Assembly (NCBI GenBank): GCA_965645245.1
Contig: OZ287068.1
Coordinates: 3,534,001-3,598,000, forward strand
DNA: 64,000 nucleotides
Direction of reading: 5' to 3'
Source of the DNA: Massalongia carnosa
Lineage: Eukaryota
A model generated the notes under the pieces. It had not been told where the DNA came from. It did not search any database and saw only the letters and a list, made by a program, of their open reading frames with translations. The position numbers were made by a program, and so were the translations under genes. How positions within the stretch are numbered: position 1 is the stretch's first letter; each line of letters opens with the position of its first letter. Shown here piece after piece: positions 1-64,000 of the stretch.

Positions 1-634
1 AAATGAGGAAAATGGGAAAGGGGTGATGACGCTCTTGCTTGAGAAGCGCGGGGCAGATGTGATGATTACGGAAGAGGTGGTGAAGGCAGCGGCGGGAAAT
101 GAGGAAAATGGGAAAGAGGTGATGACGCTCTTGCTTGAGCAGCGCGGGGCAGATGTGATGATTACGGAAGAGGTGGTGAAGGCAGCTGCGACATGCGGGC
201 AAGATGGGGTCTTAAAAATAATCGAAGAAAAGTTTAAGATCTCCCCTTCTAAAGAAGAATGGTCGATCGCCCAGTTTTATAACGCAGCAAAATTTGGAAA
301 GGCGGATACAATCCAGAAACTACTAGCAGAAGGGGTCAAACCTGATCTAAAAAATTCTCGGCATGTGTCTCCACTTTGGATTTCCGCAGCAAATGGCCAC
401 CTTAGAGTAGTTCAACTACTACTTCGTACTAAAATTGTCGACGTCAATGCGAAGAGTATATATGGGCGGCCTCCTATCTTTTGGGCAGCAGCAGAAGGTA
501 ACGAAAATATCGTGAGACTATTGCTGACAGCAGGGGCAGATCGTACTCTCGAAGATATAGATGGAAAAACTCCGCTGTCGGTGGCCAAGAAAAATGGACA
601 TGACAAGATTGCAAAAATGTTGTCTGGTGGGTAA
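1..634 (+). CDS. 3' end of NLR-type gene (32-aa ITEEVVKAAA repeats + ankyrin repeats), paralog of the gene at 22793-25743; truncated by window start
   Basis: 96-bp repeat unit (gtgatgacgctc at 23 and 119), then ankyrin motifs (SPLWISAANGHLRVVQLLL, PPIFWAAAEGNENIVRLLL, TPLSVAKKNGHDKIAKML). Near-identical to the reverse complement of 22793-23426. Confidence 0.9.
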   Translation, partial: NEENGKGVMTLLLEKRGADVMITEEVVKAAAGNEENGKEVMTLLLEQRGADVMITEEVVKAAATCGQDGVLKIIEEKFKISPSKEEWSIAQFYNAAKFGKADTIQKLLAEGVKPDLKNSRHVSPLWISAANGHLRVVQLLLRTKIVDVNAKSIYGRPPIFWAAAEGNENIVRLLLTAGADRTLEDIDGKTPLSVAKKNGHDKIAKMLSGG

Positions 635-1225
635 AAATGCAATGGCCCAGTTGAGAGAAGCTTCTTCATTGTTTATCGGGTTTCGGTGACGATCTCCTTC
701 ATAATGATACGTCGTCTTGAGAAGCGACAGAGTATCTAGAGATCCTGTTAGAAAAGTTCAATTATGCTTGATCTGTCTCATTTGCTCGCACCGTGATGGC
801 TGAACTTCTGACACTTATTGATGCTTGTACAACAGAAAATGTCTATCGCCCTTCAAACTGATGACAAGCCTTGTGACCGGCTCAGGCCGATGACATGAAG
901 AGAGAGATGGAAAACAGTCCATATTCAGTTATACGCAACGAATGCGGCTCTGAGATGAAGTAAGACAATAAGACTTTAGATTGAAAGACAATCGATTTCA
1001 ATATCAGACGCAAATGCGCATTTGACCTTGATCATATCACGTCAGAGAGTTCGATGTGAAGGAAAGCTATCCTTCATTTCGACAATTCAACTAAACGATT
1101 ATTTGTCGTTGAGGTTCATATTATGCATGACACGAATTCCTTCTTGATCGTCAGTCGACGAGCTTCACATCTGATTGAAACATGGCAAGAGAAGGCAGCT
1201 ATTTCAGAAGATGAGCGAAAGGTCT

Positions 1226-1522
1226 TGTTAACCGATTAGACCACACTAATTGGTAGGTGGCCTGCCAATATCACCACTAATAGAAGTGTCACTCGGTTAG
1301 CAAGTGTTGCACTTAGTGAATGGCTGGCTACCGAGTACGCACAAAAGGTGATGGGATAAGATAAAATAGATATTTAGCTAGAGATGATTTCTATCATCAA
1401 CAACCATCCTAGATAAACCAGATCAATTTATTAAATCCAAAACGAGTCTCCTTTAGAACGTAAACCTACCTAACAAATAAGCTGGAAAGCTTACGCATAT
1501 CTAAGCGATAACCAGCTTGATA
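1226..1522. mobile_element. Solo LTR (297 bp), present only in the left arm
   Basis: TGTTA...TGATA flanked by 5-bp TSD ggtct (1221-1225, 1523-1527). The other arm (~22200) has the empty site. Confidence 0.85.
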
Positions 1523-3423
1523 GGTCTAGACTCTGTCGTTGACAGTCCTGTTTCTCCTGTTGATCAGCTATGTGTGACGAGTGCTTTCAGCTCCTGAATC
1601 AGGAGCTGGAAAAGTTAAGCAGGTCCCGATATGGGAGATGAAGAACTTCTTCGCTCTTTACGCCTTTCTGCCTGGCTTCAACGCCTACCAAGCTAACAAG
1701 CAGGTTGCACTACTTTTTGAATCACATTCAATACTGCCCCACACACATTGCTTCCTCATGAAAGAAAGATCCCATAAGATACCTTGTGTATAAATATTCT
1801 CATACTAACGTTGGTACAGTGTGTCTCATCGTGAACATACTAGAAACTTCAGCTGTCTCATTCGCAGCAACTGCACCTTTCCAGTCATCTTATGAATTCG
1901 TCTCATTCGCCCCGACACGCTCTCTCATAGGCTGCTCAGCCTAGCTCACCTATCTCTCCTGCGATTTCAATTGTTCAGTCTGCGTCATCTGCTCCGTCCG
2001 TTTTATCTGCTCCGTCCGGCTCCAGCTACATTCGCAGCAGCCACATGGTTTGTCATTCCTGAGCCATGTTATGATATCGATTCACCTGCGACAACACATC
2101 AGTCAACAGGATGTCGAACAAGTGAAGGACTACGAACACCTGCTACTCAGAATAAAGATTTCGGTAACTCTCATTCGCTTTGCAATCAGCTCAATCGGCC
2201 GCAGTCGTTCTGCAGTCATCATGATTCACTTCTCGACCACCGCATATCATATCAACCATGTCGAGCACAGTTCTCAGCTTTGATACTCTTCAAACCCAAG
2301 AGCGAGCTCAACGAAACAAAATAAGGATCAGCTTCTGGATTTAGACAAGAATCATGGTTGCATCTCAGTGCCTGTTGACTAGGTTGAGAAGTTAGGATAC
2401 GACGGCGTGGGAGAGTTGATATTTTTAGGGGAGTGGGAGGATAAGACGAGAGAGGATGAGAGAGGATGAGAGAAGAAGAGACAAGGCAGAGTGAAGAGAG
2501 GGAGAGAAACAAGCCACGCAGCTCCTACAAAGGATGGCGTTAAGCGTTTTGAAACTTAGAGAATCCTGGTGCGAAATGCGAAATACGGAAAGTGTACCTC
2601 GCACAAGAAATTTGCCACGCTCAAATCTTAGTTTCTTCGATCAGCGTTTTGACACTGTTGAGTATACTGGGTGGGAACGGCCTCCGTGAGGCCATTCCCA
2701 GTGTACTCAGTAACGCAACTGTTTTTAAAAGTCTCAAGAGCGCGGAAGACAAAAAGGTCATTATAAAGGCTATGATGACTTCAATAACTTCTATAGATCT
2801 ATAATATATCCTAATACTCCCCCGCAAACACCACATCCACGTAGTCCCCCATGCTCTCTGCCATTTCATCCCGTAGTCTGCCCATCCTTGTTGACGTAGA
2901 TCCTTCTCTTGTAGCCTCTTGACCCTCGTGTGCGCCAAGGTCAAGCTCCTCCGCGCCCAGCTCAGTCTCCAGCGCCTCCTGCCTAGCTTCCTCCGTATAC
3001 TAGTTCGGCTATGCTGAGAGCTAGTGCGTCGTTAATCGAGACAGCTCCCGCTTTGATTTCGGCACCGCATGGATCTCTCGGACGGCATAGATGTCTCAGC
3101 ACCATAAGGATGTCTCAGCACGGCATAGAGATCTTAGCACCGCATCGATCCTTCGGACGACAGTTAGGTTTCGGATTTGTGTATGCCTTGCTATGGGCCG
3201 CGTTGATGGGGCATACTGGGATGGTAGAGTAGGACAAGGAGAATAGGAAGAAGATATATAAAGAGGAGGTCCCAGACGGTATCCCTCATCATCTCACATC
3301 TCAAGACAATCAAAAAGCATAGCATTTTGATAGCACTGTTTGCAACGTTTTCTTTTCACCCAATTCAAATTTATACAACCACTACACTTAAATTTACTCT
3401 ATTCAAATCCCTCTCCTCCAAAA

Positions 3424-4578
3424 ATGGCCACCCGCATCTCCAACAGAATCACCAAGCCTACCTCCCGCACACAAGGCAGCACTCTAGCCCGTACTAGAAC
3501 TAGAGCTAGGGCAAATCTAGCCAACTCCAACCCAGACGTCGAAGTACCCGACTCACAAGACAGCACGGCAACCCTTCAAAGCCATCCTCAACCTTCTCCT
3601 CTTCCATCTTCAGCGTTTAATTCCTCCTCACAAGGGCCTGTTATACCGGAAACCCGTTCTCGCACCCCTGATGACATTATTGAACTTAGAGCACAACGCG
3701 AAATGTCCCGCAGGGAAGCCGAGGAAAGAGAAAGAGTAAGTCTTAGGCGGGATATCGAAACCCAACAAGCACGTGCCCGAGACGTGGTCCCTGGGCCAGT
3801 AGCCTCAGCTCAACAGCCTTCCCTATTATTTCCGACATCATTTCCACCGCATCGACCAAACTCATTGTATACAGAAGGTATGGATCCTCGTTTTGTTTCT
3901 CTTATGAACGAATATCCCACTATCAAGCCCATATGGATAAAGCAAATCTCCGAGAATACGTTTGACCCAATCAACATTACCAAGCTATGTACCGACATCG
4001 ACGGAGTTCAAACCAACTCTAGATACGTCAAACTCGGAGAAGGTCTGGAAATCGCCACGAGAGAAGAAGATGGCTCCTTAAAAGATATCAAAGGGATAGT
4101 TCATTTGATACGATGTCTCGGGGTATATTGGATGATACTACTACACTTTGCACACCCCGGTCTCCAGATAAACCTGATGAGAGCCTTCATGGCTTATCAG
4201 GACCATCTTCTATCATTATACGCCTTCTACACCTGGGACTCGGTTCGCATCTTTCATTTGAATTTCCACAAATCTCGAGCCTTTCGCGGGATTGACAACC
4301 CGGATGGATGGAAAGAAATGGACCATTCCTTGGAAAGGCATCTTGTGCGGAAACCGTCCGCTTACTTTGCAAAACCGGACGATAATTCTACGGCTTTCAA
4401 AACCTCAGGCGAAAAGATTATCTGTAAGAAATACAACTATGGCAAAGACTGTCCCGTATATTGTAGATTCCAACATGTGTGTGAGAAATGTGGAAAGCAA
4501 CATCGGGCGATGGACTGTACAAATGGAAAAAATCAACCCTCTAACCCAAATTCGATGCCTCTCCCATCAAGGCAATGA
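3424..4578 (+). CDS. gag: Ngaro Gag-like protein with C-terminal CCCH/CCHC zinc fingers
   Basis: ATG at 3424 (MATRIS...); CKKYNYGKDCPVYCRFQHVCEKCGKQHRAMDC. Confidence 0.85.
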   Translation: MATRISNRITKPTSRTQGSTLARTRTRARANLANSNPDVEVPDSQDSTATLQSHPQPSPLPSSAFNSSSQGPVIPETRSRTPDDIIELRAQREMSRREAEERERVSLRRDIETQQARARDVVPGPVASAQQPSLLFPTSFPPHRPNSLYTEGMDPRFVSLMNEYPTIKPIWIKQISENTFDPINITKLCTDIDGVQTNSRYVKLGEGLEIATREEDGSLKDIKGIVHLIRCLGVYWMILLHFAHPGLQINLMRAFMAYQDHLLSLYAFYTWDSVRIFHLNFHKSRAFRGIDNPDGWKEMDHSLERHLVRKPSAYFAKPDDNSTAFKTSGEKIICKKYNYGKDCPVYCRFQHVCEKCGKQHRAMDCTNGKNQPSNPNSMPLPSRQ

Positions 4579-4623
4579 CTAACCGCCCCATTCTTATCCA
4601 TCGCGGAGTCCTTTCCATACACC

Positions 4624-6195
4624 TTGACGGACAATCTAACAAAGATCCCACCGGGCCCATTGAAGAAAGAAGGCTGGGAGAAACATTTGGCCAATCACCC
4701 GGATCGCACTTACACACAAACAATTATCGATATCATCACCTACGGTGCCAAAGTTGGTTATACAGGACCACATCAACTCATTATTAGCGATAATCTTGCC
4801 TCTGCAAATGAGGCACCGGAAGTTCTTACCAATGACCTCGAAGAACAAATAGCTAGTAATCGGTTGGAGAAAGTCAACAACATTCCTTCTTGCTTTATAT
4901 GTTCCCCATTAGGCCTTGTACCAAAGGCTAACGGTGGTTGGCGGCGAATCCATCATCTATCGTATCCGGAGAGTAGCTCAGTCAACGACCACATACCGGA
5001 AGACTGGGGCTCCCTGGAATATACCAGCTTCGACGAAGCCATTAGGTTGATTGAGCAACGCGGGCCAGGGTGTATTCTTATTAAAAGAGACTTTGCGGAC
5101 GCCTTTCGCCACATACCAGTAGCAAAAAGCGATTGGTGGTTACTAGGTTTCAAGTGGCAGGATTCCTTTTGGATGGATAAATACTTACCCTTTGGGCTGA
5201 GAACGTCGCCGTTCCTTTTTGATCTGTTCGCGAAGGGTATCAACTGGATATTGTACAACTGTGGTTGGAAAGACGCTATTCATTACTTGGATGATTTTTT
5301 AATAATAGTCAGCACCGGACCAGATGCTGAAAAGTTTGATCAAGTTTTCCACAACATTTGTAAAGATCTTGGCATGAAAATCAAGCTCGAAAAGAACAGA
5401 ACTGGAACGACTTGCGATTTCCTCGGCATTGAAATCGATACCGCGCTCATGGAAGCACGCTTGCCTTCCGAAAAGTTACTAAAAGCAAAGACCCTAGTAT
5501 CGGCAGCTTTGAATAAAAAAGCCATACCCAGGAAGGAACTCGACTCTCTTCTAGGATTCTTATGCTTTGCAGCCAGAGTGGTAAAACCAGGAAGAGCCTT
5601 TCTACGCCGTCTTTTCAATGCTACGGCAAGCGTAACCTCTAAACTAATCCATCTTAACAAGGACATGAGGGCTGATCTTCTATGGTGGCATCATTTCCTA
5701 CCTAAATGGAATGGCATACATCTGCTCAACCGTACTAGACATACTATGAGAATATGGACAGATGCGTCCGGCTCATATGGTATGGGCGGCTTTATCCTCA
5801 GCGAGGATCAAAATTTGCATAATATACAAGCAGCCCGGCAGGCTTTTAGCACACGCTTTACTACGCGCCTTAGGGCAAAGCATATCAACGTCAAAGAAAT
5901 GACAGCAATTCTTCAAGCTATGAAAAAGTGGCTACCTATATGCAAGGGTAGTCATTTAATCCTCTATTGTGATAGCTACGCTGTCACGAAAGGAGTGAAT
6001 AAAACCTCTATACGAGGCCAAGCAATGCATGCCCTGCGGGCAATTACAATGCTAGCTGCATTATATGATATCCAGATAGAAGCGCGATGGATATCATCCA
6101 AAGAAAATTATATTGCTGATCTCTTGTCTAGAGGACTTTTGAAGAAACTGGCTGACAAAATCCCTCAGTTTCAGGCTCTACCCTCAGCAATATAG
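4624..6195 (+). CDS. pol: Ngaro reverse transcriptase-RNase H
   Basis: SPLGLVPK..WRRIHHLS, KRDFADAFRHIP, LPFGLRTSP, YLDDF; RNase H WTDASG, HINVKEM, YCDS, NYIADLLSR. Confidence 0.95.
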   Translation: MTDNLTKIPPGPLKKEGWEKHLANHPDRTYTQTIIDIITYGAKVGYTGPHQLIISDNLASANEAPEVLTNDLEEQIASNRLEKVNNIPSCFICSPLGLVPKANGGWRRIHHLSYPESSSVNDHIPEDWGSLEYTSFDEAIRLIEQRGPGCILIKRDFADAFRHIPVAKSDWWLLGFKWQDSFWMDKYLPFGLRTSPFLFDLFAKGINWILYNCGWKDAIHYLDDFLIIVSTGPDAEKFDQVFHNICKDLGMKIKLEKNRTGTTCDFLGIEIDTALMEARLPSEKLLKAKTLVSAALNKKAIPRKELDSLLGFLCFAARVVKPGRAFLRRLFNATASVTSKLIHLNKDMRADLLWWHHFLPKWNGIHLLNRTRHTMRIWTDASGSYGMGGFILSEDQNLHNIQAARQAFSTRFTTRLRAKHINVKEMTAILQAMKKWLPICKGSHLILYCDSYAVTKGVNKTSIRGQAMHALRAITMLAALYDIQIEARWISSKENYIADLLSRGLLKKLADKIPQFQALPSAI

Positions 6196-7211
6196 GACGC
6201 GATCCACCCCCATCTTGGTACAGTGAGGTACCTCTAGACGAAATCGCAGCACGATACCTCTGGTGGGGCCTGGCCACTAAGACAAGATCTTTATACACAA
6301 CGGCAAGAAAGGGATACGTTCTTTACTGTAGGGTAAACCTCAACGCGCCACCATTTCCAGCCAACATCCGGACGCTGTCTTCGTGGATCGCAGCGTTGGG
6401 TGAACGACGCCTGCAACCAAAAACTATTAAGAGCTACTTGACGGGCATAAGATCATGCCAGATAGATATGGGCCTCGGTAATCTCGACGTATTTCATCAC
6501 CCGGTGTTAGATCGCATCCTTACTGGCATAAAGCGAAAGAACGGTGAAGCCGAGAAACGTGAAAGGTTACCAATTACTAGAGAGATCTTAATCAAATTGC
6601 TAAGTCGTCTTGATCAAACGAAAGAGAAAGGCGCAAATTTACATGCGGCGTACTGCTTAGCGTTTGCAGGCTTCTTACGAGCCGGAGAATTTACTTACAC
6701 AACGCAAGATGTACTAGACCCAAGCTTTGATCAATGGCACCTCACCAGAAAATCTATTAGGTTCGAAGCAGATCACCTACAGCTCTCTCTACCAGTCTCC
6801 AAAACCGATCCCTTTCGCCGAGGCATAACACTGACAATTGCGGCTACCAACGATGTTGCTTGTGCACTAGCTTCTCTTACAAATTTATATAGGCGATTCC
6901 CAAGTTCTCCGGCCGCACCACTCTTTAAAAACGGTCAGTCCTTCACTCGAGACTACATTACAACAGCGATGAAATCCACCTTAAGGAACTTGGGCTATAT
7001 AGGAAATTTCTCTGGCCACTCGTTCAGAAGAGGTGCGGCAACAACAGCGCGACGGGCAGGACTCACCGAAGACGAGATTCAGATGCTAGGAAGATGGAAG
7101 TCAGACGCATACAAGCTTTACATACAAACCCACCCCACTTACCTTCTTAACGCCTCAAAACACCTTCAAACATTACCCACGGAACCTCACAATCCAGTCA
7201 CTAGGTCCTGA
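6156..7211 (+). CDS. Ngaro tyrosine recombinase (frame open from 6156, overlapping pol end, no AUG at its start)
   Basis: FLRAGEF, SKTD, HSFRRG, GRWKSDAY catalytic signature; frame extends upstream through ARYLWWGLATKTRSLY. Confidence 0.92.
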   Translation, partial: QNPSVSGSTLSNIGRDPPPSWYSEVPLDEIAARYLWWGLATKTRSLYTTARKGYVLYCRVNLNAPPFPANIRTLSSWIAALGERRLQPKTIKSYLTGIRSCQIDMGLGNLDVFHHPVLDRILTGIKRKNGEAEKRERLPITREILIKLLSRLDQTKEKGANLHAAYCLAFAGFLRAGEFTYTTQDVLDPSFDQWHLTRKSIRFEADHLQLSLPVSKTDPFRRGITLTIAATNDVACALASLTNLYRRFPSSPAAPLFKNGQSFTRDYITTAMKSTLRNLGYIGNFSGHSFRRGAATTARRAGLTEDEIQMLGRWKSDAYKLYIQTHPTYLLNASKHLQTLPTEPHNPVTRS

Positions 7212-9097
7212 ACAACACCGCAAGCGGGTCGTTCCATGTTGGGGATTGGGAGTCTGTTCACAGCCCAAGGCCTGCGAGAGGGTCTTACATTAGTAGACAG
7301 CAAGGCCCTTATCGAGTCCCCCTCTCGAGGCCGGGGGCTGTGAGCAATAGCCCAAACATACTTAGTAGCAATATAACGAGATTGACACGAACTAGCTAGT
7401 TCGGCTATGCTGAGAGCTAGTGCGTCGTTAATCGAGACAGCTCCCGCTTTGATTTCGGCACCGCATGGATCTCTCGGACGGCATAGATGTCTCAGCACCA
7501 TAAGGATGTCTCAGCACGGCATAGAGATCTTAGCACCGCATCGATCCTTCGGACGACAGTTAGGTTTCGGATTTGTGTATGCCTTGCTATGGGCCGCGTT
7601 GATGGGGCATACTGGGATGGTAGAGTAGGACAAGGAGAATAGGAAGAAGATATATAAAGAGGAGGTCCCAGACGGTATCCCTCATCATCTCACATCTCAA
7701 GACAATCAAAAAGCATAGCATTTTGATAGCACTGTTTGCAACGTTTTCTTTCCCACCCACCCACTCCAGTTCTTCTGTCGCTTAGATAGAGGGAGTCTGT
7801 TCACAGCCCAAGGCCTGCGAGAGGGTCTTACATTAGTAGACAGCAAGGCCCTTATCGAGTCCCCCTCTCGAGGCCGGGGGCTGTGAGCAATAGCCCAAAC
7901 ATACTTAGTAGCAATATAACGAGATTGACACGAACTAGTAGTTGTTTATTGCGGTCAGAGCGTAGATTAGGTGAACCTGAGACCGTATTGGGTACTCAGG
8001 CGCGCTCCGTAGAATCTTCAACCTCCTCTTAAAGATCCCAAAGATCCGTTCGACGACGTTGTGGAAAAAGGAGTGGCGGAGATTGAACAGCTCCTTGGAC
8101 GATTGGGGCCTATAGACCATTAGTACCATTCATATAGACTGTAAATCTTACCTTTCTCCAGCCAGCCTCTGCTCCTTGAGATGATACCTCGTGCCCCGAA
8201 ACGGCACCAAGGTGTTCTCCGTATTAGAGTATCCAGCGTCCGCAAGGGGGTACTTCCCTGGAGGGAGCCTCAATCCATGATAGGAGACGGCATCCTTAAG
8301 GACTAGCGCATCATGCGCAGAGCCCTCCCATCCAGCAAGAACGTAACTGAACTGTAGGTCGAACGTAGAGATAGCGAAGATGTCGTCTCGCGATCCATGC
8401 GAAGGTTGTCGTAGATCGATTCGTATGGCGCTGATCGAGCAGTTGCTCCATCCATTACTCGCCGTAGAGACTTGACGCATTGCGCCGATTCCTTGAATTG
8501 AACTGTATATCGTTATAATCCTCCGCGTAGGAGGCAATGACCCAAAAAAACGGCCTCAAGAGTAGAATCGTACAATTGGTCCCAAAATGCCGGCAATGGC
8601 GGACAAAACACCACCAAAAGTGTATGGCGTAACGTCGAAAATTACCGGAGGAAGCGGGCTATCTACGCTGTACACAAACGGGGCCTTAATCAAGCTCGTT
8701 TCAAATGACTCTCACTTCGTATGTTAAATGATGAGGCTACCATCGGTTAGATGGTTAGGCTCCTATCAATATAGGCATCCATCGTGAGTCCCACGGGTGC
8801 CTGCCAGGCATCTATAAGAGGTGCCTAATAGGCAGTCATGGAGGTGCCTAACAGGCAGCTATGGAGGTGCCTAACAGCAGCTATGGGAGGCCTACAGCAT
8901 TACTGTTATGTGACTGCTATAGAAGCAGGTAGATAGCCCACATAGATAATTACCTTCAATGACAATCATGCTATTATACCTACACGTGAATTTTACTATT
9001 CATCAGGTTATGAGCCCGGCTTACCTCTGCTACGTCTGAAAAGCCTCCACATTGATTGTCAAACCATACCTCCGCCTCTCCCATCTGCCCTATCCTT

Positions 9098-12000
9098 TAT
9101 TGTAATTGAAGCTCTGCTGGCATAGTAAAAAGCTCACTTTTGAAACGATTGATCTTTCTATCTACCTATCTAAGGACCGTGTTTATATAGATAGAAAAAC
9201 GTGCCGAAAACCGTTCTCCCTATGACTCACCTTCCTGCTTCCTAGAAATCTAAGATTGGTGATTGACTCATATCCAATTTATGACTCGATGGGAATGTTC
9301 ATAGAAGTTTTTGCGGTGCTTCTCGAGGTCGTTATGTGTTGCCTAATGTTCTTACCAACGCACTAATCCCAATGCGGTACTATGTGACTCTGAACACTTT
9401 ACTAGGCATCAGCCGGGTGACTTTGCACATTACAACACTCCCACTGCAAAGTTGCCAGGTGAGTAATAATATCCTAAACGCCGGTTTCCAATCTGATTTT
9501 GTGTGGCCTATGTGGTCAATTTAGGTGGCCTTATGATGAAGCGTCCTCCATCTTCCTATGCCTCTCTTAGGCCTAATTTCTCGCGCAACTTTCGAAAGAT
9601 AGGTGCCGCCAGTGGTTTAGTGAAGATATCTGCCACCATATCGTGAGTGGATACGTGCTGTATAGTGGCATAGTTGTCTTCAACGACCTCCCGAAGATAA
9701 TGAAGCTGAATATCCATATGTTTGGACCGACTATGGTGCTCAGGGTTTTTTATCAAATCGAGCGTACCCTGGTTGTCGCCATTTAGGATAATTGGTAGGT
9801 TCATATCTTTGGAGAAGTTCAACTCTCCGAACCATCTAGTTGCCCACACTATATCTTTTGAAGCCTGGCACATGGAAGAATACTCTGCTTCCATGGTGGA
9901 TGTGACGACTGACCGTTGCCTCTTACTGGCCCATATAACTGCCCCGTTTCCTAGCATCAGAACGTGGCCATATGATGATTTTCTATCATGGTTATCACCA
10001 TACGCTGCATCAGCATAACTAGTGGGTCCGGTGTCATTGGGTTCGTAGGTAAGTGCCAAATTCGTGGTCCCATTCAGATATTTCATGAGATGGTCTACCG
10101 CGTTTCGGTGCCTAATTGCTGGATCGTGCGTATATTGACTAAGCTTTCCAACTGCTTGGGCAATGTCTGGTCGCGTGTTGATCATCAAAAACATCAAACT
10201 CCCTATCCGTTCTTGATATTCTAATTGGTTTGTCCTAGGTTCGTTGACGATGGCAGGACTGCATGCATCATAGTTGATCATAGGGGTAAGGACTGAATTT
10301 GCTTTATCCATCTTATATTTCTGCAGGAAGCTGCGAATGTAAGATGATTGGTCAATCATTATTTTGTCTTTCTCGCGACGTATGCGAATCCCTAAGATGA
10401 ACTTTGCTGGCCCTAAGTCTTTCATATTATATTCCTTTATTAGTAGACTTTTGAGCTCCTTTATGGCTGTCATGCTTTTGGAAAATATCAGAAAATCATC
10501 AACATAAAGGCTAATGATAACGTGGGTAGTGTGATTAACGAACACACAATTGTCTCCTGAGAGCGCTTTGAAACCAATGGATGTTAGATAATTGGTTATC
10601 TTTTTATTCCATCCTCGGCCAGATTGTTTGAGACCATAGAGGCCTTTCAGAACGCGCAACACATGGTTCGTCAGATGTGGGGGAAGCACCAAGCCTTGGG
10701 GAGGCTCCATATAGATTTCGTCATCTAGGGAGCTTTGCAAGTATGCGTTTGGTGCGTCCATTTGCTCAATATGGAAGTTATATTTACATGCGAAATATAG
10801 GAGCATTCGTAAGGATTCATACCTTAGGGTGGGTGAAAACGTGTCCCCATAGTCTGTCCCGGGGATTTGTTTGAAGCCCCTTGCTACTAATCGTGCTTTA
10901 TAGCGGTCAACATGGTTAGTAGGGGTGTATTTCACTTTGAAGACCCATCTAGCGGTGATGATGTTCTTATCTGCTGGTCTTTCAACATATTTCCATGTAT
11001 TATTGGCGGCGAGAGCATTTAATTCGTCTTGAATAGCAATTTTCCATTTGCGATGGTCAGTGCATTGCATGGCCTGATTATATGACTGCGGCTCGTACAC
11101 TTTGGATGGTTGTTTTGCTATATTTGCCCGGTCCCGGTCCTTTTTGTTTCCATAAGAGTTATCGAATTCGTATCGGTTATACACATCTTTCCTGCGGTTG
11201 GAACGTCTGGTAGGTGATGAAGAAGGGGTCCTATTTGTCTCCTGAGTTTGGTTGTTTTGGTGCTGGGCACCTGCATCATCTTGGTGCAGATTATCCTGAG
11301 CACCTGCATCATCATCCTGATGCTGAATACCATCGCCCTGGTGCTGATCACCATTAGTAGGAACTCCCACTTGATCAGTAGTAGGGTGGTTGGTTGGTGG
11401 TGACGATTCATTGTCATCGGAAGAGTCATCGTCATTTAGGACGACGGACGGGGATGATAGGCCTTTTGTAAGTAAGGATCCCCCCGGTCTTTTTTCATCA
11501 AACTTTATTGAAGTCTGAATTTCCACCTTTTTTGTTTCCACATTGTATAACCTATATTGATTGCTTGAATGATATCCGGTGAATATTGCCTGATATGACA
11601 CATTATCTAGTTTGGAGCGTTTTTCCTTTGGGACATGCACAAAAGAGACGCATCCGAACGTACGAAGAGTGTTGATGTTAGGTCTTAGCCCGGTCCAAGA
11701 CTCATTAGGCGACGTGGTGTTGGTGGTAGGTAAGAAGTTTCTGAGGTGGTTTGCTGCTACTGCTGCTTCCCCCAGAAAGATTGTGGCAATTTGGCCCATA
11801 CCAACATAGACCTTACCATTTGAACAATGGTTCTATTGAATCTTTCGGCGACACCGTTCTGCTGGGGCGTGTATGCGGTGGTTGGCTCCATACGAATTCC
11901 TAATGGCTGAAGTTGCTCTGCGAGATATTTATACTCTTTGGCATTATCAGCACGAAAGCGAATGATTTTGAGCCCCTTTTCCAACTCGACCATTGCCTTC

Positions 12001-14303
12001 CAGTCTTTTATGATGCGGTATATGTCTGCCCTACTTTTCATACAGAAGAGCCAAGATTTTCGGGTATAGTCGTCTATCAAAGAAACGAAATAGGTATGCC
12101 CACCTAAACTGGCCTTCTTATATGGACCCCAAACGTCAGTATGTATTCTATCGAGTGGTCTATTTGCCTTCGAGAAAGGAATTTTGCTGATTGTACGGGT
12201 CATCTTAGTTAAATTGCAAATCTGGCACGGTAGGTCCAGAATTGCCTTTGAAAATTTCTTCCCTGTTGCTTGTTGAAGTCGTATATCATTGGGGTGCCCC
12301 AATCGTGTGTGCCATAACCAATATTGGGCCTCATTGGTGGCCTCATTGGTGGTCTCTTTGGGTGCTCCCACTGGATCGCTATCGATGCAGTCAGGGGTAA
12401 TAGGAGGAGGAGTTTTGGGTTGAATTTCGCCGGAGGAAAGCGAGGTCAGATATGTGGTTGATTTAAGGTTTGCCGGTGGTTCGGGGCCATCTAAATCATC
12501 ATTTTCATCATGGGCTTCGAGGGCCACATGAGATGTGTGGAGGAAGTACGCCCGTCCCCTAAGAATTCCGGTAGCGACCAAAGTACCATCCCTGAAAATC
12601 TCGACACCTCTCCGGTTAAATGAAACGTTCAAACCCTTCCGATTAAGGGCTGCAATTGATAGCAAGTTGACGTCTAGTTCAGGCACGAATAGAACGTTTG
12701 TCATCCGGATATTTTTCCCATCGATATTGGTGCAAATCGTACCTACTCCTACGGAGAAGAGTTTTTCGCCGTTTGCAATTCTAATGGTGGTCCGGTATGG
12801 CTTGATTTGGGTGAAGATCGATTTGTTGTATGTCATATGCCTGGAGGCTCCTGAGTCGATTACCCATCCAGGTGAGTGTTGATCATCTTGCGCCATCCAC
12901 GCACTATTCTCACTATCACTATTCGATTCATCCTTTGCTGCTCGTGCTACCCCCCTTCCTCTCGGTTTGTTTTTGGACTGCTTGTTATCACTCTTTGATT
13001 TTCGGTTATTTTCTGGTCTAGGTTTCACCTCATTAGGGTGTTCTTTGACCCATTTTTTACCTTCATCTGTATTGTCCTGCCAGTCCCAGCAATCATTGCT
13101 ATTATGCCTCTTTGGGCAATGTGAGCATTTGGGGATTGCCTTACCCTTGTTAATGGCCTTATTGGCCGTCTCGGTCTCTTGCCCATCTTTTAGTCGTTGC
13201 TCCACCCGTTTTAGGCTTTCCAGAGTCTTTTCTAATGTGGGATCACCAAGGTCTTCAAGGATGAACTTCGCGGTGTCATAAGCTGGGTCCTTAATGGCGT
13301 TCATGAGGGTCATGGCCACAGACAGATCTGATGGCTGTTCTGAAGTCTTTATATCTGCGATTTCCATCGCAAGGTTCTGCAATTCATTGGCGACCTCATC
13401 GATGGGTTGATCGACTGACATTTCATATGTATAGAATTTTCTGTGAAGCACACATATTCTGCTTTTGGCTTTGACTCCATGGACGTTCCTCAATGCTGCC
13501 CAAACATCCTTTGCGGTCTCCTTGTTCCTAACAGTGACATATTGAGACTTTTCTATATTGCCCCTGATCCAGAGCTGTGCCTGAGTGTCATCAGTAAACC
13601 ATTCCTCATAGTCTTTTGGATGGGTGACAGGGTCTGGAGAAGAAATGGCCCCGTTTACTATCCTCCACATCCTTTTAGATTTGAGAAGAAGTTGCATGTC
13701 ATCGGCCCAGGTCAGATAGTTGTTGGACCCAAGCTTCGGCTCTACTTTATAGTCTCCTTTTCGAATGGCTTTTGAATATGATCCATCAGGGGTTGTGCCC
13801 TCTTTCGCGGGAGCTGCGGAATCGCTCTCTTTTCCAGACATGGTCCAATAATAGGAGAACTGATGGATGGAACGAAGAGAAGTATGGCTTCGTAACTTTG
13901 AAAAACAACAGAATAGATAGATTAATTTATGCGGAAGAAAAATTGCTTTCCGGGCTCATAACCTATTGTAATTGAAGCTCTGCTGGCATAGTAAAAAGCT
14001 CACTTTTGAAACGATTGATCTTTCTATCTACCTATCTAAGGACCGTGTTTATATAGATAGAAAAACATGCCGAAAACCGTTCTCCCTATGACTCACCTTC
14101 CTGCTTCCTAGAAATCTAAGATTGGTGATTGACTCATATCCAATTTATGACTCGATGGGAATGTTCATAGAAGTTTTTGCGGTGCTTCTCGAGGTCGTTA
14201 TGTGTTGCCTAATGTTCTTACCAACGCACTAATCCCAATGCGGTACTATGTGACTCTGAACACTTTACTAGGCATCAGCCGGGTGACTTTGCACATTACA
14301 ACA
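9098..14303 (-). mobile_element. Ty1/Copia element 2, full length, inserted in the leader of Copia 1
   Basis: 340-bp near-identical LTRs 9098-9437 and 13964-14303, TSD tcctt, PBS (rc gggctcataacc 13952-13963), PPT (rc ctcccact 9438). Confidence 0.95.
9556..13841 (-). CDS. pol: Copia 2 gag-protease-integrase-RT-RNase H polyprotein with one -1 frameshift at ~11770
   Basis: WVIDSGASRHM, WHTRLGH, IHTDVWGP, PQQNGVAERFNRT, YKARLVARGF, LYVDD, ADIFTKPL. The two ORFs join if one G is added to a G5 run (SFWGEAA). Confidence 0.9.
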
Positions 14304-14383
14304 TCCTTCTATATATATATTCCCTACTAATATCCCCTCCATACCGGGAGACCCTTCCTTGCTTCCACACCACTTTCTCTGGC

Positions 14384-17300
14384 ATGCATAAAGGGGAGAG
14401 TCTGTACACATTCCCCAAACTCATGGGGAGTGGTAACTATAAGAAATGGTCTAGAGACATGGCCTTCGCCATGCAGGAAGCGGAACTCTGGAATTATGTG
14501 ACTGGTGCTCGGAAAATGCCCCGAGAGATTCCCCTTCCACCTAATAAACCTAGTGAGAAAGAGGAAGACCCTCCGGAGGAAACATCAGAAACAGAAGAAC
14601 AACTCGACAAAAGAGACCAAAGGGACCTTGAACGACTAGAGTTCTCGGAGAAACAAAGGAGGGTAGTTGGTAAGATAGGAAAGATGTGCTCGGACGACGT
14701 GCAGCAAGAATTCCTGTCCATGAGAGACCTAGCTAATGGAGCAGTCTGGGACCCAAAAGATCTTTGGGAACATCTAAAAACCCGGTACACTCTAAAGAAT
14801 TGGAGTGCCAAATGGAGCACCTTCAACCGGCTAGAGGAGATAAAATATGAAAAGTGCAAGTCCATCGAAGAATACGGAAGCCTTGTCAGGGACATCAAGG
14901 CCGAGATCACCGACATGGCCCTGACTGTCGAACAAATAGTCGTGCTCAGGCTCCTGAATGGACTAGGAAACTCGTTCAGCACCTATCTTACAATACTGAA
15001 CGAGCAAGCCCGGCGTGAGGATAAATTCCCTGCGCTGGATGCTTTGTTGAAAAACCTGGAGGACGAGGAAGCTCGCATACGCCAGGACCCCATTGCCACA
15101 GCCAATGTGCTAAAGACAAAAGGGAAGACTAATAACAAAAAGCACCCCTCCGGAGCAAGGTCCGGAGAGGGTAAGACCAAATGCAAGTGTTGCGGGAAGT
15201 TTTGTTGGAATACTCGCTTAGCCCCATTAGTTCTAGCTCAGCCCTGCAGGCTGCCATGACTGCTATAAGCAGTCACCTCCGTAGTAATTTCAACATTATG
15301 CCGTCAACTGTTTATTTAACAGGTTATGAGTCCCTGGTTTGCGCTTTGCGCCCCTCCGACGGCATCCTTCATGCATAGACTACGTACTATCATGTCGTAT
15401 CAACAAGATGATGAGGTGAAAGTTCAGACGTGGAAAGCGTGAAAACGAAGCGGAAACGACATCGAAAGGGATGAGAAACGAAGCGGAAACGAAGCGGAAA
15501 CGTCATCGAAAGTGGTGTACGTACGAAACGTGCTGAGGAGGACATCTACAACGGGCGGTGCCTCGAAGACTTCACATCTTGCATTACTGGTCAGATCAGC
15601 AAGGGGAGATAAAAGCCCTGCGATCAGGCCACCAACGTCAATGGTCTGCGGGAAAATGTCTCACAGAGACATCGAGAAAAGCCCTGCTCAGGCCATCAAT
15701 AAAACACGTCCATAGTACTCTTCCCATCCACCCATACACTCACAAAAGCTACGTTTCGAGAGATGGTTATGGGTTTAATGAGGCTACAAAGCAGGACAAC
15801 AAAAGACATAAGAAAGAACTACGTGCTTAGGGAAAATGGAGTCAGAGGGAGCTAGATTCGTTCCGCAAGGGGAGCGAATCGGACACAGCTGGATGAATCA
15901 CTTCGCAAGGGGAGTGATAAAAGCTGGATAGTTTCAATTTTGGAGGCGAAAGGGGAGCCACGCTCGAAGGGGAGTGTTGGAATACTCGCTTAGCCCCATT
16001 AGTTCTAGCTCAGCCCTGCAGGCTGCCATGACTGCTATAAGCAGTCACCTCCGTAGTAATTTCAACATTATGCCGTCAACTGTTTATTTAACAAGTTTCA
16101 CCCCGGAACATGCAGGTATATCGACTCCAAATGCAAAACATGTGGTAAAGTAGGCCATTTAGAAAGCGTTTGCGAGGAAGGGGGCCATGAAGCCTCAAAG
16201 CCACAAATAGTCTGTATGATAAGGGAATGTTCCGGGAAAAGTACCCAGGAAACACCGCTTATTTGTATGGCAAAACCGTCCCAAAGCCCCCAACGTCCCC
16301 AAAGCTTGTTACTCGACTCCGGTGCAACCTCACATATTCTCTGCAACAAGGACTTCTTTCTAGAAGGAACCTTTCGGAGCGAGTACAACTTTCTAGAGAC
16401 AGGGTCCGGAGAAGTACTACCAACAGAGGGCACAGGCTCTCTCCTTATCCCGCTGGACAATGGCAATGGGAGTCAAACTGACCTCATTCTGACCGATGTC
16501 CTATACTCCCCACGCCTAAAATTTAACCTCATCAGCACCATTAAGCTTGGTAAGAAAGGCATAGCAACATACCTGATGGCGGACGAGCAGCCCGCACAAT
16601 TAGTGCACAAAGGAAAGGTGATTGGACTGGCCAAAACGATAGATAATCAATATATTTTGGAAACCACCGTCAGCCCTATCGGTGCACGAGCCCTCACCAC
16701 CACAAATTCTGCAAAGTCCCCTATTCAAATATGGCACGAACGACTCGGCCACCTCAGCTATCCAAACCTCCTAAAACTAAATCACTTAGCCAATGGAGTC
16801 ACCATCGAAGGACCCATACCAGAAGAAGTATGCGGCCCATGCATGATGGGTAGACAACAGCAGAAAATAAATCGCACTCCAAGGACCCGAGCAACAGAAT
16901 TCCTGGGTCTAGTGCATAGCGATTTGGGGGGACCATTCCCACTGACAAGGTTCGGTGGACGTTTTTATGCTACAATAAAAGACGATTTCTCCGGAGTAGT
17001 GTGGGTTTATTTGCTGAAAACAAAGGGTCAGACCTTTGAAATTTTCAAAGAGTTCAAAGCATGGATAGAAAATCAATCAGAAAAGAAAATAAAGCGCCTT
17101 CGAGCTGATGGAGGAGGAGAGTACACGGGTGGAGACTTCCAGAATTTCCTAAAAAAGGAAGGCATTCAATGGGAAGCCAGGGCACCGAATGTGCCCGAGC
17201 AAAACGGAAAAGCCGAAAGACAGAACTATACTCTCATGGTCCCTACCCGGTCCATGTTGAAAGCAAAGAGACTTCCAAAGTCTCTTTGGGGGGAAGTCCT

Positions 17301-19581
17301 GAAGACTGCTGGGTACATCAAAAATAGAAGTCCCGGGGTCGACGAGGTCACTCCATATGAACGCATGAACAATGCGAAACCCTTCCTCGGCCATATGAGA
17401 ACGGTCGGGGCAAGGACGTGGGTACATATCCCAAAGGAGAAACGAAAGAAATTGGATGATCGTTCCTGGCAAGGAATATTTGTCGGGTATGATGGAAACA
17501 ATCAGTATCGAATCTACGATCCTCTCACTGGAAAAGTCCATGTTTGTCGCGATATCACCGTCGACGAAGGCAATATATATGATCCCAAGGACAAAAAGGC
17601 CTGGGACCTAGCCGACATTCCATGGGAGAAGAATGATGATGGTTTATTTGATGATCCGGACGACTTTGTCGAAAATGAAGTCGAAATCCCAAATTCGTTA
17701 TCTCCGATAAACCCGAACTCCAAAATATCGAGAAGTTCGGAAGACCAACAGGTATCGGCCCCATCAACTCCACGAATAATGCTTCATCCAATAGGAGTAA
17801 ATGCGTCGGGGGGAGGCCAAGCCGAGGAGAGTGAGTGGGAGGATGATCCAAGTGAAACGGAAGAAATTCCTTCACCCCTCATCGAACCTCGAAGATCTGG
17901 GCGATTAAGAGTTCCCAGTCAAAAGTCACTGGAGAACTCCCGTCCCAGCATAAATATATTCAGGTCAAACCAGGTGCCAGAATCCCATAAACATATGGTA
18001 CGAGTGCTAATCACCCTGGCAAGAGGCGAGGACACAGAAGGCCTCGATGAACCTCTGACACTAAAAGAGGCAATGTCCTCACCCCACTGGGAACAATGGA
18101 AAAAGGCCATGGAGGCCGAATACCAATCCCTAGTGGAGAATGAAACATGGACACTAGAAAAAGCACCGAGTGATCGAAAGGTGATCACCGGTCGCTGGGT
18201 GTTCAAACTAAAGAAAGACAGAAATGGGAAAGTACTAAAGTACAAAGCAAGATGGGTAGTTCACGGCTATAAACAAAAGGAAGGCCTGGACTACCTCGAT
18301 ACCTTTGCTACAGTGGTAAAACCAGTCTCCTACAAAGCATTGATGGGAATCAGTGTTAAAAAGGGGCTTTCCATTCACCACATGGATGTGGTGACTGCTT
18401 TCCTATATGGCTTCCTAGATGAAGCTATTTATGTCATACAACCCACCTTGTTCGAAAAAGGGGAGGACAAGGTCTGCTTACTACGAAAGGCCCTATATGG
18501 CCTAAAACAATCCCCTCGTGTATGGTACCAGACCTTGCAGGATTTTCTGCAAAAGATGGGGTTTAAACGGACATATTCGGACCATGAAGTTTTTGTATCG
18601 GACGATATGTTTATAGCGATTTACGTCGACGACCTCCTCATCTTCGGCAAAGATACTTCAAAATTGCAGCAACTGCAACACGAATTGAAGTCTCGTTTCC
18701 GCATGACGGACTTGGGAGAAGTGTCCCATTATTTGGGAATTGAGGTGAACGTCAACACCGAAAAGTCGATTATAACTCTCCGACAAACAACTTATCTGAA
18801 GAAGATACTGCAGCGATTTAATATGGTCGACTGCAGACCTATTTCCACCCCCATGGACCCCGGTGCCGGAAACACACTCATGCCGTCGGAAGACCAGGCC
18901 GACAAGAAAACAATTACCTGGTACCAGTCGGTGGTAGGCTCGCTCATGTGGCCAGCCATGCATACACGCCCCGACATCGCTTATGCAGTGGGAGTACTGA
19001 GTCGATATTGTTCGAATCCAGGCCCATTACACTGCAAATATCTTCAGCGCATTATGCGCTATATCTCCAGTACCCTAAATGCAGGCCTCGTGTTTAGAAA
19101 AGATACCGAGGATAACATTGTGGGGTACTCGGACTCCGACTATGCTGGAACGAAAGATGGAAGAAAATCGACAGGGGCCTATACATTTTTGTTAGCAGGC
19201 GCCCCGATTTCTCACTGTTCCAAGCTACAACCTACCGTCGCCCTATCCACCTGCGAGGCCGAATATATGGCCCTAACAGAAGCAGCTAAAGAGGCCATTT
19301 GGTGTGCACGATTTCTGACCGAGCTGGGATACCGGAAGAAGGGCCACCCAGTCCTACTTCGAGGGGACAATCAAGGGTCAATTGCACTGGCCGAAAACCC
19401 GGAGTTTCACCGTCGCACCAAGCACATTGAAATCAAATGGCATTGGATACGGGAGGTGGTTGAATTGGGAAAGATAAAAATCAAATTTATCTCGACCAAA
19501 GAGATGGTGGCAGATGGGCTTACGAAGCCACTGGCCGCTAAACCCTTTGAGGACTTTAAGTTAATGCTTGGCATGAACTAA
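14384..19581 (+). CDS. pol: Copia 1 gag-pol polyprotein, interrupted in the zinc knuckle by the TRIM
   Basis: Removing 15203-16093 plus one TSD gives ...KCKCCGKFHPGTCRYIDSKCKTCGKVGHLESVC... in frame with 16216-19581 (LLDSGAT, WHERLGH, VHSDLGGP, YVDD, ADGLTKPL). Confidence 0.93.
15203..16093 (+). mobile_element. Non-autonomous miniature LTR element (TRIM), 891 bp
   Basis: Identical 119-bp LTRs (15203-15321, 15975-16093; TGTT..AACA), TSD agttt, PBS ggttatgagtcc, PPT gaaggggag, non-coding interior. Confidence 0.92.
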
Positions 19582-19871
19582 GCTCAAAGAGGTAATATTC
19601 GAATAGTCTCAAGATGACTGAATGGGAGTGTCAGATGGTAGGGGCTACTATCATGGGCATTCATCTAGTGCTTATCTTCGGCGACTCTACCACGGGGACC
19701 GAGATGACCTCCGGGGACCGAGATTCAGTGGACCGGCTGACTCCTTATGAAAAGGGTCGCCGAAAGGTCTCCAATGTGACTGCTATATAATGAAGTAGAT
19801 AGCTCACATATAATCTATACCTTCAATGACAATCATGCTATTATACCTACACGTGAATTTACTATTCATCA

Positions 19872-20089
19872 CCGCAAATCTTCTATGAACATTCCCATCG
19901 AGTCATAAATTGGATATGAGTCAATCACCAATCTTAGATTTCTAGGAAGCAGGAAGGTGAGTCATAGGGAGAACGGTTTTCGGCATGTTTTTCTATCTAT
20001 ATAAACACGGTCCTTAGATAGGTAGATAGAAATATCAATCGTTTCAAAAGTGAGCTTTTTATTATGCCAGCAGAGCTTCTATTACAATA
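19872..20089 (+). mobile_element. Partial LTR of the Copia 2 family (one half missing)
   Basis: Reverse complement of 9098-~9317, ending attacaata. Confidence 0.85.
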
Positions 20090-20523
20090 AGGTAGAACTG
20101 TTCTACCTTGCAAGGAAAGATCTAGAAGGCTGCTCGAGGCTGACTAGATGATCCAGCGAACGCCGAGTTCGTAGATGGATCCTGAGGGATGGTTGGATGT
20201 AAGGCGATAAGGTCAGAAGTGGGTTGCAAGGCTCCTAAGGTTCCAAGGCTCCTAAGGCTATAGTCTTGGGGTGAGTAGAATAAATACCAGAACGAATCCT
20301 GTAGTATTCGTTAGCAATTAGTCTTTATTCTATGAACAATCTACGTTTGGGTCTCGGACGAGATCTCTTGGTCTAATCACTTCCACATCCATTAGTTCTT
20401 TGGATCACGTATACTCTCGGAGACTAGCACGTAGTAGCTATCTTCCACCTCTCACGCTGAGCATTTCCCCTTTCGAGATCAGTGTCGCTCGTGATAAGCT
20501 TACTGGTCTCGTAGCCCATTACA
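20090..20523. mobile_element. Partial copy of the 1-kb LTR found whole at 56907-57925
   Basis: Matches 57492-57925 and ends cccattaca. Confidence 0.85.
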
Positions 20524-20580
20524 ATAAGTAAGTCGGCGCTAATTCGGAAGTACTATGTAGGCTGATACTAACATTTGTAC

Positions 20581-23426
20581 CAGTGTCAAAATGCTGATCG
20601 AAGAAACTAAGATTTGAGCGTGGCAAATTTCTTGTGCGAGGTACACTTTCCGTATTTCGCATTTCGCACCAGGATTCTGTAAGTTTCAAAACGCTTAACG
20701 CCATCCCTTGTAGGAGCTGCGTGGCTTGTTTCTCTCCCTCTCTTCACTCTTGTTGCTAATTGACGAGGTTGTTGACATGACCTCATGCAACGTGCTTTTC
20801 GCCTCATCCGCCTCATCCGCCACGGCATTAAGTCTATACCTAATTGGGTAATCTTATCCTGAGCTTTGCCGTTGCCCCTTGATTGTCACAGTTGATTAGT
20901 ATCAACGCCACATTCAATATCAAGCGCTTAGCTATGAAAGCTTAAGCAAGTATCATCGAGATACTTCTATATGGCAATATGAGTCAGAGAGTAAGCTGGA
21001 CATTACCAATCATGGGTAATACGATGAACTCGGAGGAGTCATTGCAAATAGGAGGAATTGAGGTAGTCTCAACTTCTATATAATAGCTGTATCTTCTCTC
21101 TGTAAATTAGCTAGTCAGTCATTACATAGTTTAGCACTTCAAGCCTAATTCTAGTCTGTCTCTCACCTAATTTACTGCGTTGAGAGTCTTAGAGAAAGCT
21201 GGTTGATCATTCCAGAACCCAATCTAACCAACAACTCTGCCTTGTCTCTTCTTCTCTCATCCTCTCTCATCCTTTCTCGTCTTATCCTCCCACCCCCCTA
21301 AACATATCAACTCTCCCACGCCATCGTATCCTAACTTCTCAACGTAGTCAACAGGCACTGAGATGCAACCATGATTCTTGTCCAAATCCAGAAGCTGATC
21401 CTTATTATGTTTCGTTGAGCTCGCTCTTGGGTTTGATGAGTATCAAAGCTGAGAACTGTGCTCGACATGGTTGATATGATATGCGGTGGTCGAGAAGTGA
21501 ATCATGATGACTGCAGAGCGACTGCGGCCGATTGAGCTGATTGCAAAGCGAATGAGAGGTACCGAAATCTTTATTATGAGTAGCAGGTGTTCGTAGTCCT
21601 TCACTTGTTCGACATCCTGTTGACTGATGTGTTGTCGCAGGTGAATCGATATCATAACATGGCTCAGGAATGACAAACCATGTGGCTGCTGCGAATGTAG
21701 CTGGGGCCGGACGGAGCAGATAAAACGGACGGAGCAGATGACGCAGACTGAACAATTGAAATCGCAGGAGAGATAGGTGAGCTAAGCTGAGCAGCCTATG
21801 AGAGAGCGTGTCGGGGCGAATGAGACGAATTCATAAGATGACTGGAAAGGTGCAGTTGCTGCGAATGAGACAGCTGAAGTTTCTAGTATGTTCACGATGA
21901 GACACAATGTACCAACGTTAGTATGAGAATATTTATACACAAGGTATCTTATGGGATCTTTCTTTCATGAGGAAGCAATGTGTGTGGGGCAGTATTGAAT
22001 GTGATTCAAAAAGTAGTGCAACCTGCTTGTTAGCTTGGTAGGCGTTGAAGCCAGGCAGAAAGGCGTAAAGAGCGAAGAAGTTCTTCATCTCCCATATCGG
22101 GACCTGCTTAACTTTTCCAGCTCCTGATTCAGGAGCTGAAAAGCACTCGTCACACATAGCTGATCAACAGGAGAGACAGGACTGTCCAACGACAGAGTCT
22201 AGACCCTTTGCTCATCTTCTGAAATAGCTGCCTTCTCTTGCCATGTTTCAATCAGATGTGCAGCTCGTCGACTGAAGATCAAGAAGGGATTCGTGTCATG
22301 CATAATATGAACCTCAACGACAAATAATCGTTCAGTTGAATTGTCGAAATGAAGGATAGCTTTCCTTCACATCGAACTCTCTGACGTGATATGATCAAGG
22401 TCAAATGCGCATTTGCGTCTGATATTGAAATCGATTGTCTTTCAGTCTTTCAGTCTTGTTGTCTTGCTTCATCTCAGAGCCGCATTCGTTGCGTATAACC
22501 GAATATGGACTTTTTTCCATCTCTCTCTTCATGTCATCGGCCTGAGCCGGTCACAAGGCTTATCATCTGTTTGAAGGGCGATAGACATTTTCTGTTGTAC
22601 AAGCATCAATAAGTGTCAGAAGTTCAGCCATCACGGTGCGAGCAAATGAGACAGATCAAGCATAATTGAACTTTTCTAACAGGATCTCTAGATACTCTGT
22701 CGCTTCTCAAGACGACGTATCATTATGAAGGAGATCGTCACCGAAACCCGATAAACAATGAAGAAGCTTCTCTCAACTGGGCCATTGCATTTTTACCCAC
22801 CAGACAACATTTTTGCAATCTTGTCATGTCCATTTTTCTTGGCCACCAACAGCGGAGTTTTTCCATCTATATCTTCGAGAGTACGATCTGCCCCTGCTGT
22901 CAGCAATAGTCTCACGATATTTTCGTTACCTTCTGCTGCTGCCCAAAAGATAGGAGGCCGCCCAGATATACTCTTCGCATTGACGTCGACAATTTTAGTA
23001 CGAAGTAGTAGTTGAACCACTCTAAGGTGGCCTTTTGCTGCGGAAATCCAAAGTGGAGACACATGCCGAGAAGTTTTTAGATCAGGTTTGACCCCTTCTG
23101 CTAGTAGTTTTTGGATTGTATCCGCCTTTCCAAATTTTGCTGCGTTATAAAACTGGGCGATCGACCATTCTTCTTTAGAAGGGGATATCTTAAACTTTTC
23201 TTCGATTATTTTTAAGACCCCATCTTGCCCGCATGTCGCAGCTGCCTTCACCACCTCTTCTGTAATCGTTACATCTGCCCCGCGCTGCTCAAGCAAGAAC
23301 GTCATCACCTCTTTTCCACTTCCTTCATTCCCTGCCGCTGCCTTCACCACCTCTTCCGTAATCATCACATCTGCCCCGCGCTGCTCAAGCAAGAGCGTCA
23401 TCACCTCTTTCCCATTCCAGAAATTT
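20581..23426. repeat. Right arm of inverted segmental duplication (partner 1-2657)
   Basis: Reverse complement of 1-2657 apart from arm-specific solo LTRs and scattered SNPs. Confidence 0.93.
20751..21233. mobile_element. Solo LTR (483 bp), present only in the right arm
   Basis: TGTTG...CAACA, TSD actct; empty site at ~2488-2492 in the left arm. Confidence 0.9.
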
Positions 23427-25743
23427 CCCGCCGCTGCCTTCACCACCTCTTCCGTAATCATCACATCTGCCCCGCGCTGCTCAAGCAAGAGCGTCATCAC
23501 CTTTTTCCCTCCGAATCCCGCCGCTGCCGTCACCACCTCTTCTGATATTATCGTAAGCTTATTTTTCAGCAAGATCGAAACTACATCACAACTACCATAT
23601 TTAACAGCAATTTCCAAAGGTGTCCGACCCTGAGTGTTCACTATGTTGTCTCCGAAATTTGCCCAGATTCTTGCAATTTCCTGCAAATCAAAACAGGAGG
23701 CAACAAAGAGAGCTCTGCCCTCTTTAGCGCTAGTGTCTTCCAATTTATCCCTTAGTTCCGATTCAATCGAGTAATCTTCAAGCCGTTCCTTAATCAGGCT
23801 AGCCCATACATCAGCAGCGGATCCTGAGTCCGATTCGTTGGAGAGAAAATGACAAAGGAGGTCGTTAAGCACATCGGCAGTCCTTATTTTAGCTGTTAGC
23901 TGACAATGCGGAGCCCAGTAGACAGTCGAGTAGTGTCTAAGGTCATGTGAAAGAGTTGAGTTTAATGAATCTTGTTCGTATTTAGAAAGAAGTCTTTTTG
24001 TTGTTGGGTTGTCGGCAGCACTTAGTACATCTAAGAGACAAGTCTCAGCAGCCAGGGCGTTTGTCGCTTCTTTAGTATATTCTGGCCGCTTCTCCAAAAA
24101 TTCTCTCACCGACAGATGGGCAAATCGAAACATCGAGCGTTGAATCGAAAACAACCATGTTAGAGCACATCTCCAAAATATGCTCTTTCGTCAGCTGGCT
24201 GAACTGTCGCCGTGGAGTCGTTGATATTGCCGCGAGAAATTCTCTAGATGTCGGCTTTCTCTGGGCGCAGAGGAGCCAGCTGAAAGCGTTGATAGTCACT
24301 TCGCGATCGGCGTTTGCTGAGGTTTTGGTCAACTTCTCGTATAGATCAAGATAAAGGTCTTCCAGCTTTGGTGGCAGTTGCCCGAGCCTTTCCCGAATAG
24401 CTTCCTCAGTCCGAGCGCTGCATAAGCTTTGCAGTTGGAGGCTAGCCCACAGGAACCTGGTGATCACATTAGTGGGGCATAAACATTGCTCGCATTGCTG
24501 GACAGTACTGACATCCCATCAGCGTTTTTTGTGACCTGTTCAATAATCTCGATCTTCAACTTCTCCTTGTTGGTGCTTAAAGCTAGTAGCCTCTTCCTCT
24601 TGATAAGGTTGTCGGTCTCAGCGGTAATAAATGACGAGATATCATCCTTGTTCATTCCAGATGAGAGCTCAAGATTAGGATAGTCTCGTAAAGACAAAAC
24701 AATATCTTGATCATCTCGACTCGAAACAAAGATCTTCACCAAGCTTGAGGACTCTTGAAGAATTGATTGTAAGGTTTCCAAAAGAACTGTCCGTTTCTCT
24801 GGGTCGCACTCGTCAAGCGCATCGATCACAATGGTTGTTAATTGATAAGACTTGGTAAGCTGGAGGATTAGTAGACGACTCTCATTTATACCTAATGATT
24901 CCGAGGCGGATCCCTCTATATCTCGTTTCTTGTAAGCTGCCACCGTTGGAGGGAGTAGAGGGTGTCCCGGTTGAGGACTAGACAATTGCCGTGCGATAGT
25001 CGCTACGATTGCATCAGGGTTTGAACGCGCAGGTTCAGCGGTGTTTCGTGAACAGTAGGAAAAGACTGGAGCTGGGCTTTGGCCATTATCGAAGGCTTTT
25101 TTGGCATCTTCAATCACAATAGATCTATGTTAACCGTAAGCATTTATCTTTCCGAGATAGCTGTACAGTACTCACACCAGCTTGCTCTTCCCAGAACCTG
25201 GAATCCCATGAAGCCACAAGATAGAAGATACACTTTCTTTCTTCCACGTTTTGAAAACTGGATTCGAAAGCAGCCATTGTCTAGTACCCTGTAACACTTC
25301 TTCATTGATTTGCTTATGATGTTGTCTATATGGTACCGGGGACATCCAGTCTAGAATCTTATTTCTATTTGATGCTAAGGCTCATGAGTTGAGGCTCTGA
25401 TGTTGATTTTAACAACTTACACTCAATACGCTTGAGACGTCTTTTCAAGTCCTTGCGTTGATTTATTTGTTCTAGGTTCATTAGTAAGAATTCAGAAAAT
25501 AGAAGTCCTATCGAGTCACAGGACGCTATATCATTGCGAATGGCGACTTGCCTGGATATTGAACAATATTGTTTGTCTGAGAGCCTAATCAGGATTTAGC
25601 ATAAGCTCAATATCGATGTGAACAGGACGCAAACCAATCACTTTCGCATAGCCTGAGACGTCACCGATCACAACGCCTTGGTTGCCAGAAATCGTGCCAA
25701 AATCCTTCGTGCCTGTAGAGACTACTGGCGTGTTACCGGCCAT
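22793..25743 (-). CDS. Fungal NLR: short N-terminal putative amyloid motif - NACHT - 32-aa repeats - ankyrin repeats; multi-exon, one frameshift at ~24130
   Basis: ATG 25743 MAGNTPVVSTGTKDFGTISGNQGVVIGDVSG; ILDWMSPVPY; Walker A WLHGIPGSGKSKL (~25155-25200); Walker B IVIDALDEC; KIFVSSR; ADGM/FLWASLQ split by an intron; FRFAHLSVREFL; C-terminal repeats. Confidence 0.88.
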
Positions 25744-26083
25744 TGCTGCGTCGGAAGATTGTAGACATTAGAGCTCGGAGCTATATTGAATAAGACTTGA
25801 AAACCATTACCTTTACCGTGCTCAGGACCGCACCTACTCTAGGCTCGGCCGGAAACTCGACGCCCAAGACTTTCTAAAAGCACTGTTCATCTCTAAGTAT
25901 AAATATATGCACGGACTCACCGATGGAGGCCCCCCCGCCATCATGCGGGATAGATGGCTGATAGAGCCAAGGCTATGCACGTGCTGAAGCGCCTGGTCTC
26001 TCCATGCAGGCGGTATCACAATTATCTCGCATAAGTTATAGTGCTAAATTTGAAGCACGACCCCTCTGTAGTATTGCGCCAGC

Positions 26084-27634
26084 ATGGCCGAACCGTACGG
26101 ATTAGGCGACCCCCTCTTTGATTCTCCAGACGCGAATATAGAGTACGCACCAGATGTCATTTCTCGTCCGGGTTGCTTTGTATTGACCAAACAGTATTGT
26201 CTTCGTCCACGGGCTCGGCGGCGACATTGTGAAAACTTGGACATGGGAGGGTCGAGATAGATCGCTGTTGTGGCCGCAAGATCTCTTACCTAAAGCCTGC
26301 CCAACAGCTCGCATCCTTTCTTTTGGGTAAAATGCGGACTTTGCTCACTTCTATCCGTTTGTTGCACCGAAATTCATCCCGGAACATTTGACTATTGATG
26401 ATCACGCGACTGCAATGTTCCAGAGCCTAATCGGTCTCCGCGAGAAACCAAAACTGTAGGAATCGGCGCACCCCTACCCTTTCCACTAGAAATATGCTAA
26501 TAGGATGTCTATGTCTAGGCTGAACGGCCGATTATTTTCGTCTCGCACAGCCTAGGGGGTCTCGTGTGCGCCAATGCGTTGTCAAGGCACAATGGTACCG
26601 ACATTGCTAGCACTACCCTCGTAGAGAGAACGATTGGAGTCGTCTTCCTTGGTGTTATGATCTACCTAGAGACAAGTCATAGGGACACTAGAAACGAATA
26701 CAATCAAGATGAAGAAGAAAAGATCAATTGAAAGACAAATCTCGCTCCTATATAGTCCAGCGGCCCCTAGCCCTCGACCGACTCGTGGAAGGATCTAGAA
26801 GGTTCGAGCATTGACCAGCTATGGAAACCGTGAATGCCGCGATGAGTCCAGCGCGCACACGCGATCCCGTGACTTCGGCTTGTGGCTTGTTCCGCTCCAG
26901 TCTACCGAAGTAGTGCCGAGTAGAACCGTGACACTTGGAACGCCCTTTGAGGGATCGTCAAAAGCGAAATGGGGAAGCAGGGCTCTACAGATACTGGGCT
27001 GGATAAGCACCACGCATAAGCAGGATATAAAGGATCTTGAAGAGCGTTCGGCAAAGCTCATCAGCGTTAACGAGGCCTTTCAGAAATTCCTGAAAGCACG
27101 GGATCGTTCAGAATCAAGAGAATTTGTGGAAGTAGCTTGCTTCTTTGAACAGTCTGCTATGTACAAGTGAGGGACGAAGATGGGGTTTATCGTGCCCAAG
27201 GAATCGGCTTGCCTGCCTGGTATCGATCCACAGTCGATCCAGGCGAATCATGTTGATATGTGCAAGTTTGAGGATGAAGACCGAGAGGGATACAAGAGAA
27301 TTTCACAAAAGTTGGTTCAATGGATATCGGATCTTGATAGTCGATCCAAGGGGTCTGGAGAGGATCGCCAGGTCTGACATCTCTTTCGCTCGCTTGAAGT
27401 TAGCTGAAAATCAACAGAAACATTCGGTTCGTATGGGCGATGTTAACTTTAGGGACAAAATCGATAACAATCGAGGTGTGATTATGGGTCATGCAAACAG
27501 TACGGCCACAGACGGGGTTAGGATAACTGGAAGTGATATCACTGTAATGATCACCTATCCTTCGATAGCGATGTAAAAGCTGATAGAACATGAAGAATAC
27601 TTATCATGGCATTAACCCAAAAGGCTCTGTGTAG
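26084..27634 (+). pseudogene. SesB-like (PGAP1/SERAC1-type) alpha/beta hydrolase with C-terminal putative amyloid motif; disrupted
   Basis: DIVFVHGLGG, WPQDLLP..ARILSFG*NAD, RPIIFVSHSLGGLV (nucleophile elbow), GVVFLG|TPFEGS, IVPKESA, ANHVDMCKF. Lesions: 1-nt deletion ~26110, TAA ~26328, solo LTR, TGA 27168. Tail VNFRDKIDNNRGVIMGHANS. Confidence 0.88.
26653..26933. mobile_element. Solo LTR (281 bp) inside the hydrolase gene
   Basis: TGTTA...TGACA, TSD cttgg; removal restores FLGTPF. Confidence 0.92.
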
Positions 27635-28123
27635 ACCGAGGGATAGGCAATGGCGGAACTACTAGTCAACATTGCGGAGTCATTCTAGGAAAATATTCAG
27701 GAACATGAAATAATCAATTGACTTTTTGACGTCTTTCAAAACAATGTTTTTTTGCGCAGTCATCAGCTTCGGGTGAAAGTTGACTCCTTGTGAGACGTGA
27801 AGAGCTCGCATGACAAGAGTTTCAAGCTTCAAATATGCCGCAGCTAGAAGGGGCCTCTTAGCAGAGAATGCTTATCCAACTTATGTCCGGTCTCTGAATC
27901 CTGCCCTTGCTTCCGTAAGCACTTCAGAACAAAAGTCTGACAAGATCTTAAATCATTATTGAATGAATAAGCATCTTACTTCATTGAGCTACGTAGATGC
28001 AATGATGGAGATTTTCAAAGACGTACAATCAGGGCTTACGCCTGTCGAGCCTTTGATAAAGTACGCTAAAATTGTAAAGCGATTGAGCATCACAATCGAC
28101 GACATAGCTGAAGATGAGACGAG

Positions 28124-28452
28124 TGTTAAATGGTGAGGCTACCATCGGTTAGATGGTTAGGCTACCATCAATATAGGCATCCATCGTGAGTCTCACGGGT
28201 GCCTGCCAGGCATCTATAAGAGGTGCCTAATAGGCAGTTATGAGGTGCCTAACAGGCAGCTATGGAGGTGCCTAACAGGCAGCTATGGAGGTGCCTAACA
28301 GGCAGCTATGGAGGTGCCTAACAGCAGCTATGGGAGGCCTACAGCATTACTGTTATATGACTGCTATAAAAGCAGATAGATAGCCCACATAGATAATTAC
28401 CTTCAATGACAATCATGCTATTATACCTACACGTGAATTTTACTATTCATCA
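28124..28452 (+). mobile_element. Solo LTR of the Copia 1 family (329 bp) with extra ~23-bp tandem units
   Basis: Matches 8722-9005; TSD acgag; more ggaggtgcctaacaggcagctat units than the 8722 copy. Confidence 0.92.
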
Positions 28453-28619
28453 ACGAGCAATTACAATACATCAAGTCCTGATATTTATTCCTATCATTTT
28501 CATTATGTCAGGTCAGTACGTTGACATTATTGAGATTTTGTTTCGACATTTCAAAGCCTTTAAGCGAGGACTGAGGTTGACAGAAAAACCTTCACTGATC
28601 TAAGTGATAATTGACTTGC

Positions 28620-28902
28620 GATTCACGGAGATGAAGTGCAAGCGACATCAAAAGAAGATCATGATCAAGCATTGCAGCTGCTGCTGAAGAAAAGAGCCGA
28701 TGAGAACGCTCGAGGTGGAGCCATTGACGATGCAACTGCAAACGGCGTCATTTAATGATCATGATCGAGTGATGCAGATACCGCTCGACAAAGAGGCTAA
28801 TCTCAACGCACAAAGTGAAGGCTGTGACTATACATTGTAGACGGCATCACCGAAAGGTCATGATAAAGAGAATGCAAATGTTACTTGCCGCTGGTGCAAT
28901 AG
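28620..28902 (+). pseudogene. Degenerate ankyrin-repeat gene end (NLR-like)
   Basis: Broken frames give LLLKKRADENARGG, LDKEANLNAQSEG..TL*TAS..GHDK, MQMLLAAGA. Confidence 0.5.
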
Positions 28903-29299
28903 GGTAGAAACATAGCACCGATGTGACGAGCTAACTACTGATCTAGTGATATAGTGACACGCGGTGAACAAAAAATCCACATACCCGCTGATAAGCAAAA
29001 TATTCATATTTGATAATTATCGTCTAACCCGTTAAAACCCTCGCATTCTTGTCTATCTAGAGTTTGGCTGCTCCCTCCTATTCGCACCACGCTGGCGCCC
29101 TAGGGGATCAGGAACGCTCGGCTCAGAGGGCCCAGCTTGCTCCCTGAAATGCTGGCCCCTGGTGCGAGTGACAGAGAAACTCCCAAATCCCAAAACTGAA
29201 TGGCCTGCTAGCAGTGCCGTTCCGACCGATGCTAGTCTGACTGATGCTGCTTCGACTAAGGCTCAACCGGGCGAGGATAAAGGGCGCTGAAAACGAATA

Positions 29300-30432
29300 G
29301 ATGTATTGAGAACTTAATCTAAACTAGACTGAATGTAAAGCTGGTATGCATTCGATTTCTATCGTCCAAGTTGCTATATTTCTTCTTTAGAAAGTGCGTT
29401 TATTCAGCTGTGGTTGTTGCTGCTCTTCTTCTGAATTTCTGGAAATTTTTCATTTTATGCCTAGCTAATTAATATCCGATTGGAGCCGGATGATGAGATA
29501 CTCTTTTATAAGAGAGCCGCCTTTTGAATAAAATAAGAGGCCAGAAGAAGGTCGTGGAAATTGGATGAACAATTTTCGGAGAGAGGAAATTGCGCAAGTT
29601 CCACCGTAAGCATTACGCCTTTCTTGACTCGATCATTTTCGAAGCAAGAGCTTATTAAACTAAACTCCTGCTGATTGTCTTATTAATTGTCATGACGCAA
29701 ATTCAGGATTCTGAAAATCTTTATTTAAGCTGGTGAACTTTCCTGCTCGGAGAAAAGTTGCAAAAGTTAAACAGTAAGCGGCGCGTATCACTGCTTGTGA
29801 TTCGACTGTTAAATCAAGCTGTGACACTAGTTGTAAAAGAAAATGCTTTGTGATAGGAAGACGCTCGCGATTGTCTTCTTCCCCTCGTCTTCTTCTGATG
29901 CCCGTGATCAGTCTCTGAAGTGAAGAATGATAAAAGATTGCCAGATCTTCCACACCAAAATCAATTAACATAGATCTAAGCTAGGCAAGGTAAGTTAACC
30001 CTTGAGGGTTTTAAAGGTAATTTTCCGTTTGACTAGCTCGGTAATTTATGAAGCTATTCTTTGCAAGATAACAGGAAAATAGGAAAAGATCTTGTTGACT
30101 TGACAATGAATCTCGAAGCTTCTTCTAGCTGAGGAATTCAAATCTCAAGTCTTAGTTGCTAAATCCAATCATATCAGATTGATTGACTCTTTGTCAAAAG
30201 AAGTTCGAGTACAAAAGCTTGGAGGAGGATCATGAACAAAGGTGTTGCTAATGTCTGGAAATTAGAATACCTGTCAGCGATCTTTGGTATTTTTCCTCGA
30301 GACAACATGTCAATAGCAGCATTGTCTCTGGTGCTGATTCATCAAGGTTTAATCTTAATGTCATTCAAAGCGGCCAACATGGCAATTGCCCAAAGGGTAT
30401 GTATAGCACTACCTCGAATAGATGAGATGGTT
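29300..30432 (-). mobile_element. Degenerate Ngaro-type element remnant (RNase H end + tyrosine recombinase)
   Basis: SSIRGSAIHTLWAIAMLAALNDI..DMLSRG (30260-30430); RERLPITK, AAYCLTFATFLRAGKF, GR*KSNAYQLYI. Confidence 0.8.
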
Positions 30433-30629
30433 CTATGTCACGTGAGGCCCCTGAGTCAAAGTAAATTAAGAATCACCCTCTGAAAATTCTTTCCTCATCC
30501 ACTTCTTCTCACTCGGCCTCATCCATCTCACTGACTCGTCGTCGACCCCACGTTGTCTCGGTGCCCCTACCTCGCTGTCAGTGCTTGCTGCTTTTCCCAT
30601 CTCACTGACTCGTCGTCGACCTCGTTGTC

Positions 30630-30811
30630 CTCGGTGCCCCTACCTCGCTGTCGGTGCTTTTTCCCAATGACGAACACCCGTTCCCAAAGCACCCCGATGG
30701 ACGACATAGTCCCCGACTCCCTCGGTGCCCCTACCTCGCTGTCGGTGCTTTTTCCCAATGACGAACACCCGTTCCCAAAGCACCCCGATGGACGACATAG
30801 TCCCCGACTCC
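30630..30811 (+). repeat. 91-bp tandem duplication covering the gag start codon
   Basis: 30630-30720 repeated at 30721-30811. Confidence 0.9.
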
Positions 30812-31771
30812 CAGGAGATTGTCGGATTGACGCAGGCCCAGTCCAATCAAATCTTCGCCCTACAAAAGAAGAAAGCCGAGGCAGAAGCGAAGGCGGCCGA
30901 GGCTGAGGCCAGAATTGCCGAGTCCAAGGCATTGGTCGCCGAGAAGGAGGTGGAAAAAATGCAGCTAGAAATCGACTGCATGCGCCGAGAATCTGACGCC
31001 CGAATAGCGGCCGTCATTCCTGCTGGCAAGCCGAGTCGTGTCGTCGGCGATGACGACGAGGACCTAGGTGAGATCCCTCTCGAAGTAAGAAGTATAGCAC
31101 CCCGTTTCGCGGGCCTACCACAGGACGAGATCATCAAGATCTTTTCAAATAAATTCAAAGCCATCAACCTCTCCCGCCTCCGACACATGCACGGCATGCA
31201 ATACGAGTCCTACAAGGATCAGGACCGCATCGGCATCGAAGACGGCGCCTTGAGGTTGAGAAAGGCATCCGGGACCTACAAAGATTTCGGAAAGACAGTT
31301 CATGACGTCTGGACCGAGAGCTTCATCAACTACACCTCGATCATGGTCAGTCTTTTCGGGAAATCGAGTCAACAGCTTCACGCCACCATGTCGGCATTCC
31401 ACGGAAAAATCCTCACGCTGGCCAAGGTGTACGAGTGGCAGGAAGCAGTCCTCCCCCTCGCCATCGAAACCCACACTCACATCATCGCGTCTCAGCCATC
31501 CGACGCATCCCAATGGAAAATGCCCGACGAATTCCAAGCTCGATTCTGCACCCCCCTCACAGTCCTACGCCGTCGCCGCTCACGATCCCCGCCGTCCCGG
31601 CGACCGACCCCGAGAGGAGACAGGGCCGATAGGGCCGAGAAGGCAGCGGGGGAAATCTGCGACAAGTACAACAGCGGCACCTGCACCTGGCCGTCGTGCT
31701 ACCGACAGCACAAATGTAAATCGTGCGGCGCGGCTGGGCATGGCCAGAAGACATGCCCAACGAAGAAATAG
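30758..31771 (+). CDS. gag: Ngaro 2 Gag-like protein
   Basis: MTNTRSQ start; coiled-coil-like segment; CDKYNSGTCTWPSCYRQHKCKSCGAAGHGQKTC. Confidence 0.85.
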   Translation: MTNTRSQSTPMDDIVPDSQEIVGLTQAQSNQIFALQKKKAEAEAKAAEAEARIAESKALVAEKEVEKMQLEIDCMRRESDARIAAVIPAGKPSRVVGDDDEDLGEIPLEVRSIAPRFAGLPQDEIIKIFSNKFKAINLSRLRHMHGMQYESYKDQDRIGIEDGALRLRKASGTYKDFGKTVHDVWTESFINYTSIMVSLFGKSSQQLHATMSAFHGKILTLAKVYEWQEAVLPLAIETHTHIIASQPSDASQWKMPDEFQARFCTPLTVLRRRRSRSPPSRRPTPRGDRADRAEKAAGEICDKYNSGTCTWPSCYRQHKCKSCGAAGHGQKTCPTKK

Positions 31772-31816
31772 GGGGTTGGTGCAGGAGGCAGTAGAATAGC
31801 TTCAATAGCTGAATTC

Positions 31817-33520
31817 ATGACGTCCCATCCCTGCTTACCTGCACCAATCAGACCAAATACAATCCCTTCGTTTCAACTCGTAGACGCATCTCGTCAGCGT
31901 TTGAAAGACAGCCCATCTCCCCTCGTACCGTCCGCATGGGCAACTCTACTTCAAGAGTATCCGGGCCCCCTCCGAGTCCATCTGCCCATGATCCTTCGTT
32001 TCGGAGTACAAATCGGATACGAAGGCCCCACAGACATCCTTCGGATCGAAAAAAATCTGACATCAGCGAATGAGGACCCGGAAACGATCGAGAATAAGCT
32101 CCAAGAGGACCTCAGGAAGGGCCGAGTCAGACGAATAGCCGCCCCGAGTCAGCCATTTGTGGCCTCCCCCCTCGGCTTGGTCCCGAAACATGACGGAGGA
32201 TGGCGACGCATTCATCATCTGTCTCATCCCAATCAAACATCAGTCAACGACAACATTCCAGAAGAGGCATCCAAATTACAATACGCCAGACTCGACGACA
32301 TTATTCAATTGATTCTGTCAGCGGGCAAAGGTGCTGTCATAGTGAAAAGAGACGTCAAAGACGCCTTTCGAAACGTTCCCGTCGCACCTCATCATCAATG
32401 GCTTCTGGGTTTCGGATGGAATGACGAATTCTACACCGAGACATGCCTTTCGTTCGGACTGTCGACGGCCCCGTTCATCTTCAATCTTTTTGCGGAAGGC
32501 TTTCATTGGATTTTGGTATCCTTTCTACAATGGAGATTACATCACTATCTAGACGACTTCGTTGCAATTTTCCCATCCGAGACATCGTCAGAACGATTGC
32601 ACCAAGAAACAAAAGCCTACAACATTCTCACCGACATTCTTGGCATCCCGAGAAACGACTCAAAAGACGCCGAGGGAACGACAGCGACAGTCTTCGGACT
32701 CGAGGTCGACACCATCAACAGTCTTATTCGTCTGCCAGCGGACAAGCTGGAAAAAGCGAGAATCATCACTACAAAGGCACTAAACGAGACGACAATCAGC
32801 CTCGGCGACATGCAGTCAATAGCGGGCTTCCTAAGCTTCTGCGCACAGGCAGTCAAATTGGGCCGAGTCTTCTTACGATTATTCTGGAATTTTATAGCCT
32901 CATTTCCCTCGGGCAGTCATCGTCGGGTCAAAAGAAGAATTCCCACATGGGTCAGACAGGATCTCATCTGGTGGAACAAACTTCTAGTGGACTTCAACGG
33001 TATTGTCTTCTTCGAGACGTCAACACGAGACACGATCAAGGTGCATACGGATGCATGCCTCACGGGTCTCGGAGGCTATTTTCAACAAGACAACGAGCTC
33101 GTGAATCAAAAAAACGCATGTAGGGCCCGAGTCCTAGTCCTCAATCAGGAAGGATCACCGTGCATAAACGTCCGAGAAGTCGAAGCTATCCTTCTAATCC
33201 TTCAGAAATGGGCGCCGACATGGCGACATCGACAGATCCTTGTCTTTACCGACAGCAACACAGCATACACAGGATTCACGAATCTAACCCTCAAGGGACC
33301 GGCCAACGCGCCTCTACGAGAAATACTGTCCATAGCTGCAAAGTGGGACATCGTACTACGTTGTCAATGGATCAGTGGCACTTCCAATGGACTAGCAGAT
33401 GCCCTGTCACGTTTTGATGATGAAAGATTGGCTAACTTTTGCCCTCATTGGCAGAACCCATACAATTCGATGAACCTCCCTCCACCTACCTATCCTCCAC
33501 ACCAGGGTCAGCCCTGGTAA
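31817..33520 (+). CDS. pol: Ngaro 2 reverse transcriptase-RNase H
   Basis: WRRIHHLSHP, KRDVKDAFRNVP, YLDDF, HTDAC, FTDSN, NGLADALSR. Confidence 0.95.
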   Translation: MTSHPCLPAPIRPNTIPSFQLVDASRQRLKDSPSPLVPSAWATLLQEYPGPLRVHLPMILRFGVQIGYEGPTDILRIEKNLTSANEDPETIENKLQEDLRKGRVRRIAAPSQPFVASPLGLVPKHDGGWRRIHHLSHPNQTSVNDNIPEEASKLQYARLDDIIQLILSAGKGAVIVKRDVKDAFRNVPVAPHHQWLLGFGWNDEFYTETCLSFGLSTAPFIFNLFAEGFHWILVSFLQWRLHHYLDDFVAIFPSETSSERLHQETKAYNILTDILGIPRNDSKDAEGTTATVFGLEVDTINSLIRLPADKLEKARIITTKALNETTISLGDMQSIAGFLSFCAQAVKLGRVFLRLFWNFIASFPSGSHRRVKRRIPTWVRQDLIWWNKLLVDFNGIVFFETSTRDTIKVHTDACLTGLGGYFQQDNELVNQKNACRARVLVLNQEGSPCINVREVEAILLILQKWAPTWRHRQILVFTDSNTAYTGFTNLTLKGPANAPLREILSIAAKWDIVLRCQWISGTSNGLADALSRFDDERLANFCPHWQNPYNSMNLPPPTYPPHQGQPW

Positions 33521-34602
33521 AACGTCTCGTCTGGCACGGACACTCGGCGGACACGAGAAAAGGGTACGGGACGGCGATCGACTCATACGAGGCATTCTGC
33601 GCGACGACGGGACGCACGTCGTGGCCTGCAACAACCGAGTCCCTCGAGGAATGGCTAGCCGGTCGACTATACGGGGGCGGCACACCCAAGCAGGGAAAGA
33701 TAAAACCAGAGACGGCAGCGAGCTACCTTGCCGGCCTCAGATCATACCATGTAGACCGAGGATACGGCCTCACCCCATTCGAGGGGCCGAGACTTCAATT
33801 GATGCTGAAAGGGGGAAAAAGGATCTTTTCTCAGACAAAAAGAAGACGCCTACCCATTTCAAAAGAATTACTGACAAAAATCACCAGTATTCCCGCTCAT
33901 TCGGCCGAAGACCTCAACATCGACGCGACATTCAAAGTTGCATGGGCAGGGTTCCTCAGACTCGGGGAAATCACCTACACTGTCGCTGATCGTAAGAAGA
34001 CATCTTTTCAGAGATTGAAACCTACACGAGGTGACATCTCATTCGCCGAGAACGATCAATACGCGACATTACGTCTCAAAAGAAGCAAAACAGACACAAA
34101 TCACTCAGGAGTTCAGATAGTGCTGGCAGCGACCAATGAGAGCACTTGCCCCGTGACAGCACTACGGCGTCTTTTCAGAAATGATCCTCAGCCATCTACA
34201 TCCCCGCTTTTTCGTCTCGGCACCGCATTCACCAAAGCCTCCGTCATAGCATCCCTGAAAAAGAGACTGATAGCCGTCGGCATCAACGACTCGGCATACT
34301 CGGGACACAGCTTCAGAAAAGGAGCAGCACAACACGCCGCCGACCACGGGATGCTGGATGAGAGTATTCAGAGACTCGGAAGATGGTCATCAAACGCGTT
34401 TCAGCTATACTTTCAGACGTCCCAGGCCTCACTATTCAATTTGAACCTCAGTTTTCAAAAAGGCATCCCTCTAGCAGTCCCACGTGCTGTCGTCGCCGAG
34501 ACGAATCCTACAAACTCCTACCCCTACTCAATTGGGCATTCCATTGGGCGTACAGGTCAACCAGGGCATCGATCCGGAGCGCCGCCGGGCACCTCCATCT
34601 AG
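33439..34602 (+). CDS. Ngaro 2 tyrosine recombinase
   Basis: FLRLGEI, SKTD, HSFRKG, GRWSSNAFQLY. Confidence 0.93.
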   Translation: MPSLAEPIQFDEPPSTYLSSTPGSALVKRLVWHGHSADTRKGYGTAIDSYEAFCATTGRTSWPATTESLEEWLAGRLYGGGTPKQGKIKPETAASYLAGLRSYHVDRGYGLTPFEGPRLQLMLKGGKRIFSQTKRRRLPISKELLTKITSIPAHSAEDLNIDATFKVAWAGFLRLGEITYTVADRKKTSFQRLKPTRGDISFAENDQYATLRLKRSKTDTNHSGVQIVLAATNESTCPVTALRRLFRNDPQPSTSPLFRLGTAFTKASVIASLKKRLIAVGINDSAYSGHSFRKGAAQHAADHGMLDESIQRLGRWSSNAFQLYFQTSQASLFNLNLSFQKGIPLAVPRAVVAETNPTNSYPYSIGHSIGRTGQPGHRSGAPPGTSI

Positions 34603-34899
34603 ATCATCGCCGTCGGGCACTGCCGTCGGGCATCATCTATCGGATCGTTGAGCGTCAGCAGACGCCTCGGGCCTAGAAGATGAGGTTCTCACCTCAGCAC
34701 CGACCCCGAGTCACGTGCCTAGGCCTGCCCGGGCTGACCTGTGTCGTTCCCATGCCCAATCAAATTCAAGCATTCAAATCAATTCATCCAATTAAAAGCC
34801 CCCCAGCGCAAGCGAAGGTAACGGCACCGATAAGGGTCATAGATGTTGTTTTTACTCCTATTGCAACAGCAAAATAGTCACCTAGTGAAACGCAGCCAC

Positions 34900-37800
34900 C
34901 TTGTGTTTATTGCTATTCTAGTGTTTTGGCAAAGTCCTGACCCTAGGGTGTGGCATGACACCGTTGGTGCGCCGTCCGCACCGGGTACGGAGCCGCAACG
35001 GGTAGGCTACGGGGTCCATGGACGCTGTAGATGCGAACCCTGGGGTCAAGACATACTCCCAAAACCCCAAAACCGTGTTTCTCGCAGAGGAATGGTGTAG
35101 AGCGTGCGAAGTCTCGCGATGGTGTGGGTGCGGTGCGCATGTGGTGAGGGTTCGGGTAAGGTGCGGGACATGTGGTATTCAGCCTCTTTGATGTATGTCG
35201 TCTCGAGGCATTCTGTATGATTGAGGGATTTGTGTGTATGTATAATCAGTAGGCGTCTGATTTCCAGCGTCCTAGCAGCTTGATTTCATCCTCGTTTAGG
35301 CCGGCGTTTTTCGCGGAGGTGGCGGCCCCTCTCCGAAAGGAGTGACCTGAATAATTTCCCTGATATCCCTTGTCTTTTAGAACGTCTCGTAATGCTTTAG
35401 TGACAAAATTTCGCATGAAAGCTTTTTTTGGATAGAACATAGGTTGGGTGAGATCTGTTGGAAAACGTTCGATCAGATTTCTCAATGATCGGACTGGGCA
35501 GGCTTCGTCGTTGACGGCCGCTACTGTAACTGTGACCCCTTGTCGGAAGGGATCCGTCTTGGAGGCGGGAAGGGTCAGCTGTAATCTGTCCTCGCTCAGT
35601 AATAGTGAACCTCTGGTTATGTGCCATTGGGCAAAGTCGTCTCCCCACATGTTTTCTTCCCATGTGAATTCTCCGATACGTAAGAAGGCCGCGTGCCGTA
35701 TGGCTCCCCTTAAGGAATTTTGATCAAAAGTACTAACGATCTCTTCTAGGATGGATCGGGTTATAGGACGACATTCTCGCGGCTGGGCGGCGGGACGGAG
35801 CCGGCGTATGCCTGCCACGATTCTCTCTAGTTGGGGATGATGGAAAATGTCTAATTCGGCCTTCGACGCGCCTCGGTCGACTTGATAAGATCTGATGCCG
35901 CTTAAATATTGTTTTATGGTTTTTGGGTTAATTCCCTTGTCGCCTAAATGAGCTGCCCAGTCGCATAATGAGCGAATGGACGGAGGAAAGGGGACGTGAT
36001 TCCATATCACGCAGTATTCGGTGTAGCTTCGTCGTGCCTGCTCGTACGATATTCTAGTCCCTACAGCTAGGCCCCACCATAGATATCTCGCTGCTGAGTT
36101 TGACAGTTCTTGGTTTTGGAACCAGTGTTCCGGTGGTTCACCGATTGTGCCCCGTGGGCTAACGTCAAGTCCTGTAGTAAAGGATAGTTGTCAGCAATTT
36201 TGTTCCATTGACCGCGGGAAAGTATATCTGCCAGAGTATTCTCTCTTGATGAGATCCAATGTGATTCAATGACGATGTCATGTAATGCTAGTAGCATGGC
36301 AATATCCCGTAGGGGTTTCATGGCCGGGCCGCGTATGGAGCCGATGCGTAGTCCATTTACGACCGCTTGATTGTCGCCATATATGACGAGTTTGGATCCT
36401 TTAAAATAGGTAACCATTTGCGCAGTGCGTGTAATACAGCCATCATTTCTTTGGCATTGATGATATGTTTCTTCATTTCTCTGGACGAGGTCCTATCGAG
36501 AATACTTCAGTGCGTGTAATACAGCCATCATTTCTTTGACATTGATATGTTTCTTCATGTCTCTGGACGAGGTCCTTATCGAGAATACTTCGGCGGACGA
36601 GACTAGAGATTCCTTTGAATGTCCTTCGTCGATCGTTCCGACTATTTTGCTATGCGCCATGCGTGACGCGGCATGTTCCCGGACGAGGTCCGGTGAACCT
36701 TTGATACCTCGAGCAGATGCAGCGAGAAATTCTTTGGAATTTTCTTCGTCTGTCATCCCGGCCATCCGCATCGAAGACACCTCGGCAGATACCTCCAGAA
36801 ATTCGCTGTAATTTCCTTCTTCGGTTATCTCGGTTGTCCCGGACTTAAAGGTGCACATTGCGATGTCCCCGGACGAGGTCCGTATGGCTGACGTCTCGGC
36901 AGGTGTGACTTAGGAATTCGTTGAAATTCTCGTCGTCTATCACCCCGAATATCCCCTGAGACTGCGAAGCCCGGACATCTTGTATCCTCAACTCGTTGTC
37001 TGAAGACGTCTCGAAAGAGATTGAGTTCTTCTTCTTTGAAGGCATCCAATGCGAGGGTCTCGTAAGAACACCTCGTCTTGGGAGAGATACCTCGGCAAAC
37101 GCACGCTGTGTTTCGGTTGTCTCTAGTGTTTGTGTATGTGAATGACGAGAAAGCGTGCCCGCTTCGGTGGAGTGTGGGGTTCGGTGCACCGAATAGTACC
37201 CGCCCATTCCCCATGTTCCCGAAGCGTCTGTCCATAGACGAATTTCCTCTCTAGTGTTCAGCGATCGTAAGATTTGAACGCCGTTCCATCGGGGCAAGAA
37301 GTATTGCCACCATAATAGATCTAGTCGCATGTCACCGGCTTTCCGGATCCGACCCGTGTCTTCACCGAGGGCGGTAAATAGGCGGCGTAAGAAGGCTCTG
37401 CCTGGTTTGACCACTTTGGCCGCAAATGATAGAAACCCCAGAAGGGAATGTAGTTCGTCTTTGGACATATAGTCTTGCGTCAATGCGCTGTTGACCCATT
37501 CGATGGCCTTTTTTAATTTGTCGGGAGGTAGGCGGGCCTCCATGCGTTGGGTGTCTAGTGTTAACCCGAGAAAATCGCAGATTTGCCCCGTCTCTCCTTT
37601 GATGCGTTTATACGCATGCCCAACTCGTCGCACAACGTGTCGAACGCGGACTCGTAACGGGATGCCTCCTCGCTCGTCTGGACAATCGCGAGGAAGTCAT
37701 CTAAATAATGTAGGACTAGCTAGTTCTGAACGACTAATATCCAGTTTATTCCCTTCGCGAAGAGATCGAAGATAAATAGAGAGGTACGAAGACCAAATGG

Positions 37801-39580
37801 GAGGAAGATATCCATCCAATAAGAATTGTTCCACTGAAAACCCAGTAGCCACCAGTCCGCTCTTGCGACGGGTATGTGCCGGAAGGCGTCCGCGAGGTCG
37901 CGTTTTACGAGGTATGCTCCTCTTCCGACGTCAAGAAGAGCTTCTAGTGCTTCGTCAAATGACGTGTACTCTAGGGCACCCCATTTAGCGGGAATGTGAT
38001 AATTGACCGAGCCCTTGCGTGGATGAGACAGATGATGAATTCTTCGCCATTTGCCATTCGGCTTGGGGACGAGGCCCAGTGGGGAGGACATAAAGTGAGG
38101 CGGTGGTTCCCGTTCGGGTACTACACGGTGAAGTTGAATCTATTCGTCCAGATATTTGGACAACACCTCGGGTGCATCTTTGGCAGAAGATAGGTTCGGG
38201 CTTATGATACGCTGTTTTGGCCCTGTGTAGCCAATCCTTGCCCCACATCGAATGATGTTAAGAATTGTCCTTCTATAGCCACTGTCTGGATGTTTCGTCA
38301 ATCGTCGTTTCCATCCCGCTGACTTAAGTGGGCATCGTACCTCGTCAGCATCCGCGTCGGTGTCTATCCGATATGGAAAATCCTCGAGAGAGCGCTTGAG
38401 ACGGATAGTCAACTGGGCTTGCTTTGCTGTGGAGGATATGGATTGACGCGCATGCGACAATCGCGTTGCGTATGGTGGCGTCCGCATGACGCGCAAACGT
38501 GACGAAATGTGCAGTTGCTTGGACAATCGCTGCCGTTATTGTATTGTCTGCACGCTGCTATGCCGAGTTGATCGTCTTGACTTGACGTGCGTTGAACGAG
38601 CAAATTCGTGCTCTGTGTTCGACGAGGATTGGGGCCAGCGTTGTAATCGATTTTTCGACGGAGATTTCGTTTTTCTAAACCTCTGTTCGGGGTCAGCCAA
38701 CCGCGCGGGTCGTCCACGCCCTCCACGAGGCGGGCTTTATGAAAGCCGAAGTGGAATTGACGAATTGATTCGAACGTGTATAGAAGAGACCATCCTAGCA
38801 ATTGATCGATTTAGACGTGCATTGCCACTTGTAGTTCCATTTGTGTGCCCGCGTGAGCGATGTGAATGACGATTTGACAGTATATGAGAAACGCGCGAAG
38901 AAGATGTGTGATTCCTCGTGCGTCCGAGGCCAGGGCGTCCTCTTACCGATATTCAACCTCAGCATGAAATGTCGTGAACGCGCTCGGTCTCGCTGGTAGT
39001 ATTAAAGAATTTGTGGGTGGTGCGGATTCTGTGCGTGACAGCACCGCTTCGTCTCTGAGACTTAATATCTCGCGTTTGAGCTCTGCCTCCTCTTGCTCGA
39101 TTTCTCTGGCTTTTGCTTCGGCTCGTAGCCTTTCGGCTTCCGCCCTGAGGGCCGCGCGACGGTCTGGAGGCGGGATTGCCTCGGGGGAGGAATGGCGTTA
39201 CTCATTTTCTATTGTAGCCTCTCTAGAGTCTGATTGAGGTGTGACTCGGCCTCCCCGGCGTGTGCCTCTGCCTCGACCCCGACTGCCGGTCGCACCACGG
39301 GGAGGAATCGTCTGGCGATTCTCTCGCCCGCTTTGACTGCGTGTGTTCATGATGTGAATAGAATATGAATAATATGTTTGAGTATGTGTGAGTGTGTGTG
39401 TGTAGAAACAGCGAAACACGATTTTTGATGAGTGTTGATGAGGAAAGAGAGAAGAGCTGGGGGGATGGAGGAGGTGAAGAGTTTTTCACCTCCCTGCTAG
39501 CGTCCGGCCCTATCTCGCTTACACGTCTGGTGCCGTCCGTCACGGTGACAACTTCACTAGCCCCCAGCAAGCTGGTGCGT
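34900..39580 (-). mobile_element. Ngaro-type YR retrotransposon 3, frameshifted, with a repetitive insertion in RNase H (ends approximate)
   Basis: gag from ~39350 (MNTRSQ; CRQYNNGSDCPSNCTFRHVCASCGRHH), RT 37720-38350 (WRRIHHLSHP, LPFGLRTS), RNase H 36067-37633, YR 35246-36100 (HSFRRG, GRWKSDAY). Confidence 0.88.
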
Positions 39581-39952
39581 AATGAAGAACCAAATAGCTT
39601 CCTTTAACAAAGAAGAGCCATTTTTAACCGTCATACTCGCATTAAAGAGCCCTCTACTTTGGAAGACGCAGTTGTCAAAACTCAATTTCTCGATAATGCG
39701 GCCGTTGTAGTCAGCATTGAAAATATATTGAGAAGTTGCACAGCAAGCTCGACAAGTTAAAATGACGCACTTGCGATGTATGTAATAAGATTGACTTCGG
39801 TAGAGGCGAAGAAACTATCGATGGGTTGAACGAATTTTGAAAATGACATGTACCTAGGTACAGCGCCTTCCAACTTGGCCCATTTATCTATCACTAAAGA
39901 GATGCTAATTGTCCGAGCCCATACACTTATAAAGTTTCGTTGTGTGAAAGGA

Positions 39953-40852
39953 TGTCAATATAAGAAAAGTGGTCATGTTGTAGAAGTATGAGGTTATTCA
40001 TTGTTGTTATATTAATGATTCTATGACTCTACTTCTAAGGTCTAAAATCATCCTAGTCTAGGATGCGTGCCGCATACCGGAATAGGTCTACTGTTACACG
40101 TGACCATAATAATGTCTAGCGCCATAGATTGGTATCCAACACATGTGGTCAATTTCATGCCAAATACGGCGAAGATAATCAATTCGTTGTATGGGTGGCA
40201 CGGAAGTCAGGTGACAGATAGTTCTTTTCCTTTAAATACAGAGCTGAAACAACACAAAGCATCAACACATGCAGTTCACATACAGAGACACGATGCACGA
40301 GGCACGAGGCATACAGTGACTAGTCTAGCTATTTTTTTTATTCTACTGTCTTGTTCTTCTCCTAACCTCCTAGCAGTAGTGGTATAAAAAGGCAGTATAG
40401 TAATATATAGTCAATAGAAGATAGAACGCTTGCTTTTGTTCTATATATTGGGAATACGTTGTGGAAGGAGGAACTGGGTGGTGTGCGTGGTCCACTACTG
40501 CTAGGAGTGCAAGAGAACAAATAAACAAGAGAAGAACAGAACAATAGAATAAGAACAATAGCTAGACTGATCACTGTAAGCCTCGCGCCTCGTGCCTGAT
40601 GCCTCGTGCCTGTGAACTGTATGTGTTGATGCTATGTGTTGTAGCTATTGCTACGAGCATGCTTGCTCCAAAAGGAAAAGAACTATCTATAACTAAGCTA
40701 AAAGAAAGACTGTCACCTGACTTCCCCGCTACCTTTACCGAGTATCAGCCGAAAAGAACCAACTCCCGAACCGCTAGCAATTTGAATCTAGAGTATCACC
40801 GCTCCACCCCCCTACATAGTTCCCCTCTCTCTTTAGGTGTCGACCCCTGACA
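39953..40852 (-). mobile_element. 900-bp LTR-like segment, probable 3' LTR of Gypsy 1, containing a long inverted repeat
   Basis: TGTCA...TGACA termini; purine-rich tract adjoins it on the Gypsy side; no matching second LTR or TSD found. Confidence 0.55.
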
Positions 40853-40865
40853 CCTATCACTGTTC

Positions 40866-41381
40866 CTACTCCACCGTTCGCTTCATTCCGGCCTCAGCAA
40901 ACTCTAACTCCTCCTCATCCAGCTCGGGTCCCGGAGTCGTATCAATGTCATCAGAGATGTGAGGAATAGGCCTGCCATGTGACTCTCGCTTTAACCGAAA
41001 AGATGACCTAGTCCCAAAGTCCTCTTCCTCTGCTTTCTTCACATGCTGAAACATAATAGTGGCCTCCTTGAGTGTTCGATTCCTCCATTCTCCAACTGCC
41101 CGTGACAGTTGGGCCATATCCACCTCCTCAATTACATCGTCTTATTGAGCTTTGAACTCTTCTTCTTTCATCGCCGAGGCCCAGGCATCATTCTGTATGA
41201 CATAGTCATAATATTCCACTATGCTATCCCCTAGCATATGCTGGAACTCTATTAGCTGCGATTCTATGGTCCTCTGTCCCTCGTATCGGTCTGCTGGGGT
41301 CAATGTCTCAAGAAAAGCTAGTGCGTCTGTCATGCGGTGGAAGCGGTCATTTCCTAGGACAATGACTAATTGGAAAGACAT
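40866..41381 (-). pseudogene. Extra ORF downstream of Gypsy 1 pol, unknown function, one in-frame stop
   Basis: ORFs 41142-41381 and 40866-41123 are in the same frame separated by one TAA; ~170 aa, acidic. Confidence 0.45.
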
Positions 41382-41738
41382 GCCAAAAGATGTAAGGCAA
41401 GTAAGGTAAGATAAATTGTTCCAAGTTATCGAGTAGCTTGCTGACTTTCGCTTAGATAAGAAGTTGAGCTTAGCAGAGATGTTTGGTGATAGGAAGATAG
41501 TATATGTGCTGATCAGGTAGGTAGTAAAAGCTAGATAATTTGCTGAGTTCTGCTAGTATGGAAAAGGTAAAACATGGAGGTGAGGATTCGGAAGATGGCA
41601 ATTTCGACTAAGGTTGGTGAAGTTTTCGGTGAATTTTGGTAAGTGTGAAATGAAACTATTCCGAAGGTTCGTGTGCTTCCTCCGCTGACAATATGCATTT
41701 TACTAAGGAAATTCGATCGATATAGGTAGTCGGATATG

Positions 41739-44700
41739 TCAATTTTCCACCGTCTCCATCGCATCAGCACGTCTGCTAGGAATCACTACTGCCATTAGCC
41801 AGCCAGGTGGAATCATGGACTGTCGGTCGTCCTCGTCCCCCCCATGGTTTATAGTCGGCCCCTGACTATTATGTTGCTCAGGTTCTTCTATCGGAGGTAA
41901 GTTAATATTTTGCCGAGCATGAAATGGTTTCAGTCGATTTCCTGCAAAGGTTCCAGCTAATAGGGTGCCGTCTAGTTCACATAGTTTGTAAGTTCCCTTA
42001 TCAACAATTGTTTGTTGAATTTTATATGGTCCCAACCACCTGAACGTTATTTTGCCTGTGTGTTGATTGTCTAAATTAGTGTCGTGCAAAAGAATTAATT
42101 GACCCTCGGTGAGTTCAATTGATCTCAGATTGTTCAGAGTGTCAAAGGTCTCTTTGCCTTCCATTCTTTGTCTTTGCAGGAATAAAGCTGTCTCTTCCAT
42201 GTCTTCGTCCCTTCGCTGTATTAGTCTCGCACGCATAGCTAGCAATTCGTCTGTTGTATGAACTTCATTCCATGGTAATATTCTCCATGTTGGAATTTCC
42301 AGTTCAATTGGTAGAACAGCCTCATTGCCGCTATTCAGATAGAAAGGTGTGTTGCCGGTGCTAGCACGAACTGTCGTACGGTCGGCCCATAGTACTGCAG
42401 GAAGATTATCAACCCATTTGCCCATGCCTCCATTTGTCATTTTGGATAATGCTTGAACAACTGGCCGATGTCCCCGTTCTATCATGCCATTGGCTTGCGG
42501 ATGATAGGAAGAAACAACTACTCTTTTGATACCATATCGATTTGCTAATTCGATAACAGCATCTTTGTTTTCTGGTCCACCATCAACAATCAGTTTTCCG
42601 AAGCACCCATGTCTGCATATAACATCTTCCCACAAGAATCTCGCGACATTCTGAGCGGTAGCTTTTCCTAGTGCTCTACCCTCGACCCATCCGGAAAAGT
42701 CATCTCTGGCCATAACAATATAGTGCTTGCCTCGACAAGCTGGCATGTGGACCACGTCTAAGCCAACCTTCTGCCACATGAAGGTAACCCATATCGGATG
42801 AAGTGCTTCCTCGAGCCTAGTGGGGTCACGTTTCTGACATTCCTCGCAGGACCGAACATAGCCTTTTACATCATCGTGCAATTGTTCCCACCAGTACCTG
42901 TCTGCTATGCGTCTGTATGTGCCCTCTCTGCCTCTATGTCCACTTTCGTCATGCAGCTGTTTCAATATTTCCAACTTCCGCTCATCGGAGTCTATCACTC
43001 TCCTGGAAGGTACGTTCTTGCTGTTTCGTCTATAAAGATGGCCATCTTGTACTCGATAGCGCAAGGCCTCGCTCTTAAACGCTCTAAACTCTTTGCGGTT
43101 TAGTCCAACCGGCTTTTGTAGTGATGTTAGAAATGCAGCGATTCTCTCGGACTTATCACTATATCCGGCCTTTAGCACTTTTTCGTCTGGCACCTCGTCT
43201 GCGGAGTTAACGGAAATTGGACAGGCCCTTAGTGAATTCAGTTCGGCATCTATGAAGTCGTCTATGTCTTGCTCCTGCTGTTCGGCCCGAATTTCTTCCT
43301 CAGTATGAGGTCGTCTAGACAGTCCATCTGCTGCCGTATGTTTTCGGCCAGAAACATGTTTGACCTCGAAGTCAAACAGTCGTATCCATGCTATCCATCG
43401 GACTATCAGAGCACCAGGCAAATCGGTACAAGCTCCATTCAATTGCGCCACTAGGACGTTGGCGTCTGTCTCCAACACAAAGTGAACTCCATATAGCCAG
43501 TGCCTTGTCTTTTTCAATGCCTTTAGAACGCCTCGACACTCTCGCTTGGTTGCATCATATCGTTGTTCCACCTCGCTCCATACTCCGCTTTCGTACCGAA
43601 TGGGGTGACGCTTGCCATCAAAGATTTGCATCAGTACAGCGCCCCATCCTTTCAAACTCGCATCCACAGCCAATATGATAAGTCCAGCTAGCTCGCTATA
43701 GTCAATGGTCTTTAGTGCTGGCGGAGATGTCAGAGCTATCTTCAGCAAGTCCATTGCCTCGGTTTGTTCCATGCCCCATACAAAAGCAGCATCTTTCTTC
43801 AGCAGACGATATATTGGTTCAGCAACAATGGCAAAGTCCAATATCCATATGCGATAGTACACACACACACCTATAAAAGCACGAGCGGAAGAAGCGTCGG
43901 TGCATATCGGCCACTCTAGAATTTTGATAACCTTAGCGGTGTCCGGATGTCTACCATCGGAGTCGGTCACAAATCCTACTATCTTCAGACCGGCCATGCA
44001 AAATTGCGACTTTTCTCCGGAGATAGTGCATCCAGCCCTTTCTATGTCCGCGAGTACCCCATCTAGCCACATGAGATGTTCAAGCACGTACTTTCTGATG
44101 CCCGGTGCCACTTCTTCACCACCATAATCAGTCTTCGGCCCCTTCACTCCGATGTCATCAAGGAAAGGTTTAGCACGGTTCGGAATGTGGTCCTGCAGTA
44201 TCTTTGTCACTACCCGTACGAACTGTGCAACCGAATTGGTAGCTCCCATTGGTATAGATTTCATTCGCAATAGTCCTATTGGTGTCATGAAGGCGGTCAT
44301 GTCTCGACTATGAACATCGAGTTCCATTTGGTCATATCCTGAAAACAAGTCGATCAAGGAAGCGATGTGGCAGCCAGCAAAGTCCTCTGAGAATTCGTCT
44401 ACCGAAGGTGGCAGATTTGCGTCTCGGATGGTCACTTTGTTCATGTCTAGGGCCGCATTAATTAATCGGTACTTATTTTTCTCTTTCTTCTTCACTATGA
44501 ACCATGGATTTCGATAGGGACCATGACAAGGTTCCAACGTTCCTCGCTGCAGTCGGTCCTTCAGCATCTCTATCACCATCGGTACCAGGGCCCTTGGCAA
44601 TGGGAATGATGGGGTCTGCCATGCCTCATGTGGAATAGTGTTAATTTTACATGGTGGAGACACCTCAGGTTTGACTCTGCCCATCTCGGAAAACTCCCAT

Positions 44701-45326
44701 GACAGCGCTGCTTCTCGGTTGTATAACATCTGGGTCAACACTTCTTTCTCAGCAGACGTCATACTGTCGCCCACTGTCATCCGCTGCAGCCGTTCCGGTG
44801 TCAATCGTGAGCCTTTGAATATTGTCGAGAACTTTGGAATTAGCCAATCAGGGAACTTTTCTGACTTTGGTAGGCCTCTCTCTTTCTCTAGCGCCTTCGC
44901 TTTCCAATCTGCTATTCCACCTGGTGTGGTGCCATCCGACTGGTCAGAATTCACTGGTCGAACCTTGACTGCCTTCCGTTTGTATGCCGTATCAACTCTC
45001 ACACTACTCCGTCGCCCGAACACCCTGTTCTGATTGATCGTGTACATGTCGAATTTCCGAGAAAACCTCAGAGCCGAAAGTCCGACCGAGCCAATTGCAC
45101 GCGACGGTGTGATGGCGCGAACATAGTGGTCCATCGCCGCCTCTTCCGCACTAGTCGCTGTAGGAGTTAGGGCTATTTGATTTAATAGGCCGGGCCTGTT
45201 AAATGGAATGGAAGATTTATTCTCCGATAGTCCAACCCTAAAACTCGACACTTTCGCTCTCTCCAGGTTTTTATTACTGCTACCAGCCATGGACCTGTTC
45301 TGCACATGGTGGCTAGCTAGTTTAAA
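41739..45326 (-). CDS. pol: Ty3/Gypsy element 1 RT-RNase H-integrase (no chromodomain seen)
   Basis: DLFSGYDQ, PMGATNS, FLDD, AVDAS, ADGLSR, HDESGH..CEEC, YHPQANGMIERGHR, WLGPY. Confidence 0.95.
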   Translation of the reverse strand, partial: FKLASHHVQNRSMAGSSNKNLERAKVSSFRVGLSENKSSIPFNRPGLLNQIALTPTATSAEEAAMDHYVRAITPSRAIGSVGLSALRFSRKFDMYTINQNRVFGRRSSVRVDTAYKRKAVKVRPVNSDQSDGTTPGGIADWKAKALEKERGLPKSEKFPDWLIPKFSTIFKGSRLTPERLQRMTVGDSMTSAEKEVLTQMLYNREAALSWEFSEMGRVKPEVSPPCKINTIPHEAWQTPSFPLPRALVPMVIEMLKDRLQRGTLEPCHGPYRNPWFIVKKKEKNKYRLINAALDMNKVTIRDANLPPSVDEFSEDFAGCHIASLIDLFSGYDQMELDVHSRDMTAFMTPIGLLRMKSIPMGATNSVAQFVRVVTKILQDHIPNRAKPFLDDIGVKGPKTDYGGEEVAPGIRKYVLEHLMWLDGVLADIERAGCTISGEKSQFCMAGLKIVGFVTDSDGRHPDTAKVIKILEWPICTDASSARAFIGVCVYYRIWILDFAIVAEPIYRLLKKDAAFVWGMEQTEAMDLLKIALTSPPALKTIDYSELAGLIILAVDASLKGWGAVLMQIFDGKRHPIRYESGVWSEVEQRYDATKRECRGVLKALKKTRHWLYGVHFVLETDANVLVAQLNGACTDLPGALIVRWIAWIRLFDFEVKHVSGRKHTAADGLSRRPHTEEEIRAEQQEQDIDDFIDAELNSLRACPISVNSADEVPDEKVLKAGYSDKSERIAAFLTSLQKPVGLNRKEFRAFKSEALRYRVQDGHLYRRNSKNVPSRRVIDSDERKLEILKQLHDESGHRGREGTYRRIADRYWWEQLHDDVKGYVRSCEECQKRDPTRLEEALHPIWVTFMWQKVGLDVVHMPACRGKHYIVMARDDFSGWVEGRALGKATAQNVARFLWEDVICRHGCFGKLIVDGGPENKDAVIELANRYGIKRVVVSSYHPQANGMIERGHRPVVQALSKMTNGGMGKWVDNLPAVLWADRTTVRASTGNTPFYLNSGNEAVLPIELEIPTWRILPWNEVHTTDELLAMRARLIQRRDEDMEETALFLQRQRMEGKETFDTLNNLRSIELTEGQLILLHDTNLDNQHTGKITFRWLGPYKIQQTIVDKGTYKLCELDGTLLAGTFAGNRLKPFHARQNINLPPIEEPEQHNSQGPTINHGGDEDDRQSMIPPGWLMAVVIPSRRADAMETVEN

Positions 45327-47760
45327 GTTTCGTCTCGGTTCTCCGGAAACAGGTCCTCTGCTGTATGGAGTTTGCTACCAGGATCGGAAGTCGCTATGAA
45401 CTTAGCAGTTCGTTTCCCATCTTCAGCATGTATGGTGCATTCTACCTCGTTGTTACGGTAGTCCAAACCCACACGCATCTGGTGAAGATAAGGTTGTCCT
45501 AGCACTAGTTGATGGTCCGCAGCATCAATGACAAATATGTGGTTAAGCGACGCTACTCCGCCAATATCAACCTCCACGTTTTCACACACCCCGAGGAATT
45601 CCTTTCTATGTCCGGTATGGGAAATTAGATTGATATTTGGGTAAGGTCGCATGGCCAGACCCTCGCGCTTAGCGACATCATATGTCATCACGTTCACTTC
45701 AGCGCCGGAGTCTAGGAGAGACTTATACCTGTTGCCATCGCCGATCTGCACTTTGGCCTTTGGTGTTGACCTCGTGTAGGTCCTGCGAAGTCGCGGGTCC
45801 CGAATGCCAATTGAACCAATTTTTACCGTTGGACCCTCTGCCTTTTCCGGTTCGGCATTCCGTGTCATCTTATTGACCACCGGTTTAAACGTAGGCATCA
45901 TGGCCATCAGATTTCCATAGGTCAGTCCTCCAGCACCAGGCAAAGGTATTTGCAAACAACGACTCTGTATTAGGTCCATGTTGAACTCATGTTTCGCGAT
46001 CCGTAGAAATTCTTCGGTGCCCATCTGTTCTATCGCAGACCGAACCTCCTTTCGGATGGGGCCTGTCGGAACCCCGACCCCATGTTTCTTTCCTTTGCCG
46101 CCGCCGCTGCTACTGCGGAGGCGGCTAGCTGGGCCCGCCTCCGTCATGGTCACATCTTCTTCCAAAGGGTCGGCGAATGTAACACGAGGTTCAGTCGCAT
46201 GAGATTTATCAGTTACAATTGAGCTAGGTGGCCTTGATTGGTCAGAGTTGTCACTCCGACGTTCTACCGAGGCAGGAACCGGGTTCCAACTGCCATATCT
46301 GGGTGCTTTCGGTACTGCGAACTTGTCCTCGCGTTCAGCCCTGCGTTTCAGAATTCGCTTAGCTGGCTCCTTCCAGCTCTCCTCGACAGGCTTCTGTTGT
46401 TCCGTTCTAGCTGAATTGACAGAGGTGGTGTCGATGATGGTCACCTCAGGGTCCCATTCTTCATCAGATGAATATTCGTCCGCGCTATCCTCGCCAATTC
46501 GAACTGAGTGGACATCAGCACTTTGGTCCGCATGACTGAATTGATTGGCCAGCATTTTTGCGCGCCTAATGGACTCCTTCTGTGTCACCCCGGGCACATG
46601 CCGAATGGGATTGGAATATGTGCCCATCGGTCCTAGACATAACAACCCTCGCTCATTCAGATGAATAACACCATTCCGCTGGTCGGCATCAAACTCCGGG
46701 CAGTTCCTCCGCCTATCATGGGTCTCCTTCTCTCCACAGTATGTGCAGGAATCCTCCCCTCCATACTGACGGTCATTCGGTTTCTGGCCATCATAAGATG
46801 CCTGTCTACCAGGTGACTGTGAACGGTTCCGAGTCTGCTGACTGTTCTGATTGGCTGGACGGGCCTGAGTTCCCGCCATCAGGACCAGCGCATCAAACCT
46901 TTCGGTTAAACCGGCAATAGCCTTCTCCGTGGACTTCGACAAACTAACGGTCGAACTGTCTGCAACTGGTGGGGTAAGTGAATTCATGATATTTTCATGA
47001 CCATCCAGCACTATCTTCCTATCAAATTGATCGGCTAGGGCACTATATTTGTCAGTAACACTCTTCTCAGTCCGCAGCACCTCTTTATATTTGAGCCTCG
47101 CCTCCACTAGTCCCAATGTCTTCTTCACCAATCCATCAAAGTCCTTCATCACATTATCGTCAAAATCAACACTTCGGCGGAAGAACAACTCCTCGCGTAC
47201 GTCCTTGGGAAGGCCCCGTAGGAACCACTGATTGCGTGTATAAATATCTAGCTTTTCCTGACCAATTAGGACTTTGGATATGGCCCCGAACTTTCGGCAA
47301 AGTTTCGCACGTCATCTTCACTAGTACGTTCCTTGTCCTTGTATGACTCCAAAGACGCTCGAGAATTCACCTGCTGAATACTATCACCAGCCTTATACTC
47401 CTTCTTCATCACCTTGCTTAGCTGTGTCCATCTTCTCTCCACAAAGTCCGGAAGCGACTCAATGGTCTGGCCAATTAGCATGTCGCAATAACGGGGCAAC
47501 CTACGAATCTTCTCATTGTTTCCGACATGATAGTCCTCACACATATCCTCGTACCGACTCAGGAACTCCGACACATTTTTACCTTGAATGAATGGAGTGC
47601 CAGGAGTGCCTGGTTGAGGCATGGTCATCACAAATCCAAAGGGTCCAGCGGACATGGCTGGTCTATTTCCAAAAGACTCGGGGCTTGTCGACGATGGTGT
47701 GGTCATGGTGCTCTCTGCCTCGTGACTAGGTTGACCTTCATTTGTAGGTATGATAGTCGA
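45317..47760 (-). CDS. gag: Gypsy 1 Gag-protease ORF (start approximate; 1-nt deletion at ~47300)
   Basis: GTPFIQGKNVSEFLSRYEDMC, CTYCGEKETHDRRRNC knuckle, aspartic protease LLDSGAEVNVM..LVLGQPY. Confidence 0.85.
45320..45326 (-). promoter_or_regulatory. -1 ribosomal frameshift slippery site U_UUA_AAC
   Basis: ACT TTA AAC TAG ends gag-pro; the -1 frame runs open into pol; an imperfect stem-loop follows. Confidence 0.75.
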
Positions 47761-49065
47761 TGGACTATCTCGGCTCGCAGGTGGAGCAGGACTATCAGTT
47801 CGCGTACGTGCCTCGTTAGTGTTTCGGACGCTAATGACAAGTTGCTCAAGAAGAGGAATGAGGTTTGTAACGATTTTTGTCAGCTGTGAGGTAGTTGTTT
47901 CTTTGTCGTCAGAGGTTGGGATATGACTACTCGGCTGACAATAGTATGGATGACAATGCGAAACAGGATGATGAGTATACGTCTCTCCTGCAGACGAATG
48001 ACCAATAGGAGCTTTCTTAGTCGGCTCGAAACAATGATATGACAAACAAGGACAAGTATGTGTCTGGTACGGTGGAGGTAGGTCGAAATGTCTGTGGTGC
48101 AGAGGTGCTGGTGCCGCCTCCGTATGCAGACGTTGTCTGTTATAGCAATGCGCTCTGCTTTCTCTCTCGGTATTGTCAACTGGTGAATAGGAAGTTTGAT
48201 ATGAATTGTACGAATGGGTAGAATGGAATGGCTGCGATATTCTGCCATCGGAGGGAAATGAGGCTACTTTTATGTCTACTCCGTGTCGTTTTGTCTCTCG
48301 GTTCCCGACGCTGGCTAATCTCCTAGCAGGAATGCGATACCAGTTTCCTGAGACGCCCATTCAATATATTCCTTTGCCTTCTCAAATGCCTGACTCTTTA
48401 GTTTCATCGGATAAACATGGTACGTTCCAGTGGCATCATCTTTGAAAGATATGTAATATTGTAATCCGTTTCGAGAGGCCGGGTATGGACCGCTTTCAGA
48501 AATTTTGAAGCCCGAGGCATAGAGTTCGTGACGGCTTTCGTTGCTGTCGTCCTTTCATGCATGGCCCACAAATTTCCTCTGAGACTGGTCCTTTCACGTC
48601 AATTCCTTCATCCATTTTGTCATGAAATCGAACCAACCCGATCCAGAATCAATCCCGCAGATGAATCTGACTAAGCTCCCGTTCCTCTATTCAGCTTAGT
48701 CAGAATCTCATTAACTAAATCGAGTTTAGACCCCTCTCAACGGCTTCAGGTCAAAGCTGTACCATCACTATCAAAGCGTACCAACGACAGGAGAACCTCA
48801 TCTCCACCTTTTATCGTCAAGCACCTCGTCAAACCTTCGTGCCGTACGTCTCCTAATAGGGGGAGATGAATACTGATCGAATCTTCATGCAAAGGGGTTC
48901 GAGGCAAATATAAAAGGAGGGAAAAGTTCATTAGATAGTTGACTCCTTGTCCGACGTCTTGTATAGCAATCCATCACCTAGCTATAGCCTTATTAATAAA
49001 CACATCTTGATCACCCAATCCAATTCCTAGGAACATTAGTTCAATCCCCTGCCCAGTCCTTGACA

Positions 49066-49594
49066 CACAATAAACACCTATCAGTACGATAAACATAGCA
49101 CCTACGGCTTCCTTAGATAGACAGATCATCTACGGATACCGTAGATGCCGTATTAGGCTTAGTCCCAAGATAAGATAAGATCACCTCGCTTAGAAGGGGG
49201 TGACCAGTAATTAGGAAAGATTGCTGCCTAGCAACTTTTTGAATATCCAATTCCTACCAGCACAATGAACACCTATCAGTACGATGAAAATAGCACCTAT
49301 GGCTGCTCTAGATCGACAGATCATCTACGGAAACCGTAGAGGCCGCGTTAGGCTTAGTCCCAAGATAAGATAAGATCACCTCGCTTAGAAAGGGGTTATC
49401 AGTAATAGGAAAAGATTGCTGCCTAGCAACTCTTCATCCTTAACATCACGGTCATAAATACCTCTATTATTACATAGCCATATAGCCATAGTCATATACC
49501 TATTTCAACACAACTCTTCATCATTAACATCACGGTCCTACATACATTTATTATTACATAGCCATATAGCCATAGTCATATATCGATTTCAACA
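49066..49594 (+). mobile_element. Two nested solo LTRs of the Copia 3 family
   Basis: Reverse complement of 50000-50271; inner copy 49237-49510 flanked by TSD caact inside an outer, truncated copy. Confidence 0.85.
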
Positions 49595-50339
49595 ACTTCC
49601 GAAACAAGGACTTCATGACTAGAATATTCTGAAGGTATTTTTTGTCGAGTCATAACAGCATAAAATCCTGAATTTGTAGCGAAATAGTAATCATATTTTG
49701 TTAATCGAGACGCGTCTTCGCCTTAATCGCTATCATTAATATTGAGATTTTCGGAATTCGTCATTCGTTAAAACTCGACGATGCTTTCAAAAAAATAAAT
49801 ATGATTTTCTTCTCGCGAATTGCTTTTTGAATTTTCCATTGATTTTTTTTCAATTTATCGCCTTCGATCGAGAACGTTGAGTGTCAGGTCACGCACGTCC
49901 TGACATAAGCGTATCGGTATTTATAACAGATCTCGATCTCCGACTAGGATACGGCTCGTGTCCGTATTCTTCTTTTTATTGTACCAATCATAATCACTGT
50001 GTTGAAATAGGTATATGACTATGGCTATATGGCTATGTAATAATAAAGGTATGTATGACCGTGATGTTAAGGATGAAGAGTTGCTATGCAGCAATCTTTT
50101 CATATTACTGGTCACCCTTCTAAGCGAGGTGATCTTATCTTATCTTGGGACTAAGCCTAATGCGGCATCTACGGTTTCCGTAGATCATCTGTCAATCTAG
50201 GGCAGCCGTAGGTGCTATGTTCATTGAATTGATAGGTGTTCATTGTGCTGGTAGGAATTGGATATTCAACACCCCCCCTCAAGTCCGACCAGTACTTGTT
50301 TCCATCGTAGATTCAACCGTGATTGAACTTCTTAACCTC

Positions 50340-53300
50340 TCATGTCTGTTTGTCCATGTTGAGCTGTCTGATAAAGGAGAAGAACTTGACGTGCGTAAGG
50401 GGTTTTGTCAGTCCATCTGCAAACATGTCTTCGGTCGGAACATAGGTGAGGTCGAATCTTCCTTCTAGCACCTCGTTTCGTATGAAGTGGTGCTGAATGT
50501 CGATATGCTTGGTCCTGGAGTGTAATACGGGATTATTGGCCAGTGCTATGGCGCTTTGGTTGTCGCCTTTCAATGCAATTGTGCCTTCTCCTCTTAACAC
50601 GTTTATTGTCGGGGATCCGTCATCAGAAGTCTTCAATCCGAGTTCAGTCATCAGTAAACGTAGCCATGTAGCCTCCTTTGCTGCTAAGGTGAGTGCCATA
50701 TACTCTGCTTCGGTTGATGACAATGCGACGGTCGTTTGTCTTTTGGAATACCAGCTTATTGGTCCATTGTTCAGCATGAACACATAACCCGAGGTGGATT
50801 TTCGCTGTTCTTTGTCTCCGGCCCAGTCAGAGTCAGAATATCCTTGTATACATAAATCTCCCCCACCGAAGGTGATGCCTCTATTCTTGGTACCGCTAAG
50901 GTATCTGAGAATGTGTTTGGCCGCTTCCATATGTGTTTTGCCTGGATTCTTTGCATGGTGACTGACTACGGACGTTGCGAAAGCTATGTCTGGCCTGGTT
51001 TCTATCATTGCGAACATGATGGATCCAACCATGGTTTGATATTGCTTTATGTCCTTGTCGGAGGCCTGAGATTCATTGATGAAGAGACAGCCTTCTCGCA
51101 TGGGAGTGTTTGTTGTCTTTGCGGTTTGCATATGGAATCTTTCCAATACCTTCTCGATATAGGCTGGTTGAGATAGCTTTATGGTTTTGTTGACTCGATC
51201 TCGTTCGACTTTGAGGCCTAAATAGTAGCTGATTGGTCCCATGTCTACCATCTTGAAAGCTAGCTTGAGCTGTTTCTTGACTTCGGTGATCATCGGGGAA
51301 CCCTTTGGGCCTATGATGTTCAAATTGTCAACGAAAGAGGTAACAATGGGTCCTTTTATCCCTTGAGATGTGACGAAGATGCTATGATCTGCGTGGAGTT
51401 TCTCCAGTCCTAATTTGCTAAATAGAAAAGCTGATAGTCGTTCATACCAGAGATGCGGAGACTGTTTCAAACCGTACAGGGCTTTATTCAGCCTGCACAC
51501 CATGCCAGCTGTGTCATATCCTTTCGGCATGTGGACATAGATGAGTTGATCGATGAGACCGTTCAGAAAAGCTGTCACTATATCCAGTTGCTCGATGTCC
51601 AGATCATGATGGGCAGCTAGCGCGAATAGCAAGCGAAAAGCCATTGGTTTGACCACAGATGCAAAGGTTTGATCGAAATCTACTCCGTATTGTTGTAGAT
51701 ATCCTTTGACAACCCATCTGGCTTTAAAGCGAACGATCTTTCCATTTACGTCCCGTTTCAGCTTGAATACCCATTTGCCACTCAAGACTATATGTCCGGG
51801 TTCCATGGACTCGGTGGATAATGTATCCCAGGTGTTGTTCTCCAGCAGACTTTTAATCTCCTCATCCATTGCCAGACTCCATGCGTTTGCGTATTTGGAG
51901 TTCATTGCTTGATGATATGTTTGTGGCTCAGCTGTGTCTGACTGAATGAACGCATCGTAGTCGTTCAGGTATGCTGCTCCCTCTATTTCCAGTTCTTTGG
52001 CCAGAAGTATGAGTGGGTCTTCTTCGTCTCTATCTGCCAGTGTGGGGATGTGTTCTGGTTCACTTAATGCCTCATTTGACAGGAGACTCAGCACTTGTGC
52101 GACATGGGCGTGTTTTCTGGGTCTACCTCGTCCACGTTTGGGGATTTCACTTATCTTGGAATTCAACTCTGGTTGGTCTTTTGAAGGAGTGGGACTGATT
52201 TCGAGTGTGATATCTTTCTCGTTTTGAATCATTATGGAATCGTACGTGGGTAGATCGGTCCCATCTTTTAATGTGGCGTCTTCATGAATCCGTAACCCTT
52301 GACCCTGATGACCTTGTAGTCTTTTTCCATAAAGACGCGATAGATGGTGCTTCCGTCATATCCACACAGGATTCCTTTCTGAGCCCTCGGAGAATATTTA
52401 GCAGCCTTGCTGTTTAGTCCTTTTCGCTCTTCTTCGTGAATCAACGCATAGACTGTGGATCCGAGAATTCTCAGGTGATCCAGCTTAGGTGACTTCTTCT
52501 CGAAGATCTCATACGGGGTATTACCTGCCAAGGCGTTGGTTGGTCTGACGTTCTTGGTGTGAACCATGGCTAGAACTACTTCTGCCCACAAGTAATCGGG
52601 AATGTCTCCGGCAATGACACTGCATCTTGTCATGTCCATGATGGTTCTGCCCATTCGTTCCGCGACTCCGTTTTCTTCTTGAGAGTATGGAGCAGCTGGT
52701 TCAAACGTTATGCCTTGTTCCAGGAACCAAACGTCTGACTTGTTACTGCGAAGCTCCGTACCGAAGTCAGTGCGAAAACTACTTATGGGTTTAGCCTTTC
52801 CAGATTTGTTTTGGGCCATGCTGTAGTACGTCAACAAGTGATCAAACCATTCACTCTTCTTGTGTCCGGTATAGACATGAGTGTATCTGCTAGCATCACA
52901 GGTGAAAGTGAAGAAGTAAAGTTCTTCAAGAAGTCCTGCTGGCTTGATTGGTCCCACTAGGTCAGAGTTTATCTTTTGAAAGAGCTCTGTGGCCCTCTCT
53001 TGCCGTGTTCGGTTGTATATATTTTTGGCTTTTCCCATTTCGCATGCATGGCAAAACCAACCTTGGTTGATATCGTCATCGTACGTTATGTCTAGCGTTT
53101 TCAAATATTTTCGACACGTCGGAATTTTGAGATGACCAAGCCTTGCATGCCATGTAGTGAGTTTTGATTGGACAGATATTTGACAGATAGTGACGTCCAG
53201 TCCTTGATAGGTGTCCTCGTCCACTTTGCTCAAATGCATCCTCATATCTGGGGTGTCAACGGTCTGTAGCATGAAGTTGTTGTCAACTCTCGGTACGTGC

Positions 53301-53659
53301 CCTATGACTTTTGCAGTGGATCCCATGAACAGTCTCCAGTTTGAATTGTCATAGAAGATATCGTGTTGATTCAGCATTCCCAAACTCACAAGGTTCACCG
53401 GACATTGAGGAATGTAGAGAATACTGTTAAGAATCAGTATCGACGAGGGTAAGCCGTCCTCCATGATCAATGTCTTATGAATGGTTCCTCTTCCTGGCGA
53501 CGTTCCTGTGGACGTTGACCCTGCTAGATCAGTGGAGTAGCTCGTATAGTCAGTGAACGAGTATCTGTGGTTGCATACGTTATCTGCAGCGCTGTCCAAT
53601 AACCACGAGTTCTTGTTCAGATTCGTCATGGTCATGACTTTTTGCAGTCTTGTGGCCAT
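50340..53659 (-). CDS. pol: Copia 3 pol (protease-integrase-RT-RNase H), frameshift at ~52295 and FVDN in place of the RT YVDD motif
   Basis: WLLDSAA, WHARLGH, NSDLVGP, NGVAERMGRT, FKARWVVKG, ADGLTKPL. Confidence 0.9.
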
Positions 53660-53671
53660 GACCTGTGTGAG

Positions 53672-54589
53672 TCAACTACTCACCGTTGGAATGTTGGGTG
53701 ATGTATGAGGTAAGTCCGCCTTCGTTTCTGACGAGTTAGTCTTTTGTTTCTTTGCTCTTCCGGATTCGAGCGAACTTCTATGTCTTTTTAGCTGTGGAAA
53801 CTTCTGCCAACAGTTATCTGGCCAATGACGAGTGTTCTTTCTCTCGACACATTCATAGAAGGTGCAGGTCCCAAATGGGGCTCGAGCTCTCGAGTCAGGT
53901 GTTCTGATATGAAGTGCCTTGGTGTTTTTCATGTTGACAGAATAAGCAACAATGGTCTTCATTGCTTCCGACAGGTTTGTGGTTTCGTGTGTCCAATCTC
54001 GTCGAAGTTGGGCTATCAATGGGGAATAGACGTCTGTGGTGTTACCCAGCATCATTCCCTGAAGCATGAACTCCACGGTATGCACATCCACTTTGGCCTT
54101 GTCGTCCAGCATTCCTTTAATTTTGTTTAAAGCGCTCTCGTACTCTGCACAGTATAGGCTGGTGGTCTCGAAGTCAGTCATCTTCTTAGAACTAACCTTC
54201 AGAATGATGTCGCTGATGCTCATTGGTGCTATATCTTGGAATCTATCCTTCAGGATTTTCCACATTTCTGCCGCATTCTTGTTGTCGATGAGGCTGTAAT
54301 GGCACTCCGCAACTAATCCGTGAATGATTCCTATAGCCTTGGTCATCTCGGCCTTCTGTCTATTCTTCTCGTCACGCAGCTCTTTTACCAAGATGCTGAC
54401 AGAAAGACCTTTGGCGTCGAAGCCTGCTTGTATTAAACCTTCCTTGATGGTTTCAGCGGTGATTTCTGATTGATTCTCTAGAATGGCTCCTTCGCAGTTA
54501 TTCTTGAGCAGAATGCCCTTCGTATAGCTTGCCCATGCCGAATATCTTTCGGCCTTCTCCAAAAGATGTGACGTATCTATGATAGACAT
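53672..54589 (-). CDS. gag: Copia 3 gag
   Basis: NAAEMWKILKDRF; C-x4-C-x7-H-x4-C knuckle; position upstream of protease. Confidence 0.85.
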   Translation of the reverse strand: MSIIDTSHLLEKAERYSAWASYTKGILLKNNCEGAILENQSEITAETIKEGLIQAGFDAKGLSVSILVKELRDEKNRQKAEMTKAIGIIHGLVAECHYSLIDNKNAAEMWKILKDRFQDIAPMSISDIILKVSSKKMTDFETTSLYCAEYESALNKIKGMLDDKAKVDVHTVEFMLQGMMLGNTTDVYSPLIAQLRRDWTHETTNLSEAMKTIVAYSVNMKNTKALHIRTPDSRARAPFGTCTFYECVERKNTRHWPDNCWQKFPQLKRHRSSLESGRAKKQKTNSSETKADLPHTSPNIPTVSS

Positions 54590-55085
54590 AATGGGAGAAT
54601 GGGGAGCAATTGAACAAGGCGAGAAACTTGTATAAGTAGTGACTGAAAGAATGTGGATCTGTGACCTTTCTTATAGACAAGGAAAAGACTGTCCCTCCTT
54701 AGCCAGTGTCCACTCTGATGTCTCAACAGAGAAACCTGTTTGCTTAACATGCTTGTTTGCCATGATGAGAATTTCAACTTATGCTTTTTCAAGGGTCCAA
54801 TTGACCAAAATGAAATTGAGCGCAGGGTTCTTCCAATTTGATTTAACCGGCCTTGGGCCGATTAAATAATAAGAGGCAACTGCCGCACAATCTCACCTAG
54901 TGCCTTAATGAGGCATAATTGCCAAAAAGAAAGGTCTTTGTGCCTTCGATCAATGAGTTTACTAAGCTCTTTGATGTCCGATGGATTTTGTATTTTTGCG
55001 TGTCCAGAATTCAATCGCGGTTGAAACTGACGCTTTGATGATATTTGTACCAATGGGGCGCTCAGGCCCAGCAATATACTTTTTT

Positions 55086-55531
55086 GCCATCGACCATCGA
55101 GCTTAGCAAGCTCTTTGGTGTCCGAGGACTTGATTGCCTTCGACCATCGAGCTTAGCAAGCTCTTTGGTGTCCGAGGACTTGTTTGCCTTCGACCATCGA
55201 GCTTAGCAAGCTCTTTGGTGTCCGAGGACTTTGTTGCCTTCGACCATCGAGCTTAGCAAGCTCTTTGGTGTCCGACGACTTGGGTGCCTTCGACCATCGA
55301 GCTTAGCAAGCTCTTTGGTGTCCGAGGACTTGGGTGCCTTCGACCACCGAGCTTAGCAAGCTCTTTGGTGTCCGAGGACTTGGTTGCCTTCGACCATCGA
55401 GCTTAGCAAGCTCTTTGGTGTCCGAGGACTTGGTTGCCTTCGACCATCGAGCTTAGCAAGCTCTTTGGTGTCCGAGGACTTGGGTGCCTTCGACCATCGA
55501 GCTTAGCAAGCTCTTTGGTGTCCGAGGGCTT
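55086..55531. repeat. Tandem array of ~9 x 50-bp units in the Copia 3 leader
   Basis: cgacc starts at 55091, 55141 ... 55491 (period 50). Confidence 0.95.
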
Positions 55532-56906
55532 CGGTGTAGTACGATCAATGTGTTCATGCTCTTTCTAACACGCAATTTTTGTGCTTCTAACAAGAAATCG
55601 CTGTGTACAGAAGAGAGAACTGATTGATGTGATTTGAGGGATCGTTTCTAAAGACACAGAAAGATTTTAGTCATGTGTCTACGATTCATTGAATAGGAAC
55701 GATGCTTAGCTGATTGTACTGCGATGCTTCGGATTAAAAGCTTCGATTCGTTTTAAATCGATAGCACCCTTCCGGGCTCATAACCTGTTGAAATAGGTAT
55801 ATGACTATGGCTATATGGCTATGTAATAATAAAGGTATGTATGACCGTGATGTTAAGGATAAAGAGTTGCTATGCAGCAATCTTTTCCTATTACTGGTCA
55901 CCCTTCTAAGCGAGGTGATCTTATCTTATCTTGGGACTAAGCCTAATGCGGCATCTACGGTTTCCGTAGATCATCTGTCAATCTAGGGCAGCCGTAGGTG
56001 CTATGTTCATTGAATTGATAGGTGTTCATTGTGCTGGTAGGAATTGGATATTCAACACACTGTAATTAAATCAACTGAATCGTGACCCGAAGAAGTGGGG
56101 CTATAGGATAAATACCTGATCGCTCACTTCTTTCGATGGGTCACTGATCAATTTATTGATTTACCACTCTCTATTCGTACATTCATCACGAATCTATATA
56201 GTAGTCACGCTGTTAGACTTGACCCTTTAAATTGTGATCAGTCTTATATCCTAGTAACTGTCCGACGATACTCTTACACCCCGACGTGCGACTTCAGCTA
56301 TGGTCAGAGGTAATTCCTCTGGAAACAACGAGTCGGACACAGTGGAAAACACGCCCGACTCCGGGACGACAAACCCGCCTCTGTCCTCCATGGACGATAT
56401 GCAATGTGAATTGGACGAGATAAACCCCCAAAGATAACGCGCCCAGCTGGCTACTAGTCTAGAAAAAGCCAGAGCAGACAGAGACGCCGGATTCCCCGCC
56501 GAACCCCTCCCGACGACGTTGACTATTCGTCCGAAGGAAATCGACCCATTGAGTCTTGAAAAATCGTTCAAGACTGCTGACTCAAAGACCTATACAGGAA
56601 CTAATCAAAAGGACCACTAACAATTCGTCAGAGGAAAGTCTTCGTACCTTCAATCAAAAACTAATCACCTATGAAAAGAACACAACAAAGGTCTTGTATG
56701 AGGGGAATTATATCGGAGGAACTCCAGCAGATGACTGGCACAGAGAGAAGCCCACACTCGATGAATCTTCTCTTACCTGGAAATATTTTGTTGACTTTCT
56801 CCAGGAAAAGCTAAAACCAAAACATCTTCGTCTATTGGATCTCGGAGGACAATTGAAGAAATTAAGACAACGACCGGGACAAACAGTGTCGCAGTTAGTT
56901 TCTTAT

Positions 56907-57925
56907 TGTAATATAGATAGCGCTAGAAGGATACGTGATCCCCTACGGCGGTTGCGGGATTAACTAGCATGAGCCAGGCCATAGTACTTAGTCGCACAGC
57001 CGTCGAGGTTGACACGACGCCACCTTGCCATACAACTCCGAATCCTACGTTCTAGACTGCTTACAGATCAAACACCTGTCGAGGCCGTGGTGGTAGATTT
57101 CCATGGAATAAGGCGTACTCCTGTGGAGAAGCCGTGAACTCTATATGGGATCTATTGGCCTACTCGGAGCTACTCGATCTCTTGATAGATCAAGAGTTGT
57201 AGCAGGAGGCACGGCTAGCTGGACGCAGCTTGAGCTCGGCCTCCCCGGTGTAAACTTCAGCTTCCACCTTTATTGCTACGTTAGTAGTGATGTCGACTGA
57301 GTGAACCTACATGACCTTGTGGTCTAGACCTTGTGTCTAGAGGCAGGTCCGCAGTGTAGATAGAGATTCAGTTGGAGGTAACCTTCCATCGCTACGTTGG
57401 TAGTGGTGACGGCGAAATGAAGCTACATAGCCTCGGCGTCTAGACTTTATGTTTAGAGGCGGGCTAGCAATGTAGTGAGGGATCAAGCCGGAGGTAGAAG
57501 TGTTCTACCTTGCAAGGGAAGGTCTAAAAGGCTGCTCGAGTCTGACTAGATGATCCAGCGAACGCCGAGTTCGTAGATGGATCCTGAGGGATGGTTAGAT
57601 GTAAGGCGATAAGGTCAGAAGTAGGTTGCAAGGCTCCTAAGGTTCCAAGGCTCCCAAGGCTATAGGCTTGGAGTGAGTAGGATAAATACCAGAACGAATC
57701 CTGTAGTATTCGTTAGCAATTAGTCTTTATTCTATGAGCAACCTACGTTTGGGTCTCGGACGAGATCTCTTGGTCCAAGCACTTCCACATCCATTAGTTT
57801 TTTGGATCACATATACTCTCGGAGACTAGCACGTAGTAGCTATCTTCCACCTCTCACGCTGAGCATTTCCCATTTCGAGATCAGTATAGCTCGTGATTAG
57901 CTTACTGGTCTCGTAGCCCATTACA
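56907..57925. mobile_element. Solo LTR (1019 bp) in Gypsy 3 gag
   Basis: TGTAAT...ATTACA, TSD cttat. Confidence 0.92.
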
Positions 57926-58689
57926 CTTATCTCGACACACTGGAAGATCAACTTCCAGAAATACCTTCCGAATTATAAAGACATAGTAATCTTCTACATT
58001 CTCTTCATGATTATCTATAGAGAGCTATTATTCGAGCTAATTCTCAGGGCACAACACGAATTGCATTAATTGAAGCGGCCCGAGTAGCAGAAAGAGTGGA
58101 ACCTAAACCTGATTTCGTTCGGAACGCCACTCGTCCCCATCATCGATCTACAAACGAAGAATGGCCGCAGAGGGCCCCGAGTCACAACGAACCGTGACCT
58201 ACAACAAGGCCTCGAGTTCAAAGATGAGTGAAACTTCTGAGGCTAGTCCCGCTCAAGCAGCCGTTATCTCCCCGAGTCGTAATCGACCCCGAGAAGACAC
58301 CACCGACTCTCCAAAAATCACTTGTTGGAATTTTGGTAAGAAGGGTCATAAAAAATCTGACTGTCGAGCCCTAACAAGGAAGACGGGAAAAGCCTAGAGT
58401 CAATCAATATTTCCTCGATTGTTTTGGCTCGTCAAAAGAGAGGTGAAAAAATAAATCACTTGTTTACTATGATAACTTTATATCTAGGACAAGTCATACT
58501 ACGTATTCGGGCCATGATTGACTGCGTTTTGACATGGAATTTCGTGTCACAACTCAAGGTCAAAGAACTCGGCATACGATTCACCCCCGACTCGCCACCG
58601 CCGTCCGATTTAAAGACTCTGGATAGAACACCTCTGCGTACCTATCGAAATCACTCCCTACTAGTTGGGGATGTTGATAGTATAGTAGG

Positions 58690-58931
58690 TTTCACGGTTT
58701 TACTCGACACTACTTCGGTACCAGACTATCGAACTAGCTACTTCGGATCTAACTCTCGAGCTCGAGTTTAGGCTGACATAAGCGGAATAAGCTGCGGTTG
58801 AGTCGGTTGAGGACTAGTGGCCGCTGGACTATATAGAGGCGAGATTTGTCTTTCGATTTTGCTTTTCTTCTTTATCTTGATTGTTTTCGTTTCTAGTATC
58901 CCTATAGACTAGATCTAGGTAGACAATAACA
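58690..58931. mobile_element. Solo LTR (242 bp) in Gypsy 3 protease
   Basis: TSD gtagg; ends ..TAACA; removal restores the frame DSIVGVLRIERKHKF. Confidence 0.75.
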
Positions 58932-59249
58932 GTAGGGGTATTGAGGATCGAACGGAAACATAAGTTCGTGGGTGCTGACAGGTTCGGAGTGGATATGATA
59001 CTAGGCCTACCCTGGTTAAATTGGGTGGACCTGGTTATCCGCTGGCATGAGCGCAAATTGTTCCACGTTCGTCGGACCAAAAGTGGCGACGATGAGGCTT
59101 GTCTGCATGAGATTTTACCTCTCGAGACTGAAAGGCCTGTAGACGGGGGGGTTCCCTCCCCCCGAAGTAAAAATACCAGTAGTCAAGCGGACGTAGCGAT
59201 TGTGAGCAGGGACGAAATTTGGGACATTTCTGAAAAAGATAGAGTTCAG

Positions 59250-59715
59250 TATCATGAAACGGTTTCGAACATAAAGGATCTCGGCCTTATCCGTAGTTGC
59301 CCCCTCTATCCTGTCCCTACCTACCGTACCGCATGTTCATTGGAGCTACCGCAGGTTTATTGGACCTTACGCAGGTTCATTGGAACTACCGCGGGTTCAT
59401 TGGACCTACCGCGGGTTCATTGGACCTACCGCGGGTTCATTGGACCTACCACGGGTTCATTGGACCTACCACGGGTTCATTGGACCTACCGCAGGTTCAT
59501 TAGACCTACAACAGGTTCATTGGTCAGTGCGCACTGTTCCAACCTTTCTCAATGCGGTTAGATCGAGTACGGCTCCGCCTCCGATCTTCGATACCGTAAT
59601 TACCCGGTCCCCATTAGGTGTCTTCGTATTAACTTAGGAAAAAGAGATGAATAGGAGGCATCGAAGATCAAGGAAACAAAGGAGTATTATTATTAAATTC
59701 ATACTCGTTGTGACA
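59250..59715. mobile_element. Probable solo LTR carrying a 20-bp minisatellite
   Basis: TATCA...TGACA with flanking tcag duplication. Confidence 0.55.
59325..59524. repeat. Minisatellite, 10 x 20 bp (cctaccgcgggttcattgga)
   Basis: Direct reading of the sequence. Confidence 0.95.
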
Positions 59716-59959
59716 TCAGCTACAGCCGACCCATGCGAGAAAAGCTATCAAAGTTTCAAAGAAGGAAAACCCTCAACGAGGGGAAAAAACCTTTATCTAT
59801 ATACCTACACGTGATCGCTCGACCTCACTTCGCGATTGCTACGTTACGCCAGCGCAACGTCTACGACACACATGCGTATCAAGAGACTACCTTATGCCTC
59901 TGTTATAACTAGAGTTTGTGACTATCACTACGCGACAGTTAGGGGGAGGAAGAAAGACA

Positions 59960-60396
59960 CTCTATACCTAGCGAAAACTGTGTCAGTAGATTAGTCTGCA
60001 TAAGCCAGCGAGCGGAGGATCGTAAGCCCTTTTCGATGGACAGAAGGCGGCGATAATCCGTCGTTCCGGCGTCTCTGCACATGTTACTTCAGCCGTTAAC
60101 AAACCTGGGGCAGCTGAGTAGCACATACTTGAGCGTCTGGCGTTCCTATCTACAGCTACACGCCGGCGAAACGAACGTGGGAACTCGACGAGAGAAGAGA
60201 TAATCCGCCTAGCTAATACGTTTAGTACGCATTTGAATGATGAGGCTGCTTTCGGATTTGCTGAATTTCTTATGTAATCCCAGTCTCTTTATCGAAAGAC
60301 CCTCAGTAAGCGCAGCGCAGGGATGACAATGATGAGCCGCCTGATACGCGCCCCAGGACTGTTTCCACTGATTGTTGAAGATCTTGGCTAGCCCTC
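59960..60396 (-). mobile_element. 3' fragment of a Tad1-like LINE ORF2
   Basis: KSESSLIIQMRT..YLFSRRVP...SPACSC..RQTLKYVLLSCP..ARWLMQTNLLTQFSL, with stops. Confidence 0.7.
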
Positions 60397-63300
60397 TGTC
60401 CGTCGGAGTGTCCTTTATCGTGTCCGTCAGCAGGCCGGACTCGAGCAATCTGCCTCGTATACCAGTCACGCTTACGCTGAGCCGGCGTAGCGTTGAGGGC
60501 GCGCCGTCGCCTACCGCGCGAGGCAGTCAGCTTGCGCTTAATCTTCTCACAGAATATGAGGGATAAAACGAGTTCAATTTCAATAGCCTAGTTCTACACC
60601 AAAATCTTCAGACGAAGTCTAAAAGCTGTACTCGGGCGGAGTTCTATATAACCCCTGAAAAGTCGGTTCCTCGGCATATTACCTAATCGATGCTAGTCTG
60701 ATGTCAGGTGACCTCAGGACCCTGACACTACCCCTCCTCTGAGACGGCGGCTCCGGACGTCGATGGTTGACTGTTATTCATGAATAGGACATCCTTTGGG
60801 GCGTTGGGTTTTCCTTTATTGTCTGTATGAAATTTTCTGATTTCTTCTTTGGCGCGAATGAAATCAGTCCATGGCTGCCAAGGTGGGTTTGCGTTCCAGT
60901 CATCCCATGAGCCGATATAGGTTGCTTCATACTGAGTGCCGTATTTCTTAGTTTCACGGCAGTCGACGATTTCGAGGACTTCATATTCTTCCTGAGGACT
61001 GGATTCGGCGTCTTCTTGAATCAGTATCGGGGGACCCGGTTCAATAAGTTGACCGGGGAATTGGTTCGTAGGAGCCAGATGAAGTTTCCATGGATGAAAT
61101 ATGGGTGTGAGCCCCACTCTTTTCAAGTGTTCGGGAATTTCCAATTCATAGGCCTTGTTATCTATGTTTCGGATGATTTTTCATGGCCCTGCGTTTTTGG
61201 AACTCAGGGAGCGACTCTGCTTGTCGACGGAGAAATCTTTGGTGTTGACATATACCATGTCTCCTATCTTGTAGTCTGGATGTGGGGCCCGCGACTCATT
61301 GGCATATCTCATTTGATCTGCCTGTGCCTAGGTTAAGTTCTCGATAAGCCATTTGATCATGGCTTCTTGTCGGGCGGTTCTTTTGTCTGCCGACATCAGT
61401 TCCGCGCGTCCGGTGACATTTGAGTCAAAAGGCTGAGGCGGCTCCGAGCCACTATGAGGGTGATAACCGTGATCAGCGAAGAAGGGGGACATTCCGGTTG
61501 AAGCGTTCGTATGATTATTGACTGCAAATTCGGCATCTGGTAAGTAGTCCACCCAGTCGTCTTGAGCATGTCTGACGTATGCTCTCAGGTAGTTCTTCAT
61601 AACCTTATTCGCATTTTCGGTTTGACCATCTGTTTCTGGATGATGCGCGGAGGACGGTTTCGATTTGACTCCTAATCGCTGACAAATTCGCTTCCACAGA
61701 TGGGCTGTCAATTGCGTCCCGCGATCGTGGACGATGGAGTTTGGCAAGCCGTATGTTGAAAAGACCCGACGTTTGAGGACTTCTAGTACGTCCTTCGTGC
61801 CTATATCCACCATAGGTTCGTACAACCTACGTTTGGTCAATATGTCCACGATAACCAAGATATTTTCGTACGTCCGGCCCCGTCTGTGACATTTGGGCAG
61901 TTTGACTACAAAGTCCAGAGATAAGTCTGTCTATTTTCTTTGAGGTATGGGTAGTGGGGCTAATAGTCCCTGTTTCTGATCGTTGTACGCCTTGGACCTT
62001 CGGCATGTAGAGCAGTTAGTAGCGTATCTTCGACAATCATCCTTCATGGACATTCAGAAATAGTTTTCCAGCATTTTGGCATACATGCCTCGATACCCGG
62101 GGTGTCCTTGCATCGGGGGATTATGATGATCCGATAAAAGACGCAGCTTCAGCTTGTCGAAATTCGGAATGAAGAGGCGTGTTTTGTAGTATAGTCTTTC
62201 GTGACGGACTTCCAAGTCACCCATCGCCAGTCTCAGCCCGTTGCTTAGAATTTTATCGGGCAATTTCTTCAGATTTTCCAACTTAGCCTTCATGACTTCC
62301 TGAATCATTGCGTCTTCTTGATATGCCTCCGCTAAAAGATTTTCTAATAATTCATCAGGCTTTTCTGCATCCGAATCATCATTCGAATTGATTGTGAACT
62401 CCTCTACCGTCAAGTCCTCTACTTCCTCATCCCTGATTTGATCGGATGAGTCAGTAGTAATGTTGTCTTCAACCCGTTCTCGATTGGCCATGGATCTGGT
62501 TGTCACGTACAGCTTCAGGTCCTGTTTCACTTCATCGTCCAGCTGATTTTCTTTTAGCAGCACCTGATATTGATATCTGGTGCGATCATCCTCCGCGTCC
62601 ATCGGCAGATCTTGCTCTCTTCTGGTAAGGGCATCCGGTTTGCCCTCTTGCTTGCCTGGTCTATACATAATGCGAAAATTATATTCCGCCAGCATCTCAG
62701 CCCAACGCACTTGACGGCGATTTAGTTGTTTCAAAGTCATGAAGGTCTCCAGATTCTTATGATCTGAGTAGACCTTTGTTGATTGCTCCACTCCCGCTAG
62801 CTCCGGTCTCCAGATGACGAAACTTTCTACGATGGCTAGGAGTTCTTTATCGTAGATCTCATAATTGCATTCGGCGGGGCTCATCTTCTTCGAGAAATAA
62901 GCCACGGGTTTCAGAACGACTTCATGCATCTGAGAGAGTATCCCCGATACTACGAAGTCAGATGCGTCTGTCTCCACCCAGGTCTCTAGCCTTGGGTCGT
63001 AATGAGCAAGAATCGGCGCAGAGGTAAAAGAAATCTTCATGTCTTCGAAAGCTTGCTGACATTCAGTGGTCCACACGAAGTCTTGATACTTGGTGCGTCT
63101 CTTTCCGCCTTTCGTGACATATTGCTCTCCGCGGGTTAGCTCGGTCAGACACTTCACCTTTTCGGAGAATCGCTCAATGAAGCGACGATAGAAGTTAGCG
63201 AATCCAAGAAAGGACTGCACCTCTTTTACTGACGCGGGCGTCTTCCATTCTAATATGGCCGTCACCTTTTCTGGGTCCATTCTAACGCCATTCACCCCCA

Positions 63301-64000
63301 CGAACATTCCGAGGTACTTGACTTCGGAGACAGAGAATTCACACTTGTCTATGTCCAGTTGAAGTCCTCTTTCTTTCAGACGACGAAGTACCTTCAGTAC
63401 CTGCTCGATGTGCTCCGTTTCTGTTTCACTGAACACCAGTACGTCGTCCAGATAGGCGGTGACGAAATAATCTAAGTATTCTCGCAGGGAGTTATTGATA
63501 TAGCTCTGAAATGTTGATGGAGCGTTGCATAGTCCGAAGGGCATCACAAGATATTCAAATTGACCGTATCGAGTATTGAACGCCGTGAGCCACTCTTGTC
63601 CCTCTTTAATCCTCATCCTATTGAATGCATGAATGACGTCCAATTTAGTAAACCACTTTGCTTTGGCGAGTTTCGCCAATATCTCGCTAATCAATGGAAT
63701 GGGGTATCGACTTTTCTCCGTGATATTATTCAGATCTCGATAATCTACGCAAAAGCGAAGACCCCCGCCTGGTTTCCTGACCAATAGTACCGGCGCGGCC
63801 GCCTTTGACGAGCTCGGACGAATAAACCCTTTTGCTAAGTGCTCATCTAGATATTATCTTACCGCGGTCAATTCCTGTTCGGACATGGGCCGAAAACTCT
63901 TGATGAACGGGGGCTCGATCCCGGGCATCAAATTGATTTCGTGATCCTCTTTTCGATGAGGTGCCAACTCGTCTGCCTTAGCCCTCATGAAGACTTCAAT
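60397..64000 (-). mobile_element. Ty3/Gypsy chromovirus (Gypsy 2): 3' LTR ~60397-60726, PPT, pol with chromodomain; runs off the window
   Basis: LRFCVDYR, YLDD, ETDASD, HHPETDGQTE, chromodomain EEYEVLEIVD..WQPW; stops at 62054 and 61328 and a frameshift near 61150. Confidence 0.92.

Follow-up and report, generated by a model that had tools for sequence, protein, structure and literature searches.

An NLR gene and a divergently oriented SesB-like alpha/beta-hydrolase gene from a fungal genome carry a common motif, placed at the N-terminus of one product and at the C-terminus of the other. The pair lies in a 64,000-nt window, the whole stretch of DNA analysed here, from Massalongia carnosa (GCA_965645245.1, contig OZ287068.1, positions 3,534,001-3,598,000 of the forward strand). 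We put the probability at roughly 60% that this locus is a decayed copy of a two-gene module conserved in filamentous ascomycetes, in which the lipase would be subject to amyloid templating through an unnamed motif family.

The NLR gene starts with an ATG at 25743 on the minus strand and the hydrolase gene with an ATG at 26084 on the plus strand. The 340 bp between the divergent start codons (25744..26083) are presumably a shared promoter region, and the same head-to-head layout recurs in an independent locus, L001. The sequence and coordinates of both genes, like the spacing between them, had been given by an initial annotation of this DNA and proved correct on re-inspection.

Each copy of the motif is interrupted by an intron. 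On the NLR side, exon 1 (25635..25743, minus strand) encodes upon translation the initiator Met and the first 36 motif residues, including the N-x-G-V-V-I-G-D core. It is followed by a 50-nt GT..AG intron (25585..25634, minus strand) and by a mini-exon (25552..25584, minus strand) that supplies the end of the motif, beginning S-Q-T-N-N, and aligns to the S-S-T-S-N-T-Y part of hydrolase tails. The spliced reading from 25743 that had been proposed earlier is sustained by protein P0161, which reads across this junction and has a homologous second exon, and by L001, where the same mini-exons and GT..AG introns occur with intron 1 at the same position. On the hydrolase side, the tail exon (27418..27543, plus strand) carries the core N-x-G-V-I-M-G-H and a V-R-I-T-G-S segment. 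After an intron at 27544-27595 (plus strand), the last exon (27596..27634, plus strand) reads N-T-Y-H-G-I-N-P and onward to a TAG stop; both the intron position and this continuation are shared with L001 and with the spliced proteins P0005 and P0006. The tails of P0002-P0006 are 83-87% identical to that of the window hydrolase.

The two termini have in common a motif of ∼45 residues with the core N-x-G-[VAI]-[VIL]-x-G, and the alignment of the two put forward in the initial annotation was reproduced by MAFFT alone. As a single pair, the window sequences are weakly similar (Smith-Waterman score 38, p = 0.013, 5000 shuffles); by hand count they share 11 identities, while cross-pairs with L001 share 12-13 and the pair within L001 shares 16. 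Comparison of the NLR side with the hydrolase side by hhalign gave a probability of 95% and a score of 40.8, against a column-shuffled null of 9.9 ± 2.7 with a maximum of 21.4 (0 of 300 shuffles reached the observed score), and a second run gave E = 4.7e-5, although gathering both sets with one mixed profile may somewhat inflate their likeness. Among 1543 six-frame open reading frames of the window, an HMM built from effectors only found NLR exon 1 as its best non-self match (13.8 bits, E = 0.0036), and an HMM built from NLRs only likewise found the hydrolase tail exon (12.7 bits, E = 0.0077). Such reciprocal matches recur in L001. By these profile comparisons, the NLR and hydrolase termini are homologous, as the earlier reading had supposed.

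A joint profile (A1) searched against 1.84 billion proteins at a cut-off of E ≤ 1e-3 returned 42 matches, comprising 9 NLR N-termini, 31 hydrolase tails and two repeat-protein false positives (P0131 and P0165). The 40 true matches bear out the expectation that other fungi conserve the motif on both NLRs and hydrolases and, as judged from this search, it is a conserved family rather than a product of chance. Most members are short open reading frames, and Phaeosphaeriaceae sp. PMI808 is the sole organism named for a tail-bearing protein. The only full NLR-side protein found, P0161, consists of the motif with a NACHT domain directly behind it, followed by WHD and ANK domains. The short motif thus lies at the very start of an NLR devoid of an effector domain, with Met 1 opening the motif in all 12 NLR-side sequences compared, and its homologue lies at the effector C-terminus behind a linker.

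The motif is rich in Gly (14-19%), Val (10-15%), Ile (8-9%) and Asn (5-10%), with Pro and Leu at about 1% or less and little Gln. Gln aside, this is the bias published for amyloid signalling motifs (as described in bioRxiv 2020, 10.1101/2020.01.06.895854), among which low Gln is unusual. The Asn of the N-x-G core is present in 12/12 and 32/35 sequences, and an aromatic residue upstream is also conserved. Downstream of the core, NLRs carry D-[VAI]-S-G and lipases H-A-x-x, and the arrangement is not palindromic. Self-comparison with hhalign revealed no internal repeat or solenoid-like periodicity in the motif.

Homologues of the window hydrolase match Abhydrolase_6, DUF676 and PGAP1-type Pfam families, mostly under the curated cut-offs. 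Abhydrolase_6 is matched at E ≤ 0.01 by P0003, P0006, P0146, P0155 and P0162, and at E ≤ 10 by 7 of 39 members. In P0146, P0155 and P0162, all full-length alpha/beta hydrolases, the motif is C-terminal; P0168, which also carries the motif, was placed by alignment A2 and matches no Pfam family at E ≤ 0.01. The H-S-L-G-G nucleophile elbow is kept in the window hydrolase and in P0003, P0005, P0006, P0146 and P0162. Assignment as SesB-like is based on fold and elbow, Pfam having no dedicated SesB-domain model. Because the nucleophile Ser is replaced by D in the diverged, tail-bearing P0155 and P0168, catalysis is, to judge from the alignments, not universal in the family. When five diverged hydrolases are compared in pairs, identity reaches 40% over the catalytic domain and 39% over the tail core but 6% in the linker between them, and by this measure the tail is a selected module behind an unconserved linker. 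The tails stop 5-33 residues past the motif.

Gene adjacency was examined in the three loci with a clear tail motif, namely the window, L001 and L002. L001 is an independent metagenome contig that was retrieved through patterns of the hydrolase catalytic domain only. Its NLR motif exons are nevertheless head-to-head with the hydrolase, with 283 bp between the start codons, and the same two NLR mini-exons are separated by an intron with canonical splice sites (GTGAGC donor, TGCTAAC branch site and AG). In L002 (5.2 kb), no NLR was found in the 1.1 kb available upstream or in the 3.1 kb downstream. The predicted co-occurrence of the pair elsewhere is seen as a divergent arrangement in L001 and is not seen over this span of L002.

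In the mechanism that we propose, the module would comprise an NLR whose ∼45-residue, Gly/Val/Ile/Asn-rich N-terminal motif is encoded by two mini-exons, and a divergent SesB-like lipase or esterase with the C-terminal motif. Ligand-induced oligomerisation of the NLR would gather its N-terminal motifs, which could then take a cross-beta fold and serve as a template for the lipase tail. The templated lipase would aggregate and thereby be activated or relocated as a cell-death or defence effector. Amyloid templating of the lipase by the NLR is probable by analogy with NWD2/HET-S, HET-eN/SesA/SesB and PNT1/HELLP/SBP, and it is from such systems that we infer amyloid formation, templating and lipase activation. 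In the published descriptions drawn on here, studied cases of this architecture are read as amyloid signalling, and several have been shown to form fibrils or prions.

The literature consulted recognises four to five families of NLR-associated amyloid motifs in fungi (HRAM, sigma, PP and PUASM 1-2). In the comparison with existing profiles that had been suggested, no member tested matched the PP, sigma or HET-s models of Pfam: PF17046, PF17106, PF11558 and PF17108 are all missing from the 25 families listed, of 37 in total, for 39 members, a negative to be read with the HMMER filters in mind, which drop most weak matches. PF17046, although named ‘Ses_B’, is according to a 2025 paper (PMC12261475) really the PP model, and it was matched neither by seven short motifs at E ≤ 10 nor by the window exons at E ≤ 1.

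The sigma motif of het-eN, sesA and sesB in Nectria haematococca (PF17106) likewise joins a SesB-type hydrolase to a NACHT-ankyrin NLR, and likewise spans about 40 residues at full length on both partners. Sigma is described as built from submotifs, G-x-G-x-Q-F-N or G-G-T-Q-N-I-N-T, that occur three times over (PMC3321046); our alignments contain no such submotifs and no internal repeat, and neither the window exons nor the seven short motifs match PF17106. HRAM, the HET-s type, is the paradigm for the inferred mechanism. As characterised in PMC4518210, it is a unit spanning 21 residues, with G19 and with positions 5, 8, 10, 16 and 18 hydrophobic, that is present twice on HeLo-type effectors and once on the NLR. 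The phi-x-phi-G-[DNH]-phi segment found here resembles the end of that unit (positions 16-21), but hydrophobic positions 5 and 8 and basic position 15 have no counterpart when judged by eye. Moreover, in contrast to HRAM, a single long motif occurs on both sides and the effector is an alpha/beta hydrolase, and PF11558 and PF17108 are matched by neither the window exons nor the seven short motifs. PUASM is likewise tied to a single type of enzymatic effector and occurs on NACHT NLRs of Pezizomycotina. Its pattern, F-x-G-x-G-x-Q-x-x-G-x-G-x-F, reported on PNP_UDP effectors only (in the account of Wojciechowski et al. 2022), is absent from the family alignments, and PNP_UDP is absent from the seven full-length effector-side proteins scanned (P0003, P0005, P0006, P0146, P0155, P0162 and P0168).

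The motif also resembles PP. Like the family described here, PP forms the start of an NLR and the end of a SesB-type lipase encoded in one gene cluster, and an Asn flank and two Gly residues surround a three-residue core whose first and third positions are hydrophobic. PP is related to the animal RHIM and to the bacterial BASS3. The Gln of G-phi-Q-phi-G is given as the signature shared by all three (PMC7885112; 10.1101/2020.01.06.895854). PP has this central Gln, whereas the residue between the phi positions here is Val, Ile or Leu in 47 of 47 recognised cores, which upholds the initial description of PP-like spacing in which a hydrophobic residue takes the place of Gln. PP measures 17-24 residues, while the motif here is about twice as long, and no HeLo-like third partner was seen in the window or in L001. 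For this comparison the NLR side is known from one full protein, the NACHT-ANK protein P0161.

Because the motif combines PP/RHIM spacing with the lack of Gln and with about twice the PP length, we regard it as a family without a name, confined so far to SesB-like hydrolases. We consider it likely to be a lipase-specific variant of the NLR-associated amyloid signalling motifs. A fuller version, which we advance tentatively and at somewhat less than even odds, is that it constitutes a further lipase-specific amyloid family of ∼45 residues with an all-hydrophobic centre, derived from or convergent with the RHIM/PP core, whose mini-exons would permit swapping onto other NLR bodies by recombination in the next intron, the window NLR being a fossil of one such swap.

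It is unlikely that the motif is instead a divergent PP subfamily that acts by the SBP-lipase mechanism of the hellp-sbp-pnt1 cluster with a hydrophobic residue in place of Gln. Such a relationship would fit the effector type, since PP is reported on the lipase CgSBP (PMC7885112; PMC3321046), as well as the N-x-G-phi-?-phi-G spacing and an aromatic residue 8-9 positions upstream of the core, comparable to the F that begins the PP consensus. However, the G-phi-Q-phi-G core occurs in 0 of 50 members, the PP model is unmatched, and the conserved region exceeds PP in length. In addition, the published PP pseudopalindrome is F-x-G-x-(x)-N-x-G-L-Q-L-x-G-x-N-x-G-x-L (as given in PMC3321046), and its downstream G-x-N-x-G half is not conserved here.

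We regard it as quite unlikely that the motif is a genuine homologous module of non-amyloid character, such as a soluble segment for heterotypic docking or a targeting signal shared by the two proteins. The scarcity of Gln, the lack of repeats or periodicity and a length greater than that of most amyloid signalling motifs would suit such a role, but the composition, with Pro and Leu nearly absent, fits beta-arch motifs, and in the sources cited the studied cases with an NLR N-terminal motif, an effector C-terminal motif and adjacent genes are read as amyloid. That two low-complexity segments, the NLR leader and the hydrolase tail, resemble each other by chance, as the modest p value of the single pair and the score of a tail-only HMM on the NLR exon (6.7 bits, E = 0.43) might suggest, is very improbable, contradicted as it is by the column-shuffled null, by reciprocal best matches in two independent loci and by the arrangement and exon structure kept in L001.

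If real, a motif family of SesB-like lipases would be an addition to the catalogue of amyloid motifs and a new training class for profile and machine-learning detectors. Since the spacing is kept with Val or Ile, the family could also serve as a natural test of the need for the RHIM/PP Gln in templating. That the motif has mini-exons of its own hints that N-termini may be swapped between NLR bodies. No principle is changed, and the mechanism, if confirmed, is a known one.

The window copy itself is a relic of a dead module. Because both genes are broken, it is not a working signalling system, contrary to its initial interpretation. The NLR body (22793..25420, minus strand), mapped with Pfam and with tblastn using P0009, encodes NACHT (NPHP3_N, E = 8.5e-16), a winged helix (GPIID_WHD, 21.6 bits against a curated cut-off of 27), four DUF7104 domains and ankyrin repeats, and so has the NACHT NTPase, winged helix and C-terminal repeats of a NACHT NLR. 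Alignment with P0009 places introns on the minus strand at 25375-25420 (putative), 25125-25175 and 24457-24512, and a 2-nt deletion near 24128 (minus strand) at which the spliced translation loses frame. Neither this damage nor the chimerism described below had been remarked on in the earlier annotation.

Between the mini-exon and the body lies ‘intron 2’ (25472..25551, minus strand), within which a rearrangement breakpoint falls at 25515/25516. The donor of this intron is GCAAGT; P0148 and P0149 likewise have a GC donor, and L001 has GTAAGT instead. Runs X1, X2, X3 and X5 have loose ends on both sides of the breakpoint, where related genomes diverge. The segment beyond it (25421..25471, minus strand) resembles a third exon and is homologous to the last part of the NACHT_N domain region in NLR paralogues; its local alignment score with residues 222-239 of P0009 is 49, against a mean of 30.4 and a maximum of 48 for shuffles. 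The NACHT domain is 81% identical to that of P0007, and the clade to which the body belongs usually bears a NACHT_N domain. As read from these alignments, the window NLR is a recombinant whose motif exons were fused, through a junction in intron 2, to the 3′ portion of an NLR from the NACHT_N clade. The NACHT-ANK domains and short leader noted initially are thus present, but the body is not the usual partner of the motif.

The hydrolase is a pseudogene with four lesions, namely two stop codons, a frameshift and a solo-LTR insertion. Its catalytic part (26084..27371, plus strand) is recovered in pieces by tblastn with the intact homologue P0003 at 87-93% identity, and this search together with comparison to the related runs corroborates the earlier remark that the copy is disrupted. 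A GT..AG intron at 26143-26194 (plus strand) corresponds to the exact span that one X5 contig lacks, and a second intron lies at about 26453-26518 (plus strand), within the catalytic part. The in-frame TAA at 26328..26330 (plus strand) replaces a Tyr of the homologues, and all four runs (X1, X2, X3 and X5) read C at 26330 in 98-100% of depth. Ahead of intron 2, a 1-nt deletion in an A-run (26444..26449, plus strand) shifts the frame, as reflected in the frame change between tblastn matches. An extra A behind 26444 is present in 4/4 runs, at ∼45% of depth in X1 and 78-100% in X2, X3 and X5. The in-frame TGA at 27168..27170 (plus strand) stands for Gly in homologues by tblastn and is not among the run differences listed.

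The window is a concrete example of module decay in transposon-rich DNA. The fourth lesion, a solo-LTR-like insertion (26648..26938, plus strand) of 281 bp at 26653-26933, with TG..CA ends and the 5-bp direct repeat CTTGG on either side, interrupts the V-V-F-L-G / T-P-F-E-G segment of the hydrolase. The joint 26647 -> 26934, which skips 286 nt with five letters fitting both sides, occurs in 4/4 runs. The 26620-26730 bin is covered at a depth of 5-50x. A related copy of the insertion is located at 58692-58931, adjoining a gypsy-like element.

About 45 residues are common to the N terminus of the NLR, whose gene runs on the minus strand from an ATG at 25743, and the C-terminal end of the alpha/beta-hydrolase (lipase) whose gene begins 340 bp away, at 26084 on the plus strand. 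On the NLR side these residues are encoded by exon 1 (25743-25635, 36 residues) and, after a 50-nt intron, by a 33-nt mini-exon (exon 2, 25584-25552) carrying an S-Q-T-N-N... segment; on the hydrolase side they lie in the tail encoded by the last two exons (27418-27543 and 27596-27634). Re-reading the sequence showed the coordinates and spliced readings of the initial annotation to be correct throughout, and its alignment of the two motifs was reproduced unaided by MAFFT.

Word-based searches uncovered five tails with 78-87% identity, in the intact hydrolases P0003, P0005 (from Phaeosphaeriaceae sp. PMI808, Pleosporales) and P0006 and in fragments, and an exact-word search with NLR exon 1 returned a single near-identical ORF, P0001. 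As had been suggested, a profile was then built from both motifs (42 positions, from six tails and two NLR exons) and scored against 1.84 billion representatives, with 42 proteins matching at E <= 1e-3. By inspection, 31 of these are hydrolase tails, nine are NLR-type N termini and two are unrelated repeat proteins (P0131 and P0165). Alpha/beta hydrolases of full length that are more distantly related (P0146, P0155 and P0162) are among the tail matches, as is P0168, which aligns with them in an alignment of seven hydrolases and has no Pfam match at E <= 0.01. Overall identity of these four proteins to P0006 is 33-50%. Among the NLR-type matches, P0161 reads in order motif, S-Q-T-N-Y..., NACHT, winged helix and ankyrin repeats.

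The core N-x-G-[VAI]-[VIL]-x-G is present in all 12 NLR-side sequences and in 35 of 38 effector-side sequences. It is followed by Asp in every NLR (12/12) and by His (21/35) or Asn (7/35) in the lipases, and each of the 12 NLR-side sequences has its initial Met in one and the same alignment column. Among five diverged hydrolases, pairwise identity is 39% in the tail core, 40% in the catalytic domain and 6% in the linker between them. In P0155 and P0168 the nucleophile Ser of the elbow is replaced by Asp (H-D-L-G-G and R-D-L-G-G, alignment columns about 170-175), and both proteins may be catalytically dead yet keep the tail motif. We also considered a solenoid of three phi-x-phi-G units, an idea that was dropped when hhalign self-comparison of each side gave no off-diagonal match indicative of an internal repeat.

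The likeness of the two termini is modest when the window pair is taken alone. Their Smith-Waterman score is 38 (p = 0.013), and with an HMM built from tails only the NLR exon comes out ahead of the 1542 other six-frame ORFs of the window, but with only 6.7 bits. At the family level the likeness is strong, bearing out the proposal that the two termini share a motif. An hhalign comparison of 12 NLR-side with 10 effector-side sequences, to be read with the caveat that both sets were collected with one mixed profile, gives a probability of 95% and a score of 40.8, against 9.9 +/- 2.7 (maximum 21.4) for 300 column shuffles; larger alignments of both sides yield E = 4.7e-5 over 42 columns. With HMMs specific to each side, the partner is the best non-self match both in the window (E = 0.0036 and 0.0077) and in the metagenome locus L001 (E = 0.012 and 0.0024).

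L001 is one of eight loci returned by a metagenome scan seeded only with hydrolase catalytic-domain patterns. In its 2984 nt, a hydrolase 84% identical to P0006 has a tail interrupted by two introns as in the window, and NLR motif exons lie upstream of the hydrolase start on the opposite strand. Exon 1 is 109 nt long, as in the window; intron 1 has a GTGAGC donor, a TGCTAAC branch site and a terminal AG; and exon 2 is 30 nt, followed by a canonical GTAAGT donor. A second locus, L002, encodes a hydrolase of 49% identity with a recognisable tail, and no NLR was found within its 5.2 kb, so that adjacency holds in two of the three loci examined (the window and L001). Intron 2 of the window NLR (25472-25551, minus strand) has a GCAAGT donor, as do the related read-through ORFs P0148 and P0149, which points to a GC-AG intron conserved within one lineage. 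A gene model without this intron, reading through into a NACHT_N-like frame, was rejected, since L001 and P0161 back exon 2 and its donor.

Several amyloid signalling motifs of fungal NLR systems have been defined. The PP consensus is F-x-G-x-(x)-N-x-G-L-Q-L-x-G-x-N-x-G-x-L, and sigma consists of three repeats of G-x-G-x-Q-F-N or G-G-T-Q-N-I-N-T (PMC3321046). PUASM, found on PNP_UDP effectors, reads F-x-G-x-G-x-Q-x-x-G-x-G-x-F (PMC9815663), and the HRAM unit, 21 residues long with G19, is doubled on HeLo proteins (PMC4518210). PP, RHIM and BASS3 have G-phi-Q-phi-G in common (bioRxiv 10.1101/2020.01.06.895854; PMC7885112). In contrast to these three, the middle core residue of the lipase/NLR motif is never Gln, and G-phi-Q-phi-G occurs in none of 50 sequences, in agreement with the initial annotation that a hydrophobic residue takes the place of the RHIM-like Gln on both partners. 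Pfam scans with the models for PP (PF17046, misnamed Ses_B; PMC12261475), sigma (PF17106) and HET-s (PF11558 and PF17108) gave no match to the family among the matches listed. This outcome, obtained with Pfam models only, favors the distinct family that had been proposed. The sole Pfam signal on the motif is a weak one to DUF7261, below the cut-off (E = 0.027-0.074) and seen in four of 39 family members, P0147 and P0152 among them. Twelve motif strings of five or six residues do not occur in the searchable supplements of PMC9815663, and the motif may still be among the unnamed classes of that study, such as NLR34. That the motif is a plain PP subfamily, sharing the N-x-G spacing of the PP consensus and departing from it at the Gln, is thus unlikely, although it is the best placed of the alternatives. 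As judged for PP, sigma and HET-s by Pfam models, the family appears to be a lipase-specific and so far undescribed version of a signalling principle that is itself well known, and it warrants specialist attention.

The kind of system itself is not new. In place of an effector domain the NLR has a short motif, the same motif stands behind a linker on an enzyme, and the two genes are divergent neighbors; this architecture defines NLR/effector amyloid signalling. Because of it, and because Gly, Val, Ile and Asn abound in the motif while Pro and Leu are almost absent, we favor a templated cross-beta reading, in which the NLR would oligomerise and the oligomer would then template cross-beta conversion of the lipase tail. 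We assign this proposal as a whole a probability of roughly 0.6. A non-amyloid docking or targeting module is unlikely, and a somewhat poorer candidate than a PP subfamily; the architecture and composition speak for templating. Among solved structures in the PDB the profile has only chance-level matches (E >= 0.82), with no amyloid entry. Complex prediction with two NLR exon-1 peptides and a tail peptide scored 0.01, a 'no answer' that counts neither way. Chance resemblance of the two termini, for which the modest single-pair scores might leave room, is highly improbable in view of the family-level comparison.

The window copy of the hydrolase is a pseudogene, as its earlier description as disrupted implied. 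Relative to the intact homologue P0003, to which it is 87-93% identical, it carries four lesions: an in-frame TAA replacing Tyr (26328-26330), a frameshift from one A missing in an A-run near 26444, an insertion that separates the V-V-F-L-G codons from those for T-P-F-E-G (26648-26938), and an in-frame TGA replacing Gly (27168-27170). Contigs of close relatives of the locus were compared from four public sequencing runs belonging to three studies. All four runs have C at 26330, the extra A (about 45% of depth in run X1, 78-100% in the other three) and 26647 joined straight to 26934, and therefore intact forms exist elsewhere. The inserted element, 281 bp long, is a solo LTR that has TG..CA termini and is flanked by a 5-bp target duplication (CTTGG). 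It recurs at high copy number in the runs, and beside a gypsy-like retrotransposon at 58692-58931 there is a related copy, with 86-93% identity over 162 bp. One contig from run X5, whose kind we guess to be DNA, lacks exactly 26143-26194, the predicted 52-nt GT..AG first hydrolase intron, and thus an intron-less form is present somewhere in that sample.

According to Pfam, the body of the window NLR comprises a NACHT, a winged helix, four DUF7104 and ankyrin repeats. Its frame is lost near 24128 through a deletion of 2 nt, at a point where the frame of the relative P0009 stays open. The closest relatives of its NACHT are Helotiales proteins with 70-81% identity (for example from Tricladium and Halenospora), and nearly all relatives carry a NACHT_N domain (PF17100) of about 310 residues upstream of NACHT. 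The window 'exon 3' (25471-25421) shows homology to the final portion of the NACHT_N region of P0009, with no significant NACHT_N homology to P0009 upstream of it in that frame. In all four runs, the match of hydrolase-side contigs ends at 25516 and different sequence follows, which matches intron 2 of L001 and the C terminus of P0148; NACHT-side contigs end their match at 25515 or 25426. Among the pieces listed, no contig bridges the 25515/25516 junction of the window. The simplest reading is that in related genomes the motif exons precede another NLR body, and that in this genome they became attached, through a rearrangement within intron 2, to the 3' portion of a paralogue from the NACHT_N clade. 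The NACHT-ANK body named in the initial annotation is not the usual partner of the motif. Overall, that annotation picked up a genuine feature and its interpretation, including the motif sharing, was for the most part right, but it missed this foreign body and the relic state of the NLR side; with both sides relics, the window pair is not a working copy of such a system.

The NLR-lipase pair sits within a transposon-rich island. The window is fungal and retrotransposon-dense, with reverse-transcriptase ORFs over most of its length; copia-type (RVT_2/integrase), gypsy-type (RVT_1/RNase H/integrase) and other RT-bearing stretches occupy 3.3-7.2, 9.5-14, 16-19.6, 30.7-37.7, 41.7-48.4, 50.3-54.7 and 58.9-63.9 kb. 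Just past the hydrolase stop, an ORF at 27616-27705 (plus strand) reaches 11.5 bits (E = 0.017) against the HMM of NLR-side motifs. Its DNA weakly resembles exon 1 of L001 (p = 0.0065) and does not resemble exon 1 of the window NLR; this may be what is left of a further motif exon, or a coincidence. Tandem repeats with units of about 22 bp are visible at 28130-28330, just downstream of the pair. At its left edge, the window takes in the 3' end of another NLR gene (2-631, plus strand), which encodes DUF7104 and ankyrin repeats. This stretch shares 78% identity with P0009 and is almost identical to the C terminus of the NLR studied here, and close paralogues are therefore present in the genome.
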